Of a DNA stretch of 64,000 bases, positions 1 to 64,000 are shown piece by piece; the first letter of the stretch is position 1, and every line of letters begins with the position of its first letter. The DNA comes from an uncultured Actinomycetota bacterium. Lineage in GTDB: Bacteria; Actinomycetota; Actinomycetes; JAFAQI01. The notes under the pieces were generated by a model. That model did no database searches, was not told where the DNA came from, and saw nothing but the letters and a program-made list of their open reading frames with translations. The stretch spans positions 1-64,000 of the forward strand of contig CAVYQE010000007.1 in NCBI GenBank assembly GCA_963770565.1, in the 5' to 3' direction. The translations under genes and the position numbers were made by a program.

Positions 1-338
1 GGGGCGGTGCCTCCGCGGCGGCGCTCGAGCCGGCCGAAGAAGGCGGGCTCGTCGAGATCGACGTCCGCAAGCGCGCCGCGCAGGAGCTGCAGCGCGTTCC
101 GGGTGATCGCGTCGGCGTCCGCGGGGTCCACGCCGAGCTCCATCGCCACGCCGATCGGGCCTTCGTCGAGACCGATGGCAACGACGGCGGCCGCTCGCTC
201 GGCTGGCGGCAGGGTGGCCAGCGCCTCGTAGAGGCGGGCGATCAGCTCGGTGTCGCTCAAGCCCTCGACAGCGCTGACGTTGTCAGCGATCGTCCCGGGC
301 GAGATCGGCCGGAGCCGGGGCGGGCGGTCGGCAGGCAC
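1..338 (-). CDS. Small sigma-70 region 4-like (HTH) protein, 3' end runs off the window
   Basis: Own translation of the minus strand from GTG at 338: ...LSDTELIARLYEALATLPPAERAAAVVAIGLDEGPIGVAMELGVDPADADAITRNALQLLRGAL..., which resembles region 4 (L..LP..ER...A..LG...R.L..LR). Not in the ORF track because no stop lies inside the window. Confidence 0.55.
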   Translation of the reverse strand, partial: MPADRPPRLRPISPGTIADNVSAVEGLSDTELIARLYEALATLPPAERAAAVVAIGLDEGPIGVAMELGVDPADADAITRNALQLLRGALADVDLDEPAFFGRLERRRGGTA

Positions 339-355
339 CCGACCACGGTACGTCG

Positions 356-1276
356 TCAGGCCCCCGGAGCGAAGGTCTCCAGCACCTCGTGCGCCACCGC
401 CATCGAGCGCGCCGGGTCGGCGTCCGGCGCGCCGATCCGCTCGTCGAAGTTCAGGTCGAGGAAGACCTCGGTCGTCCCGGCCGCGGCGTACGCGTCCAAG
501 TCGGCGCGGATCTTCTGCACCGTGCCGGTCATGGTCGGATCGTCGGGGTGGTCGGCGTCGCGGAGCTTGAGCGAGCCGCGGATCACGATCCGGATCTGCT
601 CCGGGTCGCGGCCAGCGGCCTCGGCCGCGCTCCGGATCGTGGTCACCGTCGCCGGCACCTGCGAGCCCTGGAACCGGCTCGCGGAGATCCAGCCGTCCGC
701 CAACCGCCCGGCCCGCTGGAGGGCGACTTCGGCGCTGCCGCCGAGCAGGATCGGCGGGTGCGGTTTCTGCACCGGCTTCGGGTCGACGAAGCCGCGCGGC
801 ACGGTGTAGAACTCGCCGGCGAACTCCACCGGGCCGTCGGACCAGATCGCCCGCAGGCAGGCGAGGAACTCCTCGGCTCGCGCGCCGCGCCTGGCGATGT
901 CGACGCCGGCCGCGATGAACTCCTCGGGTTCCCAGCCCAGCCCGAGCCCGGCGTCGAGCCGGCCGTTCGAAACCACGTCGATGCTGGTCAGCGCCTTCGC
1001 GAGGACGATCGGTGCGTAGAACGGCAGGTTCACCACCGCAAGGCCCAGCCGCACCCGGCTGGTCACCCCGGCGAGGAAGGCGGCAACCACGAGCGGGTCG
1101 TGCACGCTGCGGTACGGCGACGTGAGCCGCTGCCCCTCGGGCGCATCCGGATACAGCAGCCGCGAGAAGGTCCACAGCGAGTGGTAGCCGAGCGCTTCCG
1201 CCCGCTGGGCGATCTCGATCTGGTTCGCCGGGGTAGCCCACGATCCCGAGACGGGTGCGCCAAAGCCGATCTTCAT
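356..1276 (-). CDS. LLM class F420-dependent oxidoreductase (TIGR03619-like)
   Basis: MKIGFGAP start; AEALGYHSLW, DP...LAGVTSRVRLG, LDAGLGLGW..EF, PKPVQKPHPPILLGG, ADGW motifs. Confidence 0.9.
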   Translation of the reverse strand: MKIGFGAPVSGSWATPANQIEIAQRAEALGYHSLWTFSRLLYPDAPEGQRLTSPYRSVHDPLVVAAFLAGVTSRVRLGLAVVNLPFYAPIVLAKALTSIDVVSNGRLDAGLGLGWEPEEFIAAGVDIARRGARAEEFLACLRAIWSDGPVEFAGEFYTVPRGFVDPKPVQKPHPPILLGGSAEVALQRAGRLADGWISASRFQGSQVPATVTTIRSAAEAAGRDPEQIRIVIRGSLKLRDADHPDDPTMTGTVQKIRADLDAYAAAGTTEVFLDLNFDERIGAPDADPARSMAVAHEVLETFAPGA

Positions 1277-1335
1277 CGCTCCATCAAACCCGCCCGCGCC
1301 GAGCCCGTGCAATCGGACCCGGCAGACTCTCGGGT

Positions 1336-1821
1336 GTGGCGGCGTACCGGATCTGTTTCGTGTGCATGGGCAACATCTGCCGGTCGCCGATCGCCGCGAC
1401 GGTCATGCGGGCGTTGCTGGGCGACGCCGGCCTGGCCGATCGGGTGTCGGTCAGCAGCGCCGGCACGGGTGGCTGGCACGCCGGGTCACCGGCCGACGAG
1501 CGGACGCTGGAGGTGCTCGCCGCCCACGGGTACGACGGCACCGACCATCTCGCCCGGCAGTACGACCCGAGCTGGTTCGACGACCTCGATCTCATCGTCG
1601 CGATGGATCACGACAACCTGCGCTCGCTGCGCCGGATGGCGCCGCCCGAGGCGCTCGACCGGATCGTCCTGCTGAGGTCATTCGACCCGGCCGCGGCGCC
1701 GGACGACCTCGAGGTGCCCGACCCCTACTACGAGGGACGGGCCGGGTTCGAGCACGTCTTCGCCATGATCGAGGTTGCGTGCCGGGGCCTGCTGGAGTTC
1801 GTCCGCGACCAACTCGGATGA
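1336..1821 (+). CDS. Low molecular weight protein-tyrosine phosphatase
   Basis: FVCMGNICRS P-loop, SAGT, DLIVAMD, VPDPYY; GTG start 7 nt after CAGACT -10 box. Confidence 0.93.
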   Translation: MAAYRICFVCMGNICRSPIAATVMRALLGDAGLADRVSVSSAGTGGWHAGSPADERTLEVLAAHGYDGTDHLARQYDPSWFDDLDLIVAMDHDNLRSLRRMAPPEALDRIVLLRSFDPAAAPDDLEVPDPYYEGRAGFEHVFAMIEVACRGLLEFVRDQLG

Positions 1822-2660
1822 GAGTTGCCGGCCTCGAGCTGGTCGATCCGCGGCCGGTCGGCGGCGGCGACATCTGCCGGGCGTTCGCGGCCCGCACGCG
1901 CGACCGCGCCCAGGTCTTCGCGAAGACGCTGGCCGACCCGCCGCTGGGGTTCTTCGAGGCCGAGGCGGCTGGGCTCGACCGGCTTCGGGTCGCGGGTGGC
2001 CCGCCGGTGCCGGCGACCATCGCGGTTGCCGGCGACGGGCTGGTCCTCGAGTGGATCGAGCCGGGCCAACCCGGTGTCGATGCGGCGCGTGGATTCGGCC
2101 GGGCACTCGGCGTGCTCCACGGGTCCGGCGGTTCGTCGTACGGCGCGGATGGTCCCGGGTTCGTCGCGACCGTTCCGCTCGACAACACCCCGACGTCGGA
2201 CTGGCCGACCTTTCATGCCGAACGGCGGCTACGGCCGGCCCTACGGATGGCGGTCGACCGTCGCGCGGTCTCCGAGCCGGACGCTCGTGCCATTGAGGCC
2301 GTGGTCGAGCGGCTGGCGGACCTCGCGGCGCCGGTCGGTCCACCGGCCCGGGTGCACGGCGACCTGTGGGCCGGCAACCTGCACTGGGGAGCCGACGGCG
2401 CGGTCTGGCTGATCGATGCCGCTGCTGCTCACGACGGCAACTCCGAGACCGACCTCGCGATGCTCGCGCTGTTCGGCGCGCCGTTCCTCGCCGACGTCCT
2501 GGCCGGGTACGACGCGGTCACGCCGCGGGCCGCCGGTTGGCGGTCGCGAGTCGCACTTCACCAGATCCATCCGCTGCTGATCCACGCCGTACTTTTCGGC
2601 GGCGGCTACGGATCGCGGGCCGGCGACGCGGCCCGTGCCGCGTTGGCCGGCGGATCGTGA
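1818..2660 (+). CDS. Fructosamine/ribulosamine kinase family protein
   Basis: GGGDIC, FAK, FEAEAAGL, LVLEWI, HGDLWAGN, ETDLAML, LFGGGY; ATGA overlap with the phosphatase. Confidence 0.9.
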   Translation: MRVAGLELVDPRPVGGGDICRAFAARTRDRAQVFAKTLADPPLGFFEAEAAGLDRLRVAGGPPVPATIAVAGDGLVLEWIEPGQPGVDAARGFGRALGVLHGSGGSSYGADGPGFVATVPLDNTPTSDWPTFHAERRLRPALRMAVDRRAVSEPDARAIEAVVERLADLAAPVGPPARVHGDLWAGNLHWGADGAVWLIDAAAAHDGNSETDLAMLALFGAPFLADVLAGYDAVTPRAAGWRSRVALHQIHPLLIHAVLFGGGYGSRAGDAARAALAGGS

Positions 2661-3526
2661 GCGCCCCATTCGTCGTCCCTGCCGCGCTTCGCGCGGCCTC
2701 TCCCGACGAGGACCGCGCGGACTGGCTGGCGAGCCTGCCCGACGTCGTCGAGGCGGCCCGGCAGCGCTGGCGGCTCGCGGTCCTCGCGCCGTTCGAGCCG
2801 GGTGGGACTGCGGCTTGGGTGGCGCCGGCCCGGCGGGAGTCCGGCGAGCCGGTCGTGCTCAAGGTTGGTTGGCCGCATCCGGAGGGCACGGACGAGGCGG
2901 CCGGGCTGGAGTGGTGGGACGGCGACGGTGCGGTCCGGCTGATCGAGACCGCGACGATCAACGGCGCCCCGGCGCTGCTGCTCGAGCGGTGTGCACCCGG
3001 TGTCTCGCTGGCAGCACTCGCCACTGAAGAGGAGCAGGACGTCGTCGTTGCCGGGTTGCTGCAACGGTTGTGGCGCGAGCCGCCACCGGCTGGACCCTTC
3101 CGGCCGCTTCACCAGATGTGTGTGGACTGGGCCGATGCGGCCGAGCGGCGACTTGCTGAGGCGACCGGGGCAGACAGCGGTTTGATCGAGGCCGGCCTGG
3201 ACGTGTTCCGCGGTCTGCCGGCTGCTGCGTCGGACGAAGTCGTGCTGTTCACCGATCTGCATGCCGGCAACGTGCTGTCGGCCCGACGCGAGCGATGGTT
3301 GGCGATCGACCCCAAGCCGTACGTCGGCGACCGCTGCTACGACGTCCTGCAGCACCTGCTCAACTGCGACCGGCTGCGCATTGATCCGGAGTCGTTGCTT
3401 CAAAGGATCGCCGGGCTTACCGGGCTCGATCCGATCCGGCTGCGCCAGTGGCTGTTCGCGCGCTGCGCGGTCGAGGCGGTCGATGATCCCGAACTTGCCG
3501 GGATCGCTGCGCGCCTCGCGCCCTGA
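2657..3526 (+). CDS. Aminoglycoside/hydroxyurea phosphotransferase family (APH(6)-like) kinase
   Basis: VVLKV, EAAGLEWWDGDGAVRL, LLLER, DLHAGNVL, WLAIDPKPYVGD; GTGA overlap with the upstream kinase. Confidence 0.85.
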   Translation: MSAPFVVPAALRAASPDEDRADWLASLPDVVEAARQRWRLAVLAPFEPGGTAAWVAPARRESGEPVVLKVGWPHPEGTDEAAGLEWWDGDGAVRLIETATINGAPALLLERCAPGVSLAALATEEEQDVVVAGLLQRLWREPPPAGPFRPLHQMCVDWADAAERRLAEATGADSGLIEAGLDVFRGLPAAASDEVVLFTDLHAGNVLSARRERWLAIDPKPYVGDRCYDVLQHLLNCDRLRIDPESLLQRIAGLTGLDPIRLRQWLFARCAVEAVDDPELAGIAARLAP

Positions 3527-3555
3527 GCGGGTCGGCATCCGGCCGAGACTCCGGG

Positions 3556-3582
3556 CTGTGGACGACGCCCGGTCATCCACAG
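3556..3582. promoter_or_regulatory. Inverted pair of DnaA-box-like motifs upstream of the DUF4192 gene
   Basis: CTGTGGACGA (3556-3565) and TCATCCACAG (3573-3582), each one mismatch from TT(A/G)TCCACA. Confidence 0.35.
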
Positions 3583-3631
3583 ATTGCCTTCGGCGTCACC
3601 GCGGAGGACCGGTTGAAGGCACCGTACGGCG

Positions 3632-4669
3632 ATGCCCGGATCCCGCTCTGACGTCGTTCGGCTCACCACACCCGCGGAGCTGATCTGCGCGATCGAGGCG
3701 ATGCTCGGCTTCGATCCGCTGGACAGCCTGGTGGTGCTCTGCCTGCACGGCGAGCGACGCCGGGTCGGCCTCGCGATGCGGTTCGACCTGGTGCCGCCGG
3801 TGGTGGCGAAGGAGTTCGCTCGGGACATCCGTCGGCGGATCCGGCTGGAGCAGGCGGACGGTGTCTTCCTCGCGGTGTTCAGCCCGGATCGGCCCATCGA
3901 TGCGCGGCTGCCGCACGGGGTGCTCGTCGACGCGGTGCTGGCCCGGCTGGACGTCCCGCTGGTCGACGCGGTGCTCTCCTCGGAAGACCGCTGGTGGTCC
4001 TACCTGTGCGCGAAGTCGTGTTGCGGCGGCCTGGCCGGGATGCCGCTCGATCGTGGGGCGCCGGGAGCGGTGGCGGTGGCGGCGGCCTACGCGATCGCCG
4101 GACACGGAGCGCTCCCGGACCGGGCGGCGGTCGTGCGATCGGTCGCCCTCGACCTGGACCCGGCGGACGCCGGCCGGATGCGCGTCCTGATCGACGCGCA
4201 ACAGCGCCGGCTCGCAAGCCGGACCCGGAGCGAGCGTCGCGCCGCAGTGGTCCCGCTCGTCGAGCGGCTCGCCGCCTCGGTCGCGGATCCGCGCGGATCC
4301 ATCTCGCCCGATGACCTCGCCGAGCTCGTCGCCTTGTGCGACGACGTCGTGGTGCGGGACGAGCTGCTCGTCCAGGCCGGCGACCCGACCGTGCGTGAGC
4401 GGTTGCTCCCGATGCTGCGGGTCGCGGCGGGTCGGGTGCCGCCGCCGTTCGACTCGCCGCTGTGCTCGATCCTCGCGTGGTTCGCGTACGCCGGCGGAGA
4501 CGGGGTGATTGCGAACGTCGCGATCGATCGGGCGCTGGCGACCGATCCGTCGTACTCGCTGGCATTGTTGATCGCCGATGCACTGTTCAACCAGGTGCCG
4601 CCGTCGGTGCTGAAGGAGGTCACGAGAGGGGCTGCTCGAGACCTGCGCCGACGCAGTGCGGCAGGCTGA
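3632..4669 (+). CDS. DUF4192 domain-containing protein
   Basis: LTTPAELI..LGF.P.DSLVV, R.DL, RWWSYLC...CC, D...RD, W..GDG..A..A..RAL..DP.YSLA.L pattern. Confidence 0.85.
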   Translation: MPGSRSDVVRLTTPAELICAIEAMLGFDPLDSLVVLCLHGERRRVGLAMRFDLVPPVVAKEFARDIRRRIRLEQADGVFLAVFSPDRPIDARLPHGVLVDAVLARLDVPLVDAVLSSEDRWWSYLCAKSCCGGLAGMPLDRGAPGAVAVAAAYAIAGHGALPDRAAVVRSVALDLDPADAGRMRVLIDAQQRRLASRTRSERRAAVVPLVERLAASVADPRGSISPDDLAELVALCDDVVVRDELLVQAGDPTVRERLLPMLRVAAGRVPPPFDSPLCSILAWFAYAGGDGVIANVAIDRALATDPSYSLALLIADALFNQVPPSVLKEVTRGAARDLRRRSAAG

Positions 4670-4711
4670 GGGGCGGACTTCCCCGACTGCCGACCCTCGG
4701 AGGGCAACGCG

Positions 4712-5905
4712 ATGCCTGAAGCCGTTGTCATCGGTGCGGGCCCAGGTGGCCTCGCCGCCGCGGCCATGTTGCAGCGCGGCGGGGTCGAGACAGTGGTCGT
4801 CGACCGCGCCGACTCGGTCGGGTCCGCCTGGCGTGGACACTACGAGCGACTGCACCTGCACACCGTCCGGTGGCTGTCGGGGCTTCCCGGGCTACGGATC
4901 CCGCGGCGGTACGGCAAGTGGGTCGGGCGCGACGACGTCGTTCGCTACCTCGAGGCATACACCTCCCACCACAACCTCGACGTGCAGCTCAACACCGCGA
5001 TCACCCAGATCGACCGGGACGGCAATTCGTGGGTGCTTCGCAGCCCGCAAGGGGATCTGACCGCGACGTACGTCGTGGTCGCCACCGGCTACAACCACAC
5101 GCCGGAGATCCCGGACTGGCCCGGCGCGGCCGGCTACACCGGCGAGCTGCTTCATGCCCGCGACTACCGCAACGCGACGCCGTACGTCGGCAAGGACGTG
5201 CTGGTCGTCGGAGTCGGCAACACCGGCGCCGAGATCGCGCTCGACCTGATCGAGACCGGTGCACGCAGTGTCAAGGTCGCGGTGCGTACGCCGCCGCACA
5301 TCGTCTTCAGGCAGCAGAACGGCATCGCAAACCCGGTGCTCGGCGTCTTGTTCCGGCACCTGCCGGTGCCAGTGTTCGACGCGATCGCCCGCCAGCTCCG
5401 CAAGCTCACCATCGGTGACCTTACCGAGTTCGGGCTTGCGACGCCGACCGAAGGCCTGTACCTGCGCGTGCAGCGCGACGGCGCGATTCCGTTGGTGGAC
5501 ATGGGTTTCCTCGAGGCGCTGAAGGCCGGGAAGGTGAGCATCGTCCCGGCGGTCGTCGCGTTCGAGGCCGAGCGCGTGCTGCTGGCCGACGGTGAAACCC
5601 TCGTCGTTGACGCAGTGATTGCTGCCACCGGCTACCGGCGGGCGCTCGATCCACTCATCGGGCACCTCGGGGTGCTCACCGACAACGGCAAGCCGGCGGC
5701 GCGTGGAGGTCACACTGCGCCGGGCGCGCCGAACCTGTGGTTCACCGGCTTCACCAACCCGGTCAGCGGAGCGTTCCGCGAGGCCGGTCTCGACGCCAAG
5801 CGAATCGCCCGTGCCGTGCTGCGCCAGCGGCGTTCAGGGGTGGTCGACGCGCTGAGGGTCAGCGCGCCGCGAGTAGTGCCTGGAAGGGAGCCGGTTCGTC
5901 GATGA
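4712..5905 (+). CDS. Flavin-containing monooxygenase (FMO/YUCCA-like NAD(P)/FAD oxidoreductase)
   Basis: VIGAGPGG, W..HY.RLHLHT, VATGY, G...H...Y (YTGELLHARDY), VVGVGNTG, ATGYR. Confidence 0.88.
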   Translation: MPEAVVIGAGPGGLAAAAMLQRGGVETVVVDRADSVGSAWRGHYERLHLHTVRWLSGLPGLRIPRRYGKWVGRDDVVRYLEAYTSHHNLDVQLNTAITQIDRDGNSWVLRSPQGDLTATYVVVATGYNHTPEIPDWPGAAGYTGELLHARDYRNATPYVGKDVLVVGVGNTGAEIALDLIETGARSVKVAVRTPPHIVFRQQNGIANPVLGVLFRHLPVPVFDAIARQLRKLTIGDLTEFGLATPTEGLYLRVQRDGAIPLVDMGFLEALKAGKVSIVPAVVAFEAERVLLADGETLVVDAVIAATGYRRALDPLIGHLGVLTDNGKPAARGGHTAPGAPNLWFTGFTNPVSGAFREAGLDAKRIARAVLRQRRSGVVDALRVSAPRVVPGREPVRR

Positions 5906-7413
5906 GCGACATCAGCCGACGAGGGTTGTTGCGCGGAGCTGCTGGAGTCTCGCTTGCGGGCGGTGCGATGGCGGCGGCCGGCCGGCCCGCGGCTGCCGCG
6001 ACTGCGACGTCCGCCCGCACGGCGAACCGCGACGTGGACGTCGTCGTGGTTGGCGCCGGCCTCGCCGGTCTGACCGCGGCCCGTGAGTTGCAGCGCGCCG
6101 GGCATTCGGTGCTCGTGCTCGAGGCCCGCAACCGGGTCGGCGGCCGCACCCTCAACCACCCGCTTCCGCACGGCTATCACGGCGACCTCGGCGGCACCTG
6201 GATCGGCCCGACCCAGAACGAGATCGCCAAGCTCGCCAGCGAGATGAACGTCCACGCCTTCGCCCAACCCGACCACGGCGATCAGGTCTACTTCGACGGC
6301 AGGGTGACCCGATACAGCGACAAGACCATCACCGGCACCGCGCCGCCGGACCCGGTGATCGAGTCCGACTTGATCAACGTCGTCCTGTCGCTCGACAGCA
6401 TGGCCGCGACGATCCCGGTCGGTGAGCCGTGGAAGGCCAAGAATGCGCACGATTGGGATCAGCAGAGCTTGCAGACCTGGCTGCAGGCGAACGCCTCGGC
6501 CAAGGCGTACCCGAAGTTGTCGAAGCTGATCTCGGCGTTGTTCGAGTCACTCGTCGGCGCCGAGGCGCGGGACTGCTCCTTGCTTTACACGCTCGCCTAC
6601 ATCGCAACCGCGACCAACGGTCATGGAAAGGGCACGGTCGAGCGGCTGATCGACACTCGCGGCGGCGCGCAGGCGAAGCGATTCGTCGAAGGCTCGCAGG
6701 TCATCTCGATCCGGCTCGCCGAGCACATCGGGCATCAGCACATCGTGATGAGCTCGCCGGTGCGCTCGATCGCGCATGGCAAGCATGGCGTCACCGTCAC
6801 GTCGGATCGCGTGACGGTCCGGGCGAAGTACGTCGTCGTTGCGGTGCCGCCGACGCTTGCCTTGCGGATCGACTTCGACCCGAGTCTGCCGGCGCTTCGG
6901 GACGGGCTCCTGCAGCGGCTGCCGCAAGGAACCCTGATCAAGGTCGAGGCCTTCTTCCACGAGCCCTGGTGGCGCAACCACGGGCTGACCGGTGCCGCGG
7001 TGAGCACGGTCGGCCCGGCGAAGACCACCTTCGACGTGTCGCCGAAGGACGGGAAGATCGGTGGACTGCTCGGCTTCGTCGGCGGCGACGAGGCCAGGAA
7101 ATACACCGGCCGCCCGGAGGCGCTCGCCCACGCCGTCCTCGGGAACTTCGCGGCGTACTTCAACAAGGGCAAGAAGGTCCCCACGCCGACATCCGTAGTG
7201 GTCCAGGACTGGAGCCGCGAGGAGTGGACCCGCGGTTGCCCGGTCGCCATTGCCGGTCCGGGCACGGTGCGGGAGTACGCCCGGCACGTCGGAGTGCCGA
7301 TCGGCCGGATCCATTGGGCCGGCACCGAGACCGCGACGTACTGGCACGGCTACATGGACGGCGCCGTTCGCTCGGGGCAGCGGGCAGCGGCCGAGCTGAA
7401 GGCCTTGCTCTGA
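5902..7413 (+). CDS. Tat-exported flavin monoamine oxidase family protein
   Basis: SRRGLL twin-arginine signal; VVGAGLAGL..A, LEARNRVGGRT, DLGGTWIGPTQ, IHWAGTETA..W.GYMDGAVRSG.RAA. Confidence 0.9.
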   Translation: MSDISRRGLLRGAAGVSLAGGAMAAAGRPAAAATATSARTANRDVDVVVVGAGLAGLTAARELQRAGHSVLVLEARNRVGGRTLNHPLPHGYHGDLGGTWIGPTQNEIAKLASEMNVHAFAQPDHGDQVYFDGRVTRYSDKTITGTAPPDPVIESDLINVVLSLDSMAATIPVGEPWKAKNAHDWDQQSLQTWLQANASAKAYPKLSKLISALFESLVGAEARDCSLLYTLAYIATATNGHGKGTVERLIDTRGGAQAKRFVEGSQVISIRLAEHIGHQHIVMSSPVRSIAHGKHGVTVTSDRVTVRAKYVVVAVPPTLALRIDFDPSLPALRDGLLQRLPQGTLIKVEAFFHEPWWRNHGLTGAAVSTVGPAKTTFDVSPKDGKIGGLLGFVGGDEARKYTGRPEALAHAVLGNFAAYFNKGKKVPTPTSVVVQDWSREEWTRGCPVAIAGPGTVREYARHVGVPIGRIHWAGTETATYWHGYMDGAVRSGQRAAAELKALL

Positions 7414-7769
7414 GCCGCTGACCAGCTTCGCTCATCGCCCACGACGACCAGGTCCAGCAGCTGCGTCGGGCCGTCGGCGAGGCGTTGCCTCAACTCCCGC
7501 CAGAGCCGGCGGTCGACCCGGGTCAGGCGCCCGTCGGCCCGAAGCACGGCGAAGACCACCGAGGCGAGGGCGAGATCGGCAACCGTCGTGACGAGATGAC
7601 GCAGGAACAGCTCGTCGACGTCGTCGGTGCCCTCGTCGAACCCGACCGTCAGGACCACTGCCCGCGAGCGGTCGAGGAAGACCGCGCGCAGGGCACCGTC
7701 TGACCGGCCACGGCCGGGCGCGAGGGCCGCGGCCCGGATCGCATCTGTCGTCTCGCGATCGCCGGTCAT
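7350..7769 (-). CDS. Hypothetical protein, possible degenerate JAB/RadC-like fold
   Basis: VFLDRSR, D..LW..L..RL, LLDLVVVG echo RadC/JAB motifs, without the HxH metal motif; CAGGCT-N6-ATG leaderless start. Confidence 0.55.
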   Translation of the reverse strand: MTGDRETTDAIRAAALAPGRGRSDGALRAVFLDRSRAVVLTVGFDEGTDDVDELFLRHLVTTVADLALASVVFAVLRADGRLTRVDRRLWRELRQRLADGPTQLLDLVVVGDERSWSAAQSKAFSSAAARCPERTAPSM

Positions 7770-7882
7770 GGGTCGAGCCTGCGTCGTCGATCCCCGACCT
7801 GGTCGGCTCGAACGGCGACTGTGGACGCACGAGCCCCGGTGCTGGGTCGTGGAAAACCCACGCCGGATGCGAGGCTTCCCGG

Positions 7883-8746
7883 GTGGGTCGCTCCGAGGTC
7901 GTGCCGGCGCCCGTGCTCGTCGTCGGTGCGATCGCGAGCGTGCAGAGCGGCGCTGCCGTCGCGATCAAGATGTTCCCGGCCGTCGGCGCCGTTGGCGCCG
8001 TCCTGCTGCGGTTGGTGGTTTCGGCGGCCCTGCTGCTGGCGCTCGCCCGGCCCCGGGTCCGCGGCCGGTCACGACCCGATCTGGTCCTGGTGGTCGGGTT
8101 CGGTCTCGTGCTCGCGACGATGAACTGCTTGTTCTACCTCGCGATCGATCGGGTGCCGCTCGGCGTCGGGGTCACGGTGGAGTTCCTCGGGCCGCTCGGC
8201 GTCGCGATCGTCGGGTCGCGTCGAGGGCTCGACTTCGTCTGGGCGCTGCTGGCCGCCGGCGGGGTGGCATTTCTCGCCGGCGGTAACGGCCGACTCGACC
8301 TCGCCGGGATCGGGTTGGCCGCGGGTGCCGGTGCGTGTTGGGCGGCCTACATCCTGGTGGCGCAGCGGGTCGGCCGCGCGTTCGACGGCATGACCGGGCT
8401 GGCGATCGCGCTGGGCGTGGGAACCGTGGTCGTCGTGCCGTTCGGCGTGATCGCCGGCGGGAGTCACCTCCTGCGGCCGTCGGTGCTCGGCAAGGGTGTC
8501 GCCGTCGGGGTGCTGTCGTCGGCGATTCCGTACTCGCTCGAGATTGCCGCACTCCGGCGGCTGCGCGCGGCCGTGTTCGGCGTCCTGATGTCGCTCGAGC
8601 CGGCGATGGGCGCCATGTCGGGCCTGGTCTTCCTGCACCAGCGACTCCGGTGGCAGGAGTGGGTCAGCGTGGTCGCCGTCATGGTCGCGTCGATCGGAGC
8701 GACATCGAACGGCAGTATCGCCGAGCCCGCGGAGGTCCTGGGGTGA
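7883..8746 (+). CDS. EamA family (RhtA-like) DMT transporter
   Basis: SVQSGAAVA, MN..FY.AI.R.PLG..VT.EFLGPL, SSAIPYSLE..ALRR, SLEPA; about 10 TM segments. Confidence 0.92.
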   Translation: MGRSEVVPAPVLVVGAIASVQSGAAVAIKMFPAVGAVGAVLLRLVVSAALLLALARPRVRGRSRPDLVLVVGFGLVLATMNCLFYLAIDRVPLGVGVTVEFLGPLGVAIVGSRRGLDFVWALLAAGGVAFLAGGNGRLDLAGIGLAAGAGACWAAYILVAQRVGRAFDGMTGLAIALGVGTVVVVPFGVIAGGSHLLRPSVLGKGVAVGVLSSAIPYSLEIAALRRLRAAVFGVLMSLEPAMGAMSGLVFLHQRLRWQEWVSVVAVMVASIGATSNGSIAEPAEVLG

Positions 8747-9537
8747 CGGTCGAGCTCATGCGCGACGCGACGCGTGCGGCCGGCTGGTGGTTACTGGTCG
8801 ATGGCGCCGAGCAGTCCTTCGTCGACTGCGATGACCCGCTGCACCTGGAGTTCGAATACGTGCAGATGATCGGGCACGTGCTGGAGGCGAGCTTTCCCGG
8901 GGATGCGCCGTTGTCGGCACTGCATCTCGGCGGCGGCCTGTGCACGGTGCCGCGCTGGTTGGCCGCGCGGCATCCGGGGTCGCGCCAACGAATCGTCGAG
9001 CACTCCGCCGAGATCGCACAGCTTTCGGCGTCACTCGGTGCGACTCGGGGCGCAACGGTGCGCATCGACGACGCACTGACGGTCGTCTCGCGGTCGCGCC
9101 GCTCGACCGCGGATGTCGTGGTGTGCGACGTGTACGACGGCCCCGACACGGTGACGGAGATGTTCACCGTCGATGCCGTCGCGCGGGTACGACGGCTGCT
9201 GCGCGAAGGCGGCATCTACATCTGCAACCTCTCCGACGCGACGCCGTTCGCGTTGACCCGGGTGGTCGGGGCGACCCTGCGGGCCGGGTTCGGGTCGGTC
9301 GCGATGCTGGCCGAGCCGGCGGTGCTGCGCGCGCGCCGATCCGGCAACCTCGTATTCGCGGCGGCCGACCGGGAGCTTCCGGTTGCCGACCTCACCCGCC
9401 GTGGCGCCGGAAACGCAGTCCGGTTTCGGGTGGTCGGCGGTGCGGAGCTGACCGAGTTCATCGGCACGGCGCAGCCGGCTGACGTCGCGAGCGAGCTACC
9501 GGCCTCCGGCGAGTCGAGCGGCCGCGCGTTGCGCTGA
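8743..9537 (+). CDS. Spermidine synthase-like SAM-dependent methyltransferase
   Basis: LLVDGAEQS.VD..DP..LEFEY, LHLGGG..T.PR, DVVVCDVY, GN.V; GTGA overlap with the EamA gene. Confidence 0.82.
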   Translation: MTVELMRDATRAAGWWLLVDGAEQSFVDCDDPLHLEFEYVQMIGHVLEASFPGDAPLSALHLGGGLCTVPRWLAARHPGSRQRIVEHSAEIAQLSASLGATRGATVRIDDALTVVSRSRRSTADVVVCDVYDGPDTVTEMFTVDAVARVRRLLREGGIYICNLSDATPFALTRVVGATLRAGFGSVAMLAEPAVLRARRSGNLVFAAADRELPVADLTRRGAGNAVRFRVVGGAELTEFIGTAQPADVASELPASGESSGRALR

Positions 9538-9546
9538 ACGATCCGG

Positions 9547-11629
9547 TCAGGTCCGCGCGCTCATCACGTGGGCGAGGGTGTCGACCGAGTCGACCAGCGG
9601 ATCGAGGTGCGCCGCGAGCAGCGCCCGGCGCCGTGCCACCAGGCTGGTCGGGTCGTCCGCCGGGCCGGACTCGAGGTCCTGTTGACGCTCCCTCAGGCCG
9701 GTAACTGCCGGGTCGTCGTGCGCCGCCAGCCCGCGCAGCGCCCCGGTCACCGCCGTCCGCATGCCGGCCACCTCTGGCACCGCAACGTGCTCGCTCGCGT
9801 CGTCGAGGGTGGCCCGCAATGCGTGCAGCGCGATGACGATCCGCCGCGCCGCGGCGAGCACGCCGGACGCGGTCATGGTGTCCGCACCGGCCCGCACCGG
9901 TTCGGCAACGGCACGGCTCAGCGAGGCCTGGGCGGCGACCCGGGCCCGGCGGGCCGCCATCGCGGCGGCGTTGACCGAATCGGGCTCGGCAGAGGCAGGA
10001 TCCTCATACGCACCCAGCACGGCATCGGCGTACGTCGCCAGGGCACCGAGCAGCCGGCCGGTCGACGCGGTCAAGGTCGCGCCCTCCCAGGTCGGCCAGA
10101 CCGCGTAGGCGAGCAGGGCCAACGCGCCGCCGACCAGGGTGTCGAGGCCGCGGTCCGCGACGGTCGACAGGTCGCTGCGCTCCCACCGGGGTCAGGAGCA
10201 GGACGACGATCGCGGTGACTGCGAAGGAGTACAGCGCGTACGACGCCCCGAAGCTCGCGTACGCCGCCCACGTCGTCACTGCCAGCAGCAACGTCAGGGC
10301 CAACCCCGAGGGATGGATCGCGACGACCAGCAGGCCGGCGAGCACCACGCCGAGACCGGTGCCGGCGACCCGGGCGATGCCGCGCTGGACGGTGGCGGCG
10401 TAGTCGGGCTTGAGCACGACGAGCGCAGTCAGGGTCACCCAGTAACCGCGCTGCCAAGGCAGGAGGTGGCTCAGCGCTTCGGCGACCGGCAGGACGACCG
10501 CCAGCCGGACCGCATGGCGGAAGGCCGAGGACCCGACGTCGCGGGCGGCCATCCGGACCTGGTGGGCGGAGTCGGCGGCTCGGCGCGGCAGCATCAGGAC
10601 CGCGGTCGCGCCGATGCTGTGCGGCAGCACCAGTCGCCGGACTCCGGCCAGCCCGCTGGTCAGCCGGTCGACGGCGCGAAGCTGGCCGAGCAACGCGGAC
10701 GCGCGCGCCGCAACGTACCGGTCCGCAGTGCCGGCCCGCCCCGGGGCCGCGGTCTCGCGGCTGGCCCGGAGCACGTCGACCAGTCCCTCGAGTGCGGGGT
10801 CCTCGGGTGGTGACTGCAGCCCGGCGCCGATCGCGCTGCTCACCCGGCGCAACCAGGCGCTCACTGCGCGGCGGACATCGGCGACCGCAGCCAGGTCCGG
10901 GAAGCTGGCCAGCGCGAGCAGCTCGAGCCGGATCCGGTCGGCCTCGTCCGCGAGGCCGCGCAGCAGCTCGACGTCCTCGCTCGGGGTGCGGCGGCTGAGC
11001 AGCGCGGATGACCGGGCCGCCTCGCTCACCGACGTCAGCGTCGACCGGGCCGGGTCGATCGCCAGCGCGGCCAGGTCCGCGTAGGCGCCGGCCAGGGTGC
11101 GGCGCTCGGCAACGAACCGCTCGGGTGGGCGGATCACCGCGGCGAGCAGGCCCTGGAATCCGCCACCCGCGAGCACCCAGCCGGCGTGCACGGCCGCGGC
11201 CGCCACCGACGACGGGAACCGGCCGAACACGACCAGGCCGATCACGGCCTGGGTGCCGACCAGGCTTGCCTCGCGGCCCAGTACGACGACGATGCCGGCC
11301 GCGAAACCCCAGACCACGAGGGCCGCGAGGGTCGGGCCGAGATGCCCGGCGACCAGGCCACCGACAAACGTGCTGACCCCCATGCCGACTGCGGTCGCCA
11401 GCATCGTGGGTGCGCGCGAGCGAAACCCGCCGCCGAAGCCGGCAACACCGGCCGGCAGGGCACCGGCGGCCGCGATCGCGCCCTCGGCCGGATGCCCCAG
11501 CGCGGCGCCGAGCCCGAACGGGATCGTGACGCCTGCGGCGGCGCGTAAGGCGATCAGCGGTGCGAAGCCGGCCCAGTCGACCGCGACGGCGCTCAGCACA
11601 GCAGCCCGGAACCCGCCGGGGGAGCTCAC
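9547..11629 (-). CDS. FUSC family membrane protein, single frameshift near 10180
   Basis: FRHAVRLAVV, RGYWVTLT...LKPDY..T..RG..R..GT..G; after LLTPVG the frame shifts to SDLSTVADRGLDTLVGGALALLAYAVWPTWE (C-terminal part is ORF 9547-10122). Confidence 0.8.
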
Positions 11630-12363
11630 CCCGTCAGCAGCCTCGGTTCGAGCACTGTCTCGCGCACCTCGCCGGCGCCGGTCCGTTCGACCCGGTAGCC
11701 CTTGGCGCCCTCCACCTCGCTGAGCACCTCGTGCAAGGCGGTGCCGATGTAGTGCAGCCCGACGCCGTTGTCGGTCGCAAAGCCGTCTGGCAACGTGCCG
11801 TCGCCGATCAGCCGGTGCAGGAGCGGGCGGCGCTGGGTCTCTGCGTCGTAGTGGACGCCATTGGAGTAGGGCAGCAGGCCGAGCCCGTTGGTGACCGGCC
11901 GAAGCTCCAGCCCGAACGAGTCGGTCGTGCCCCCGACGTGCCAGCACAGCGAGCCGGCCGACACCCCGGCCAACACGATGCCGCGTTCCCAAACCTCCCG
12001 GAAGGCGGTGTCGAGTCCGTGCGCCCGCCACACCGCCAGCAGGTTCGCGACCGATCCGCCGCCGACCCAGATCACGTCCTGCGCGAGCAGGTGTGCCGCC
12101 GGGTCTGCCACGTTCGGCATCAGGAACAGCTCCAGGTGGCTCACGGTGACGTCGTCCGAGCCGGCAAACGCGTTGTAGTAGCCGGCGATCTCGCTGTCGT
12201 TGTCGCCGCCCGCGGTGGCCAGGAAGCACAGCCTTGGCCGGTCCTTGCCGGACAGCCGAAGCGCATGGGTGAGCAACGGCCCGGGCAGGGCGCGGTACGG
12301 GCCGGTGGCCGGGCCCTTCCAGCCACCGGACGTAGCCAGGATCTGCGGTTCGCGAGACGCCAT
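11626..12363 (-). CDS. Peptidase E (S51 family)
   Basis: FLATAGGD, DVIWVGGGSVANLLAVWRAHGLD, GVSAGS nucleophile, GVHYD. Confidence 0.9.
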   Translation of the reverse strand: MASREPQILATSGGWKGPATGPYRALPGPLLTHALRLSGKDRPRLCFLATAGGDNDSEIAGYYNAFAGSDDVTVSHLELFLMPNVADPAAHLLAQDVIWVGGGSVANLLAVWRAHGLDTAFREVWERGIVLAGVSAGSLCWHVGGTTDSFGLELRPVTNGLGLLPYSNGVHYDAETQRRPLLHRLIGDGTLPDGFATDNGVGLHYIGTALHEVLSEVEGAKGYRVERTGAGEVRETVLEPRLLTG

Positions 12364-12366
12364 CGG

Positions 12367-13266
12367 TCAGTCGGACCAGGGGGTGCCGTCGACCAGCCAA
12401 CCGTAGAGCGCCTCGACGTAGGTGTCCGGGTCGCCGAGATGACCGCCGCCGGCGTCGACCCGTGGGATCGCATCGGGCACGGTGCGCGCGAGCCATTCGC
12501 CGTGCGCCGGCGGCACCAGCACGTCCTTCGCGCCCCACCAGACGGCGGTCGGGACCGAGATCGTGCCCGGATCGAATCCCCACGGTTTCGTGAACGCGAT
12601 GTCGTCGTCGGCCCAGCCCCAGATCCCGGTCCGGACGCACTCGGTGAGTGCCTCCGTCATCACCTTGGCGATGTCCGGCCGGGCGAAGATCGCCCGGTCC
12701 TCCTCCGGCAGGTCGAAGTCGCCGAGCACGGTCGCCGGATCGTCGGCCATCCGGGCAAGCATCGCGGCCGACTCACGGGTGAGCTCGGTTTCGAGCCGGG
12801 TCTCGCCGTCGAGCGCCCAGCCGAACTCCTTGACGTTCTCCGGGTCCATCCCGTCGAGCCACGCCTCGCCGAGCGCTTCGTACGGCGCCACCCCCACGAC
12901 GCATACCGCCCGGGTGACCCGATCGGGGAGTCCGGCGGCGACCGCGAGGCAATGCGGCCCGCCGCCCGAGCCGCCCGTCACGGCGAACCGGTCGAACCCC
13001 AGTGCGTCGGCCAGCGCGGCCACATCCGCGACGCAGTCGTTGACGATGCGGCCGCGGTGACGGTCCGAGCCGCCGTACCCGGGGCGGTCGTAGGTCACGA
13101 CCCGCGCGCCGGTGGCCGCGATCTTGGCGTTGTCCGGATGGCGGTTGAGCCGGCAGCCCGGGGTTCCGTGCAGCACGAAGACCGGGGTGCCCGCCGGGTT
13201 ACCCCATTGGGCGTAGGCCAGGGTGCGGCCGTCGGTCAGACGGATCGTCTCGAGGTTGTCGCTCAT
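12367..13266 (-). CDS. Alpha/beta hydrolase
   Basis: DGRTLAY, HGTPG, DRPGYGGS, GGSGGG nucleophile elbow, D..VP..H, GH; TACGAT-N6-ATG start. Confidence 0.92.
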   Translation of the reverse strand: MSDNLETIRLTDGRTLAYAQWGNPAGTPVFVLHGTPGCRLNRHPDNAKIAATGARVVTYDRPGYGGSDRHRGRIVNDCVADVAALADALGFDRFAVTGGSGGGPHCLAVAAGLPDRVTRAVCVVGVAPYEALGEAWLDGMDPENVKEFGWALDGETRLETELTRESAAMLARMADDPATVLGDFDLPEEDRAIFARPDIAKVMTEALTECVRTGIWGWADDDIAFTKPWGFDPGTISVPTAVWWGAKDVLVPPAHGEWLARTVPDAIPRVDAGGGHLGDPDTYVEALYGWLVDGTPWSD

Positions 13267-13418
13267 CGCGCGATCGTACGACCGGGTCGGCCGTCCGCCG
13301 TGTCGCGCCTCGTCCTGCCTGGCGGAGGCCAACCGAGTTGGCACGATGAGCGTCTAGGCCAGATACGGCTAAAAGCGCTGGGTCAGTCGACCCCTCAACA
13401 GGAACGGGGACCACCGCA

Positions 13419-13823
13419 ATGAAACTGAAGTCGCTCACCGTGATCGGCGTCGCAGGTGCGACCGCGGTCACCATGCTCGCCGGGCCGGCGGTGGCCACGA
13501 CGACCCATCGGACGATGGTCATCTCCGCGTGTACGGCCGCGAAGTACCGGCCGCATCACTACGTCTTGACCTGCGCTGACGCCAACACCCAGATCCGCGG
13601 GGCGACGTACTCGTCCTGGACGGCGACCTCTGCGACCGGCAAGGGGACCTACGTCTACAACACCTGTACGCCGGACTGTGCCAGTGGCACCTTCAAGCAC
13701 CACCCGATCACCTTCACCCTCGGCCGGGCGCGGACAGTCGGCAGCAAGCGGTTGTTCACCCGGCTCTGGGCGACGTACGCGGGGCTGACCGAGACCTTCC
13801 GGTTGCCGACCTCGGGGGTCTGA
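13419..13823 (+). CDS. Small secreted Cys-containing hypothetical protein
   Basis: Sec signal ending PAVA; four Cys (LTCAD...W...A...G...NTCTPDCASG), a typical actinobacterial pattern. Confidence 0.75.
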   Translation: MKLKSLTVIGVAGATAVTMLAGPAVATTTHRTMVISACTAAKYRPHHYVLTCADANTQIRGATYSSWTATSATGKGTYVYNTCTPDCASGTFKHHPITFTLGRARTVGSKRLFTRLWATYAGLTETFRLPTSGV

Positions 13824-13829
13824 CCGGCG

Positions 13830-15500
13830 TCAACCGAGCCGGATGCCCGGCATCAGGAGCAGGCCACCGCCCGGCAGGCCGAGCGACGCCGCGACCGACG
13901 CGAAGTCGCCCCAACCGCTGATCGACACCGAGGCGCGCGGGTCGTCGCTCGACCGCGGCGCGCGCAGCTTGCTGCGGACCGGGATCCGGACTGCCGACCG
14001 CACCGGCGCGTCGGCCGGCAAGCCGGCTCGCTCGCGGGCGATGGCGGTGGCATCCCGAAGGCCGCCGAGGGTGTCGACCAGGCCATTGCGGGCGGCGTCC
14101 GATCCAGTCCAGACCCGGCCCCTCGCGACCTCGTGGACCGCCTCCCGGGTCATGCCGCGGCCCTCGGCAACCTTGCCGACGAAGACCGCGTAGACGTCGT
14201 CCAGCCACTCCGCGAGGACGGCCCGCTCGTCGTCGGTGTAGCCGATCCGGCCGGAGTAGATCCGCGAATGCTCGCCGCGCGATACCGCGCCGGTGGAAAG
14301 ACCGACCTTCTCCATGAGCCCCGTGGTCACTGGCTTGCCGCCGAAGACGCCGATCGACCCGGTCAGCGTGGTCGGCTGCGCCACGATCACGTCGGCCGGG
14401 ATCGACACGAAGTAGCCGCCCGAGCCGGCGACCGTCCCCATCGACACGACGACCGGTTTGCCCGCCGCTCTGGTCAGCCCGACCTCGCGCCAGATCGTGT
14501 CGGAGGCGACGTAGGAGCCACCGGGGGAGTCGACCCGGAAGACCACGGCCCGGACCTTGTCGTCCTTGCGCGCGGCCCGGAATGCCGCGGCGATGCTGTC
14601 GCTTCCCATCTGCTGGCCGTCGACCGGCGATCGCCGGCTGCGTCCGGTGACGATTGCGCCATGGCCCTCCACCAGGGCGACCACCGACTGGTTGCGGCTG
14701 GTCGCCATCTTGGCGACGCGTTCGGGAAGCGGAGGCCGCGGTGACCAACGGCTGGCGAACAGCAAGCGGACGTCGCCGCCGCTGCCGCACTTGCGTCGTA
14801 CGGCGGAGTAGACCTCGTCGCGATAGCCCTCGTGATCGATCAGGCCGCCGTCGATCGCTTTGGCAACCGGCAGCGGTGCCTGGTCGGTGAGCGCTTGAAC
14901 CTGTTCGACGGTCAGGCCGCGAGCCTCGGCAATCCCTGCGACCACGTCGTCCCATGCGGACTCGACCAGCCGGTCCACGGCCTCACGGTGCTCGGGGGTG
15001 AACTCCTTGCGCATGATCCGGTCGGCGGCGTTCTTGTATTCGTGCCGCTTGTCCAGCTGCGGCTCGATGCCGAGCTTGTCGAGCGCACCGCGCAAGAACG
15101 TCACTTCCGTCATCAGGCCGACCAGCCCGAGCTCGCCCGAGTGCTGCAGCCAGATTTCGCTGAACCCGGTGGCGAGGTAGTACGGGACGGTGCCGGTGCT
15201 CGACTCGCCGAAGGACTCGCTCCACGCGACGGTCGGCTTGCCGCTTGCTGCGAAGGCGCGGACCCCCGCGCGCAGCTCCTGCGCGATCGCGAGCGGGATC
15301 ACCGAGCCGCCGAGCTTGGCGATCAGGCCCACCACACGCGGGTCGTCGCCCGCGTCGTGCAACGTGCGCAGGACGGCCCGGAGGCGTGGCTTGCCGCGGC
15401 TTCTCAGCTTGGCGACCGGGTCGTCGGGCTCGGCGTCGATCAACGGGTGGGTCAGATCGAGCTCGAGCAGGATGGGCGGATTGCTGCGGGAAAGCGCCAT
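13830..15500 (-). CDS. sppA: Signal peptide peptidase SppA (S49, long form)
   Basis: YYLAT, EYKNAAD, RVDSPGGS..ASD.I, SMG.VAGSGGY, TGSIGV.GGK, GRVWTG; TAGGGT-N7-ATG start. Confidence 0.93.
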   Translation of the reverse strand: MALSRSNPPILLELDLTHPLIDAEPDDPVAKLRSRGKPRLRAVLRTLHDAGDDPRVVGLIAKLGGSVIPLAIAQELRAGVRAFAASGKPTVAWSESFGESSTGTVPYYLATGFSEIWLQHSGELGLVGLMTEVTFLRGALDKLGIEPQLDKRHEYKNAADRIMRKEFTPEHREAVDRLVESAWDDVVAGIAEARGLTVEQVQALTDQAPLPVAKAIDGGLIDHEGYRDEVYSAVRRKCGSGGDVRLLFASRWSPRPPLPERVAKMATSRNQSVVALVEGHGAIVTGRSRRSPVDGQQMGSDSIAAAFRAARKDDKVRAVVFRVDSPGGSYVASDTIWREVGLTRAAGKPVVVSMGTVAGSGGYFVSIPADVIVAQPTTLTGSIGVFGGKPVTTGLMEKVGLSTGAVSRGEHSRIYSGRIGYTDDERAVLAEWLDDVYAVFVGKVAEGRGMTREAVHEVARGRVWTGSDAARNGLVDTLGGLRDATAIARERAGLPADAPVRSAVRIPVRSKLRAPRSSDDPRASVSISGWGDFASVAASLGLPGGGLLLMPGIRLG

Positions 15501-15542
15501 GCACCACACCCTAGGAGCGGCCGACGGGTGGTCGGAGGCCGG

Positions 15543-16205
15543 TCAGGCGCGCAGCCTGGTGATGAAGTCGGTGTACATCGGCCGGCCCTGCTCGGTCCAC
15601 CACGCCGCGACCGGCGGCGGCATGTGCGTCTCCATGGTGCTGACCTGCTCGGGCGTCATCTGCTCCTGGATCAGGCCGAGCACCAGCCAGATCTTGTCAC
15701 CGGTGAAGTTCTGCATGCCATGCGCGGGCAGCTCGCCCCACTCCGGTGCCGTGATGAAGCGCGACGCAATCGGAAGGACGGTGCGTTCCTCGTCGTCGAG
15801 GTGCGCGGCCAGTCCCTCGCCAAGGGCCGACAGCGCCGCTGACGCAACCGCCGCTGAGTCCTCGCTCGGTGCCAGCCGCCAGGTCGCGATCGCCTCCTCG
15901 GCAGTCTCGATCGCGTTGACGACGTCGGCGTGCTGCGCGGCAACCCGCTCGACCTCGCGGACCTCGTCGGCAGGCGCCCGCTCCACCAGCCGCGGCGTCA
16001 TCAGCACGTCTTCGCCGTCATGGTGCACGTGGAGCAGGCGCAGCACGTTGTCGAAGTACGTGCCGACCGCATCGATCCGCTCCGCGTCGGCGGGATCAGC
16101 GGCATCGACGTAGCCGACCGAGTCGCCGAATGCGTTCCGGAACACCCGGTGCATGCCGATCATGTCGCTGGTGTCGGCCATCGGCGCGGTGGCTGGCTCG
16201 GTCAT
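15543..16205 (-). CDS. Hemerythrin domain-containing protein
   Basis: M..MHRVFR, LHVHHDGED, QH, HLDDEE..VLP motifs; GGAG RBS. Confidence 0.85.
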   Translation of the reverse strand: MTEPATAPMADTSDMIGMHRVFRNAFGDSVGYVDAADPADAERIDAVGTYFDNVLRLLHVHHDGEDVLMTPRLVERAPADEVREVERVAAQHADVVNAIETAEEAIATWRLAPSEDSAAVASAALSALGEGLAAHLDDEERTVLPIASRFITAPEWGELPAHGMQNFTGDKIWLVLGLIQEQMTPEQVSTMETHMPPPVAAWWTEQGRPMYTDFITRLRA

Positions 16206-16314
16206 GACGGCGTACTCCGATCGCAAGGATGATGCTGGCTTCGCGGGCTGCTGTTTCCTACCATCCGGTCCCGATTCGCTCAACCGAGCGGGTCGACGGG
16301 CCGATCAACCGACG

Positions 16315-17352
16315 GTGGGGGACTTCGACTACTTCGCCGGTTCGGCTGCGCCGATGCCGGTCGGCGGCTCCGGCTGGTCCGGTGCAGCGGCGCCATCTCC
16401 GGCGCCCGCATCGGCTGCGCAGCGTGAGCTGACGCCGGACCTCTCGCCGGAAGAGCGGCAGATGCTTGCGACGAGCGCCGCGACGACGTGGTCGAACACG
16501 CACGACGCGCCGTCGTCGTACTCGCCGTCCGCCCGGCTCGGCTTCATGGGCAGCATCCGGGTCGGCTTCCAACTGCTGCCGGTCTGCTGGCGGGTGTTGA
16601 TGCAGGAGCCCTCCCTGCTCTGGATTCCGTTGATCGTGATGGTCCTCGACGCGGGCCTGACCTTCGGGTACGCCGACGCGTTCGGCGGCGTCGCCAATCT
16701 GGTCGGCCCCAACAAGTACGCCGCGGCGATCAAGGTCTTTCCGTTGCTCACGGTGGTGTGTTCGATCGCGGTCGTCGGCCAAGCCGTGGTCGTGGCTGCG
16801 GCGACGGACCTCCTGAACGGCAAGCGTTCATCGCTCGGTGCCGCATGGGTCACCGCTTGCGGACAGCTGCCCCGCTTGGTCTTGTTCGGAGTCGTGCTCG
16901 CGTGCGAGCGCACGCTCACCTCGCTGTTGCGCGGCAAGCGGTGGTCGCCCGGAACGCTTGCGGCAGATGCGATCGACCGAGCGTGGGACTTCGCCACGTT
17001 CCTCGCGATCCCGGTTCTGCTGTACGAGAACCTGCCGGTGTTCAAAGCCGTCGCTCGCTCCGGCAAGCTGGTCGCGAAGCGGTGGGGCGTTCAGCTCACC
17101 GCCCGGGCTGTGCTCTCACTCGCGCTTTTCGTCGTGATGTTCCCGCTGATCATGGTCGGCATCGTGGTTGCCGCGAGCATCTCGGCAGTGCTCGGCGTGG
17201 GGATCATCGTGATCGGTTTCGTCGGGATGATCGCGATCTCCGGCGCACTGACCGGCGTACTGTCCGCGGCCCTCTATCGATTCGCGGTCAGCGGACTGGT
17301 CGCGCCCGGCTTCAGCGAGGCCGACATGTGGGCGGCCTTCTCCCGCCGCTGA
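16315..17352 (+). CDS. Multi-pass membrane protein (DUF6159-like)
   Basis: W.VL..EP.LL..P, AW..ATF..IPV..YE, A..RS..L....WG, F.AALY.FA pattern; start codon uncertain. Confidence 0.65.
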   Translation: MGDFDYFAGSAAPMPVGGSGWSGAAAPSPAPASAAQRELTPDLSPEERQMLATSAATTWSNTHDAPSSYSPSARLGFMGSIRVGFQLLPVCWRVLMQEPSLLWIPLIVMVLDAGLTFGYADAFGGVANLVGPNKYAAAIKVFPLLTVVCSIAVVGQAVVVAAATDLLNGKRSSLGAAWVTACGQLPRLVLFGVVLACERTLTSLLRGKRWSPGTLAADAIDRAWDFATFLAIPVLLYENLPVFKAVARSGKLVAKRWGVQLTARAVLSLALFVVMFPLIMVGIVVAASISAVLGVGIIVIGFVGMIAISGALTGVLSAALYRFAVSGLVAPGFSEADMWAAFSRR

Positions 17353-17367
17353 GCGGCGACTGCCCGG

Positions 17368-17386
17368 GTGTGACGCTCGTGTGACG
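17368..17386 (+). promoter_or_regulatory. Direct repeat GTGTGACG x2 with 11-bp period upstream of the Cys-repeat gene
   Basis: GTGTGACG at 17368-17375 and 17379-17386; spacing of one helical turn suggests a regulator site. Confidence 0.3.
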
Positions 17387-17463
17387 GGTCGTGCTGAGGA
17401 TGATGCTGTCCACAGCAAGTCGTTCTGCCGCCTTTGGGCGCGGCCGGAGGGCGGGATCCGCAG

Positions 17464-19815
17464 ATGTCGAATGACGCACCGCTTGGCGCGGCTACTGGTA
17501 CGACCCGGTGGCGAGCGTGCCTCGCCCTCGGCACGGCGGCGACTGTAGCCGTGACCCTCCTTGCGTTCGCTCCGGTGACGGCCGCCTCGGCTGCCGGGGG
17601 GTGGCAGCGTCAGGCGATCGCACAGGTCAGCGATCCGTACGGCAACCTCGGAGCGATCTCGTGTCCGTCCACTACCTTCTGCGAAGCGGTCGGAACTGTG
17701 ATCTCCTCCAACGGCAGCACCAGCGTGAGTCCGTTCGCCTCGTCGTGGAACGGCCACACCTGGAAGGTGCAGAAGCCTCCACCGTTCCCCGCAGGTGTGG
17801 CCGACGTCTCGTGCGTCTCGGCGAAGGCATGTCTTGCGGTCGGGACGTTCTATCCGTCCGGGTTGTCGGCTGCGACCGGAGCAACCGCTGCCACCTGGAA
17901 CGGCAAGCGATGGGCAAAGGTCAAGGTCCCGATCCCGTCCGACGTCAGCATCAGCAGGCTGTCCGCCGTCTCGTGCGTATCAGCAAAGTTCTGCATCGCG
18001 GTCGGATCTGGCTCGACCCGGTCGGCACAGGGGGTCACGCTCGTCGTCCGGTGGAACGGCGCGCGTTTCACGACGCTGGCCGTGCCGGTGCCGGCGAAGG
18101 CCATCGAGGCCGATTTGGACGGCATTTCGTGTACGGCGGCCTCCGCGTGTGTGGCAGTCGGAAGCGAAACAATCAGGCAGTCCGCGGGCGTGATCCAGAA
18201 GCCGCTGGCCGCGCTCTGGAACGGCAAGAAGTGGATCCTCTCGCCGCCGGCTGTCGCGACCAAGACGGTCGACGACGCGCTGGTGAGTGTCTCCTGCCGG
18301 ACGCGGACGTCGTGCCAGGCAGTCGGCACGGCGGGCACCAAGACCGCGGATCAGCCGCGCACCCTGGCCGAGCGGCTCTCCGGCCACCGCTGGACCGTCG
18401 AGAAGACGCCCGACGTGGCCGGGCGTACAGGCGACTCGCTCAGTGCCGTGCGGTGCACGTCCTCCACGGCGTGTACGGCGGTCGGCTACAGCAGCGACAA
18501 GTCACTGAACGCCGTACCGCTCACCGTCGTCTGGAACGGTCACTCCTGGTCGAGCCAGCGCGTGCCGCACCCGAGCGGCGTGCCCTCGAGCCAGCTGACT
18601 GGTCTGTCGTGCCCGACAACCAAGACCTGCTCTGCGGTCGGTGCCTCTTTCCCGGCCAACCTGCCGGCACTTGCCCTGGCCGAGCGCCGCAACGGGCACA
18701 GCTGGACGATCGAGAAGGCAGCCGAAGGCAAGATCCAGCCCGGCAACGCGCTGGCGTCGGTGTCGTGCCCGTCCGCGACGACCTGCGTCGCCGTCGGGCA
18801 GTACGAAGCGTTCGGTGTGCAGGAGACGAACTATCCACTTGTGGCGGTTCTGACCAACGGCACGTGGCGACTCAGCCGACCCGCCGTGCAGAAAAACGCG
18901 ACGGCAGGCGAGTTGGACGAGGTGTCGTGCGCTTCGACGACCTCCTGTCTGGCCCTCGGGTCCGTCACAGTTCCGGGCGGGCTACTAGGTACTCAGGTGA
19001 GCATTGCCGAGAGTTGGAATGGCACCTCCTGGTCCGTGATCTCGCCTCCTTCCCCTACGAGCATCGATGGGATCACGCTGTCCGGCGTCGCGTGCACGAC
19101 CGGTGGATGTCAGGTCGTCGGCCTCGGTTCCGACCAGAACTCGGGCTTGACCGTCCCGATCGCGGCCCGGTGGACCGGGAGTTCGTGGACCGAGCAGACC
19201 GCAGCCGTGCCCAGCGGCTCGACGTATGCCGACCTGCACGCCGTGAGCTGCCCAGCCGCGAACAACTGCACCGCGGTCGGCCAGTACTACGACGCGTCTG
19301 CCGATGCGCATCCGTTCGCGGAGGTGTGGAACGGCACCACCTGGCAGCTCCAGGCGATGCCTGACGTGACAGGTGGCTCGGACGTGGAGCCGACCGCGGT
19401 CGCCTGCCGGGCCGGTGGCAACTGCCTCGTGCTCGGTTCCGCCGACGACCAGGGCGAGGTCACCGATCAGACCTTCGGCTTTGTCGAAGCACGTAGCGGG
19501 TCGACCTGGTCGGCAGCGGCTACCTTGACCCCGCCCGGCGTCGTCGAGACGCTCGACGGATTCCCGACCACCGACCCCAGAGCGGTGGCCTGCCCGACCG
19601 ACTCGGCGTGCACGGTGGTCGGCGGGTACGACACCGGTGCCGGCGTGCCCAATCACTTCCTCACCGCGGAGTGGAGCAGTGGCGCCTGGTCCTACCACTC
19701 GGTGAGTGCACCGAGCACCGGGGAGCTCGATGGCCTGGCGTGCAGCGCGGCCGCGACCTGTTTGGCCGTGGGTGACGGCCTCGACGACGTCAACCTGGTC
19801 GAGACCGAAGGTTGA
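17464..19815 (+). CDS. Secreted protein with 14 Cys-pair repeats (probable double beta-propeller)
   Basis: Signal peptide ending ASA; 14 copies of (V/I)(S/A)C-x4-5-C-x-(A/V)VG, most followed by W(N/T)GxxW. Confidence 0.8.
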   Translation: MSNDAPLGAATGTTRWRACLALGTAATVAVTLLAFAPVTAASAAGGWQRQAIAQVSDPYGNLGAISCPSTTFCEAVGTVISSNGSTSVSPFASSWNGHTWKVQKPPPFPAGVADVSCVSAKACLAVGTFYPSGLSAATGATAATWNGKRWAKVKVPIPSDVSISRLSAVSCVSAKFCIAVGSGSTRSAQGVTLVVRWNGARFTTLAVPVPAKAIEADLDGISCTAASACVAVGSETIRQSAGVIQKPLAALWNGKKWILSPPAVATKTVDDALVSVSCRTRTSCQAVGTAGTKTADQPRTLAERLSGHRWTVEKTPDVAGRTGDSLSAVRCTSSTACTAVGYSSDKSLNAVPLTVVWNGHSWSSQRVPHPSGVPSSQLTGLSCPTTKTCSAVGASFPANLPALALAERRNGHSWTIEKAAEGKIQPGNALASVSCPSATTCVAVGQYEAFGVQETNYPLVAVLTNGTWRLSRPAVQKNATAGELDEVSCASTTSCLALGSVTVPGGLLGTQVSIAESWNGTSWSVISPPSPTSIDGITLSGVACTTGGCQVVGLGSDQNSGLTVPIAARWTGSSWTEQTAAVPSGSTYADLHAVSCPAANNCTAVGQYYDASADAHPFAEVWNGTTWQLQAMPDVTGGSDVEPTAVACRAGGNCLVLGSADDQGEVTDQTFGFVEARSGSTWSAAATLTPPGVVETLDGFPTTDPRAVACPTDSACTVVGGYDTGAGVPNHFLTAEWSSGAWSYHSVSAPSTGELDGLACSAAATCLAVGDGLDDVNLVETEG

Positions 19816-19870
19816 GCCGGCCACGATCGGATTGGTGAGTCGTTAGCCGAACCCCACTACTCGTAACGGG

Positions 19871-21055
19871 TCACGAACCGGTGAGCCGGCGGTGCTCGGC
19901 GTAGGTGTTCAGGCGGTTGACCGCTTCGTCTAGTACCTCGTCGCGCTTGCAGAACGCGAACCGTACGAACGGCGTACCGATGCCGGGCGTGTCGCAGAAG
20001 ACCCCGGTCGGGATCGCGATTACCCCTGCTTCGTGGGGCAGCGCGTGGGCGAACGCCTCGCCATCGGTGAGACCAAGAGCACGGACGTCGGCCTGGATGA
20101 AGTACGTGCCTTGGGGCCGGCTGACCGCCAGGCCGACTCGTTCGAGTCCGGCCGCGAGCCGGTCGCGGCGGGACTGAAGGGTCGCCCTCAGCTCGTCGAC
20201 CCACGCCATCTCGTGGTCGAGCGCGTAGGCCACCGCGACCTGCAGCGCGCCGCTGTGGGTGAAGGTGAGGAACTGCTTCACCGTGTTGACCGCCCGCACG
20301 AGCTCGGCCGGTGCGCACACCCAGCCGATCTTCCACCCGGTCACGTTGAACGACTTGCCGGCGCTCGAGATCGACACGGTCCGGTCTCGCATCCCCGGCA
20401 AGGTGGCGAGCGGGATGTGGGCGGTGCCGTCGTACGTGAGGTGTTCGTAGACCTCGTCAGTCACCGCGATCAGGTCGTGGTCGAGACAGACGTGTGCCAC
20501 CGCGTCGAGCTCCTCGCGCGAGAGCACCGTGCCGGTCGGATTGTGCGGGGAGTTCAGCAGGATCAGTCGGGTGCGCGCGCTGACCGCCGTACGCAGCTCG
20601 GCCGGGTCGAAGGCGAACCGTTCGCCGGGTGCAGCGGGCCGCAAGGGGACGGGGACGCGGACCCCGCCGGCCAGGCTGATCGCGGCGCTGTAGGAGTCGT
20701 AGTACGGCTCGAGCACGACGACCTCGTCGCCCGGTTCGCAGAGCGCGAGGATGGTCGCGCTGACCGCCTCGGTCGCGCCGACCGTGACCAGCACCTCACG
20801 GTCCGGGTCGTAGCTGAGCCCGTAGTAACACTGCTGGTGCGCGACGATCGCGGCGCGCAGCTCCGGCATCCCGGGGCCGGGCGGATATTGGTTGAGTCCG
20901 CCGCGCAGGCCCTCGACCGCGCGATCGAGCATCGCGGCCGGGCCGTCGGTGTCGGGGAAGCCCTGACCGAGGTTGATAGATCCGGTGGTCAGCGCGAGCG
21001 CGCTCATCTCCGCGAAGATCGTGGTGCCGTAGCTGCGCATCCGCTCGACCAGCAT
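19871..21055 (-). CDS. PLP-dependent class I aminotransferase (YbdL/DapC-like)
   Basis: INLGQGFPD, NQYPPG.G, GATEA, NSPHNPTG, DEVYEHL, SAGKSFNVTGWKIGW, RFAFCK. Confidence 0.93.
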   Translation of the reverse strand: MLVERMRSYGTTIFAEMSALALTTGSINLGQGFPDTDGPAAMLDRAVEGLRGGLNQYPPGPGMPELRAAIVAHQQCYYGLSYDPDREVLVTVGATEAVSATILALCEPGDEVVVLEPYYDSYSAAISLAGGVRVPVPLRPAAPGERFAFDPAELRTAVSARTRLILLNSPHNPTGTVLSREELDAVAHVCLDHDLIAVTDEVYEHLTYDGTAHIPLATLPGMRDRTVSISSAGKSFNVTGWKIGWVCAPAELVRAVNTVKQFLTFTHSGALQVAVAYALDHEMAWVDELRATLQSRRDRLAAGLERVGLAVSRPQGTYFIQADVRALGLTDGEAFAHALPHEAGVIAIPTGVFCDTPGIGTPFVRFAFCKRDEVLDEAVNRLNTYAEHRRLTGS

Positions 21056-21081
21056 GGCGTGCAGCGTAGTTGGATGGGGTC

Positions 21082-21882
21082 ATGCAGATCGCGGTCGTAC
21101 AGTTCGCCGCCGGGATGGACAAGCCGGCCAACCTCCGACGAGTTCGGGAGCTGGCAGAGCAGGCCGCCGACGCGGGCGCGCAGCTCGTGATCGCGCCGGA
21201 GGGCGCGATGCACGACTTCGGCCCGCCCGATGTCCCGCTCGCGCCGGTTGCCGAGTCGCTCGACGGCCCGTTCGTCGCCGGGCTCGCCGAGGTCGCGACC
21301 CGGCGCGGGATCACCGTGGTGGCCGGGATGTTCGAATCGGTCGACGGCGACCCGAGCCGCGCCTACAACACGGTCGTCGCGGTCGGGCCGGACGGTGAGC
21401 TGATCGGCCACTACCGCAAGCAGCACCTGTTCGACGCGCTCGGGTGGAAGGAATCCGACCGGCTGGTGGCCGGCCCGCCCGGCGACCGGCTGGTCTTCGA
21501 CTGCGGGGAGTTCCGGGTCGGTGTCCTCACCTGCTACGACATCCGCTTCCCCGAGCTGACTCGCGCGCTAGTCGACGACGGCGCGACCGTGCTGGCGATC
21601 CCGACCGCGTGGGTGGCCGGGCCGCTGAAGGCCAGGCAGTTCCGGACCCTCGCGACGGCGCGCGCGATCGAGAACGTCTGCTATCTCGCGGCCGCGGTCC
21701 AAGGCCCGCCGACCTACACCGCCGAGAGCTGCATCCTCGCGCCGTTCGGCGAAGTGGTCGCCGAGGTCGGCGGGATCGAGGGAATCGCGGTCGGCGACAT
21801 CTCGGCCCAGCAGGTCAAGAACGCCCGCGAACGGATGCCCTCGCTCGCGCATCGGCGCTGGCAGGTCGAACCGCTCGACTAG
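21082..21882 (+). CDS. Carbon-nitrogen hydrolase (Nit/omega-amidase family)
   Basis: E-K-C triad in APEG, YRKQHLFD, TCYDIRFPE; ARAIEN. Confidence 0.92.
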   Translation: MQIAVVQFAAGMDKPANLRRVRELAEQAADAGAQLVIAPEGAMHDFGPPDVPLAPVAESLDGPFVAGLAEVATRRGITVVAGMFESVDGDPSRAYNTVVAVGPDGELIGHYRKQHLFDALGWKESDRLVAGPPGDRLVFDCGEFRVGVLTCYDIRFPELTRALVDDGATVLAIPTAWVAGPLKARQFRTLATARAIENVCYLAAAVQGPPTYTAESCILAPFGEVVAEVGGIEGIAVGDISAQQVKNARERMPSLAHRRWQVEPLD

Positions 21883-22367
21883 CGGTTGCGCCGCCAGATC
21901 GCGGCGTTGAGCACGGCGACATAGCTGACCGCGGCCAGCGAGGGCAGCACCAGCGCCGCCGCCAGCCGGTGCCGCCGGCCGAACTCGGCGATCGTCAGGG
22001 CGATCGCGAGCCACAGCACACAGATCTCGATCAGCGCGAGCGCCGGGCGGCGCAGCCCGAAGAACAGCAGCATCCACGCCAGGCTCAGCCACAACTGCAC
22101 GGCGTACGAGGACAGTGCCGGTACGTCGACCGCGTCGCGGCTGTCCTCCGCGCGCCACAGCAGCCAGGCGCCGACCGCCTGGCTGGCCGCGACCACCGAC
22201 CACGCCGGCGCGAAGGCGGCGCCCGGGAGCGCCCAGCGCGGGGTGTCGAGATCGCGGTACCACTGATCGCCCAGCCCGATGATCATCGCGCCGCTGCCGG
22301 CCGCGGTGGCGACCCCCCCGAGCGAGCCGGCCAGGCCGATCGCGCGGGTGGTCTGGCTCGACGGCAT
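21879..22367 (-). CDS. tspO: TspO/MBR family membrane protein
   Basis: WY..L..P.W..P...F...W, QL.L...W..LFFG, A.LN..IW..N; CAGACT-N7-ATG start. Confidence 0.85.
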   Translation of the reverse strand: MPSSQTTRAIGLAGSLGGVATAAGSGAMIIGLGDQWYRDLDTPRWALPGAAFAPAWSVVAASQAVGAWLLWRAEDSRDAVDVPALSSYAVQLWLSLAWMLLFFGLRRPALALIEICVLWLAIALTIAEFGRRHRLAAALVLPSLAAVSYVAVLNAAIWRRNR

Positions 22368-22432
22368 GTCCGCGAGTCTGCCACCCGGCCTGCGCCGGCC
22401 CAACCGCCAACCGGGACAATGGAGGTCAAACG

Positions 22433-23350
22433 ATGGGAGCGAGCGTGTCAGAGATCAGTTTCGACAGCCGGGTGGCGATCGTCACCGGCTCGGGCGGCGG
22501 CCTCGGCCGCACCTACGCCCTCGAGCTGGCCCGACGGGGGGCGCGGGTGGTCGTCAACGACCTCGGCGGCTCGGTCAACGGCCAGGGCGGGAGCGACGCG
22601 GCCGCGCAGCAGGTGGTTGACGAGATCACCGCGGCGGGCGGCGAAGCGGTGCCGAACTACGACTCGGTGTCGACGCCGGAGGGCGGCGCGAGCATCGTCC
22701 AGACCGCGCTCGACTCCTTCGGCACCGTCGACGTGGTGATCAACAACGCCGGCATCCTGCGCGACAAGTCGTTCGCGAAGATGAGCTGGGACGACCTCGA
22801 CGCGGTCCTCGACACCCACCTCAAGGGTGCCTTTTACGTCTCGCAGCCGGCGTTTTCGGTGATGAAGGAGAAAGGCTACGGGCGATTCGTCTTCACCTCG
22901 TCCAACTCCGGTGTCTTCGGCAACTTCGGCCAGGCGAACTACGGGGCGGCGAAGATGGGCCTGGTCGGGCTCTCCAACGTCATTGCGATCGAGGGCGCCA
23001 AGTCCGGCATCCAGTCGAACGTGGTCTGCCCGGTCGCGGCGACCCGGATGACCGAGGACCTGCTGGGCGATTTCGCCAAGCAGGTCAGGCCCGAGCTGGT
23101 CACGCCGCTCGTCACCTTCCTCGCCTCGGAAGCCTGCCCGTTCACCCACGAGATGTTCTCGGCCGCGGGCGGTCGCTACGCCCGGATCTTCATCGGGTTG
23201 GTGCCGGGCTGGTACGCCGGCAAGGACCAGGTGCCCAGCGCCGAGGACGTCCTCGACAACCTGGCCCGGATCGAGGATCAGGACGGCTACATCGTGCCGA
23301 CCGCATCTTCGGACGAGCTCGGCCAGCTGCTCGGCCTGCTCGGCGGCTAA
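22433..23350 (+). CDS. SDR oxidoreductase (MFE-2/3-hydroxyacyl-CoA dehydrogenase-like)
   Basis: TGSGGGLG, VVNDLG, NNAGILRD, GNFGQANYGAAK. Confidence 0.93.
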   Translation: MGASVSEISFDSRVAIVTGSGGGLGRTYALELARRGARVVVNDLGGSVNGQGGSDAAAQQVVDEITAAGGEAVPNYDSVSTPEGGASIVQTALDSFGTVDVVINNAGILRDKSFAKMSWDDLDAVLDTHLKGAFYVSQPAFSVMKEKGYGRFVFTSSNSGVFGNFGQANYGAAKMGLVGLSNVIAIEGAKSGIQSNVVCPVAATRMTEDLLGDFAKQVRPELVTPLVTFLASEACPFTHEMFSAAGGRYARIFIGLVPGWYAGKDQVPSAEDVLDNLARIEDQDGYIVPTASSDELGQLLGLLGG

Positions 23351-24750
23351 CGGCCGCGCCCGAGCGGGTAGCTGGTCACGAGCAGTAGGCCTGAGCGGTC
23401 GCGCCGCAGCACCACGATCGCGTGCCGGATGAACTCGACCCGGCCATGCCGGTTGACCCCGAAGCCGACGTGGTACGGCGCCTGTAGGCGCAACCGCAAC
23501 GTTCCCGGCGCGCCGGCCTTGGTCCAGCGCTGGATGACGTCGGCGTGCGCGGAGAGGGTCTGCTTGACCACGTCCTGCGCGGTCGTCTCGTCCCAGTAGG
23601 TCGAGGCGATCCTCAACCTGCTGTTGCGCACCCGCAACAGCAGGTCATCTGCGGACTTCGACACGTGGCGACCCATGGTGTGGCCGGGCCCTTCGTTGAG
23701 CCGGAGGTCGATCTCACCGGACCGCAGCTCCCGCGCGGTCTGGCGCACGAGCGCCATCTCGTGCGCAATCGCCGGGTCGACGATGGTCCCCTGCCGGTGC
23801 AGCAGCCCGATCAGCGCCTCGCGCCGGTAGTCGCGTTCGGCCGGCCACAGCTCGCGCTCCCGCAGCTCGTCGCGGGCCAGCGTGCTTCCGCCGGCCAGGA
23901 CGAAGGTCTCCGAGAGGTCCAGCGGGCTGAAGCGGTGGTCCATCGCCTCCTCGACCCCCTCAGCGCCGGACCATGTGGTGCCCTCGACCAGGTGCGGCGC
24001 CGCGGCCCGCAGCGGGGCCGGGGCGCCGGACAGCCACTCCGAATCCTCGATCGCGGACGTCGCCTTGCCGGCGGCCGCGCCCGCGACGAACGCGATGCCA
24101 CCCGTCTCGGCGATCCGTCCCCACTTCAGCCTGCCGATCGTGAGCTCCTGCCAGACCGCGGTGCCGCCCGCGGCCCACTCGAACTGCAGCAGGTTCGGTA
24201 CGACGAACGACGCCAACGGCCGCAGCCAGGCCATGACGTCAAAGGCCGACTCGATCCCGGTCGCGGCGGCGAGGTCGGCGGCCGAGGCCGCTCCCGCGGC
24301 ATCGATCGCCCCGCCCACGGCCGCGGACGCCGCGGCTGCCTCGACCACCCCGGCCGCGCCGAGGGTCACCGTGATCGCGACCAACGAGACGGTGACCACC
24401 GCACCGATGACAAGCAGCTTGTGCAGCGAGAACCCGTGGTGATGGTGCGCTTTCTCGAGCCGGGCGGCGTACCTGTCCAGCTCGTCCGCCACCTCGTGCA
24501 ACTGCCGCACCGCGGTGCCGGCATTGCGCTGGAGCGACTCGAGCGGGGCATGGATCGCGCGCTGGCCGATCCCACGCCAACCGGTCGAGAGGTCCGCGAC
24601 GATGTGGGCCGCGGATCGTTGCGCACTCAGGATCGCGTCGGCCAGACCGCGGCAGGCCGTGGCCAACTGCCGCGCCGTCGCCGGGTCGCCGTTGATCTTC
24701 GGTACGACGTACGTCGTCGGCGCGGCGGGTGCCGCCGGCAGCGACCTCAC
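23347..24750 (-). CDS. WXG100-domain polymorphic toxin with C-terminal RNase A-like (CdiA-CT-type) domain
   Basis: N-terminal GDP...helical hairpin with WRG; hydrophobic segment LLVIGAVVTVSLVAITVTLG; C-terminal EGPGHTMGRHV...ASTY...IQRW...LVTSYP. Confidence 0.78.
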   Translation of the reverse strand: MRSLPAAPAAPTTYVVPKINGDPATARQLATACRGLADAILSAQRSAAHIVADLSTGWRGIGQRAIHAPLESLQRNAGTAVRQLHEVADELDRYAARLEKAHHHHGFSLHKLLVIGAVVTVSLVAITVTLGAAGVVEAAAASAAVGGAIDAAGAASAADLAAATGIESAFDVMAWLRPLASFVVPNLLQFEWAAGGTAVWQELTIGRLKWGRIAETGGIAFVAGAAAGKATSAIEDSEWLSGAPAPLRAAAPHLVEGTTWSGAEGVEEAMDHRFSPLDLSETFVLAGGSTLARDELRERELWPAERDYRREALIGLLHRQGTIVDPAIAHEMALVRQTARELRSGEIDLRLNEGPGHTMGRHVSKSADDLLLRVRNSRLRIASTYWDETTAQDVVKQTLSAHADVIQRWTKAGAPGTLRLRLQAPYHVGFGVNRHGRVEFIRHAIVVLRRDRSGLLLVTSYPLGRGR

Positions 24751-25028
24751 GGCCGGGGGACCGCGGTGGCATCGACCCGCGGGTAGTGCTCGGCGAGCGC
24801 GGTGAGAGCCCGGGCGAGCTGGGAGATGTCGCTGGTCACCGTGGCGACCGCATGCTCGGCGCGGTGAATCCCGGCCCGGGTCGACGCGGCCGACCGGTCG
24901 CCGAGGTCGGGCAGGCAGGCGTGGGCGTGGGCGGCGAACATCGAGCCGGCCTCGCCGAGGACGTCACTGCACCGCGTGAGCGCCTCGGCGGCGGCGCGCA
25001 GAGCGGGTGGCTGGATCGCGAGTTCCAT
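24747..25028 (-). CDS. 93-aa type VII secretion partner (WXG100/EspC-like helical hairpin)
   Basis: MELAIQPPALRAAAEAL... ending LAEHYPRVD (YxxxD); GTGA overlap with the toxin; CACACT-N8-ATG. Confidence 0.7.
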   Translation of the reverse strand: MELAIQPPALRAAAEALTRCSDVLGEAGSMFAAHAHACLPDLGDRSAASTRAGIHRAEHAVATVTSDISQLARALTALAEHYPRVDATAVPRP

Positions 25029-25069
25029 GGTCAGGCAGTGTGGCTGCGCGGCGCCGCCGTGCGCTCGCG

Positions 25070-25078
25070 TTGTCCACA
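25070..25078 (+). promoter_or_regulatory. Consensus actinobacterial DnaA box in a divergent promoter region
   Basis: TTGTCCACA at 25070-25078. Confidence 0.35.
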
Positions 25079-25094
25079 GGGCAGGATGTTCGCC

Positions 25095-26204
25095 ATGACG
25101 GTCGTGCGCGTGATCGGCGTCGTACTGGCCGTCTTGTTGATCGGGTCGACGACGATCAGCGTGATGCGGTCGCTGATCATCCCGCGAGCCAGCCTCGGCA
25201 TCATCGGTCGAGGTGTCGACACGGTCGTCGACAAGGTCTTCGTCGTGGTGACCCACCGGATGACCGAGTACAAGGACCGCGACACGATCCTGGCCGGCCA
25301 GGCCGCGGTCTACCTGCTGAGCCTGCTGGTCGTGTGGCTCGGCAGCTATCTCGTCGGCTTCGCGCTGCTGTTGTGGCCGAGCACGCACCACATCGGCCAC
25401 GCGTTCCGGGAGTCGGGATCGTCGATGTTCACCCTCGGGTTCCTGGCCCCGAGCGGCGGCGGCTCGACCGCTCTCGATGTGATCGAGGCCGGCCTCGGGC
25501 TGTTCGTCATCGCCGCACAGATCGGCTACCTCCCGACCCTGTACGCCGCGTTCAACCGGCGCGAGACCGAAGTCACGCTGCTTGGTGCGCGAGCGGGTTC
25601 GCCACCCTGGGGTCCCGAGCTGCTCGCGCGCACCAAGTGGGGGATCTACGGCGACCGCGACGACCTGCCGGGCTTCTACACGACCTGGGAGCGCTGGTCG
25701 GCCGACGTCGCCGAGAGTCACGCGAACTACCCGGTGCTGATGCGGTTCCGCTCGCCGCAGCCGCTGTCGTCGTGGCTGGTCGGCCTGCTGGCGGTGATGG
25801 ACTCGGCGGCGCTGTTGCTGGCGATCGCGCCGAGTCGTGACCGGCTCGAACCGCGGCTGTGCCTGCGGATGGGGTTCACCGCGTTGAGACACCTGGGCCG
25901 CTCGGTCGGGATCCCGTTCACCGAGGATCCGGACCCCGATTCCGAGATCCAGCTGACCTTCGAGGAGTTCGAAGTCGGTGTACAGCGGCTGATCGACGTC
26001 GGATTCGAGGTCGAGCGCACCGCCGCCGAGGCGTGGCCGCATTTTCGCGGCTGGCGGGTCAACTACGAGTCGATCGCCTACAACCTCGCCTACGCAACGG
26101 ATGCGGTCCCGGCCCTGTGGGCCGGGCCGCGCCGGTGGGCGCACGATCCGATGCCGCCGCTCCGGCCGCCGAGCCGGCTTCCGACCACCGGTACGTCGAC
26201 CTGA
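25095..26204 (+). CDS. Membrane protein with potassium-channel-like pore segment
   Basis: TM helices flanking AFRESGSSMFTLGF; YLPTLY.AF..RE, ESH..YPVL..FRS conserved tail; CAGGAT-N7-ATG. Confidence 0.7.
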   Translation: MTVVRVIGVVLAVLLIGSTTISVMRSLIIPRASLGIIGRGVDTVVDKVFVVVTHRMTEYKDRDTILAGQAAVYLLSLLVVWLGSYLVGFALLLWPSTHHIGHAFRESGSSMFTLGFLAPSGGGSTALDVIEAGLGLFVIAAQIGYLPTLYAAFNRRETEVTLLGARAGSPPWGPELLARTKWGIYGDRDDLPGFYTTWERWSADVAESHANYPVLMRFRSPQPLSSWLVGLLAVMDSAALLLAIAPSRDRLEPRLCLRMGFTALRHLGRSVGIPFTEDPDPDSEIQLTFEEFEVGVQRLIDVGFEVERTAAEAWPHFRGWRVNYESIAYNLAYATDAVPALWAGPRRWAHDPMPPLRPPSRLPTTGTST

Positions 26205-26207
26205 CGG

Positions 26208-27392
26208 TCAGCGGAAGAGCGCGTGGTGGACCCGGACCAGGGCCCGTCGCAGCGGCGGCGGCACCCACCCGCCCGGTCGCCCCGACCGCGCTGACCGCCC
26301 GGCGCCGGCCGCGAGCGCTGCGGCCCGGCCTTCGCGGTGCCCGGTCTCGACCCCGCTGGCGATCGCAGCGACCACGGCCTCAGCCGCGATCGATGCGGGC
26401 AGGGTCGCGGGGGGCATCGCAAGGGGCGCGGACGACGATGCTGGCGCACCGAGCGAGTCGAGATCGCCGACGACCCGGATCCCGAGATCGGCGATGTTCT
26501 TCGCGAACTCGGCGCCGATCTCGCTCGCCCGTTCGGCCGCCCACTTGGGCAGCTCCAGCTTCGGCATGCTGTCGAGGTCGGGGCGCAGTTCGGCGAGCCG
26601 GCGCAGGACGCCGTGGCGGACAGTGCTCCGATACATCGAGTCCGGCCACTCGTGCGCCCGATAGGTGACGTTGACCAGCCGGAGCATCTCGGCCTCGGGC
26701 CAGGTCAGCGACCGGTTGTCGTGCTCCGGTGGCTCCGGCTCGAGCAGGCCGTCGGGCAGCCCGAGCAATGACTCGAACTGCCGCAACAGCTTCGCGTGGT
26801 CGGTCGAGTCGACCACGATCGCGGTGACGTGGTCCGCACCGACCACCTCCGCCCAGCGGGCGAGGATCTCGTCGTGCCGGTGCCGCCTCCAGAACGACGG
26901 AGTCGGGCGGTCGTACGGCGGTTTGAGCAGCATGCCGCGCAGCCAACGCTGGTAGTGCAGTCGCGCGCCGTTCTGCAAGTACTGCTGCCACGCCGAGGGC
27001 ATGATCTTGACCAGCGGCCGCAGCGTCGCGACGACGTGCACTCGCTCGCCGCCCAAGTCCTGGACCACCCGGCGTACGTCGGCGATCGGCGTCTCCGAGA
27101 GCCACTCGCTGCTGACGATCACCCGGTCGTCGCCGGCCGCGCTCACCTGCTTGACCAGTTTCAGCCAATCGGCCTCACTCACCGGTGGGTCGCCCCGGCG
27201 CGGGACGGCGCGCGAGATGTAGACGCCGGCCGCCTTGTGGTAGCGGTCCTTGCCCGGATAGACCACGCCGTGCTCCGCGAGCTGCGGGCGCGCTCGGGAC
27301 AGCGCACCTTGCAGGAAGGTGGTGCCCGTCTTCGGGAAGCCGATGTGGATCAGGCGGGCCCCGGCCGGGATCGTCAGGTCGGGCTGTGCCAC
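26208..27392 (-). CDS. Sulfotransferase-like P-loop protein
   Basis: HIGFPKTGTTFLQ, VSSEWL, TLR...PSAWQQ, N.SL, VVGDL..L; TAGCAT-N6-GTG start. Confidence 0.8.
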   Translation of the reverse strand: MAQPDLTIPAGARLIHIGFPKTGTTFLQGALSRARPQLAEHGVVYPGKDRYHKAAGVYISRAVPRRGDPPVSEADWLKLVKQVSAAGDDRVIVSSEWLSETPIADVRRVVQDLGGERVHVVATLRPLVKIMPSAWQQYLQNGARLHYQRWLRGMLLKPPYDRPTPSFWRRHRHDEILARWAEVVGADHVTAIVVDSTDHAKLLRQFESLLGLPDGLLEPEPPEHDNRSLTWPEAEMLRLVNVTYRAHEWPDSMYRSTVRHGVLRRLAELRPDLDSMPKLELPKWAAERASEIGAEFAKNIADLGIRVVGDLDSLGAPASSSAPLAMPPATLPASIAAEAVVAAIASGVETGHREGRAAALAAGAGRSARSGRPGGWVPPPLRRALVRVHHALFR

Positions 27393-27415
27393 CGGGCGAT
27401 GCTAGTGCCCGACCG

Positions 27416-28084
27416 TTAGCGCGTGGCCCTCGACGGCCTGCTGTCGTAGGCGCGAAGTGCGGCTTCGGCCGCCTCGAGCTCGGCCCGCAGGCCGGCCGCG
27501 CGCTGCTCGACCACGCTCCGGCACGACTCGACCGTCTCGATCAGCGCGCCGCGCACGCTGTCGTCGTCGACGTGCTCGGCGAACGCGCTGACCGCGCCGG
27601 GCCGAAGCGCCGCCGGCTTCGCCAGCCGGCGGGCGCCGCGCATCGCCTCCACCGTCCAGCCGCCGTCCCGGAAGCGCAGCGTGACGACGAGCGGCGGCAC
27701 CCGCTTGCCCTTGCGGGCCCGCGCCGGTCGCGCCGGCCTGACCGCCGTCGAGCTCGTGCGGGCCGGTGCCGGTCGAGGCGCCGCCGACGGCTTCGGGGCG
27801 GGCGCCGCCTTGGCTGCTGGTGCAGCCTTGGGCCGGGTCGTCAGGCCGAGCTCGGACGGCGCGAAGGGCACCTCGTCCTTGCCGAGGCGTACGACGACGT
27901 ACTCGCTGTCCTTGGGGTCGCCCAGCCGTACGACGTTGCCGCGGGTCCCCGCAGCGACCGCAGCGGACGCGGCGCGGACCACGACGCGGGGGCGTTCACC
28001 GGCGGCAACCTTGGCGCGCAGCGCGGCGACATCGTCGTCGGTCAGCGCAGGCGGGGTCGCGACAGCTCTGCGATTCGGTGGCAC
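27416..28084 (-). CDS. Hypothetical protein with Ala/Pro/Lys-rich linker (DUF6319-like)
   Basis: N-terminal beta domain (DEVPFAPSEL), low-complexity linker, W.VE...G domain and C-terminal coiled coil. Confidence 0.6.
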   Translation of the reverse strand: MPPNRRAVATPPALTDDDVAALRAKVAAGERPRVVVRAASAAVAAGTRGNVVRLGDPKDSEYVVVRLGKDEVPFAPSELGLTTRPKAAPAAKAAPAPKPSAAPRPAPARTSSTAVRPARPARARKGKRVPPLVVTLRFRDGGWTVEAMRGARRLAKPAALRPGAVSAFAEHVDDDSVRGALIETVESCRSVVEQRAAGLRAELEAAEAALRAYDSRPSRATR

Positions 28085-28149
28085 GGCTGGTCCCTTCCGG
28101 AGTCAACCCGGCGATGGTAGGGGTTAACGTGGCTGCGAGGAGGCCGACG

Positions 28150-29349
28150 ATGGCGTTCTACCGGTGCGTTGGTGACGTTCCACCGAAGCGGCACACGCAG
28201 CACCGCCGGCCCGACGGCGGGTTGTATGCCGAGGAGCTGATGGGCGAAGAGGGCTTTTCGTCCGACTCCTCGCTGCTCTATCACCGTGGGATCCCGTCCG
28301 CGATCGTCGACATCAGGTCGTGGGAGATCGCCGGCCTCGAGACGACCGCAAACCTCCCGCTCAAGCCCCGGCACCTCGTCCTGCACAACCTCGTCGACGG
28401 CAACGAGTGGAAGCGGCTCGACCCGGTCACCGGCCGGCGGCTCGTGCTGGGCAACGCCGATGTCCGGATCTCTTACGCGGTGAGCGGGGAGACGTCGCCG
28501 TACTACCGCAACGCGCTCGGCGACGAGTGCGTCTTCGTCGAGTCGGGCCGCGCCGTGCTCGAGACCGTCTTCGGCGCGATGCCGATCGGGCCGGGTGACT
28601 ACGTCATCGTGCCGCGGGCGACTACCCATCGCTGGCTGCCGGACGGCGGGGAACCGTTGCGGCTCTACGCGATCGAGGCCAACAGCCATATCACGCCGCC
28701 GCGCCGCTACCTGTCGAAGTTCGGCCAGCTGCTCGAACACGCGCCGTACTGCGAACGGGACCTGCGCAGCCCGGCCGAGCCAATGCTCGTCGCGGGCGAG
28801 GACGTCGAGGTGTACGTCAAGCATCGGGTCTCCGGCGGCGGGATCGGCGGCAGTGTCCACGTGCATGCGACGCATCCGTTCGATGTGGTCGGCTGGGATG
28901 GCTGCCTATATCCCTTTGTTTTCAACATTTCCGACTTCGAACCGATCACGGGGCGGGTGCACCAGCCGCCGCCGGCCCATCAGGTCTTCGAGGGCGGCAA
29001 CTTCGTGATCTGCAACTTCGTACCGCGCAAGGTCGACTACCATCCGCTGGCGATTCCGGTTCCCTACTACCACTCCAACGTCGACAGCGACGAGGTCATG
29101 TTCTATTGCGGAGGCGACTACGAGGCGCGCAAGGGATCCGGGATCGGCCTCGGGTCGATCTCGCTGCACCCCGGCGGCCACACGCACGGCCCGCAGCCGG
29201 GTGCGGTCGAGCGCAGCCTCGGCGTCGAGTTCTTCGACGAGCTTGCGGTCATGGTTGACACCTTCCGTCCGCTCGAGATCGGCGCCGCCGGTTTCGAGTG
29301 CGAGGACGAGAACTATGCGTGGACCTGGTCCGGGCGGCGGTCACCCTGA
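28150..29349 (+). CDS. hmgA: Homogentisate 1,2-dioxygenase
   Basis: EELMGEEGFS..SSLLYH, HPFDVVGWDG, RVHQPPP.H, PYYHSNVDSDEV, LHPGG..HGP, AVMVDTF. Confidence 0.92.
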   Translation: MAFYRCVGDVPPKRHTQHRRPDGGLYAEELMGEEGFSSDSSLLYHRGIPSAIVDIRSWEIAGLETTANLPLKPRHLVLHNLVDGNEWKRLDPVTGRRLVLGNADVRISYAVSGETSPYYRNALGDECVFVESGRAVLETVFGAMPIGPGDYVIVPRATTHRWLPDGGEPLRLYAIEANSHITPPRRYLSKFGQLLEHAPYCERDLRSPAEPMLVAGEDVEVYVKHRVSGGGIGGSVHVHATHPFDVVGWDGCLYPFVFNISDFEPITGRVHQPPPAHQVFEGGNFVICNFVPRKVDYHPLAIPVPYYHSNVDSDEVMFYCGGDYEARKGSGIGLGSISLHPGGHTHGPQPGAVERSLGVEFFDELAVMVDTFRPLEIGAAGFECEDENYAWTWSGRRSP

Positions 29350-30461
29350 CCGAGTGCTACCCGTTCGGCGCCTACAGCCACGACGGGGGAGACCGGCCCC
29401 GGCTGTGCCTGCGGGTCGGGGACGCGCTGCTCGACCTCGCCGAAGCGGCGACCCGGGACTGGTTCGCGCTGCTCGACCTGCTCGACCAGCCGACCCTCGA
29501 CCGGCTGCTCGCGGCCGGTCCGGCGGCCTGGCGGGTGGTCGCCGAGCAGATCCCCGCCTGGGTTGCCGATCCGGTCGAGTTGATCCCGATCGACGAGGTC
29601 GCCCTTGAGCTGCCGTTCACGGTCGCGGACTACGTCGACTTCTACGCGAGCGAGCAGCACGCGACCAACGTCGGGCGGATCCTCCGCCCCGACCAGGAGC
29701 CGCTCAGACCGAACTGGCGGCACCAGCCGATCGGCTACCACGGCCGGGCCGGCACCGTCGTCGTCTCCGGTACGCCGGTCCGCCGGCCGCACGGCAACGT
29801 GGCATCGGAAGGCGGCGTTGACTTCCGGGCGACCGAGCGGCTCGACGTCGAGGCTGAAGTGGGCTTTGTCGTTGGCGTGCCTTCTGCGCTCGGGAATCCG
29901 GTCGTGGTCGACGCATTCGCCGGCCATGTCTTCGGCGTCGTGCTTCTGAACGACTGGTCGGCTCGCGACATCCAGGCGTGGGAGACCGTGCCGCTCGGGC
30001 CGTTCCTCGGCAAGTCGTTCCAGACCTCGATCTCGCCGTGGGTCGTGCCGCTGTCCGCGCTGGAGGCGGCGCGGACGCCGGTGCCCTCGGCCGGCACACC
30101 GTTGTCGCCGTACCTCGTGGAGACCGAGCCGTGGGGCCTCGACATCGACCTCGAGCTGCGGGTCAACGGTGAGCTGATCTCCAGCCCGCCGTACCGAACG
30201 ATGCACTGGTCACCGGCGCAGATGCTTGCGCACCTGACCGTGAACGGCGCGTCGCTTCGGACCGGTGACCTTTACGCATCGGGCACGGTCAGTGGCGCGG
30301 GCGACGACCAGGTCGGTTCGCTGCTCGAGCGGTGGCGCGGCGAGCGGTTCCTCAACGACGGTGACGAGGTCGTGATCAGCGCGACCGCGCCGGCTGCGGA
30401 CGGGTCCCGGCTCGACCTCGGCGAAGTGCGAGGCCGCGTGCTGCCCGCTATCCGTTCCTGA
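29319..30461 (+). CDS. fahA: Fumarylacetoacetase
   Basis: DYVDFYAS..HATNVG, PIGYHGRA, LDVEAEVG, LNDWSARDIQAWE..PLGPFLGKSF, SGTVSG; start uncertain. Confidence 0.9.
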   Translation: MDLVRAAVTLTECYPFGAYSHDGGDRPRLCLRVGDALLDLAEAATRDWFALLDLLDQPTLDRLLAAGPAAWRVVAEQIPAWVADPVELIPIDEVALELPFTVADYVDFYASEQHATNVGRILRPDQEPLRPNWRHQPIGYHGRAGTVVVSGTPVRRPHGNVASEGGVDFRATERLDVEAEVGFVVGVPSALGNPVVVDAFAGHVFGVVLLNDWSARDIQAWETVPLGPFLGKSFQTSISPWVVPLSALEAARTPVPSAGTPLSPYLVETEPWGLDIDLELRVNGELISSPPYRTMHWSPAQMLAHLTVNGASLRTGDLYASGTVSGAGDDQVGSLLERWRGERFLNDGDEVVISATAPAADGSRLDLGEVRGRVLPAIRS

Positions 30462-31713
30462 CGACCGCCGCGACGGCTGCGTTGACGTGGTCCATGACCC
30501 GCGACAGGTTCTTATCCTTGAAGCTGCTGAGCAGGAACGAGAACGTCACCGCCCGGCCTGACCTCGTCGTCGTGTAGCCGGACAGTGCGGTGTGATGGTT
30601 GAGCGTCCCGGTCTTGGCCCGCACCCGGCCGCGCAGGGTCGACCCGCACATCCGTCCGACCAGGGTGCCGGTGTCACAGGACAGCGGTAGGGCGAAGTAG
30701 ACCGTGTCGTAAAACGGCATTGACGTCTTCAGCGTCGTCAGCCAGCGCACGACTGTGGCCGGCGCCTCGCGGTCGGTGTAGGACAGGCCCGAGCCGTCGT
30801 GGAGGGTGCCGATCGGCAGGCCGAGTTGCCCGGCGACCGCCTTGACCGCGGCGACGCCGGTCGCGGGACTGCCGTAGCCGCTGCGTTGCGCACCGGCCTC
30901 GCGCAGCATCATCTCGGCGTTGAAGTTGATCGAGTTGGTCAGCGTGTCGTCGGTGATCGCGGCGAGATCGGGCGAGCGGTGGGTCAGCAGTCGCTGCAGG
31001 CCGCCCGGCGCCACCTCGACCCGGATCGAGCCGGCCACTGAGATATGGGCCTTCCTGAGCGCCGCCCGCCACAGTCTGGCGTTGTCGAGGGTCGGATCCC
31101 GGTCGAATGCGCTGCCGCCGCGCCACTGGTTGTCGTCGACGCTGAAGGCGTCGATCGTGCCGCTTTCGACCGGGACGAACTTGCGTTTCCACCCGGACAC
31201 CCGAGTGGTGTGGCTGTAGCGCGAGTCATCGATGATCAGGTGTCCGCTGACGTGGCGCAGTCCTTGTGCGTGCAGTCGCTTCGCCATCGCTCGGAGATCG
31301 CTGATGGTCAGCGTCGGATCGCCGGAGCCGCGCAACACCAGGCTGCCGTTCATCGTCCCGTTTGCCGCGAGTCGCGATGTGCCAGAAATCGTTGTGGCAT
31401 AACGGAATTCAGGCCCAAGCAAATCGAGCAGCGTGATCACGGTGAACAGCTTCTGGTTGCTGGCCGGCGCGGAGGCGCGGGACGCGTCGTGCGAGATCAT
31501 GCCGGTGCCGTCGATCACGATCCGGTAGTCGACGTGTCTTGCCGTACTGCCGCGGAGGGCGGCGTTGACTCTCGTCGCGATACCGCGCGCAGACCCGCCG
31601 TGTGGCGCAACCGGTGCGGTCCGGGCAGCGGAGGCGGCCGGCGCGCCGATGATGAGCAGACAGCTCAAGGGCAGGCTGGCGAGCGCGGCGAGAGTCTTCA
31701 GCTGGCGCGGCAT
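30448..31713 (-). CDS. dacB: D-alanyl-D-alanine carboxypeptidase/endopeptidase (PBP4, S13)
   Basis: Signal peptide; PASNQK (SxxK), GSGDPTL, SIN (SxN), DGSGLS, AKTGT. Confidence 0.9.
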   Translation of the reverse strand: MPRQLKTLAALASLPLSCLLIIGAPAASAARTAPVAPHGGSARGIATRVNAALRGSTARHVDYRIVIDGTGMISHDASRASAPASNQKLFTVITLLDLLGPEFRYATTISGTSRLAANGTMNGSLVLRGSGDPTLTISDLRAMAKRLHAQGLRHVSGHLIIDDSRYSHTTRVSGWKRKFVPVESGTIDAFSVDDNQWRGGSAFDRDPTLDNARLWRAALRKAHISVAGSIRVEVAPGGLQRLLTHRSPDLAAITDDTLTNSINFNAEMMLREAGAQRSGYGSPATGVAAVKAVAGQLGLPIGTLHDGSGLSYTDREAPATVVRWLTTLKTSMPFYDTVYFALPLSCDTGTLVGRMCGSTLRGRVRAKTGTLNHHTALSGYTTTRSGRAVTFSFLLSSFKDKNLSRVMDHVNAAVAAVVRNG

Positions 31714-31736
31714 CCACACCACCGTACGATGTCGCG
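31714..31736. promoter_or_regulatory. Bidirectional leaderless promoter between dacB and the TrmH gene
   Basis: ACCGTACGAT gives TACGGT on minus (7 nt to ATG 31713) and TACGAT on plus (6 nt to GTG 31737), sharing one TA. Confidence 0.6.
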
Positions 31737-32357
31737 GTGCCGGATGAGGATCATGAGATCGGGGTCGGGCCGCACCCGCAGCCGTGGCCCACCGATCCGC
31801 GACTGGATCCCGAGCTGCTGGCGGACGGCGACCGGCGCAATGTCGTCGACCGCTATCGCTACTGGTCGCACGAGGCAATCGTCGCCGATCTGGCCGGCCG
31901 GCGCCGGCCGTTTCACGTCGCGATCGAGAACTGGCAGCACGACCTCAATATCGGCACGGTCGTCCGCAATGCCAATGCCTTTCTCGCCGCCGCTGTGCAC
32001 ATCGTGGGCAACCGGCGGTGGAACCGGCGTGGCGCGATGGTCACCGACCGGTACGTCGACGTCCGCCATCACGCCACCGTCGCCGACCTGGCCGCATGGG
32101 CCGCGACCGAGGACCTGCCGCTGATCGGGGTCGACCTGCTGCCCGGCTCGCGGAGCATCGTCGATGCCCCATTGCCGGAACGCTGCGTGCTCGTCTTCGG
32201 CCAGGAGGGTCCTGGTCTCAGCGCGGCTGCTCGCGCGGCGGTCGCTGACGTCTTGCATGTGCCGCAAGACGGCTCGACCCGCTCGATCAACGCGGGCGTC
32301 GCGAGTGGTATCGCCATGTATGAGTGGGTCCGCCGCCACGGCTCCCCGCCGGGTTGA
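31737..32357 (+). CDS. TrmH/SpoU family RNA methyltransferase
   Basis: ENWQHDLNIGTVVRNANAF, RRGAMVTDRY, FGQEGPGL, RSINAGVA. Confidence 0.92.
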   Translation: MPDEDHEIGVGPHPQPWPTDPRLDPELLADGDRRNVVDRYRYWSHEAIVADLAGRRRPFHVAIENWQHDLNIGTVVRNANAFLAAAVHIVGNRRWNRRGAMVTDRYVDVRHHATVADLAAWAATEDLPLIGVDLLPGSRSIVDAPLPERCVLVFGQEGPGLSAAARAAVADVLHVPQDGSTRSINAGVASGIAMYEWVRRHGSPPG

Positions 32358-32400
32358 GACCGCCGCAAGAAGCGTCGGTGTGAGCAGGCAGGATGGGGGC

Positions 32401-32985
32401 ATGATCGCGATCCCGGACTGGTTGGTGACGACCCTTGCCGCCGACGGTGCCGTTGGTAAAGGGGCGCTGCCGCTCTGGATCAAGGCGCTGTCGCCGGCGG
32501 CGACCGTCGTCGGCCCCGCGCTGGTGGTGCGGGTCGCGCTCAACGACAACCGCGCGATGCGCGACGTGCCGGTCGCTGTCACCGAGCCGGGCACGGTGCT
32601 GGTGGTGGCCTGCGGCACCGAGTCGCGGACCGCGATCCTCGGCGAGATCATTGCCCGCGAACTGCTTGCGGCCGGCATCGTCGCGGTGGTCACCGACGGA
32701 CTGATCCGGGATTCGCGCGATGTGGCCGCTGCTGGCCTGCCGGTGTGGGCCCGCGGCGTCACTCCGGTCGCCTCGGCCAAGGCCGGGCCTGACCAGGTCG
32801 GCGGTTCAGTAACGATCGACGACTGTGTCATCAGCGACGGCGACCTCGTGATCGCCGACGCGGACGGCGTTGTGATCTGGCCGGCCGCCGATGTCACAAC
32901 GCTGGTGGCAGCGGCCGATGCGAAGCGGCAATCCGACAACGAGCGGCTCGCTCGGCTGACCGGCGCTGATGGAGGCGTCTCCTAG
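32401..32985 (+). CDS. RraA/HMG aldolase family protein
   Basis: DN, G.VLVV, AILGE, VTDG.IRD, GDLVIADADGVV. Confidence 0.85.
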   Translation: MIAIPDWLVTTLAADGAVGKGALPLWIKALSPAATVVGPALVVRVALNDNRAMRDVPVAVTEPGTVLVVACGTESRTAILGEIIARELLAAGIVAVVTDGLIRDSRDVAAAGLPVWARGVTPVASAKAGPDQVGGSVTIDDCVISDGDLVIADADGVVIWPAADVTTLVAAADAKRQSDNERLARLTGADGGVS

Positions 32986-33146
32986 TGCCCCATCAACCAA
33001 CGCTTGCCCTGTTGCGCGACGCCCAGGCGGCGACCGGCGGCGTTCTCGTGGGCCCCGATGGCGCTGCCATCGCGACCTCCTCGGCCTTTCCGCTCATCCG
33101 CCTGGACGCCGTTCACGACGGACAACGTGGGTTGATGGGGCGCTAG
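32982..33146. mobile_element. MITE-like element, 165 bp, about 50-bp imperfect terminal inverted repeats, CTAG at both ends
   Basis: Left CTAGTGCCCCATCAACCAACGCTTGCCC...CCAGGCGG; reverse complement of right end CTAGCGCCCCATCAACCCACGTTGTCC...CCAGGCGG; no transposase. Confidence 0.7.
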
Positions 33147-33150
33147 TCCC

Positions 33151-34323
33151 GTGGTGCTCGCTCGCTATCAGGAGGTATTGCGCCGCCCGCATGTCGCGCG
33201 GCTGCTCGTGACTGCGATGCTCGCGCGGTTGCCGCAAGGCATGTCGGGGCTGTCGATCCTGCTACTGCTGACTCCGCACGTCGGCTATGCCCGTGCCGGA
33301 CTGGCCACGGGCGTGAGCGTTGCATCCTCCGGGATCTCGAACGTGCTGTTGGCGCGCGCGGTCGACCGGGTGGGTGCGCGCAAGGTGCTGATCCCGTCGG
33401 CGGCGTCGTACTCCGCGGCGATGCTGAGCCTGGCCGCGGTGGCGCACGGTGGGTATTCGCTGCAGGTCGTGATCTGTGGCGCGATCGGGCTGGTCACGCC
33501 GCCGATCTCGTCGGTGTCGCGTGGCCTGTGGCCGCGGCTGCTCGGCGATGAACAGGCCCAGGTGATCTACGGCCTCGAGGCGACCGCCCAGGAGCTGGTC
33601 TTCATCGCCGGGCCGGCCGCGGTCGCGCTGATTGCGGGGCTGGCCAGTGCGCGGACCGCGGTGATCGTGAGCGGGCTGATCGGCCTGGTCGGTGTGCTGG
33701 CGTACGCCACGGCGCCGCCGCTGGCCGAAGGTGTGTCGACGGTTCATACCCGCGGTCAGCGGGTGCTGTTCGGCACCGGCGTGCTTCGCTACGCGCTGGT
33801 CGGTGTGTGCATCACGCTCGGTTTCAACATGACGGACATCTCGACCGTCGACTTCGTCGGTGGCCGGCGGGCGTCCGCGACCGCCGGTGTCGTGCTTGCG
33901 GTCTGGAGCCTCGGCTCGCTGATCGGCGGGGTCTGGTTCGGCGCATCGCACAATCGGGTGACGGATCGCAAGCTTGCGCGGGTGGTCGCGATTGCGGCCG
34001 GGGGGATGGCGGTGGCGGGGCTGGCGCCCGACCCGATCGGCCTGGCCGCGATCCTGTTGTTCAGTGGCGCGGCGGTGGCGCCCACGATGGCCAGGCTCTA
34101 CACCCGGATGGGCTCGGTCGCGCCCGAGGGGCAGACCACGGAGGCGTTCGGCTGGCTCGCGGTCGGGTTCCTGGCCGGGTCGTCGCTGGGCTCGACGCTC
34201 GGCGGGGTCTCGGTCGACGGCGTGGGTCCGCGCTGGACCTTCCTGTTCGCCGGCCTGGCGGCGATGAGCGCCGTCGCCGTCATCGCCGCTCGTCGCCCGG
34301 TAGCGTCGTCGGGTGGCCGCTGA
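33151..34323 (+). CDS. MFS transporter
   Basis: RLP.GM, R.VDR.G.R motif A, E..F..GP, TEAFGW; about 12 TM segments. Confidence 0.9.
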   Translation: MVLARYQEVLRRPHVARLLVTAMLARLPQGMSGLSILLLLTPHVGYARAGLATGVSVASSGISNVLLARAVDRVGARKVLIPSAASYSAAMLSLAAVAHGGYSLQVVICGAIGLVTPPISSVSRGLWPRLLGDEQAQVIYGLEATAQELVFIAGPAAVALIAGLASARTAVIVSGLIGLVGVLAYATAPPLAEGVSTVHTRGQRVLFGTGVLRYALVGVCITLGFNMTDISTVDFVGGRRASATAGVVLAVWSLGSLIGGVWFGASHNRVTDRKLARVVAIAAGGMAVAGLAPDPIGLAAILLFSGAAVAPTMARLYTRMGSVAPEGQTTEAFGWLAVGFLAGSSLGSTLGGVSVDGVGPRWTFLFAGLAAMSAVAVIAARRPVASSGGR

Positions 34324-34639
34324 CAAACTGCCGATCCAGATGCTGCACGACCGGGTGCTCGTCACGATCGACGCCGAAGGCGGCGAGCGACGGTCGACCG
34401 CCGGCATCGTGATTCCCGCGACCGCGCAGATGGGCAAGCGGCTGGCCTGGGCCGAAGCGGTCGCGACCGGCGCCAACGTCCGCACCGTCCAGGTCGGCGA
34501 CCGGGTGTTGTACGACCCGGAGGACCGGGCCGAGATCGAGCTGCACGGCAGCAGCTATGTACTGCTGCGGGAGCGCGACATCCACGCGATCGCGGCCGAG
34601 CGGATCGACGAGGTCGCGGCTCCTGGGTTGTACCTCTAG
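34313..34639 (+). CDS. groES: GroES-family co-chaperone (stand-alone paralog)
   Basis: LHDRVLV, TAGIVIP, G..VRTV.VGDRVL, Y.LLRE.DI. Confidence 0.85.
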   Translation: MAADKLPIQMLHDRVLVTIDAEGGERRSTAGIVIPATAQMGKRLAWAEAVATGANVRTVQVGDRVLYDPEDRAEIELHGSSYVLLRERDIHAIAAERIDEVAAPGLYL

Positions 34640-34683
34640 GAGACTGCGCCCGGGCGTCGCACGCTCGCGCTAGCGTCGTAGCC

Positions 34684-34902
34684 ATGTGTCGAAGCATCAA
34701 GACCCTTCGGGCGCCGTACGTCGACGAGCTGACGAGTGACGATGTCCACGCCGCCGCGCTGCAGTACGTGCGGAAGGTGGCCGGCATGCGCGCGCCGTCG
34801 GCGGCCAACCAGCCGGCGTTCGACCGTGCGGTCGAGGAGATCGCCGCCGCGACGAGCACGCTGCTCGACGGCCTGACGATCCGAGCGGCCCGCGCCTCGT
34901 AG
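34684..34902 (+). CDS. DUF2277 family protein
   Basis: MCRSIKTLR...AAALQYVRKV.G...PS.AN..AF..AV; TAGCGT-N7-ATG. Confidence 0.88.
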   Translation: MCRSIKTLRAPYVDELTSDDVHAAALQYVRKVAGMRAPSAANQPAFDRAVEEIAAATSTLLDGLTIRAARAS

Positions 34903-34922
34903 GCCCGGCGAGCACGCAAACG

Positions 34923-35387
34923 TCAGGCCGGGCCGACCTCCGGCCAGGTGACCGCGAAACCCGGGTGCAAGGGCAGCGTGGGCACCTCGGTGGAGGCGAC
35001 CCAGCGCATCTCGGCGGTCTCCTGCCCGCGGGGAGCCGCGGTGAGCGCTTGAGCTGCTGTTGCGATCACGGTCCAGTAGATCCAGCCGCCATGGTCGTCG
35101 TCGTGGACCCGCTCGATCCTGAGCCCGTCGAGGGTCACGCTGACCTCTTCGCCCACCTCCCGGAGCGCGGCCTGCTCCGGGGTCTCCCACGAGGCTCTCG
35201 CTCCGCCGGGCACCCCCCAGGTGCCGCCGTGATGGGTCCACCAGGCGCGTCGTTGCAGCAGGACGTGGGTGTCGCCGGCGTCGTCCGTCGTACGGAGCAG
35301 CAGCCCAGCCGCGCCGTGCCGGCCCCAGTGCTGATGACCGGCCGCGCAGCGGACCCAGCCGTCGCCGTCGAGCACCGGGGGAGTCAC
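34923..35387 (-). CDS. NUDIX hydrolase
   Basis: DGDGWV.C..G..HWG..GAAG, WGVPGGA....ETPEQAALRE..EE, LHPGF. Confidence 0.9.
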   Translation of the reverse strand: MTPPVLDGDGWVRCAAGHQHWGRHGAAGLLLRTTDDAGDTHVLLQRRAWWTHHGGTWGVPGGARASWETPEQAALREVGEEVSVTLDGLRIERVHDDDHGGWIYWTVIATAAQALTAAPRGQETAEMRWVASTEVPTLPLHPGFAVTWPEVGPA

Positions 35388-35417
35388 CGTTCCAGTGTTG
35401 CGCGCACAGCGAGATTG

Positions 35418-35443
35418 GGAACGAGTGAGCGTGTATTGATGTT
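35418..35443 (+). promoter_or_regulatory. SigR/SigH-type ECF promoter for msrA
   Basis: GGAAC (35418-35422)-N18-GTT (35441-35443); msrA is a known thiol-stress sigma target in actinobacteria. Confidence 0.7.
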
Positions 35444-35471
35444 GGCTTGATCAGGAAGCCCGACCCCGAAG

Positions 35472-36170
<699 letters not shown>

Positions 36171-36176
36171 TGCGCC

Positions 36177-36224
36177 CGCGGCGGCCGTTTCGCTGCGCTC
36201 TAACGCAGCCAGCCGGCCGCCGCG
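36177..36224. terminator. GC-rich hairpin between convergent msrA and SRPBCC genes
   Basis: CGCGGCGGCCG/CGGCCGCCGCG outer stem with inner GCTGCG/CGCAGC. Confidence 0.55.
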
Positions 36225-36231
36225 CAAGCGG

Positions 36232-36666
36232 TCAGACGCCCGGGTGGAACGGCTTTCCGGTGCCGGTCGTACAGAGCAGGCGCAGGCTCTCTAGGTAGTA
36301 GCCCCAGTTGAAGTTGTAGACGCCGAAGTCGTCGTCGCTCAGCTCGACCGCGTAGAACTGGTCGAAGCGCAACCGACAGCGACCGTCGTCGAGGTGGACC
36401 AACTCGAACTTGAAGGTGTTGTCGGTCCAGTTCAGGTGGCCGGCGATGCACAGCCACTCGAGTGATCGGCCGGGTTCTGCGGCTGCCACCTGCATCACCG
36501 GGTTGAAGTCACCGGCGAAGGTGAACCGAATCTCGGCGCCGAGGCCGCCACCCTCGAGCTCGACCGAGGTGCTCCACCAGCCGGCGAGCCCGTCAGCCGT
36601 CGTGAGGGCCGCCCACACCGAGTCGATGCCGGCAGCGATGTCGACGACGTGATGGATCTGCTTCAT
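36232..36666 (-). CDS. SRPBCC (AHSA1-like) domain protein
   Basis: VWAALTT..GLAGWW, W.C....W..., W..YL.SL...C.TG.G.P; GGAG RBS. Confidence 0.88.
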
Positions 36667-36815
36667 CTCTGCTCCCAGTCCTAGACCAACTTCCCACACC
36701 TATCGACGTGTTGCAGCCGCCTGGATCGACAGCCGGCCCGCCCGTGGGCGTCGTTCGGGTGGCCTAGCCCGGGCGATCGATGCAGTTCCGGCGGAGCAGT
36801 CACTACCGTGGGTTG

Positions 36816-37028
36816 GTGGGCATTGCCGACGTCGCAATCCTTCTCGGCGTCGCAGTTGCCGTCGTGCTCGAGGCGTTGTGCATCCGGATGGTCGGTGATA
36901 TCGCCGCTGAGTACGGCGAGGAACGGACGACTTGGCAGGCGATGATGCTCCCGTTCGGGTTGTTCGGGCCGATCGTGGCTCGGCTGATGCTCGACCGCCG
37001 GCACGGGGGCGGCGGCGGCTACGCCTGA
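36816..37028 (+). CDS. Small two-TM membrane protein
   Basis: Two hydrophobic segments; TACCGT-N6-GTG leaderless start. Confidence 0.55.
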   Translation: MGIADVAILLGVAVAVVLEALCIRMVGDIAAEYGEERTTWQAMMLPFGLFGPIVARLMLDRRHGGGGGYA

Positions 37029-37077
37029 TCGCCACTCGGCGGCGGCGGTTTGGCGGGATCTCCTGGTTAGAGGGTGG

Positions 37078-37635
37078 CTATCCCGCCAAACCAGTGCCAC
37101 CGAGCGGCCATTCGGCCAGGGTTTCGTGACTGACCTTCGGGCCGAGCCTGGATCGGACCAGTTGCAGCGAGGTCGCGGACCAGACCGGGCCGGCGTACGA
37201 CCAGAGTGCGGCGAGCCGTTTGCTTACATCGACCGGGGTACGGGTCCGGGCGAGGGTCAAGTGGGCCTGAAACCGCCGCCTCTCCATCGCCAGGCCTTCG
37301 CGGCGTCCGGCGGCGGTGCAGCGTTCGGCCAGCCTGGCCAGGTCCGGGAGGGTTCCTTCGAGGCCGATCCAGAGCACCCGCGCGGCATTGGGCCGGTTCG
37401 GGAAGCAGCCCGCGCCGGCGAGCTGCAACGACAGCGGCGGTGTCCGGGTGGCAGCCCGCTCGAGCCGCTCCTCGAGCCCTTCGGCGACCGCGTCGGTCAC
37501 CTCGCCGTAGAACGCGAGGGTGATGTGCCACTGCTCTTCCGACACCCACCGCAAGGCGTCGTCGGTGGCACCGATCGCCCAGCGCAGGTCTTTGACCGCA
37601 GTCTCGGGTGGGTCGATCGCCGCGAACAGCCTCAT
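37078..37635 (-). CDS. thpR: RNA 2',3'-cyclic phosphodiesterase (2H family)
   Basis: MRLFAAI, HITLAF and HLTLAR 2H motifs. Confidence 0.92.
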   Translation of the reverse strand: MRLFAAIDPPETAVKDLRWAIGATDDALRWVSEEQWHITLAFYGEVTDAVAEGLEERLERAATRTPPLSLQLAGAGCFPNRPNAARVLWIGLEGTLPDLARLAERCTAAGRREGLAMERRRFQAHLTLARTRTPVDVSKRLAALWSYAGPVWSATSLQLVRSRLGPKVSHETLAEWPLGGTGLAG

Positions 37636-37672
37636 CCCGGCATCCTCCCGCGCGCGCCCTAGGTTGGTACGG

Positions 37673-38122
37673 ATGGATGAGCGGCATGCACGACGCCGGC
37701 GGGCCGGCGTGATCGTCCTCGACGAGCAGCAGCGGGTGCTGCTGTTCCGCGGCGGAGACCCGGCCCGGCCGGAGGCCGGCACCTGGTGGTTCACCCCCGG
37801 CGGCGGTGCGGATCCCGGTGAGACGATCGAAGCTGCCGCGCGCCGCGAGCTGTTCGAGGAGACCGGCCTGCGTTGCGACGACCTCGGCCCGGTCGTGCTG
37901 AAGCGACGGTTCGACTTCGAGTTCGACGGCGAGGTCTTCGATCAGGACGAGGTGTACTACCTCGTTCGGACGCCGCCGTTCGACGTCGACGAGTCGAACT
38001 GGACCGACCTCGAGCGGCGGACCACCGAGGAGCACCGCTGGTGGGGGATCGACGACCTCGCCACGACTACCGACGAGGTGTACCCGCCCGGGCTCGCGCG
38101 GCTCCTCGTGACCGTAGCCTGA
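37673..38122 (+). CDS. NUDIX hydrolase
   Basis: WFTPGGG...GE....AARRELFEETG; TAGGTT-N7-ATG. Confidence 0.9.
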   Translation: MDERHARRRRAGVIVLDEQQRVLLFRGGDPARPEAGTWWFTPGGGADPGETIEAAARRELFEETGLRCDDLGPVVLKRRFDFEFDGEVFDQDEVYYLVRTPPFDVDESNWTDLERRTTEEHRWWGIDDLATTTDEVYPPGLARLLVTVA

Positions 38123-38174
38123 CGATGGGCGCCGGCCTCGCATCCGGCGTACCGATGGCCACCCGGAGGGCGAC

Positions 38175-39050
38175 GTGACGGACTCGGGCAGTACGACGCT
38201 GATGCCGGCGGCGTTCATCGGGCACGGAAGTCCGATGAACGCGGTCGAGACCAACCGCTACACCGAGTCCTGGCGCGCGTTCGGAGAGTCGGTGCCGAAG
38301 CCGACCGCGATCCTCGTGGTCTCGGCGCACTGGTACATCAACGCGACCGCAGTCACCGCTATGCCGCGCCCGCGCACGATCCACGATTTCTACGGGTTCC
38401 CGCAGGTCTTGTTCGACGTCGAGTATCCGGCCCCCGGACTTCCTGAGATGGCGGCGGAGATCAGCGACATCGTCGAGCCGACCTGGGTCGGCGCCGACCT
38501 CGACTCGTGGGGGATCGACCACGGCACCTGGTCGGTGCTCGTGCACGCCTTCCCGCAGGCGGACATCCCCGTCGTACAGCTGTCGATCAACGCCGACAAA
38601 GGTCTCGACTACCACCTCGAGCTCGGCGCGAAGCTCGCGCCGCTTCGGGAGCGCGGCGTGCTGATCATCGGCAGCGGCAATGTGGTGCACAACCTCGGTG
38701 GGATGAACCCGCAGCTTGCCGAGGACGGCTACGACTGGGCGCAACGGTTCGACGAGGAGGCGAAGGCCCGGATGGCCGACGACCCGACCGAGGTCGCCCG
38801 GCTCGACGGGCACCGGGACTACCGGCTCGCGGTGCCGACGCCGGATCACTTCCTGCCGCTGCTCTATCTCGCCGGATTGGCCGGCGCAGCGAGCAGCGGC
38901 ACGGACCTGCTGATCGACGGGTACGCCTTCGGCTCGCTGTCGATGACCGCCTACACCCTCGGCATGGACAGCCCGCTCGCCCCGCTCGCCAACGGCTCGT
39001 CCGTCATGTCGCTGCCGGTGGACGTGCCGGTCGACGACACCAACATCTAG
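38175..39050 (+). CDS. ygiD: 4,5-DOPA extradiol dioxygenase (LigB family)
   Basis: GHGSPMNA, SAHW, TIHDFYGFP, DHGTW, GSGNVVHNL, PTPDHFLPL. Confidence 0.92.
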   Translation: MTDSGSTTLMPAAFIGHGSPMNAVETNRYTESWRAFGESVPKPTAILVVSAHWYINATAVTAMPRPRTIHDFYGFPQVLFDVEYPAPGLPEMAAEISDIVEPTWVGADLDSWGIDHGTWSVLVHAFPQADIPVVQLSINADKGLDYHLELGAKLAPLRERGVLIIGSGNVVHNLGGMNPQLAEDGYDWAQRFDEEAKARMADDPTEVARLDGHRDYRLAVPTPDHFLPLLYLAGLAGAASSGTDLLIDGYAFGSLSMTAYTLGMDSPLAPLANGSSVMSLPVDVPVDDTNI

Positions 39051-39442
39051 CGAGGTGCCAGCACCGCCTGGGTCTGGGTGGTCTTTGCGACCAGCCGGCT
39101 ATCGGCGTCCCTGAGCTCGGTCTCGACCACGATCACGGTCCGGCCGACATGCAAGGGCCGGGCGACCGCCTCGACGTGGCCCTGCGCAACCGCGCGGAGG
39201 AGGTTGGTCGTCGACTCGATCGTGGTCGTCGTCGCGCCCTCGGGCAGGTTGAGGAACGCACAGATCGCGCCGGTCGAGTCGGCCAGCGACATCAGGACTC
39301 CGCCGTGCAGCACTCCTCCGACCGTGCAGCGGCGCTCGTCCCACTCGAGTCGAGTTCGCACCTCGTCCTTGTCGGCGACGACCGCCTCGATCCCGAGCAG
39401 GCCGGCGAACGGCATGGTCGCGATCAGGGCGGCAAGGTCCAC
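39047..39442 (-). CDS. PaaI family thioesterase
   Basis: PFA.LLG, LHGG..MSLAD, TIES.TN.LR. Confidence 0.9.
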   Translation of the reverse strand: MDLAALIATMPFAGLLGIEAVVADKDEVRTRLEWDERRCTVGGVLHGGVLMSLADSTGAICAFLNLPEGATTTTIESTTNLLRAVAQGHVEAVARPLHVGRTVIVVETELRDADSRLVAKTTQTQAVLAPR

Positions 39443-39461
39443 GGCGTCGGCGCCGGACCGG

Positions 39462-39695
39462 TCAGGCGACGGGCTCGGCGCTCGGCTCGGGCAGTACGAC
39501 GACCGAGCCGATGTCGATCGGGTCCAGCTCGAGGCCGTTGCGGCTGGCCAGCGCGAACAGGCCGTCGAGGCGATCCTGCGCCGCGTGCACCAGGTCCTCG
39601 TCGCCGCGGGAGTTCGCGTCCATGGCAGCGGCCTGTGCCGCGGCGATCTGGCTGCGGATCTCGCGCTCGAACGACGGGGTCGGGCTGCTCGTCAT
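39462..39695 (-). CDS. Small hypothetical protein (77 aa)
   Basis: AGGAGA RBS before ATG 39695; helical A...GD..L......RL..L..LA..NG pattern. Confidence 0.65.
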   Translation of the reverse strand: MTSSPTPSFEREIRSQIAAAQAAAMDANSRGDEDLVHAAQDRLDGLFALASRNGLELDPIDIGSVVVLPEPSAEPVA

Positions 39696-39834
39696 GTCAT
39701 CTCCTCGCCTGTGTTGGGTGATGGACACCCGCGGGGTCGGTAGACGGGCGACGCTGCCCGTGTCGTGCACGAGCCGATGCCTCTCAGCACCGGCTCGAAA
39801 GTATTACCCGAGGCTACGACGCCCCAACCCCCGA

Positions 39835-39913
39835 AGCAATGTCACATCGCCCAGCCAAATCCGGGGGTGACGTCACATTGCCCCCACAAAGGTGGGGGCA
39901 ATGTGACATTGCT
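39835..39913. repeat. REP-like palindromic repeat cluster, possible terminator of the sigma gene
   Basis: Perfect 16-bp stem 39872-39887/39892-39907; a third copy AGCAATGTCACAT (39835-39847) is complementary to 39901-39913. Confidence 0.7.
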
Positions 39914-39946
39914 CGGTACGGGGGCCCGCCGGGGCTCCGGAGGTGG

Positions 39947-41146
39947 TTAGAGCCAGGCCTTCAGGGTGGCGGCGGTGTCGCTGCGGCGCAGCTCGCGCAA
40001 GGTGTCGCGTTCGATCTGGCGGATCCGCTCGCGGGTGAGCCCGAGCGCCTTGCCGACCTCGTCGAGGGTGCGCGACCGGCCGTCGTCGAGCCCGAAGCGC
40101 ATCCGCATCACGATCGCGGAGCGGTCCGGGAGCGTGCCAAGAACGGCGCGAAGCCGGTCCTGGAGCAGCCCGAAGTCGACCACGTCGGCGGCGATCGGCG
40201 CGTCCATGTCCTCGATGAACTCACCGAAGGTCGCCGTACCGTCGTCACCCACCGGGGTCTCGAGGGACAGCGTCTCGCGGCCGTAGCCGAGGATCTCCTC
40301 GATCCGGTCCGCGGTCATCTCCAGTACGACGCCGATCTCGGCGAAGGTGGGCTCACGGCCGTACTCGGTGGCCAGGTCGCGCTTGACCCGGAGCGCCTTG
40401 TTGATCTGCTCGACCATGTGCACCGGCACCCGGATGGTGCGGCCCTGGTCGGCGATCGCCCGCTGCAGCGCCTGGCGGATCCACCACGTGGCGTAGGTGG
40501 AGAACTTGTAGCCCTTGGTGTAGTCGAACTTCTCGACCGCGCGAACCAGGCCGATGTTGCCTTCCTGGATCAGGTCGAGCAGGGTCAGGCCCTTGCCCTG
40601 GTAGCGCTTGGCGAGGGAAACGACGAGGCGCAGGTTGGCCTCGAGCAGGTGGTTGCGGGCGCGGGCGCCGTCGGCGGCCACCGCCATCAGGTCACGGCGC
40701 AGCTTCACCGGGATCTTGGCGATCTCCTTTGCGTCGGCCTGTCGCAGCTTCTCGGACGCGTACAGGCCGGCTTCGATCCGGCGAGCCAGGTCGACTTCCT
40801 GCTCGGCGGTGAGCAGGGCCACCCGGCCGATGTCGGTGAGGTAGACCCGCACCAGGTCGGTGGTCGGGACCTCGTGGTCCCAGGTGTCGTCGACCTCGTC
40901 CTCTTCGACGACCGCGGTCGGGGCCGGAGCGGCTCCGGGGGCGTCGGCACCGATCGTGATTCCCCGGCGGCGGATGGCCGTGATGACGCGCTTGGCCTCG
41001 ACGGGGCCGACTCCGGCCTCATCGAGTGCGGTGCGTACCTCGGCAAACGTCAGCGCACCCGCCTCGGCAACCCCGTCGAGGAGGTCCTCGACAGGTGCGG
41101 GCAGGCCGTCGGCGTCTGCGGCTCGGGCAATCGTGGCGGTGCTCAT
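39947..41146 (-). CDS. RNA polymerase sigma-70 factor, group 2 (SigB/HrdA-D-like)
   Basis: [62 protein letters not shown]; lacks the primary RHPSR tail. Confidence 0.9.
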
Positions 41147-41269
41147 GGCGTGCGTAGATCCTCGTGGTCGGCGTGGGTTGTGCGGTCGGTTCGTGCTCAG
41201 TTTTGCGTCTGCTCCGTCGGTACGTATGCTGCGTGGCGGTCCACCTGTGGCGACCTGCCCAGACGGTGC

Positions 41270-41296
41270 AACGTTCACAGCACCGCTGCTTGTTCC
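41270..41296 (-). promoter_or_regulatory. Possible ECF (SigE/SigH/SigR-type) promoter upstream of the group-2 sigma
   Basis: Minus strand GGAAC-N18-CGTT; spacer about 1 nt longer than consensus. Confidence 0.4.
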
Positions 41297-41422
41297 GCGG
41301 TGCGACCTTCCATGATGCCTTATCTGAGTGCTGATGTCAGCCTCGGGGGGGTCGAACGGCGAGTCGAGCACCATGTTGGTACCCAAATTGTGTGCATTTC
41401 ATGCCTGCATCCGTGATCAACG

Positions 41423-42163
41423 TCAGCCATTCGGCAGCGGCCCCGGCAGACCGTATTCGAGGCCCCGGGCGAGGGTCGCGCCGAGCTCTTGGGCGACGTC
41501 GTGGGCGGTGGCCGAGTCCACTCCGAGCGCCATCGTCACCGCGCCGCAGTCCCGGGCCAGCGCCAGCAGCCGCTTGACGCCGCGATGCTCGCTGGCCGCG
41601 GAGCGGTCCGACAGCCGAAGGTCGACCTGGACCACATCCGGCCGTACGACGCGAGCCCGGGCCAGTGCGTCGTCGTCATCGGCAATATCGGCGAGCACCA
41701 CGCGCCAGCCGCGCTCGCGGATCTCGGCGATTCCGACGTCGAGGTTGACCCCATCGACGAACGCCTCGGCATGCACCTCGGCGGCGATCGAGAGCTCGCG
41801 GGCGGCCCGGCTCATCAGCCCGGCGAACCGCGGCGGGCACATCGAGGCGAAGGTTTCCGGCTCCGGCGTCAGGTGCAGCTCGACGCCGGGGTGCTTGAGC
41901 ATGTCCTCGACCGCGAGCGCCCGGAACGCCCAGTCGATCCGCTCGACGAATCCCAGCGATCGGGCGCCGTCGAGCAGGCTGAGCGTGTCCGCGAGCTCGG
42001 TGCCGGGCGCGCCGCGACCGGTGGCCTTGTAGCCCACGAGCGTGCCGTCTGCGAGTGAATGGATCGGCTGGTAGTCGGGTCCGAGCTGCCGCGGGTCGGC
42101 GAGCAGCGCCTGGATGAGCTCACGCGTACGTACCGTGCGCTCCAGCTCATCGCAAAGCTGCAT
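41423..42163 (-). CDS. Degenerate stand-alone EAL domain protein
   Basis: YQPI..L...LVGYKATGRG, ERID, G.RV.LAD, PD.V.VD, ALGVD, LG...ARG..YG; catalytic residues substituted; alternative start 42196. Confidence 0.8.
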   Translation of the reverse strand: MQLCDELERTVRTRELIQALLADPRQLGPDYQPIHSLADGTLVGYKATGRGAPGTELADTLSLLDGARSLGFVERIDWAFRALAVEDMLKHPGVELHLTPEPETFASMCPPRFAGLMSRAARELSIAAEVHAEAFVDGVNLDVGIAEIRERGWRVVLADIADDDDALARARVVRPDVVQVDLRLSDRSAASEHRGVKRLLALARDCGAVTMALGVDSATAHDVAQELGATLARGLEYGLPGPLPNG

Positions 42164-42246
42164 ATTTGTCCCTTCGGCAGCCCTCAGGTGCCTCATGAGA
42201 CGCCATCCGGTGATTGTCGCGGCAGATCGAGTGCCGACTGGGTGGT

Positions 42247-43026
42247 TCAGCGCTTGTCGATGAACAGGCTCTGCGCCCCGTGGCCGACCCGGCCGCTCGC
42301 GTCGTACAGGGTCGAGGTCGCAACCCCGAACCCGCTCGGATCGGCGGTGGTCGCCGCCTGCAGGCACAGCCACTCGCCGACCGGGTAGCGGCACAGGTGG
42401 ACGGTCAGATCCGGGTTGATGAACACCCAATCGGCGATCGGCAGGGCGCTGGAGATCCCGTTTCCGCAGTCGGCGAGCACCATCAGCCGCTGCAGCCCCG
42501 ACGGCTGCTCGCCGTCGACGAGCGGCACCCGCTGGCGCCCCCAGGTGGTCGCCGGCCCCAGCTCGGTCCAGGACCCTTCGCTGAACCGGAGCTGCATTGC
42601 CCGCAGGAAGCCACCCGGCCAGTCACCGGCGTACTCGGTGTCGTGGTCGGGCATTGGCGGCGCGCCGGTGGGCACCTCGACGTCGGCCGGCAGGTCCAGC
42701 CACGCGACCCGGACCCGCCAGGCTCGCGCCTTGACCGCCGCGCGTCCGCCGGCTGTCAGCTCGGCTTCGAGCAGCTCGACGCTGCGACCGGGCCGGGCCA
42801 GCCGGCTGTGCACCCTGACCTCGCCGACCGGCACCGGCCCGAGGATCTCGACCGCCATCCGTACGACGGTTGCCGGTCGATCGGCGGGCACCTGCTCGAT
42901 GGCACGAGCTAGCAGCGCCGAGGGCGGTCCGCCGTGCTGCATGGCCGGGTCCCACGGGCCGCCGGTGTGCTCGGTGGCGAGGAACGTGTCGTCGTCCGCG
43001 GCCGGGACGTAGAACGCATCGGTCAC
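42247..43026 (-). CDS. Acyl-CoA thioesterase family (double hot-dog)
   Basis: T.GPW...QHGGPPSALL, RPGR, AD.GNG.S, FINPDLTVHL.R.P.GEW. Confidence 0.88.
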   Translation of the reverse strand: MTDAFYVPAADDDTFLATEHTGGPWDPAMQHGGPPSALLARAIEQVPADRPATVVRMAVEILGPVPVGEVRVHSRLARPGRSVELLEAELTAGGRAAVKARAWRVRVAWLDLPADVEVPTGAPPMPDHDTEYAGDWPGGFLRAMQLRFSEGSWTELGPATTWGRQRVPLVDGEQPSGLQRLMVLADCGNGISSALPIADWVFINPDLTVHLCRYPVGEWLCLQAATTADPSGFGVATSTLYDASGRVGHGAQSLFIDKR

Positions 43027-43051
43027 GTCGCGGCACCCTACGCTTCGCGTC
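43027..43051. promoter_or_regulatory. Bidirectional leaderless promoter between thioesterase and TauE genes
   Basis: ACCCTACGCT gives TAGGGT on minus (8 nt to GTG) and TACGCT on plus (7 nt to GTG), sharing one TA. Confidence 0.55.
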
Positions 43052-43807
43052 GTGACCGCGCTGCACGCCCTCGTGATCATTGCGGTCGGGTTGGTCGCGG
43101 GCACGGTCAACACGATCGTCGGCGCCGGGTCCCTGCTCACCTTCCCGACCCTGCTCGCACTCGGCTACGCACCGGTGCTGGCGAATGTGTCGAACACGGT
43201 CGGCGTGATCAGCGGGTCGGTCAGCGGCGCCATCGGCTACCGCCGCGAGCTGCACGGCCAAGCCCGGCGAATCCTGATGCTGATGCCGGCCGTGCTGGTC
43301 GGCACGGTCGCCGGCGCGGCACTGCTGCTGGCACTGCCGGGATCGGCGTTCCGCCACGTCGTACCCGCCCTGATCCTCTTCGCCGTCGCCCTCGTCCTGG
43401 TGCAGCCGAGCGTTGCCCGCCGCCGCGCGGCGCGGGGGGCCCGGCGCGAGCACCCGGGTGCCCTGTTGCAGACCGGGACCTTCCTGACCTCGATCTACGG
43501 CGGCTACTTCGGCGCTGCGCAGGGTGTCGTCCTGCTGGGGCTCTTCGGGATCACCCTCGACGACGACATGCAGCGGCTGAACGCGGCGAAGAACGTCGTC
43601 TCCGCCTCGATCAACACGGTCGCGGCGATCTTCTTCATCGCCCGGACCACGATCGCGTGGGAGGTCTCCGGGCTGCTGATCCTCGGCTCGGGCGTGGGCG
43701 GGCAAATCGGCGCGGTGGTAGGGCGCCGGCTGTCGCCCAATGTCCTGCGGTTCACGGTCGCGATCGTGGGTACGGCGGTTGCCATCGACCTGTTCGTCAC
43801 TGGCTGA
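43052..43807 (+). CDS. Sulfite exporter TauE/SafE family protein
   Basis: AG.VN.IVGAGSLLTFP.L, ANVSN, IYGGYFGAAQG, NA.KN. Confidence 0.92.
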   Translation: MTALHALVIIAVGLVAGTVNTIVGAGSLLTFPTLLALGYAPVLANVSNTVGVISGSVSGAIGYRRELHGQARRILMLMPAVLVGTVAGAALLLALPGSAFRHVVPALILFAVALVLVQPSVARRRAARGARREHPGALLQTGTFLTSIYGGYFGAAQGVVLLGLFGITLDDDMQRLNAAKNVVSASINTVAAIFFIARTTIAWEVSGLLILGSGVGGQIGAVVGRRLSPNVLRFTVAIVGTAVAIDLFVTG

Positions 43808-43841
43808 CAACTTCTCGGTCAGCTGCGGTGTCATAGGCAGT

Positions 43842-44360
43842 GTGACGCGCCGAGGCAGTGACTTCGACGACTTTGTCGTCGGTGCTGCGGCGGGACTTCA
43901 CCGCATGGCGATCGCCCTCACCGGTGACCGCACTGCGGCTGAGGACCTGGTGCAGGACGTGCTCACGCGGATGTATGTCGCCTGGCCACGGATCGATGAC
44001 CCGGCCGCGTTCGCGCGCCGAGCCCTCATCAACGCCTCCACCAACCGGTGGCGCTTGAGAGGCCGACGTAAGGAGCAGCCGCTCTCGACCGCGCCCGATC
44101 CGTCGGTCAGTGATCGCAGCGATGCGCACGGCCGGCGGGACGAACTGGTCCGCGCGATCTCGTCCCTGCCGTCCAGGCAGCGGGCCGTGGTCGTCCTGCG
44201 GTTCCTGCAGGACCTGCCCGAAGCCGAGACGGCAGCGGTTCTTGGATGCTCCGTGGGCACTGTGAAGAGCCAGACCTCTCGAGCCTTGACCCGCCTGCGT
44301 GAGCTGCTCGCGGAGGCCGATGACCGTGAACCCCTACCAACAGTGACAAGGACTTCCTGA
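43842..44360 (+). CDS. ECF sigma factor (actinobacterial SigE family)
   Basis: F..FV, LTGD...AEDLVQ, W.R, LP.RQRAVVVLRF..DL...ETA..LGCSVGTVKSQTSRAL. Confidence 0.92.
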   Translation: MTRRGSDFDDFVVGAAAGLHRMAIALTGDRTAAEDLVQDVLTRMYVAWPRIDDPAAFARRALINASTNRWRLRGRRKEQPLSTAPDPSVSDRSDAHGRRDELVRAISSLPSRQRAVVVLRFLQDLPEAETAAVLGCSVGTVKSQTSRALTRLRELLAEADDREPLPTVTRTS

Positions 44361-45445
44361 TGGTGATCGATGAGCAGACCCTGACCGAGTCGTTGCACAG
44401 CCTCGACGTCGTGACCGCCCCTGACCTGCTCGCCCGGGTACGCCGGGACGGCCGGCGGCGGCTGCTGCGGCGTCGCTCGCTGACGGCCGCGGGGGCGATC
44501 GCCGTCGGCTCCGCCGCGGTGCCGGTCACCCTCGCGCTGCGTGCGTCGGTCGGCCCCGGTGTCATCGGGCCGGCCCCAGGCCGGGGCGCGAAGGCCAGCC
44601 TGAGCGACCTCTACGCGCCGCCGCCGGCACCGGGGAGCCGCTGCACCGAGGGAAACTCCAGGGCTGCTGCGCCGACGGCGTACCCAGAACTGCTGCTGCT
44701 TCCGCCCGGGCAAGCGGTGACCTCTGCGGTCGTGCGGGCTGGAACCAGCCAGTGCCGTGCGCCGCACATTGCGCTGACCCTGCTTCGCACAGACTCGGAC
44801 GTCGTCACCGCCGGTGTCGTCGTGGCCGGTCCTAACGCGCCGAGCGCGGACGAGGACGGCTTCGGTCCCGGATCCGACCCGGTCGGAGGCACCGGCAGTC
44901 TGCCCATCCTCGGAGTGGGCGGCACCGAGTTCACTGCCGACGGTCGCACTGACGCGTTCTGGACGGAGCCGGATGGCGGCCAGTGGCACGCGCAGGTCCG
45001 AGGGCTGTCGCAGCAGGACGCGGTCGCTCTGCTCGATCAGTTGACGCTGGACTCACACGCTGGGTCCGCGACGATTCCCCCGGACGCCGCGCGCGGCTGG
45101 ACGATCGCTCCCGCGGCGGTCGATGAACGCGCCGGCGCCGAGGGCACGGTCATGTCCGAGTGGGTGGACGGGAGCGGGCACACGGTGGAGCTGAACGTGA
45201 CCGCGGAGCCGAGCCGGGTCGACCAGGAGGCCGCAAGCGCACAGCTGGACGCGACTTTGGTGACGGTCTTGGGGCAGCCGGGCGTGCTGGTTGCCGACGC
45301 GCGGACCGCCACGTTGATCTGGGCGCCGGCGCACGACGTGGAAGCCGACATCACGGTGAACGACGGCACTGCCACAGAGGTCGAGCAACTCGCGGCGTCG
45401 CTGGCCCTTGCCGCCCCGAGCGACCCCCGGTTCGCCACCGGCTGA
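44360..45445 (+). CDS. Putative membrane-anchored anti-sigma factor
   Basis: 1-bp overlap with the ECF gene; E..L...L...R.GRRR.RRR + TM + extracytoplasmic domain. Confidence 0.7.
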   Translation: MVIDEQTLTESLHSLDVVTAPDLLARVRRDGRRRLLRRRSLTAAGAIAVGSAAVPVTLALRASVGPGVIGPAPGRGAKASLSDLYAPPPAPGSRCTEGNSRAAAPTAYPELLLLPPGQAVTSAVVRAGTSQCRAPHIALTLLRTDSDVVTAGVVVAGPNAPSADEDGFGPGSDPVGGTGSLPILGVGGTEFTADGRTDAFWTEPDGGQWHAQVRGLSQQDAVALLDQLTLDSHAGSATIPPDAARGWTIAPAAVDERAGAEGTVMSEWVDGSGHTVELNVTAEPSRVDQEAASAQLDATLVTVLGQPGVLVADARTATLIWAPAHDVEADITVNDGTATEVEQLAASLALAAPSDPRFATG

Positions 45446-45450
45446 GCCCA

Positions 45451-45503
45451 CACCGATGGCCCATGCGTGGGGCTAGGGCCCCACCGATGGGCCATGCGTG
45501 GGG
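45451..45503. repeat. Tandem 22-bp imperfectly palindromic repeat between convergent genes
   Basis: CACCGATGG(C/G)CCATGCGTGGGG at 45451-45472 and 45482-45503, period 31. Confidence 0.65.
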
Positions 45504-46712
45504 TTACTCGAGGTAGTCGCGGAGCTTCTGTGAGCGGCTGGGGTGGCGCAGCTTCGACAGCGTCTTCGCCTCGATCTGGCGGATCCGCTCACGGGTGAGG
45601 CCGAACTCGCGGCCGATCTCGTCGAGGGTGCGCGGCTGGCCGTCGGTCAACCCGAACCGCAGCGCGACCACGGCCGCCTCGCGCTCCGGCAGCGTCTTGA
45701 GCACGCTGTCGAGCTCGCGCTGCAGCAGCCCGAACGACACGACCTCCGCCGCGATCGGCGCGTCGGCGTCCTCGATGAAGTCGCCGAGCTGGCTGTCGCC
45801 CTCGTCGCCGACGTTCTGCTCGAGCGAGACCGGCTCCCGGGCGTAGCCCTGGATCTCGACCACCTTGTCAGGAGTCATGTCGAGCTCCTTGGCGAGCTCG
45901 TCCGCAGTCGGCTCCCGGCCGAGGTCCTGCAGCATCTGGCGCTGCACCCGGGTCAGCTTGTTGATCTGCTCGACCATGTGGACCGGGATCCGGATCGTGC
46001 GGGCCTGGTCGGCCATCGCCCGAGTGATCGCCTGTCGGATCCACCAAGTCGCGTACGTCGAAAACTTGTAGCCCTTGGTGTAGTCGAACTTCTCGACCGC
46101 CCGGATCAGGCCGAGGTTGCCCTCCTGGATCAGGTCGAGGAAGGCCATGCCGCGCCCGGTGTAACGCTTCGCCACCGAGACGACCAGCCGCAGGTTGGCC
46201 TCGAGCAGGTGGTCCTTCGCCCGCTGGCCGTCGGCGGTGAGCCAGATGTAGTCCTTCTGGACCTGCTTGGTCATCTTCAGGTCGCCGCAGTCGAACAGCC
46301 GCAGCCGCTCGGCGGCGAACAGGCCGGCCTCGATCCGCTTTGCGAGCTCGACCTCCTGCTCGGCGTTGAGCAGCGCGACCCGGCCGATCTCCTTGAGGTA
46401 GGCGCGAACCAGGTCGGTCGAGGGACCGGAGTTGTCTTCCTCGGCGATGACCTCGACGTCGTCTTCCTCGTCCTCGACCAGCTCGCTCGCCGGCGGCTCG
46501 GCCTCGGGGTCGATGTCGGCAGCGGCCAGCAGCGGCGGGGGTGCGGCGTCGCCGGGCTCGCCGGCCGGCGCAGCCTGAGTCGCAGCGGCTTCTTCGGTGT
46601 CGGAGTCAGCGACCACCGCGATAGCGGACTTGCGGCGGCGGCGAGGTGTGGCGGCTTTGGCCGGTGCAGACTCCTTGGACGGGCCTGCGGTGGCCTGACG
46701 TGCGCTGCTCAC
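45504..46712 (-). CDS. sigA: RNA polymerase principal sigma factor (RpoD/SigA-like)
   Basis: Basic then acidic disordered N-terminus; [60 protein letters not shown]. Confidence 0.88.
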
Positions 46713-46857
46713 TAAGGGCCTCTCCCGGGCTAAGGACTTCGTCGCCAGACTAGCGCGGGTTTTGGGCTGCCCGGGGCGCCAACCGGAAGCAAGCCGGTGA
46801 CCCGGACGGACCTCAAGATCGTCGATCCGCGGCCGGCCCGGCCGGTCCCGATCCGGC

Positions 46858-47919
46858 TCAGCGGACGGTCGTGGTGGCGGTCGCGTTCGGTACGCCGGCG
46901 ATCGCGAAGGTCACCGTGATCGGGTAGCCGGTGCGAAACCCGCGACGGTCAGGGGCGTACGAGACCCTCGGGAGATCGAGGGTCAGGGTGCCGTGCGCGG
47001 GCACCACCAGGCGGCTGCTGAGGAACGGCAAGGGCGCGGCGATCTCCTCCGATGTCCCGTCTCCCAAGGCGTCCACCACGCCGATGATGTACGTCGGGAT
47101 CGGGTTCAGCGACACCGCTTCCGCGGAGCCGTTGGTCACGGTGACACGCAGCCGCGTCAGCGCCGAGTGGTAGCTGTTCGGCCGGATGGTGAGCTGGGCG
47201 GTCAGGGCCCGCCAGGCCGGCGGCGCACCCTGGACCGGCTCGCCGATGCCGCCGGCCGTACCTCGGATCAGCGCCGAGTCAGAGTTGCCGTTGACGCACC
47301 GCGGTTGCGGCCCGCTCAGCGGTACATCGAAGGTCTCCCGGCCGAAGCTCAACCGCACCGCCTGAGCTCGTTCGCCGCACCACGAACCGGTCCAGCTGAA
47401 GCCGAACGAGATCTGCCCGACCGCGAGCGCCGGCTCCGCGAAGTCGGTCGCCGGATTGGTGCGATCGGAGTTCGGGATGAGCGGGATGCCGGACATGGGT
47501 CGGCCGCCGCTGACCAGGGCGATCGGTGCCATCCGGATCGGGAAGTGGCAGTTGTGCGCAGTTGCCGTGACGACTCCGACCACTCCACCGATCGTGGGTC
47601 GGAGCTGCGCAGTGCTTCGGATCGCGCGCAGCCGGCACGGCGGCAATGGGGGCGGCGGGAACGACTCGGGTGGCACCGGCGGTGGCGCGACGTTGAACGC
47701 CTGGCTCGTCGTCACCGAGCCGGGGCTGATCGGAACGGGCGACAGCGCATGCTGATTCGGCGCCTTGTGCCCCTCGGTCGCGAGCGCGAGGGTGACCACG
47801 AGCGCGACAACGGCCAGGACGATGCCGATTGCCGTCGCTTGACGTCGTGCCGAGCGCGGTCGCTGGGGCTCGGGCGGCTCGCCGAGTTCGAGCATCTCGA
47901 ACTCGTCGCCGACCGTCAC
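46858..47919 (-). CDS. Membrane-anchored hypothetical protein with Pro-rich linker and Cys-containing outer domain
   Basis: Single TM ([17 protein letters not shown]), [17 protein letters not shown] linker, W.GSWCG motif. Confidence 0.65.
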
Positions 47920-47953
47920 AGGTAGAGCGTTGCGCGCCTCGCGGCTCCCGTCG

Positions 47954-48101
47954 AGCCACCAGCCCCGGTAGTCCCTACGCCCGTTTCAGCACCCAACGCC
48001 TCGACCAAATCGGGCATTCGGGTCGCGAGGGGGGCGTTACGCCGGCCGTCAACAGGCGTTGTGTGTTGAAACGGGCGGGCGCGCCGGGGCGCGTGGTGGC
48101 T
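47954..48101. repeat. Long intergenic inverted-repeat element (MITE/REP-like or structured 3' UTR)
   Basis: 24-bp arms 47978-48001 and 48054-48077 with 2 mismatches; outer arms AGCCACCA..GCCCCGG / CCGGGGC..TGGTGGCT. Confidence 0.65.
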
Positions 48102-49572
48102 ACAGGTCGACCGCGACGTACTTGGTGGTGACGTACTCGTCGATGCCCTCGAGTCCGCCCTCGCGCCCGAAGCCGGACTCCTTGATCCCGCCGAACGGTG
48201 CCGCGGCGTTGCTGACCAGTCCGCGGTTGAGGCCGAGCATGCCGACCTCGAGTGCCTCGCTGACCCGGAACGCGCGTTTGATGTCGCGGGTGAACAGGTA
48301 GGCGACCAGGCCGAACTCGGTCGCGTTGGCCGCCTCGATCACCTCGGCTTCGGTCGAGAAGGTCGCCACCGGTGCGACCGGACCGAAGATCTCCTCGCGG
48401 AGCAGGTCTGCATCGTGAGTGATGCCCGACAGCACGGTCGGTGCGTAGAAGTAGCCGCGGTCGCCGACCCGCTCGCCGCCGGTCATGACCTTTGCGCCCT
48501 TGCCGACCGCGTCATCGACGAGCTCGGCAACCTTGTCGCGCTGCGTCCCGTCGATCAGTGGCCCGACCTGCACGCCGTCCTCGGTGCCGCGGCCGACCGA
48601 CATCGCGCCCAACCGCTCCGAGAGCCGGGCCGCGAACTCGGTCGCGACCGACTCGTGGACCAGGAACCGGTTGGCCGCGACGCATGACTCGCCGCCGTTG
48701 CGCATCTTGGCGATCAGGGCCTGGTCGACGGCTTCGTCGAGGTTGGCGTCGTCAAACACGATGTACGGCGCATTGCCGCCGAGCTCCATCGAGCACTTGA
48801 TCAGCCGCTTCGAGGCCTGCTCCATCAGCTTCTTGCCGATCGGGGTGGAGCCGGTGAACGACATCTTGCGCAGCCGCGGGTCGTCGAACAGCGGTCCGGT
48901 CACCTTGCTGGCACTGCTGGACGTGATCACGTTGAGTACGCCGGCCGGAAGGCCGGCCTCGGTCATCAGCTCAGCAAGCGCGAGCATCGACAGCGGGGTC
49001 TGCTGGGCCGGCTTCACGACCATCGTGCAGCCGGCCGCAACAGCCGGCCCGATCTTGCGGGTGCCCATCGCGGTCGGGAAGTTCCACGGCGTGATCAGCA
49101 GGCACGGCCCGATCGGCGCCTTCATCGTAAGCAGCCGGCCGGACCCGTTCGGGTTCACCGCGTAGCGCCCGTCGATCCGCACCGCCTGCTCGGAGAACCA
49201 GCGGAGGAACTCCGCGGCGTACACGATCTCGCCCTTCGACTCGGCGAGCGGCTTGCCCATCTCGAGCGTCATGAGCAGAGCGAGGTCGTCGGCCCGGGAG
49301 TTCATCAGCTCGAAGGTCCGGCGCAGGATCTCGCCGCGGTCGCGAGGCGGGGTGGCGCCCCACGCGGCCTGGGCCGCACACGCCGCGTCCAGCGCGGCGG
49401 CAGCGTCCTCGGGTGTGCCGTCGGCGACCGCGCAGAGCGCCTCCTCCGTGCTTGGGTCCTCGATGTCGAGCGTCATGCCGCTCGAGCTGTCGCGCCACTC
49501 ACCCCCGATGAACAGTTGGTGCGGCGCGGCGTCGAGGACGCGCTTTTCGTCAGCTGCAGTCACGGTCGTCAT
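48100..49572 (-). CDS. gabD: NAD(P)-dependent succinate-semialdehyde dehydrogenase
   Basis: ITPWNFP, FTGST, SMELGGNAP, KMRN.G..CVAANR, EEIFGP, PFGG.KESG.GREG. Confidence 0.92.
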   Translation of the reverse strand: MTTVTAADEKRVLDAAPHQLFIGGEWRDSSSGMTLDIEDPSTEEALCAVADGTPEDAAAALDAACAAQAAWGATPPRDRGEILRRTFELMNSRADDLALLMTLEMGKPLAESKGEIVYAAEFLRWFSEQAVRIDGRYAVNPNGSGRLLTMKAPIGPCLLITPWNFPTAMGTRKIGPAVAAGCTMVVKPAQQTPLSMLALAELMTEAGLPAGVLNVITSSSASKVTGPLFDDPRLRKMSFTGSTPIGKKLMEQASKRLIKCSMELGGNAPYIVFDDANLDEAVDQALIAKMRNGGESCVAANRFLVHESVATEFAARLSERLGAMSVGRGTEDGVQVGPLIDGTQRDKVAELVDDAVGKGAKVMTGGERVGDRGYFYAPTVLSGITHDADLLREEIFGPVAPVATFSTEAEVIEAANATEFGLVAYLFTRDIKRAFRVSEALEVGMLGLNRGLVSNAAAPFGGIKESGFGREGGLEGIDEYVTTKYVAVDL

Positions 49573-50242
49573 CCCTCTGTCGTACACCACGCGGGCCGCC
49601 CGCCACGATCACGATGTCCGGCTCGCCCCTGGCCACCATGATCGCGTGTGTCTGCACCGAGGCGAAATGCCGGTCCAGGACTGCCTGGTACGCCGGTGCC
49701 GGTGCCGAGCTCCAGATCGCCAGCACCCCGCCGTCCTGCAGGCGGGACTCGATCAGGTCGGTGCCCGCATCGTCGTACAGCGTGGCGTTGCCGGCCGTGA
49801 CCGTCCAGCCGGGGCCGTTGTCGACGTCGAGGCAGATCACGTCGTACCGGGTCGACGTGGATCGAAGGTGCGCGACGACGTCGACGACGACGAGCCGCAC
49901 CCGGTCGTCCGTGAGGGCGGCACCCGAGTAGTCGGCCAGGTGGCGGCCGTGCCACTCGATGAGGGCGGGCTCGATCTCGACCACCTCGACCTGACGCACG
50001 CGGGCGTCGGAGAGCGCCTCGACGAGCGAGAAGCCGACCCCCAATCCGGCGATCAGCACCACCTGCGGGTCCGGGTGCCGGGCGAGTGCCGCGCTGGCGA
50101 GCAGCCGCTCGGAGCGCCCGTCGCGAGTGTCCATCAGGAACGTGCCGTTGCTGATCACCTCGTAGTGCGCGCCGTCGCGGCGGAGCACCAGCTCGCCGCG
50201 CGGGGTCGCCGCTCGTTCGACGACCAGCGGCCGATCGGTCAC
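49550..50242 (-). CDS. Spermidine synthase-like SAM-dependent methyltransferase
   Basis: TPRGELVLR, NG.FLMD....SE, LI.GLG.GF, LDVDNGP, LAIWS. Confidence 0.85.
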   Translation of the reverse strand: MTDRPLVVERAATPRGELVLRRDGAHYEVISNGTFLMDTRDGRSERLLASAALARHPDPQVVLIAGLGVGFSLVEALSDARVRQVEVVEIEPALIEWHGRHLADYSGAALTDDRVRLVVVDVVAHLRSTSTRYDVICLDVDNGPGWTVTAGNATLYDDAGTDLIESRLQDGGVLAIWSSAPAPAYQAVLDRHFASVQTHAIMVARGEPDIVIVAGGPRGVRQRDDDRDCS

Positions 50243-50703
50243 TCGGGGGCGACGATGCTCGCCAACTGTGACGAGATCAGGTTGCGGTCCTCGTCGTCGT
50301 CGACCTTCTCGAGCAGGGCTCGGGCCAGGTCCGCCTCGTAGGTGTAGTTGGCCTTGTCACCTGCGGCCGCGTGTGCCCGGGCGAGCCCCTCGTGCGCCGA
50401 GGCCTTCAGCCAGGTCGGCAGGTCGGCCGACTCGGCCCGGTCGACCGCCGCGCGGGCAAAGGTGAGTGCGACATCCGGAAGGCCGGCCAGGCTGGCGGTA
50501 TGGGCGACCTGCCAGTCGGCCACCGCGAGGTTCTCCTCGGTGCCGCCCGCCTCTATCCAGTGCTGGCGGGAGGCGAGCGCCAGGGTCACCATGTCGCGGT
50601 TCTCGGCGATGCTCCGGACGGGCGTGTCGATCAGGTCCCAGGCCGCGTTGAAGTACTGGATCGCCTGGCCGCGATGGCTCGGCTGCCAATCGTCTTCAGT
50701 CAT
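50239..50703 (-). CDS. Conserved alpha-helical hypothetical protein
   Basis: H...A...FN..W.L, M...A.AS..HW...G...N.....WQ, EGLARA pattern; ATGA overlap with the acyltransferase. Confidence 0.75.
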   Translation of the reverse strand: MTEDDWQPSHRGQAIQYFNAAWDLIDTPVRSIAENRDMVTLALASRQHWIEAGGTEENLAVADWQVAHTASLAGLPDVALTFARAAVDRAESADLPTWLKASAHEGLARAHAAAGDKANYTYEADLARALLEKVDDDEDRNLISSQLASIVAPE

Positions 50704-51629
50704 CGCCATGCCCTCGCCTTCGCGCCCCGGACCGTCGGTCCGGCGGTTGACGCCCACACCCGTCGCCAGTTCGCCACTTCGGGACCGGACGACGACGGCG
50801 TGGCGTCGCTCGCGGCCCGGCGGGCCGCGGCGTACCAGTCGGTGGTGTCCTCGTCGAGCAGGGCCGCGAGTGCGTCCGATACCCGGCCGTTGAGGGCCAA
50901 GGTGTTCTCGTCCGGCAGTGGGCGGACCGGCCGGCCGTAGCGCACGTGCACCGGCGGCCGGCCCGGCTTCGGCCAGTTGCGCCCGCGCGGCATCGCGGCG
51001 TACGAGCCGGCGATCGCCACCGGCACGATCGGGATGCCGTGGGTGCGCGCCAGTGCCGCCGCACCCGGGCGGAACCGCCGGGTCCAGCCGTCCGGCGACC
51101 GGGTGCCCTCGGGAAACATCACGATGGACCAGCCCTGCTCGATCAACGTTGCGGGCGTGTCGGAAAGCCCGGTGCCGTGCCGCTCGATCGGGAACGTCGC
51201 GAACAGCAGTGCCGAGCCGATCGCCCGCCACCAGGCGTCGAAGAAGTAGTCGGCGGCCGCGCCGACGGTGATCTTCCGCTGCCACTTCACCGGAAGCGTC
51301 GTGAGCAATAGCGCGGTGTCGAGATGCGAGGTGTGGTTGGCGACCAGGATGACCGGGCCTTCGAGGTCGTCGAAGATGTCGAGGCCGTCGACCTCGACGG
51401 TCGTCTCGCGCCGGACCAGTGGCGAGAGCCCGCCGCGCAACGCGACCTCCCGAACCATTCGCGCCGGTCGCGAGCGAGCCCATTCGGTCGGGAACTCGCG
51501 GGGCTCCGGGAAGGTGTGATGCGGCTCGGCCGACCGCGGTGGCAGCGACCGGCGGGTCCAGCGCCAGCCGCGCGACATCACGGCCAGGTCGGCGACGAGA
51601 CCCGGCCGGCGTTGGTTCACGCGACTCAT
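50700..51629 (-). CDS. Lysophospholipid/glycerol-phosphate acyltransferase (PlsC family)
   Basis: NHTSHLD (HxxxxD), AAADYFF, FPIER, FPEGTRS, PIVPV. Confidence 0.92.
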   Translation of the reverse strand: MSRVNQRRPGLVADLAVMSRGWRWTRRSLPPRSAEPHHTFPEPREFPTEWARSRPARMVREVALRGGLSPLVRRETTVEVDGLDIFDDLEGPVILVANHTSHLDTALLLTTLPVKWQRKITVGAAADYFFDAWWRAIGSALLFATFPIERHGTGLSDTPATLIEQGWSIVMFPEGTRSPDGWTRRFRPGAAALARTHGIPIVPVAIAGSYAAMPRGRNWPKPGRPPVHVRYGRPVRPLPDENTLALNGRVSDALAALLDEDTTDWYAAARRAASDATPSSSGPEVANWRRVWASTAGPTVRGAKARAWR

Positions 51630-53223
51630 CTGACGTCCGCGAGCATGTGCGGCGGCGCGTGCAGGTAGGTGATCGACGGGCTAGAACCGACCGCGCCACG
51701 GCACCATCTCGAGCGCGTCGGCCAGCGTCGTCGCGGCGCGAAACCCCATACGTTCCACGGCTTTTCGGTCGGCGCCGACCCAGACGACATTGCGCGATCC
51801 CGAGGTGGTCGAGCGCGTGCGCGCCCCAGTACCACATGTAGAAGGGGTGCACGCCGTGGTAGGCGTGCGAGGTCCGGTAGAGGTGGATGTACCAGGGGTC
51901 GGTCGCGTACTGCCTTCTCGAACTTCGCCTCGATGGTCGCCGGGTCGGTCGACTCCGACGAGCACCTCTTCGAAGAAGTCGACGTAGCTCGGGTGGTGCA
52001 GCTGGCTGAACTCGTACGGCACCGGGTGATGGAGGATCAGCGCGCCGCCCGGGCGCACCAGCGGCTTTCCCCGGTACATGTTGAAGAAGTAGCCGAGCCC
52101 CAGGCACATCGCGAGGATCGGGTTCATCACCGAGTTGACGTTGTAGGGGCCGACGATACGGCAGCCCCAGCACGAGCACGTCGGACTGGCCCGTTGACCT
52201 CGACCAGCTGCTGGCGATGCACCGACTCCAGGGTCTTCTTGTGGACCGGCCTCGACCTCGCCGGCCTGCACGCTGGTCAGCCCGTACGGCGCTTCCATCC
52301 GCTGGAACGAGCGTGCGCCGCAGCCGCGGCCGGCATCCGGTCGAGGCCGCGCATGGCGCCGAGGCCATCGCCTGGTCGCGCGCCGACCATTCCCACTCGC
52401 GCTTGGTCAGGAAGCCGTACTGCGATCGGGAAAGCGTGGTTGTTGAGCGTCGTCTCGATCTGGAAGATCTTCACGTGCTCGGCGAGCAGCCGGCCCATCC
52501 GCCAGGCCGAGGAGTGCAGCGCCGACTTCTCCGGGTCCATGAACGACCGCGAGTGGACCATCGTGTGGCTGTTGTGGTGGTGCCGCAGCGACTTGTACGA
52601 CGCCAGCCCGATCGGCACCGACTTGTGGCCGCCGTCCATCGCGACGAGGTTGACGTTGACGTAGACGAGCAGGTCGCTCTCGGCCGCCCGCTTGTTGATC
52701 TCGACGTCCTCGCCGCGCGTCGGTCAGGCCGAGGTGCAGCAGGTTGTCGGCGTCCTCGGCGTCGTGGTTGGTGAGCTGGTCCGGCCAGAACGAGCGGAAG
52801 ACCCGCTCGCCGACGATCGGCTGGATCTCGGCCGCGGTCATCCGGCGGTGCAGCGCGTTGGCGACGATCAGCTCGACGTCGTCGACGCCGGCCTCGGCGG
52901 CGCGCGTGAGGACGGCCTCGATGATCCGCTGGCGGATGTCGGGCAGGCGCATCGGCGGCAGCGGCAGGCTGATGTCGTCGAAGGCGATCGTCAGCTTCAT
53001 GCCGGCGCGCAGGAGGGCGCGGCAGCGGCGTCGAGTCGATCGGATGTCGAGCAGCGCCTCGATGGATCGCCTGGTCGACGTCGGGAGGCCGGGCAGGGAC
53101 TCGGGCGGGTAGATCACCCGGGTGCCGAGCGGGAACCGCTCGAGGCGGAAGGCTCTCGCCGGAGTGCACGAGCAGCGGCGGGGTGCGTTCGTCGACCTCG
53201 AGCACGAAGCCCGGGCGGGTCAC
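51626..53223 (-). CDS. LarA/lactate racemase-domain (DUF2088) protein, multiple frameshifts
   Basis: Stitched across frames: [68 protein letters not shown]...[37 protein letters not shown]. Confidence 0.8.
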
Positions 53224-54432
53224 GTGCGTGTCACTTCCGGTGCTGGTGGGCAGGTCGAAGACGACGCGTTCGAGGTGCCCAGCCGGCCTGCGACGAGCGC
53301 GTGGTCGAGGGCCTCGCGCCAGCGGTCCAGCGGGTAGCGCACCGCCGACCAGCGCGTCGAGCGGTGCGCGTCGCGGCGAGCTCGGGTCGCGACCTCGAAG
53401 GCGTCGCCGGCGGCTGGCGTAGGCGCCGGCCAGCGACAGCTCGCGGAACCACGCGGGCGTGAGGTCGGATGCGGTCGCCGGGCACGCCGGAAAGGACGAC
53501 CCGGCCGCCGGCCCGGGTCGACGCGCAGCGCGGCGTCGACCGAGCCTCGCGATCCGACCGCGTCGAGGGTCACATCGACCCCGCCGAGCAGGTACGGCGG
53601 CCCGCGCTCGGGCTCGAGCCGGAGCGCGCGGGTGGCGCGGCGTACCCCGCTCGCGACCTCGGCCGGCGAGATGACGTCGCGTCGCTCCGAACCGCTGCGC
53701 CAGCTCGCGCTGCCGGCGGTGCTTCGCGACGACCGTGATCTCGCCCGGCCGGCGTGAGCTCGCGCAGCGCCAGCGCGGTGAGCAGGCCGACCGCGCCGGC
53801 GCCGACGATCAGTGCCGACCCGCCGTCCGGCTGAGGGCGGCGCGGCGGGCGACGTGCACCGCGCAGGCGAGCGGCTCGACCAGGACCGCGCGGTCGTCGG
53901 GCAGCTCGTCGGGCACGGCGTGCAGCTGGGACACGGTGCGCGACGAACTCGCCGCTCCAGCCGCCGCCGGTGTCGGCGCAGTAGCCGGTCTGCAGGCCGG
54001 GGGACAGGTGGCCGACGGTGATGCGGTCGCACCGGTTGGTCTGGCCGATCCGCGCAGGCCTCGCACGGATCGAGGCCCGGGCGTCACAGCCGAGCACCGG
54101 GTCGATCACCACCCGGGTGCCGGCCGGCATGCCCGGTCGCAGTCGTCGCGGGTCTCGCCGACCACCTCGTGTCCGGGCACGAACGGCATCGAGACCAGCG
54201 AGGCGAAGTAGAGCGAGGAGTGACCGGTCACCGTGGCGAGGTCGGAGCCGCAGATGCCGGAGAGCCGCGGGCGCACCCGGGCCCAGCCCTCACCCGGCGA
54301 TCGCGGACCGTCCCGATGGACCAGGCGAAGCGGCGCCAGCGGACCGGCGAGCAGACCGGGCAGGCGCGGGCCCACTGCCCGCGCCGCGACATAGCGCGGC
54401 AGCGAGCGGTAGACCTCGAGCGCGGAAATCAT
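53220..54432 (-). CDS. Zinc-binding (MDR family) alcohol dehydrogenase, multiple frameshifts
   Basis: SGICGSD, PGHEVVG, structural-Zn Cys region, GGGWS, EPLACAVH, GAGAVGL, YPL..WREA. Confidence 0.82.
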
Positions 54433-56699
54433 CGGACCGCCGCCACGGTCGGCGCTCGTGTCTTGGTGCCGTGCCAGATCTCCATCGGCCAGCGCTCCTT
54501 GCGGGCCACCCGGAACAGCACGACGTCGGGGTCGACGACGACGGGTTGCCCGACCGTGCGCAACAACGGCAGGTCGCTCGCCGAGTCGGCGTAGGCGTAG
54601 CTGGCGGCCAGGTCCCAGCCGGCCTCCAGCGCCCGGTGCCGCAGCCAGGCGGCCCGGGACTCGCCGACCAGCGGCGGCCGGTCGAGGTGCCCGGTGCAGC
54701 GGCCGAACTCGTCGACCGACAGCTCCGCCGCCACGACCTCGTCGAACAGCGCCGCCACCGGTCGGGTCAGCGGGGTGACCGCGCCGGTGACCAGCACGAG
54801 GTGGTGGCCGGCGAGCCGGTGCTCGCGGATCGCTCGCACCGCGTGCGAGGACACCGGGTCAGCATCATCGGCGCGAGCTCGTCGTCGACGATCCGCTCCA
54901 GCTCGGCGATCGAGCGCCCTCGTAGCGCCGGTAGACCATCCGCAGGAACGCCGCTCGGTCCCGGCGTTGGGTGACCAGCCAGCGCGGTAGCGCCCGGGCG
55001 ACCTCGCCGACCTCACGCGCCTTGGCGGTCATCGCCAGCTCGGGGAGCCGCAGCCAGAGGTAGGACTCGACCACGTTGCTCGACAGCAGGGTGCCGTCCA
55101 TGTCGAAGACCGCGACCGTGTCACTGCCGTTCTCGGCCACCTGCCGGGTGGGTTCGGTCCGGGGTCCGCGAAGCGCGCTCAGCGCGGTCAGCGGCGCGAC
55201 GACGGCCGGGACGTGGACGTCGACGAGGTAGTAGCGCCAGTCGATCATCGTGGCGTCGAACCCGAACGGTTCGACGTCGTCGGGATGCAACGCCTCGTGC
55301 AGCGCGAGCGTCGACCGGTCGGAGAAGTGCAGCTCGGCATCGGCGTACGGGCGGTAGAGGTCGAAGTAGCGGCGGAGGAAGTCCAGCCGGCCGCGCTGCC
55401 GGTCGAGGCTGCGCGCCCAGTCGCGGGTCCGGGCCGACCGCGGAAGCGACGTGACGACCCGGTCGGCGGTGCGGTGCGCGCGGTCGCCGAGGCGGATCAG
55501 CTGATCCGACCCGCTCCGACCCCGGCCACTGCCAGCGCGGCACCCGGACCTCGCCGCGGTCGCGCTGCACCATCGGGTGCTCGACGAAGTAACCCGCACA
55601 CCAGGTCGTGCAGCAGCCGGAAGCTCAGCGGGTTTCGGGCGCCGGAGCAAATCGTGTAGTACGCCGGCGAGCCCGGCTCGGGCCGCGTGGCGGCCGCCGC
55701 GATGCATGGCGTTGACGACGAGGTCGACCGGGATGATGTCGATGACGCCGTCCGGGATGCCGGGGAAGTCGGGCAGGTCGCCGCGGCCGAATGCCAGGAT
55801 GATCGGCTCGGCCATCTTGAAGCCTTCGATCCACCCCGGGAACGGCTGGCGCAGCGCGCTTTCGATGATCGCTCGGGCGGAGCGACGGTGACCGGCGAGG
55901 TGCGCCGCGGTGCTCCTCGACCGCGCGCTCAGCCATCGCTTTGGTGAAGGTGTAGCAGTCGGTCCAGCCGAGGCTGCGGCCTCGCTCGCGGCCGGCGTCG
56001 ACCAGCTGTCTTGGTGACCCATTCGCGGCGACGTCGCTCGGCTTCCGCGGAGACCGACAGCGCGCCGAGCGTGCTGTGATCCGCCTCGGCCTCGGCGGTG
56101 AAGACGGCAAGCTGCTCGGCCGAACGGCTGTCGATCTCGGCCCGCTCGCGCAGCTGTGCCGCCATCGTGGCCTCGCTGCGCCAGTCGACGGTGTGGTCGA
56201 GCCGGCCCTCCCGGACGTGTCCTTGTTGGCGACCGGCGACGTACGCCGTGGAGACGTGGACGTAGTGCGGCCGGCTGCTGCTCGCCTCGATCGCGGCGAG
56301 CAGGTTCAGCGTGCCGTGCACGTTCGTGGCGAAGCCATCGTCGATCGCCGGATCGAACGACACCTCGCCCGCGCAATGGATCACGATGTCGAGGTCGCCG
56401 GGCAGGTCGGGCAGATTGTCGAGGTCACCCTCGAGGACGGTGATGTGTCCGCTGTCCAGCAGCGGCCCGAGATCGTCGCCGCGCCGCGTCCGCAGCCGCT
56501 CGAAGGCCGGCCCGGCCAGCACGTGCCGGACCCGGTCCTGGGCCGAGAGCATCCCCCGGGCGCGGACGACCAGGGTGACTGGTGTCTCCGGGAGGTCGTG
56601 CAGCAAGCGCTCGAGCAGCGCCTCGCCCACGAAACCAGTCGATCCCGTGACCAGGATTCGCTGGCCGGCGAGGGCCTCGGCGAGCGGCCGGGCGGTCAT
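54429..56699 (-). CDS. Fatty acyl-CoA reductase (male-sterility SDR)-HAD-IB phosphatase fusion, multiple frameshifts
   Basis: LVTGSTGFVG, HCAG.VSF, HVSTAYV, YTFTKAMAE, PFPGWIEG, DIIPVDLVVNA; then AVFDMDGTL, LVTGA, YAYADSASDLPLL. Confidence 0.85.
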
Positions 56700-56760
56700 G
56701 GCATGGCAGTCAATCACGCCCAGCGACGCGTGATCAGGGGGGATCAAGCACAATGCGCAG

Positions 56761-57447
56761 ATGCGATGTTCGTACCGCGCTTCGGTCGCGGAGCCGGTCG
56801 AGGCGGTGTGGGCTGCGCTCTCGGACCTGGATCGGGTGCTTGCGGCGGCGCCGGGCGCCACCCTCACGCGGGACGGCGACGGCGTCGCGGGGTCGGTCAA
56901 GTGCCCGGTCGGTGCCGCACAGATCACCTACCGGATCACGGTGACGAGCGGTACGGCGGACGCCGGCCCGCGCGCTGCGGTCCTGTCGGTTAGCGGTCGT
57001 GAGGCCCGCGGCAGCGGCACCCTGCAGGCGACACTGACGATTGCGGTCGCTGCCGCCGATGCAAGCACGAGCGTCGAGGTCGATGGCGATATCGACGCGT
57101 CCGGCCGCGGCGCGAGCGCCGATGAGGCGGACTGGTCACGGGTGCTCGGCCGCCTGCTCGACGGCGTCCTCGCCGGCGTCGTGGGCGCTAAGGGGACAGG
57201 TGCTAAGGGGACAGGTACCAAGGAGTCAGGCGCCGAGCGGGCCAAACCGGCCGGAGCGGAGACCGCCGCAACGCCGCCGCGACCCGCGCTGTCGATCGCG
57301 CCCGATGGTCGCGACTACGCTCCCGACGACCTCGGCTGGGCCGACCGGCTCCCGAGCGCACGAGTGGTGGGCACGATCGTGTTCGGCCTCGTCGTCGTCG
57401 TCCGCCGCCGACGGCGGCGGCACCGATCCGAAGGAGCTGACGAATGA
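56761..57447 (+). CDS. CoxG-like SRPBCC protein with C-terminal TM and Arg tail
   Basis: VW..L.D..RV....PGATL, Y.., G.EARG.G; TM plus RRRRRR; CACAAT-N6-ATG. Confidence 0.75.
57187..57231 (+). repeat. 15-bp tandem repeat in the CoxG-like linker
   Basis: GCTAAGGGGACAGGT x2 plus a degenerate third copy ([15 protein letters not shown]). Confidence 0.6.
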
Positions 57448-59042
57448 CCAGCAGTGACCCGGCGCAGGTCATCGGCCCGGTTGAAGACCGGTTCGATGAG
57501 ATCCTCACGCCCGAGGCACTCGCATTCGTGGCCGACCTTCAGCGCACCTTCGGTGCCCGTCGTACCGAGCTTCTCGCCCGCCGCCGCGACCGGCGGGCTC
57601 AGGCCGCCGAAACCGGCCGGCTGGACTTCCTCGACGAGACCCGCGAGATCCGGGCGGACACCAGCTGGCGGGTCGCGCCGCCGGCTGACCTGGTCGATCG
57701 GCGGGTCGAGATCACCGGCCCGACCGAGAAGAAGATGCTCGTCAACGCACTGAACTCCGGCGCCAAGGTGTTCATGGCCGACTTCGAGGACGCGAGCACC
57801 CCGACCTGGCACAACAAGGTGCAGGGCCAGGTCAACCTGATCGACGCGATCGAACGGCGGATCGACTTCGTGTCGCCGGAGGGCAAGAGCTATGCGCTCA
57901 ATCCGACCGTAGCCGCGCTGATGCCGCGGCCACGCGGCTGGCACCTGCCCGAGAAGCATGTGCTGGTCGACGGCGAGCCGATCAGCGGTGGCTTGTTCGA
58001 CTTCGGGCTGTTCTTCTTCCACAACGTGGCCCGGCTGACCGCGAAGGGCACCCGGCCGTATTTCTACCTGCCCAAGCTGGAGTCGCATCTGGAGGCCCGG
58101 CTCTGGAACGACGTGTTCAACCACGCGCAGGATGGGTTGGGGGTCGCGCGCGGCACGATCCGCGCGACCGTCCTGATCGAGACCATCCCGGCCGCGTTCG
58201 AGATGGACGAGATCCTGTACGAGCTGCGCGAGCACTCCTACGGGCTGAACGCGGGCCGCTGGGACTACATGTTCTCGATGATCAAGATGTTCCGCGATCG
58301 CGGCGAAGAATTCCTGCTTCCCGACCGCAACAGCGTCACGATGACCGTGCCGTTCATGCGGGCCTACAGCGAGCTGCTCGTGCAGACCTGCCACAAGCGC
58401 GGCGCATTCGCGATGGGCGGCATGGCCGCGTTCATCCCCAGCCGCAAGGATCCCGAGATCAACCGGGTCGCGCTCGAGCGGGTGAAGGCGGACAAAGAGC
58501 GCGAGGCGCGGGCCGGCTTCGACGGCACCTGGGTGGCCCACCCCGACCTGGTGCCGACCGCGCTGGCCGAGTTCGACGCGGTCCTCGGCGATCGCCCGAA
58601 CCAGATCGACAAGCTGCGGCCGGACGTCGATGTCAGCGCCGACGACCTGCTCGCGGTCGCCCTCACGCCGGGGGAGAAGACCGCGGTCGGGCTGCGAACC
58701 AATGTCGACGTCGGGATCCGCTACATCGAGTCGTGGCTGCGGGGCAACGGCGCAGCTGCGATCCACAACCTGATGGAGGACGCGGCGACCGCGGAGATCT
58801 CGCGCTCGCAGGTCTGGCAATGGGTGCACAACGACGTGACCCTCGCCGACACCGGCGAGCAGGTCACTGCCGAGCTGGTCCGCAAGGTGGCCGACGAGGT
58901 GACCGCCGAGGTGAGGACCGAGATCGGCGACGACGTCTACGAGTCCGGCCGGTGGGTCGAGGCCCGCGAGATCTTCGAGGAGGTCGCGCTCTCCGACGAC
59001 TTCATCGAGTTCCTGACCCTTCCGGCGTACGACCGGTTGTAG
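57444..59042 (+). CDS. aceB: Malate synthase A
   Basis: [63 protein letters not shown]. Confidence 0.96.
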
Positions 59043-59048
59043 CCCGGA

Positions 59049-60506
59049 TTGGCCGCGCTCGAGACCCTCATCGCGGACTGCCGCCGCGAGCTCGCACCGG
59101 TGAAGGTGATCACCGAGCCGGTCCAGCTCCGGACCTACGAGTGCGACGGCCTGGCGGCCTATCGATGTACGCCGGGCCTGGTGGTGCTGGCCGAATCCCG
59201 GGCGGATGTCGAGTTCGTCGTCGGCCGGTGCGCCGCGCTCGGCGTGCCGTTCATCGCGCGCGGGTCGGGGACCGGTCTCTCAGGGGGCGCGCTGCCGCGC
59301 GGTGACGGCGTACTCATCGTGTTGTCGCGGATGAACACCATCGTCGACGTCGACCTCGGCGACGAGCGGGCGGTCGTGCAGCCCGGCGTCATCAACGCCG
59401 ACCTGACCAAGTCGGTGGCCTCGGCGGGCTACTACTACGCGCCGGACCCGTCCAGCCAGCAGGTGTGTTCCCTCGGCGGCAACGTCGCGGAGAACTCCGG
59501 CGGCGCGCACTGCCTGAAGTACGGCTTCACCGCGCACCACGTCACCGGGCTCGAGGTGGTCCTGCCGGACGGCAGCACCGAACGGTTCGGTGGCAGCGCG
59601 CCGGACCCGGTCGGCTACGACCTGGTCGGCGCGATCGTAGGCAGTGAGGGAACGCTGGGCGTGGTGACCGAGGCGACCGTCCGGCTGCTCCGCCGGCCGC
59701 AGGCCGTACAGACCGTCCTGGCCGGCTTCCACACGATCGATGACGCGGGGAACGCGGTGAGCGCGATCATCGCCGCCGGAGTCCTGCCCGCGGCGATCGA
59801 GCTGATGGATGCGCTCGCGATCGAGGCCGCCGAGGCCGCCGTACATCCGGGTTATCCGGCCGGCGCCGGTGCGGTGATGGTCGGCGAGCTCGACGGGCCG
59901 GTTTGCGAGGTCGACGCACAGCTCGCCGAGGTCGAGCGGTTGTGTGCCGAGGCCGGGGCGTTCGAGATCCGAGTGGCGGCCGACGAGGCCGAGCGCGCCT
60001 TGATCTGGAAGGGACGGAAGTCCGCGTTCGCGGCGGTCGGCCGGATCAGCCCGGACTACATCGTCCAGGACGGCGTGATCCCGCGCACGGCACTCTCCGA
60101 GGTGCTGCTGGCGATTGAGGCGGTCGGTGCCGAGGCCGGGATCCGGGTCGCCAACGTCTTCCATGCCGGTGACGGCAATTTGCACCCGCTGGTGCTCTTC
60201 GACGAGAGCCGCGGTGAGACCGAGCGCGCCGAGGAGGTGTCCAACCGGATCATCGAGCTCTGCCTCGAGCACGGCGGCTCGATCACCGGCGAGCACGGCG
60301 TCGGTCACGACAAGAAAGTGCACATGGGAAAGATGTTCAACGAGATCGACCTCGACGTGATGCAGCTGGTGCGGTGCGCGTTCGACCCGGACAACATCTG
60401 TAACCCGGGCAAGATCTTCCCGACGCCGCGGTTGTGCGGCGAACGGCCCGGCCGGGCCCGCGGGGTGCACCCGTTGCAGGAAGCCGGCATCGCGGATGTC
60501 TTCTGA
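59049..60506 (+). CDS. glcD: Glycolate oxidase FAD subunit GlcD
   Basis: RGSGTGLSGGA, PDPSSQ, ENSGGAHCLKYG, GSEGTLG, FHAGDGNLHP, GEHGVG. Confidence 0.92.
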   Translation: MAALETLIADCRRELAPVKVITEPVQLRTYECDGLAAYRCTPGLVVLAESRADVEFVVGRCAALGVPFIARGSGTGLSGGALPRGDGVLIVLSRMNTIVDVDLGDERAVVQPGVINADLTKSVASAGYYYAPDPSSQQVCSLGGNVAENSGGAHCLKYGFTAHHVTGLEVVLPDGSTERFGGSAPDPVGYDLVGAIVGSEGTLGVVTEATVRLLRRPQAVQTVLAGFHTIDDAGNAVSAIIAAGVLPAAIELMDALAIEAAEAAVHPGYPAGAGAVMVGELDGPVCEVDAQLAEVERLCAEAGAFEIRVAADEAERALIWKGRKSAFAAVGRISPDYIVQDGVIPRTALSEVLLAIEAVGAEAGIRVANVFHAGDGNLHPLVLFDESRGETERAEEVSNRIIELCLEHGGSITGEHGVGHDKKVHMGKMFNEIDLDVMQLVRCAFDPDNICNPGKIFPTPRLCGERPGRARGVHPLQEAGIADVF

Positions 60507-61647
60507 GTCGTCGACGTCGACAGTCGGCGGCGTCGTGGCGGGGTCGGTCGCCCAGCCGATGAACACCGCCGACCTCGCGACCGCCCTGCGGCATGCGACC
60601 GACGAGGGCAAGACCGTGCTGGCGTGCGGCGGGCGGAGCAAGATCGAGTGGGGGACGCCGCCGTCGTCCCTGGACCTCCTGGTCAGTACGACGTCGATGG
60701 ACCGGATCCTGGAGCACGCGGCCGGCGACCTGGTCGTGACCACCCAGGCCGGGGCGCCGTTGGCGGCCGTGCAGGAGCAGGTGGCCGGCGCGGGGCAGTG
60801 GCTCGCGCTGGATCCGCCCGAGCCGGGCGCGACCGTCGGCGGAGTCGTTGCTGCCGCGGCCAGCGGGCCGCGCCGGTTGCGGTACGGCACACCGCGCGAC
60901 CTCCTGATCGGGATCACGATCGTCTTGGCCGACGGCACGGTCGCAAAGTCAGGCGGCAAGGTGGTCAAGAACGTCGCCGGTTACGACCTTGGCAAGCTGT
61001 TCACCGGGTCGTTCGGGACGCTCGGGGTGATCGCCGAGTGCACGTTCCGCTTGCACCCGCGTCCCCCGGTACGCCGGGTGGTGACCGCGCTTGCCGACGA
61101 TCCCGCGGCAGCGGCGGCGCGCTGCTTCGACACCGGTGCGACCCCGACCGCGCTCGAGTGGGACGGTGCCACGGTGATCGCGGTGGTCGAGTCGATCGAG
61201 TCGGCGGCGGACATCCAGGCCGCCGACATCGCAGCCGCGATCGCCGGCGAGGTCACGGACGCCCTCCCGGACTCCTTCGGCGAGCGGCCGTGGCGGCGCG
61301 GCGATCCCGGACAGGTCGGCGTCAAGATCACCCATCGCCTCGGCGCGGTGAACGAGGCGGTCAGGGCCGTGCGCGACCTCATCCCTGAGGCGCGGCTTCG
61401 CGCCCATCTGGGCAGCGGGGTCCTGTGGGCCGGCACCGCCAGCGAGGACCTGTCGTGGTTGGAGCCGCTGCGCCGCCGCGCGGCCGGTTGGGACGGCCAG
61501 GTCGTCCTGGTTGAGGCGCCGACCGAGGCGAAGCACGGGATCGATGTCTGGGGGCCGGCGCGCGGGCTGGAAGTGATGCGACGGATCAAGGAGCAGTTCG
61601 ACCCGGACGGCCGGATGTCGCCCGGCCGGTACGTGGGCGGGATCTGA
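60496..61647 (+). CDS. glcE: Glycolate oxidase subunit GlcE
   Basis: DLVVT..AG, GP.R.RYG..RD, GGKVVKNVAGYDLGKL..GS.GTLG, K..FDP. Confidence 0.9.
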   Translation: MSSESSTSTVGGVVAGSVAQPMNTADLATALRHATDEGKTVLACGGRSKIEWGTPPSSLDLLVSTTSMDRILEHAAGDLVVTTQAGAPLAAVQEQVAGAGQWLALDPPEPGATVGGVVAAAASGPRRLRYGTPRDLLIGITIVLADGTVAKSGGKVVKNVAGYDLGKLFTGSFGTLGVIAECTFRLHPRPPVRRVVTALADDPAAAAARCFDTGATPTALEWDGATVIAVVESIESAADIQAADIAAAIAGEVTDALPDSFGERPWRRGDPGQVGVKITHRLGAVNEAVRAVRDLIPEARLRAHLGSGVLWAGTASEDLSWLEPLRRRAAGWDGQVVLVEAPTEAKHGIDVWGPARGLEVMRRIKEQFDPDGRMSPGRYVGGI

Positions 61648-61648
61648 C

Positions 61649-62929
61649 GTGGCCGAGATCTCGCCCGAGCTGGTCTCGGAGTGCGTGCACTGCGGCTTCT
61701 GCCTGCCGACCTGTCCGACGTACGTGCTGTGGGGCGAGGAGATGGACTCCCCGCGCGGACGGATCTATCTGATGAAGCAGCTGCTCGAGGGCACGCCGCT
61801 CGACGCGACGATGACCGGGCACTTCGACAACTGCCTCGGCTGCATGTCGTGTCTGACCGCATGCCCGTCAGGGGTTCAGTACGACGCGTTGATCGAGGCG
61901 ACCCGCGCCGAGATCGAGCCGGCCGCCGAACGGCGGCGATCGGACCGGGCGGTCCGCGGGATGGTGTTCGCGCTGTTTCCCTACCCGCGCCGGCTGGGGC
62001 TGCTGCGCGGGCCGCTGCGGGTCTACCAGCGAACCGGCCTTCGCCGGCTGATCCGCCGCAGCTCCGTGCTCGACCGCCTGCCCGCCGCGGTCGGGGTCAT
62101 GGACGACTTGCTGCCACCGCTCGCGGCGATGCCGGCCGTGCCTGCGCTGACGCCTGCGGTCGGCGCGAAGCGAGCCCGGGTCGGGCTGCTGCTCGGCTGC
62201 GTACAGCGCCAGTTCTTCCCGGGCGTGAACGCCGCGACCGCTCGAGTCCTGGCCGCCGAGGGTTGCGAGGTCGTCGCGCCGCGCAGCCAGGCGTGCTGCG
62301 GCGCGTTGTCGCTGCATGTCGGCCGCGAGGCCGAGGCGCTGGACCGGGCGAAGCGGCTGATCGCGGCTTTTGAGTCACAAGCGGTCGACGCGATCGTCGT
62401 CAACGTCGCCGGCTGCGGATCGTCAGTGAAGGATTACGGGCGACTGCTCGCCGGCGACCCGCACTGGGCGCCCCGGGCCGAGGCGTTCTCCGCCAAGTGC
62501 CGCGACGTCAGCGAGTTCCTTGCCGAGCTCGGGCCGGTCGCCATCCGCCACCCGCTGCCGATGGTGGCGGCGTACCACGACGCGTGTCATCTGAGCCACG
62601 CGCAGGGGATCCGGGCGCAACCCCGGTCGCTGCTCGCCGGCATCCCGGGGCTCGAGGTCCGAGAGATCGCCGAGTCGGAGATCTGCTGCGGCTCGGCCGG
62701 CGTCTACAACCTGCTCAGGCCGCAGCCGGCCCGCGAGCTCGGCGACCGCAAGGCCGCCAACGTGGCCGCGACCGGGGCCGAGGTGTTGATCACCGCCAAT
62801 CCTGGCTGCCTGATGCAGGTCAGCGCCGCGATGCAGCGGGCAGGTCACTCGATCGCGCTCGCGCACACGATCGAGGTGCTCGACGCGGCGATCCGCGGAC
62901 TCCCGGTCAGTGCCCTCGGCGTGCGGTGA
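61649..62929 (+). CDS. glcF: Glycolate oxidase iron-sulfur subunit GlcF
   Basis: CVHCGFCLPTCP, CLGCMSCLTACPSG, two CCG domains, YHDACHL. Confidence 0.92.
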   Translation: MAEISPELVSECVHCGFCLPTCPTYVLWGEEMDSPRGRIYLMKQLLEGTPLDATMTGHFDNCLGCMSCLTACPSGVQYDALIEATRAEIEPAAERRRSDRAVRGMVFALFPYPRRLGLLRGPLRVYQRTGLRRLIRRSSVLDRLPAAVGVMDDLLPPLAAMPAVPALTPAVGAKRARVGLLLGCVQRQFFPGVNAATARVLAAEGCEVVAPRSQACCGALSLHVGREAEALDRAKRLIAAFESQAVDAIVVNVAGCGSSVKDYGRLLAGDPHWAPRAEAFSAKCRDVSEFLAELGPVAIRHPLPMVAAYHDACHLSHAQGIRAQPRSLLAGIPGLEVREIAESEICCGSAGVYNLLRPQPARELGDRKAANVAATGAEVLITANPGCLMQVSAAMQRAGHSIALAHTIEVLDAAIRGLPVSALGVR

Positions 62930-63395
62930 TGAGGTCGGCGACGCCGGTGACCACCAGCAGGATGCCGGCGACGAGCGACAACCAGAGCCCAGGGCCGGCT
63001 CGATCGGAGAAGTTGGCGACGTCGCTGCCGCGAATGATCGTCGTCGACTCGTAAGCCGTCACCGCGACCACGATCACGGCGCAGATGGTCACCGCGGCCA
63101 CCAGCAGCCGCTGGCCGCCCCGGAACAGGACCACCCCGCCGACCAGGATCGCCACGACGCCGAGGATCAAGCAGAGGTCGCCGACCCCGACATTCGCGCT
63201 GCCGAGCCGGGAGAAGTGCAGTCCGCGGACCCGCTGCAGGACCACGGCAGCGCCGCCGGACGGCGCGGTCGTGACGGTCCGCCAGGTCAGGCAGGAGCCG
63301 ACGACGGCAAGAACTCCGGCCGCGATCAGCGCGATCCCCGATCGCGCGATTCCACGGCCGGCGGGGTCCGCCTCGAGCGGACTGCGGTGGGCCAC
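62907..63395 (-). CDS. Four-TM membrane hypothetical protein
   Basis: GSCLTW after TM1, G.GLW before the last TM; four hydrophobic segments. Confidence 0.65.
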   Translation of the reverse strand: MAHRSPLEADPAGRGIARSGIALIAAGVLAVVGSCLTWRTVTTAPSGGAAVVLQRVRGLHFSRLGSANVGVGDLCLILGVVAILVGGVVLFRGGQRLLVAAVTICAVIVVAVTAYESTTIIRGSDVANFSDRAGPGLWLSLVAGILLVVTGVADLITARRGH

Positions 63396-63447
63396 GCTGG
63401 ACTATCGGCAGGTCACGGGGCGGGCTTGCGGCCGACTGGCCGGGTCG

Positions 63448-63657
63448 TCATGGCCAGCCACGGTAGGTCTCTTCCTGAGTTCCGATCGCCCGCGGGTCCT
63501 CGTTCGCCCGTCGCGTCGGCGGTGCGGCCAGGCTTAGCGCGTTGCGGAACCGGCCCCACCGCGATCGCCGGTGGCCGAGGCGTTCCTCCTCAGCCTCGGC
63601 CGGATCAACCGGGTCCGCGGGGTCCGTGGGGTCCGTGGGTTCGCTCGGGTCGGCCAT
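63448..63657 (-). CDS. Small hypothetical protein with DP(T/A/V) repeats
   Basis: GAGGAG RBS before ATG 63657; EPTDPTDPADPVDPA from 9-bp repeats. Confidence 0.45.
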   Translation of the reverse strand: MADPSEPTDPTDPADPVDPAEAEEERLGHRRSRWGRFRNALSLAAPPTRRANEDPRAIGTQEETYRGWP

Positions 63658-63750
63658 CCGTACTCCTCGCTTGTCTGCCTCCACGGTGGCACACCGGGGT
63701 CCCAAAACCCGATGGCTCGCTGTCGGCCGGTCGCACTAGTGTCGGGCGTC

Positions 63751-64000
63751 GTGAGCATCGCTAGCGGCGCCGACGACGCGATCCTCGTCGAAGGCCTCCA
63801 CAAGTCCTTCGGGTCCGTCCACGCGCTGGCCGGCGTCGACCTTGCGGTGCCGCGTGGCACCGTGCTCGGGGTGCTCGGCCCCAACGGCGCGGGCAAGACC
63901 ACCGCGGTCAAGATCCTCACCACACTGACCCTGCCCGACGCGGGCCGGGTGATCGTCGACGGCCGCGACGTGGTCGCCGACGCCGCCGCGGTCCGGCACT
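63751..64000 (+). CDS. ABC transporter ATP-binding protein (DrrA-like), runs off the window
   Basis: Own translation: VEGLHKSFG...ALAGVDL.V..GTVLGVLGPNGAGKTT (Walker A). Confidence 0.9.
   Translation, partial: MSIASGADDAILVEGLHKSFGSVHALAGVDLAVPRGTVLGVLGPNGAGKTTAVKILTTLTLPDAGRVIVDGRDVVADAAAVRH

Follow-up and report, generated by a model that had tools for sequence, protein, structure and literature searches.

Four adjacent genes on the minus strand of a 64,000-nucleotide contig end from an uncultured Actinomycetota bacterium (the window) raise the question of whether ether lipids can be made without the usual ether-forming flavoenzyme, AGPS. They encode a fatty acyl-CoA reductase (FAR) fused to a HAD-IB phosphatase, a zinc-dependent dehydrogenase, a LarA homologue, and an acyltransferase. 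In our judgment, they probably represent an operon that is conserved and self-contained, and that provides precursors of alkyl (ether) glycerolipids without AGPS; its copy in the window would then be broken in appearance only, through consensus errors. The features are:

54429..56699, minus strand: FAR-HAD(IB) fusion (Pfam NAD_binding_4, Sterile and HAD in window frames)
about 56699-55190, minus strand: FAR part (NAD_binding_4 and Sterile), fused upstream of HAD-IB
about 55146-54432, minus strand: HAD-IB phosphatase part, fused to FAR
53220..54432, minus strand: Zn-dependent medium-chain dehydrogenase (MDR) of the polyol-dehydrogenase type (Pfam ADH_N in the window)
51626..53223, minus strand: LarA homologue of the LarAH group 14 type, putative nickel-pincer (NPN) enzyme (Lar_N in two window frames)
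50700..51629, minus strand: PlsC/GNPAT-type acyltransferase (AT), 309 amino acids, intact in the window (PF01553 at 7.4e-22)
51701..56008, no strand: patch of what are most likely consensus errors (local indels and substitutions, seen against G001 and public contigs), not biological

We ran Pfam on stop-to-stop frames of the window and read the catalytic motifs in the same frames: GSTGFVG and YTFTK for FAR, FDMDGT for HAD, GICGSD and PGHE for the MDR, ALHRRMT, GGHKS and RHHH for the LarA homologue, and NHTSHLD and FPEGTRS for the AT. Thus, the four genes and domains named in a preliminary description of this DNA are real, and lie where it placed them. FAR-HAD starts with the ATG at 56699. The 4-bp stop/start overlaps reported at 54429-54432, 53220-53223, and 51626-51629 can also be read in the window, as ATGA (54432-54429), GTGA (53223-53220), and ATGA (51629-51626); the middle one is the most doubtful, since the window's MDR gene has extra bases at its 3' end relative to G001. 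(G001 is a same-genus relative whose intact orthologues are our reference for indels, identities, and profile scores.) All three junctions in G001 have 4-bp overlaps.

The frameshifts that were noticed earlier are real features of the window's sequence. Relative to the G001 orthologues, 36 gaps have a length that is not divisible by three, and all of them lie between 56008 and 51701: FAR-HAD has 8 (between 56008 and 54853), the MDR 12, and the LarA homologue 16. These are most likely consensus errors in an intact operon, because 4,704 aligned bases of the flanks (the AT, an SpmS-like gene, an aldehyde dehydrogenase, and malate synthase) contain no frame-shifting gaps; because none of the 12 listed indel sites is out of frame in the public contigs that cover them (at depths of 2-9, with three of the four runs from one sample); and because the patch has no stops in about 1,670 codons when read in G001's register. 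In that register, amino acid identity is 79-85%, and most of the differences from G001 are at third codon positions. We also considered that FAR-HAD, the MDR, and the LarA homologue might be genuine pseudogenes in a decaying operon. The confinement of the indels to three adjacent genes with clean neighbors would fit, and no public contig is identical to the window across any indel site. However, the contigs that are 100% identical to the window are so only over indel-free stretches. Furthermore, gene decay in bacteria is deletion-biased, while the window has extra bases at 32 of 38 gaps (including two in-frame gaps) and missing bases at only 6. Given also the lack of stops, the persisting third-position bias, and the intact catalytic motifs, decay seems quite improbable.

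Is the arrangement of the four genes meaningful? Of 80 loci, 73 have the order FAR-HAD, MDR, LarA homologue, AT; each of the remaining 7 runs off its contig on the side where genes are missing. The loci span classes and many orders (Frankia, Kribbella, Nocardioides, Actinomadura, Micromonospora, Jiangellaceae, Pseudonocardiales, and Acidimicrobiales). In all 73 complete loci, FAR and HAD form one open frame, and the MDR always lies between FAR-HAD and the LarA homologue. Given this conservation and the intact overlaps in G001, the arrangement is far more than chance, and the co-occurrence that had been proposed as a check is borne out. No other gene family is common to more than 14 of the 80 loci, and the conserved unit contains no wax synthase or glycosyltransferase. 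The LarA family model exceeds its cut-off in 97 of 401 sampled Actinomycetota.

The intact proteins from G001 clarify the individual assignments. FAR-HAD (756 amino acids) matches NAD_binding_4 (3.7e-46), HAD (2.1e-34), TIGR01490 (105.8 bits, cut-off 98.3), and, over residues 6-497, the fatty acyl-CoA reductase 7eoz (1e-53). The MDR carries ADH_N and ADH_zinc_N; its best solved relative is the ketose reductase 1e3j (3.8e-19), along with L-idonate 5-dehydrogenase, sorbitol dehydrogenase, and arabinitol dehydrogenase. The window's AT is 88% identical to G001's; the long proteins closest to it are AT-AGPS fusions and proteins of the ElbD type. Among 60 longer AT-related proteins, 56 have an AMP-binding(+ACP)+AT architecture, and 37 of these also have a FAR domain, which is the architecture of ElbD. 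Another of the 60 is an AT-AGPS fusion from Phytoactinopolyspora halotolerans (WP_163742660.1), whose AGPS part matches the alkyl-DHAP synthase of Dictyostelium (2uuu) at 1.4e-126. One more (P0122) is a fusion of a LarA homologue to an AT, although this is a single metagenomic gene call and could reflect a lost stop codon.

The LarA-like protein was first proposed to be a new ether-forming or backbone-epimerising enzyme, but its family already has a name. G001's protein scores 909 bits (cut-off 740) against NF052592 (NCBIfam LarAH_14_15_16), which places it in the same family as the LarAH group 14 protein of a Frankia sp. (The "LarAH15" of a 2024 paper is a gluconate epimerase from Phytophthora, and that numbering seems to differ from the 2020 groups 14 and 15.) Across 74 sequences of the LarA homologue, Asp, His, Lys, and His-His are invariant (the catalytic His, the tethering Lys, and the nickel-binding His among them), so it is a putative NPN enzyme. 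Asn replaces the second catalytic His (the His174 position), which leaves a single catalytic His. The source genome encodes LarB, LarC, and LarE, and the operon's protein is its only Lar_N match above the cut-off. In 15 of 80 loci, larB, larC, and larE all directly flank the operon, on its upstream or its downstream side depending on the lineage. The LarA homologue also has paralogues (about 40% identity) that adjoin genes for CoA-transferase III, which hints at acyl-CoA-type substrates.

A further clue to the pathway comes from 58 genomes of Jiangellales. In 18 of these, the AT is beside or fused to AGPS (in G483, both parts are on separate contigs), and 17 have the LarA-homologue type; no genome has both. 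In all seven of the AGPS-type loci that we examined, FAR-HAD lies 0.6-2.6 kb away (FAR 46-48% and HAD 39-42% identical to G001), and neither the MDR nor the LarA homologue has a match. The AGPS-type AT is orthologous as well (42-45% identity) and overlaps the next gene by 4 bp. In four of four AGPS-type genomes, we found no MDR orthologue (best match 2.3e-25, versus 4.1e-113 for a LarA-homologue-type control), and larC is present in just 1 of 18 AGPS-type genomes, versus 16 of 17 of the LarA-homologue type. When ElbD-like FAR domains are used to root a tree of FAR-HAD, all of the AGPS-type proteins group together (100/99), nested as the sister clade (96/95) of the Jiangellaceae LarA-homologue-type proteins. 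Monophyly of the LarA-homologue type is rejected only marginally in an AU test (p 0.045), and a quick tree of the AT places the AGPS-type clade inside the others with 90% SH-aLRT only, with no starred branch that forces this placement. In one clade of Jiangellales, then, AGPS has displaced the MDR and the LarA homologue.

This is what we would expect if the LarA-like protein works in the slot of AGPS, although a single evolutionary event among kin shows a shared pathway context and not an identical reaction. Because the MDR was lost as well, it probably contributes to the step that AGPS performs elsewhere, beyond any role as an alkyl-DHAP reductase. The ether-lipid reading as a whole is supported, because AGPS takes the place of these two proteins beside orthologous FAR-HAD and AT, and because the AT's relatives are ElbD-type.

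The operon itself has no AGPS, but the source genome has an unlinked AGPS-family gene (C2:447324-448877, E 2.6e-87 to 2uuu). Some other carriers do too, and such a gene could supply the ether-forming step in trans. In the families where the operon is commonest, few genomes have an AGPS-family match at E<=1e-60:

family f28: AGPS-family in 0 of 10, LarA-family in 10 of 10
family f33: AGPS-family in 0 of 22, LarA-family in 20 of 22
family f30: AGPS-family in 3 of 31, LarA-family in 31 of 31

We propose that the FAR domain would reduce acyl-CoA to a fatty alcohol or aldehyde, while the AT, like GNPAT, would form an acylated three-carbon phosphate (acyl-DHAP). The MDR and the NPN-loaded LarA homologue would jointly take the role of AGPS, converting the AT's intermediate and FAR's product to 1-O-alkyl-glycerone phosphate or 1-O-alkyl-glycerol phosphate by hydride transfers instead of flavin chemistry. 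The HAD-IB domain would then remove the phosphate. That the MDR and the LarA homologue stand in the slot of AGPS is supported by comparative genomics; the substrates, the product, and which of the two forms the ether bond we infer from sequence. We found no published description of the four-gene operon. If our proposal is correct, many soil actinobacteria have an uncharacterised ether-lipid route that uses a nickel-cofactor enzyme and a zinc dehydrogenase.

An unlikely alternative is that the product has no ether bond. The acyl-DHAP route might yield lyso-PA or monoacylglycerol plus free fatty alcohol, or else an acylated polyol, with the MDR and the LarA homologue setting the head group's oxidation state or stereochemistry; in Jiangellales, the cluster with AGPS would have recruited two of the genes at a later stage to make a different product. 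Plant GPATs that carry a phosphatase domain do make monoacylglycerol, the MDR resembles polyol and ketose reductases, and displacement does not prove an equal reaction. Also, the chemotaxonomy of Nocardioides, Micromonospora, and related genera has been studied well. In the introduction of a 2022 paper, the bacteria listed as having alkyl glycerol ethers include no aerobic actinomycete (PMC13159169). For the nearest LarA homologues with solved structures, the authors suspect a role in carbohydrate metabolism (PMC12611868). However, this alternative does not explain why FAR-HAD and AT remain linked orthologues beside an incoming AGPS, why the joint loss of the MDR, the LarA homologue, and larC coincides with its arrival, or why the long proteins related to the AT are of the ElbD type or fused to AGPS; and the unit lacks a wax synthase or glycosyltransferase.

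To our knowledge, every NPN enzyme described to date racemises or epimerises 2-hydroxyacids. The characterised LarA enzymes all invert a C2 hydroxyl center (PMC7583248, PMC11770544). So an ether lipid might be made while the LarA homologue inverts or isomerises the C2 center, either in the glycerol phosphate backbone or in an intermediate with an alkyl or acyl chain, as the preliminary description also suggested for the backbone. The MDR would then form the ether bond, or an unlinked enzyme of the AGPS family such as the source genome's would do so. We doubt this: the authors of related structures consider ordinary two-base racemisation precluded by the Asn in place of the second catalytic His (PMC12611868), AGPS-family genes are absent from most carrier families at E<=1e-60, and AGPS-like genes are unlinked to the operon where examined. 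Membership in the LarA superfamily would also fit an ordinary 2-hydroxyacid racemase or epimerase that merely neighbors lipid genes. This seems very improbable given the synteny in all 73 complete loci, the 4-bp overlaps, and the loss with the MDR and larC when AGPS arrives. Furthermore, the Frankia group 14 protein was inactive in seven hydroxyacid assays (PMC7583248), which fits an ether-forming role but proves nothing.

How does the operon compare to known systems? The single-His LarA proteins of Streptococcus plurextorum and Blautia wexlerae (PDB 9q2u and 9q3j) are the best structural matches to G001's LarA homologue, with both domains aligning to 9q2u (2.7e-31). They share the NPN-binding Asp, Lys, and His, one catalytic His, and the Asn, but have a carbohydrate gene context instead of a lipid context (FAR and AT).

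The elbABCDE cluster of Myxococcus xanthus is AGPS-independent and, like the operon, has FAR-like and AGPAT-like AT functions (both in ElbD), a HAD-like phosphohydrolase (ElbB), and NAD(P)-dependent partners (PMC9131029). In neither system is the ether-forming step assigned to an enzyme. The gene list in that description includes no LarA-like gene, and ElbC has no assigned function there (we compared ElbB and ElbC by description only). The operon lacks acyl-CoA-synthetase and ACP domains, its reductase partner is an MDR and not of the NAD-epimerase family, and it has the LarA homologue.

With the aerobic FAR/GNPAT/AGPS pathway of animals, protists, and Myxococcus (MXAN_1676-1674), the operon shares a FAR with NAD_binding_4 and Sterile domains and a PlsC-family AT, but it has the Zn-MDR and the NPN-type LarA homologue in place of AGPS. 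Also, its FAR is fused to a phosphatase, whereas FAR is fused to an AT in protists and MXAN_1675 (PMC13012113). The two systems meet in the sister lineage within Jiangellales, where orthologues of the operon's FAR-HAD and AT are clustered or, as in P. halotolerans, fused with a true AGPS, and where the genomes lack both the MDR and the LarA homologue and, in 17 of 18 cases, larC too.

The preliminary description reported four genes joined by 4-bp overlaps, and the Pfam domains and junction sequences in the window agree. The genes and their neighbors are:

48100..49590, minus strand: succinate-semialdehyde-type aldehyde dehydrogenase, downstream of AT
49553..50242, minus strand: spermidine-synthase-like (SpmS-like) gene with a methyltransferase fold, downstream of AT
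51629..50700, minus strand: PlsC-type acyltransferase (AT; Pfam Acyltransferase)
53223..51626, minus strand: LarA homologue (Pfam Lar_N)
54432..53220, minus strand: Zn-dehydrogenase (MDR; Pfam ADH_N)
56699..54429, minus strand: fatty acyl-CoA reductase-HAD fusion (FAR-HAD; Pfam NAD_binding_4, Sterile and HAD)
56761..57447, plus strand: SRPBCC/CoxG-like gene, divergent from the operon
57444..59042, plus strand: malate synthase (Pfam, 2.9e-112)
59049..60506, plus strand: open reading frame that weakly matches FAD-oxidase (28% identity to alkyl-DHAP synthase), probably of the GlcD type

At the junctions, the sequence is ATGA (54432-54429), GTGA (53223-53220), and ATGA (51629-51626), and FAR-HAD starts with the ATG at 56699. 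Together with the Pfam domains, these features mean that the observation of four linked genes stands. In the window, FAR-HAD, MDR, and the LarA homologue are each split across several reading frames. The orthologues in G001, a genome from the same genus, are intact (756, 393, 525, and 309 residues), with a 4-bp overlap at all three junctions; the CoxG-like gene and malate synthase flank the operon in G001 as well.

From its sequence, the FAR part is predicted to be a fatty acyl-CoA reductase: it has NAD_binding_4 and Sterile domains by Pfam, its GxxGxxG and YxxxK motifs are legible in the window, and it aligns over its whole length to a fatty acyl-CoA reductase of known structure (7eoz, E = 1e-53). 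Its product would be an alcohol or an aldehyde. The C-terminal HAD-IB part scores 105.8 bits against TIGR01490 in the G001 orthologue (cut-off 98.3), and the nucleophile motif DxDGT is present as FDMDGT in both the window and G001. The nearest solved relatives of MDR are ketose, sorbitol, idonate, and arabinitol dehydrogenases. AT belongs to PF01553 and has the HX4D and FPEGTR motifs; its sole solved match is PlsC from T. maritima, and it scores 67.5 bits against TIGR00530, under the cut-off of 103. FAR-HAD and AT are two separate genes, and Pfam finds no AMP-binding or PP-binding domain in either. A hydropathy scan gave no convincing transmembrane helix in any of the four proteins.

The split reading frames raise the question of whether the operon is decaying. 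Aligned to G001 one gene at a time, FAR-HAD has 8 gaps whose length is not a multiple of three, MDR has 12, and the LarA homologue has 16 (36 in total); 4,704 aligned bases from AT, the SpmS-like gene, the aldehyde dehydrogenase, and malate synthase are free of them. A single 6-kb alignment to G001 has 39 gaps, which range from 56008 to 51701. At 32 of the 38 gaps in the gene-by-gene alignment, it is the window that has extra bases. Once the three genes are placed in G001's register, they contain no stop codons, their proteins are 79–85% identical to G001's (88% for the clean AT), and differences from G001 are mainly at third codon positions. Contigs from public soil data (four runs, of which three share a sample and one belongs to another study, with a depth of only 2–9) are identical to the window over indel-free stretches only. 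Among the indel rows listed, these contigs have the frame-restoring state at 12 of 12, which correspond to 11 of the 39 gaps, and the comparison speaks for the contig-covered parts of the window. Because of the extra bases, the lack of stop codons in register, the third-position bias, and the in-frame public contigs, we consider that 51701-56008 is very probably a patch of consensus error and not decay. All of the catalytic motifs of the four proteins are still legible despite the indels. The errors in this patch are local, include both indels and substitutions, and lie within an otherwise clean contig; their cause could be a mixture of strains or low coverage, in a stretch with 72–77% G+C. 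Also, contigs from runs X1, X2, and X4 connect window positions 55282 and 56468 via 31 other letters, and may represent a related gene or organism.

The preliminary description took the four genes to be an operon, and they do co-occur across Actinomycetota. A scan of species-representative genomes found at least 597 relatives of the LarA homologue. In the best 80 of these loci, FAR, HAD, MDR, the LarA homologue, and AT are in fixed order in 73, and each of the incomplete loci (L056, L060, L064, L072, L079, L087, and L102) has a contig edge on the missing side. In all 73 complete loci, FAR and HAD form a single open frame. The carriers include Frankia, Kribbella, Nocardioides, Actinomadura, Actinoallomurus, Thermomonospora, Micromonospora, Jiangellaceae, Pseudonocardiales, and Acidimicrobiales. 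Of 401 genomes sampled evenly across the phylum, 97 have a protein above the cut-off for the LarA family (this tally includes the unpublished genomes G117, G255, G177, G347, G111, G372, G203, and G149), as do none of 14 controls. Within the window's class, the LarA homologue is found in 17 of 18 genomes from the window's own family and in 0 of 12 from 12 other families.

When all flanking open reading frames were clustered, the most widely shared further family, a TetR-family regulator immediately after AT, appeared in 14 of the 80 loci (L047:10378-11154 and 13 others). FadD-type long-chain acyl-CoA ligases are near the operon in 11 loci, nearly all from Nocardioides (such as L041:1373-3046). 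The SpmS-like gene was matched in just four close relatives of the window's genome among the 80 loci.

The LarA homologue from G001 scores 909.2 bits against NF052592 (LarAH_14_15_16; curated cut-off 740) and covers model positions 1–520; the window copy matches in two pieces only (199 and 194 bits) because of the frameshifts. Its nearest solved relatives are 9q2u (2.7e-31) and 9q3j, which are single-histidine LarA proteins from Streptococcus plurextorum and Blautia wexlerae, and both domains align. The residues that bind the nickel-pincer nucleotide (NPN) align to 9q2u and 8ezf: the ribose-binding Asp, the tethering (covalent) Lys (Lys184 in LarA Lp), and the nickel-ligand His (His200). These residues are invariant in a set of 20 family members, are legible in the window, and are invariant, along with the catalytic His, in 74 family members from many orders; across the 74, conservation reaches 97% or more at 184 of 525 positions. 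The first catalytic His (equivalent to His108 of LarA Lp, in an LHRR motif) is invariant, but the position of His174, the second of the two catalytic histidines used for racemization, is occupied by Asn. LarAH groups 14 and 15 are described as lacking an equivalent of His174 (PMC12611868), and a LarAH14 from Frankia sp. had no activity in the seven hydroxyacid assays reported (PMC7583248).

The window's own genome also encodes the NPN biosynthesis proteins LarB (274 bits), LarC (391 bits), and LarE (284 bits) on contig C2, where larB and larC are adjacent, and the operon's LarA homologue is the only Lar_N match over the cut-off in this genome. In other genomes, tblastn found that larB, larC, and larE all adjoin the operon in 15 of the 80 loci, either upstream (Micromonospora, Pseudonocardiales, and Actinoallomurus) or downstream (three Actinomadura loci and Thermomonospora).

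Distant paralogues of the LarA homologue (35–40% identity) do not adjoin FAR, MDR, or AT, so we excluded them from the evidence for the operon; at one such locus (L115), a HAD-like sequence matches weakly (30% identity) at a distance of about 5 kb. Two of the paralogues (L112:7044-8699 and L114:7399-8991, from genomes G060 and G363 of family f42), which are about 40% identical and score 500–540 bits on NF052592, below the cut-off, directly follow a CoA-transferase family III gene and have an AMP-binding enzyme nearby. These may act on CoA-linked hydroxyacids.

Relatives of AT suggest a link between the operon and ether lipids. Among 60 longer proteins related to AT (E ≤ 1e-10), 56 combine AMP-binding (and ACP) domains with AT, and 37 of the 56 include NAD_binding_4 as well. 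The order FAR, acyl-CoA synthetase, ACP, AT is that of ElbD, which we verified for the protein P0138. A single metagenomic sequence (P0122) is a fusion of the LarA homologue with AT. In P0124, from Phytoactinopolyspora halotolerans, AT is instead fused to a part resembling alkyl-DHAP synthase (AGPS), the usual ether-forming flavoenzyme; this part matches the alkyl-DHAP synthases of Dictyostelium (1.4e-126) and mammals (1.5e-96).

We compared the two kinds of cluster in 58 genomes of Jiangellales, the order that contains P. halotolerans. Two unpublished genomes, G432 and G469, count toward the LarA-homologue type in the tallies below.

Cluster type and larC in 58 Jiangellales genomes
AT beside or fused to AGPS (59–100% identical to P0124's): 18 genomes, larC in 1
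LarA homologue over the cut-off: 17 genomes, larC in 16
Neither: 23 genomes, larC in 8
Both: 0 genomes

(In G483, the AT and AGPS parts are on two separate contigs.) In all seven AGPS-type loci that we examined, a FAR-HAD fusion lies 0.6–2.6 kb from AT, with 46–48% identity to G001 in FAR and 39–42% in HAD, and none of the seven has a match to MDR or the LarA homologue. In L139, for instance, the order is FAR-HAD (764 amino acids), a 610-bp spacer without a Pfam match, AT, and AGPS, and the last two overlap by 4 bp. We did not find an orthologue of MDR in any of four AGPS-type genomes (best match 2.3e-25, 38% identity); in a control genome of the LarA-homologue type, MDR was matched at 4.1e-113, right beside the LarA homologue.

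A careful maximum-likelihood tree of 34 FAR-HAD sequences, rooted with two ElbD-like FAR domains, sampled 25 of the 74 LarA-homologue-type proteins so as to cover their spread. In this tree, the AGPS-type proteins group as a single clade (100/99), which is sister (96/95) to LarA-homologue-type proteins from Jiangellaceae, deep within the LarA-homologue type. Forcing the LarA-homologue type to be monophyletic costs 16.5 log-likelihood units (AU p = 0.045). A quick tree of AT also has one AGPS-type clade (99) inside the others, with an SH-aLRT of only 90% and no starred branch that forces this placement. We read these sequence comparisons as a replacement in one lineage: AGPS would have taken the place of MDR and the LarA homologue, and then of the lar genes, while FAR-HAD and AT were retained. 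Because the AGPS-type genomes are kin, this is one replacement event, not 18. In another family of the class (f16), genome G154 has an AT-AGPS pair (L150:8120-10605) that is 45% and 56% identical to the parts of P0124; there is no FAR-HAD within 8 kb of it.

The displacement by AGPS shows that the two cluster types share a pathway; it does not show that they carry out the same reaction. On balance, we favor the proposal that the operon makes 1-O-alkyl glycerolipid precursors, with MDR and the LarA homologue filling the AGPS step. FAR would provide the alkyl chain; AT would provide acyl-DHAP, as GNPAT does (DHAP being one candidate acceptor beside G3P and a lyso-lipid); MDR and the LarA homologue would take the place of AGPS; and the HAD domain would strip the phosphate. 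A more speculative idea, which we hold tentatively and with somewhat more doubt than belief, is that the LarA homologue (of the LarAH14 type), with the Zn-dehydrogenase as its partner, itself forms the alkyl ether bond of the glycerolipid. This might occur by hydride borrowing on an intermediate at the level of DHAP or G3P, as a reductive O-alkylation or an acyl-to-alkyl exchange. The hydride that NPN accepts would come from an alcohol or the C2 hydroxyl and be given back after condensation, and MDR would set the oxidation state of C2 with NAD(P)H. Flavin trapping in AGPS and "borrowing-hydrogen" pincer catalysts are analogous, and we know of no precedent for ether-bond formation by an NPN enzyme.

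The limit on what displacement shows and the missing precedent for such an NPN enzyme weaken the ether-lipid reading, and so do two further observations. The window's own genome has an unlinked gene of the AGPS family (C2:447324-448877, plus strand; L153:1501-3054), which is 35% identical to the AGPS of the Jiangellales cluster and matches the Dictyostelium alkyl-DHAP synthase 2uuu at 2.6e-87. And PMC13159169, which lists bacteria with alkyl glycerol ethers in its introduction, names no aerobic actinomycete there. We considered whether AGPS-like genes (33–41% identity) might belong to the operon unit. Such genes are present in 88 of the 401 sampled Actinomycetota (a tally that includes the unpublished G297), with 9 of 9 genomes in family f14, and are rare in the families that are richest in the operon (0 of 10 in f28, 0 of 22 in f33, and 3 of 31 in f30). 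In seven places that we checked, they were not linked to FAR, HAD, or AT, so we rejected them as a component of the operon.

In the literature, we found no prior description of the operon or of the Jiangellales FAR-HAD/AT/AGPS cluster, although the supplement of PMC7583248 may list neighbors of group 14. None of the literature matches listed joins nickel-pincer with ether-lipid terms, and the words Actinobacteria, Actinomycetota, and Jiangella are absent from the main text of a 2026 survey of FAR, GNPAT, and AGPS in PNAS (PMC13012113). There is a fair chance that the operon's pathway includes new enzyme chemistry. The orphan LarAH14 family gains a concrete and testable class of candidate substrates. 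Since FAR-HAD and AT pair with AGPS in one group of genomes and with MDR and the LarA homologue in the other, the Jiangellales comparison is a natural experiment toward an AGPS-independent ether-forming step, a kind of step that the myxobacterial ElbD pathway must also contain. Our proposal predicts ether lipids, and a need for nickel to make them, in abundant aerobic soil actinomycetes, which bears on the sources of the non-isoprenoid alkyl glycerol ethers that are used as environmental biomarkers. If the LarA homologue with MDR does form the ether bond, then this would be a non-flavin, AGPS-independent solution to ether formation and the first role for NPN in lipids and outside of racemases, and roughly a quarter of the sampled actinobacterial species (97/401) would be unrecognized nickel-dependent producers of ether lipids in soil.

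Myxococcus has an AGPS-independent route to ether lipids in its elb operon, which encodes ElbD, the HAD-like ElbB, two proteins of the NAD-epimerase family, and ElbC, which has no assigned function (PMC9131029). A 2026 preprint describes elbD and elbB as the core that is retained in clusters from sponge symbionts. Compared to an AGPS-dependent ether-lipid cluster, our operon has no alkyl-DHAP synthase (FAD_binding_4 with FAD-oxidase_C): there is no AGPS match in the window's operon or within the 73 complete loci. Compared to an ElbD-type cluster, it has no multidomain ElbD (FAR, acyl-CoA synthetase, ACP, and AT), and the AT domain is the one part that is related.
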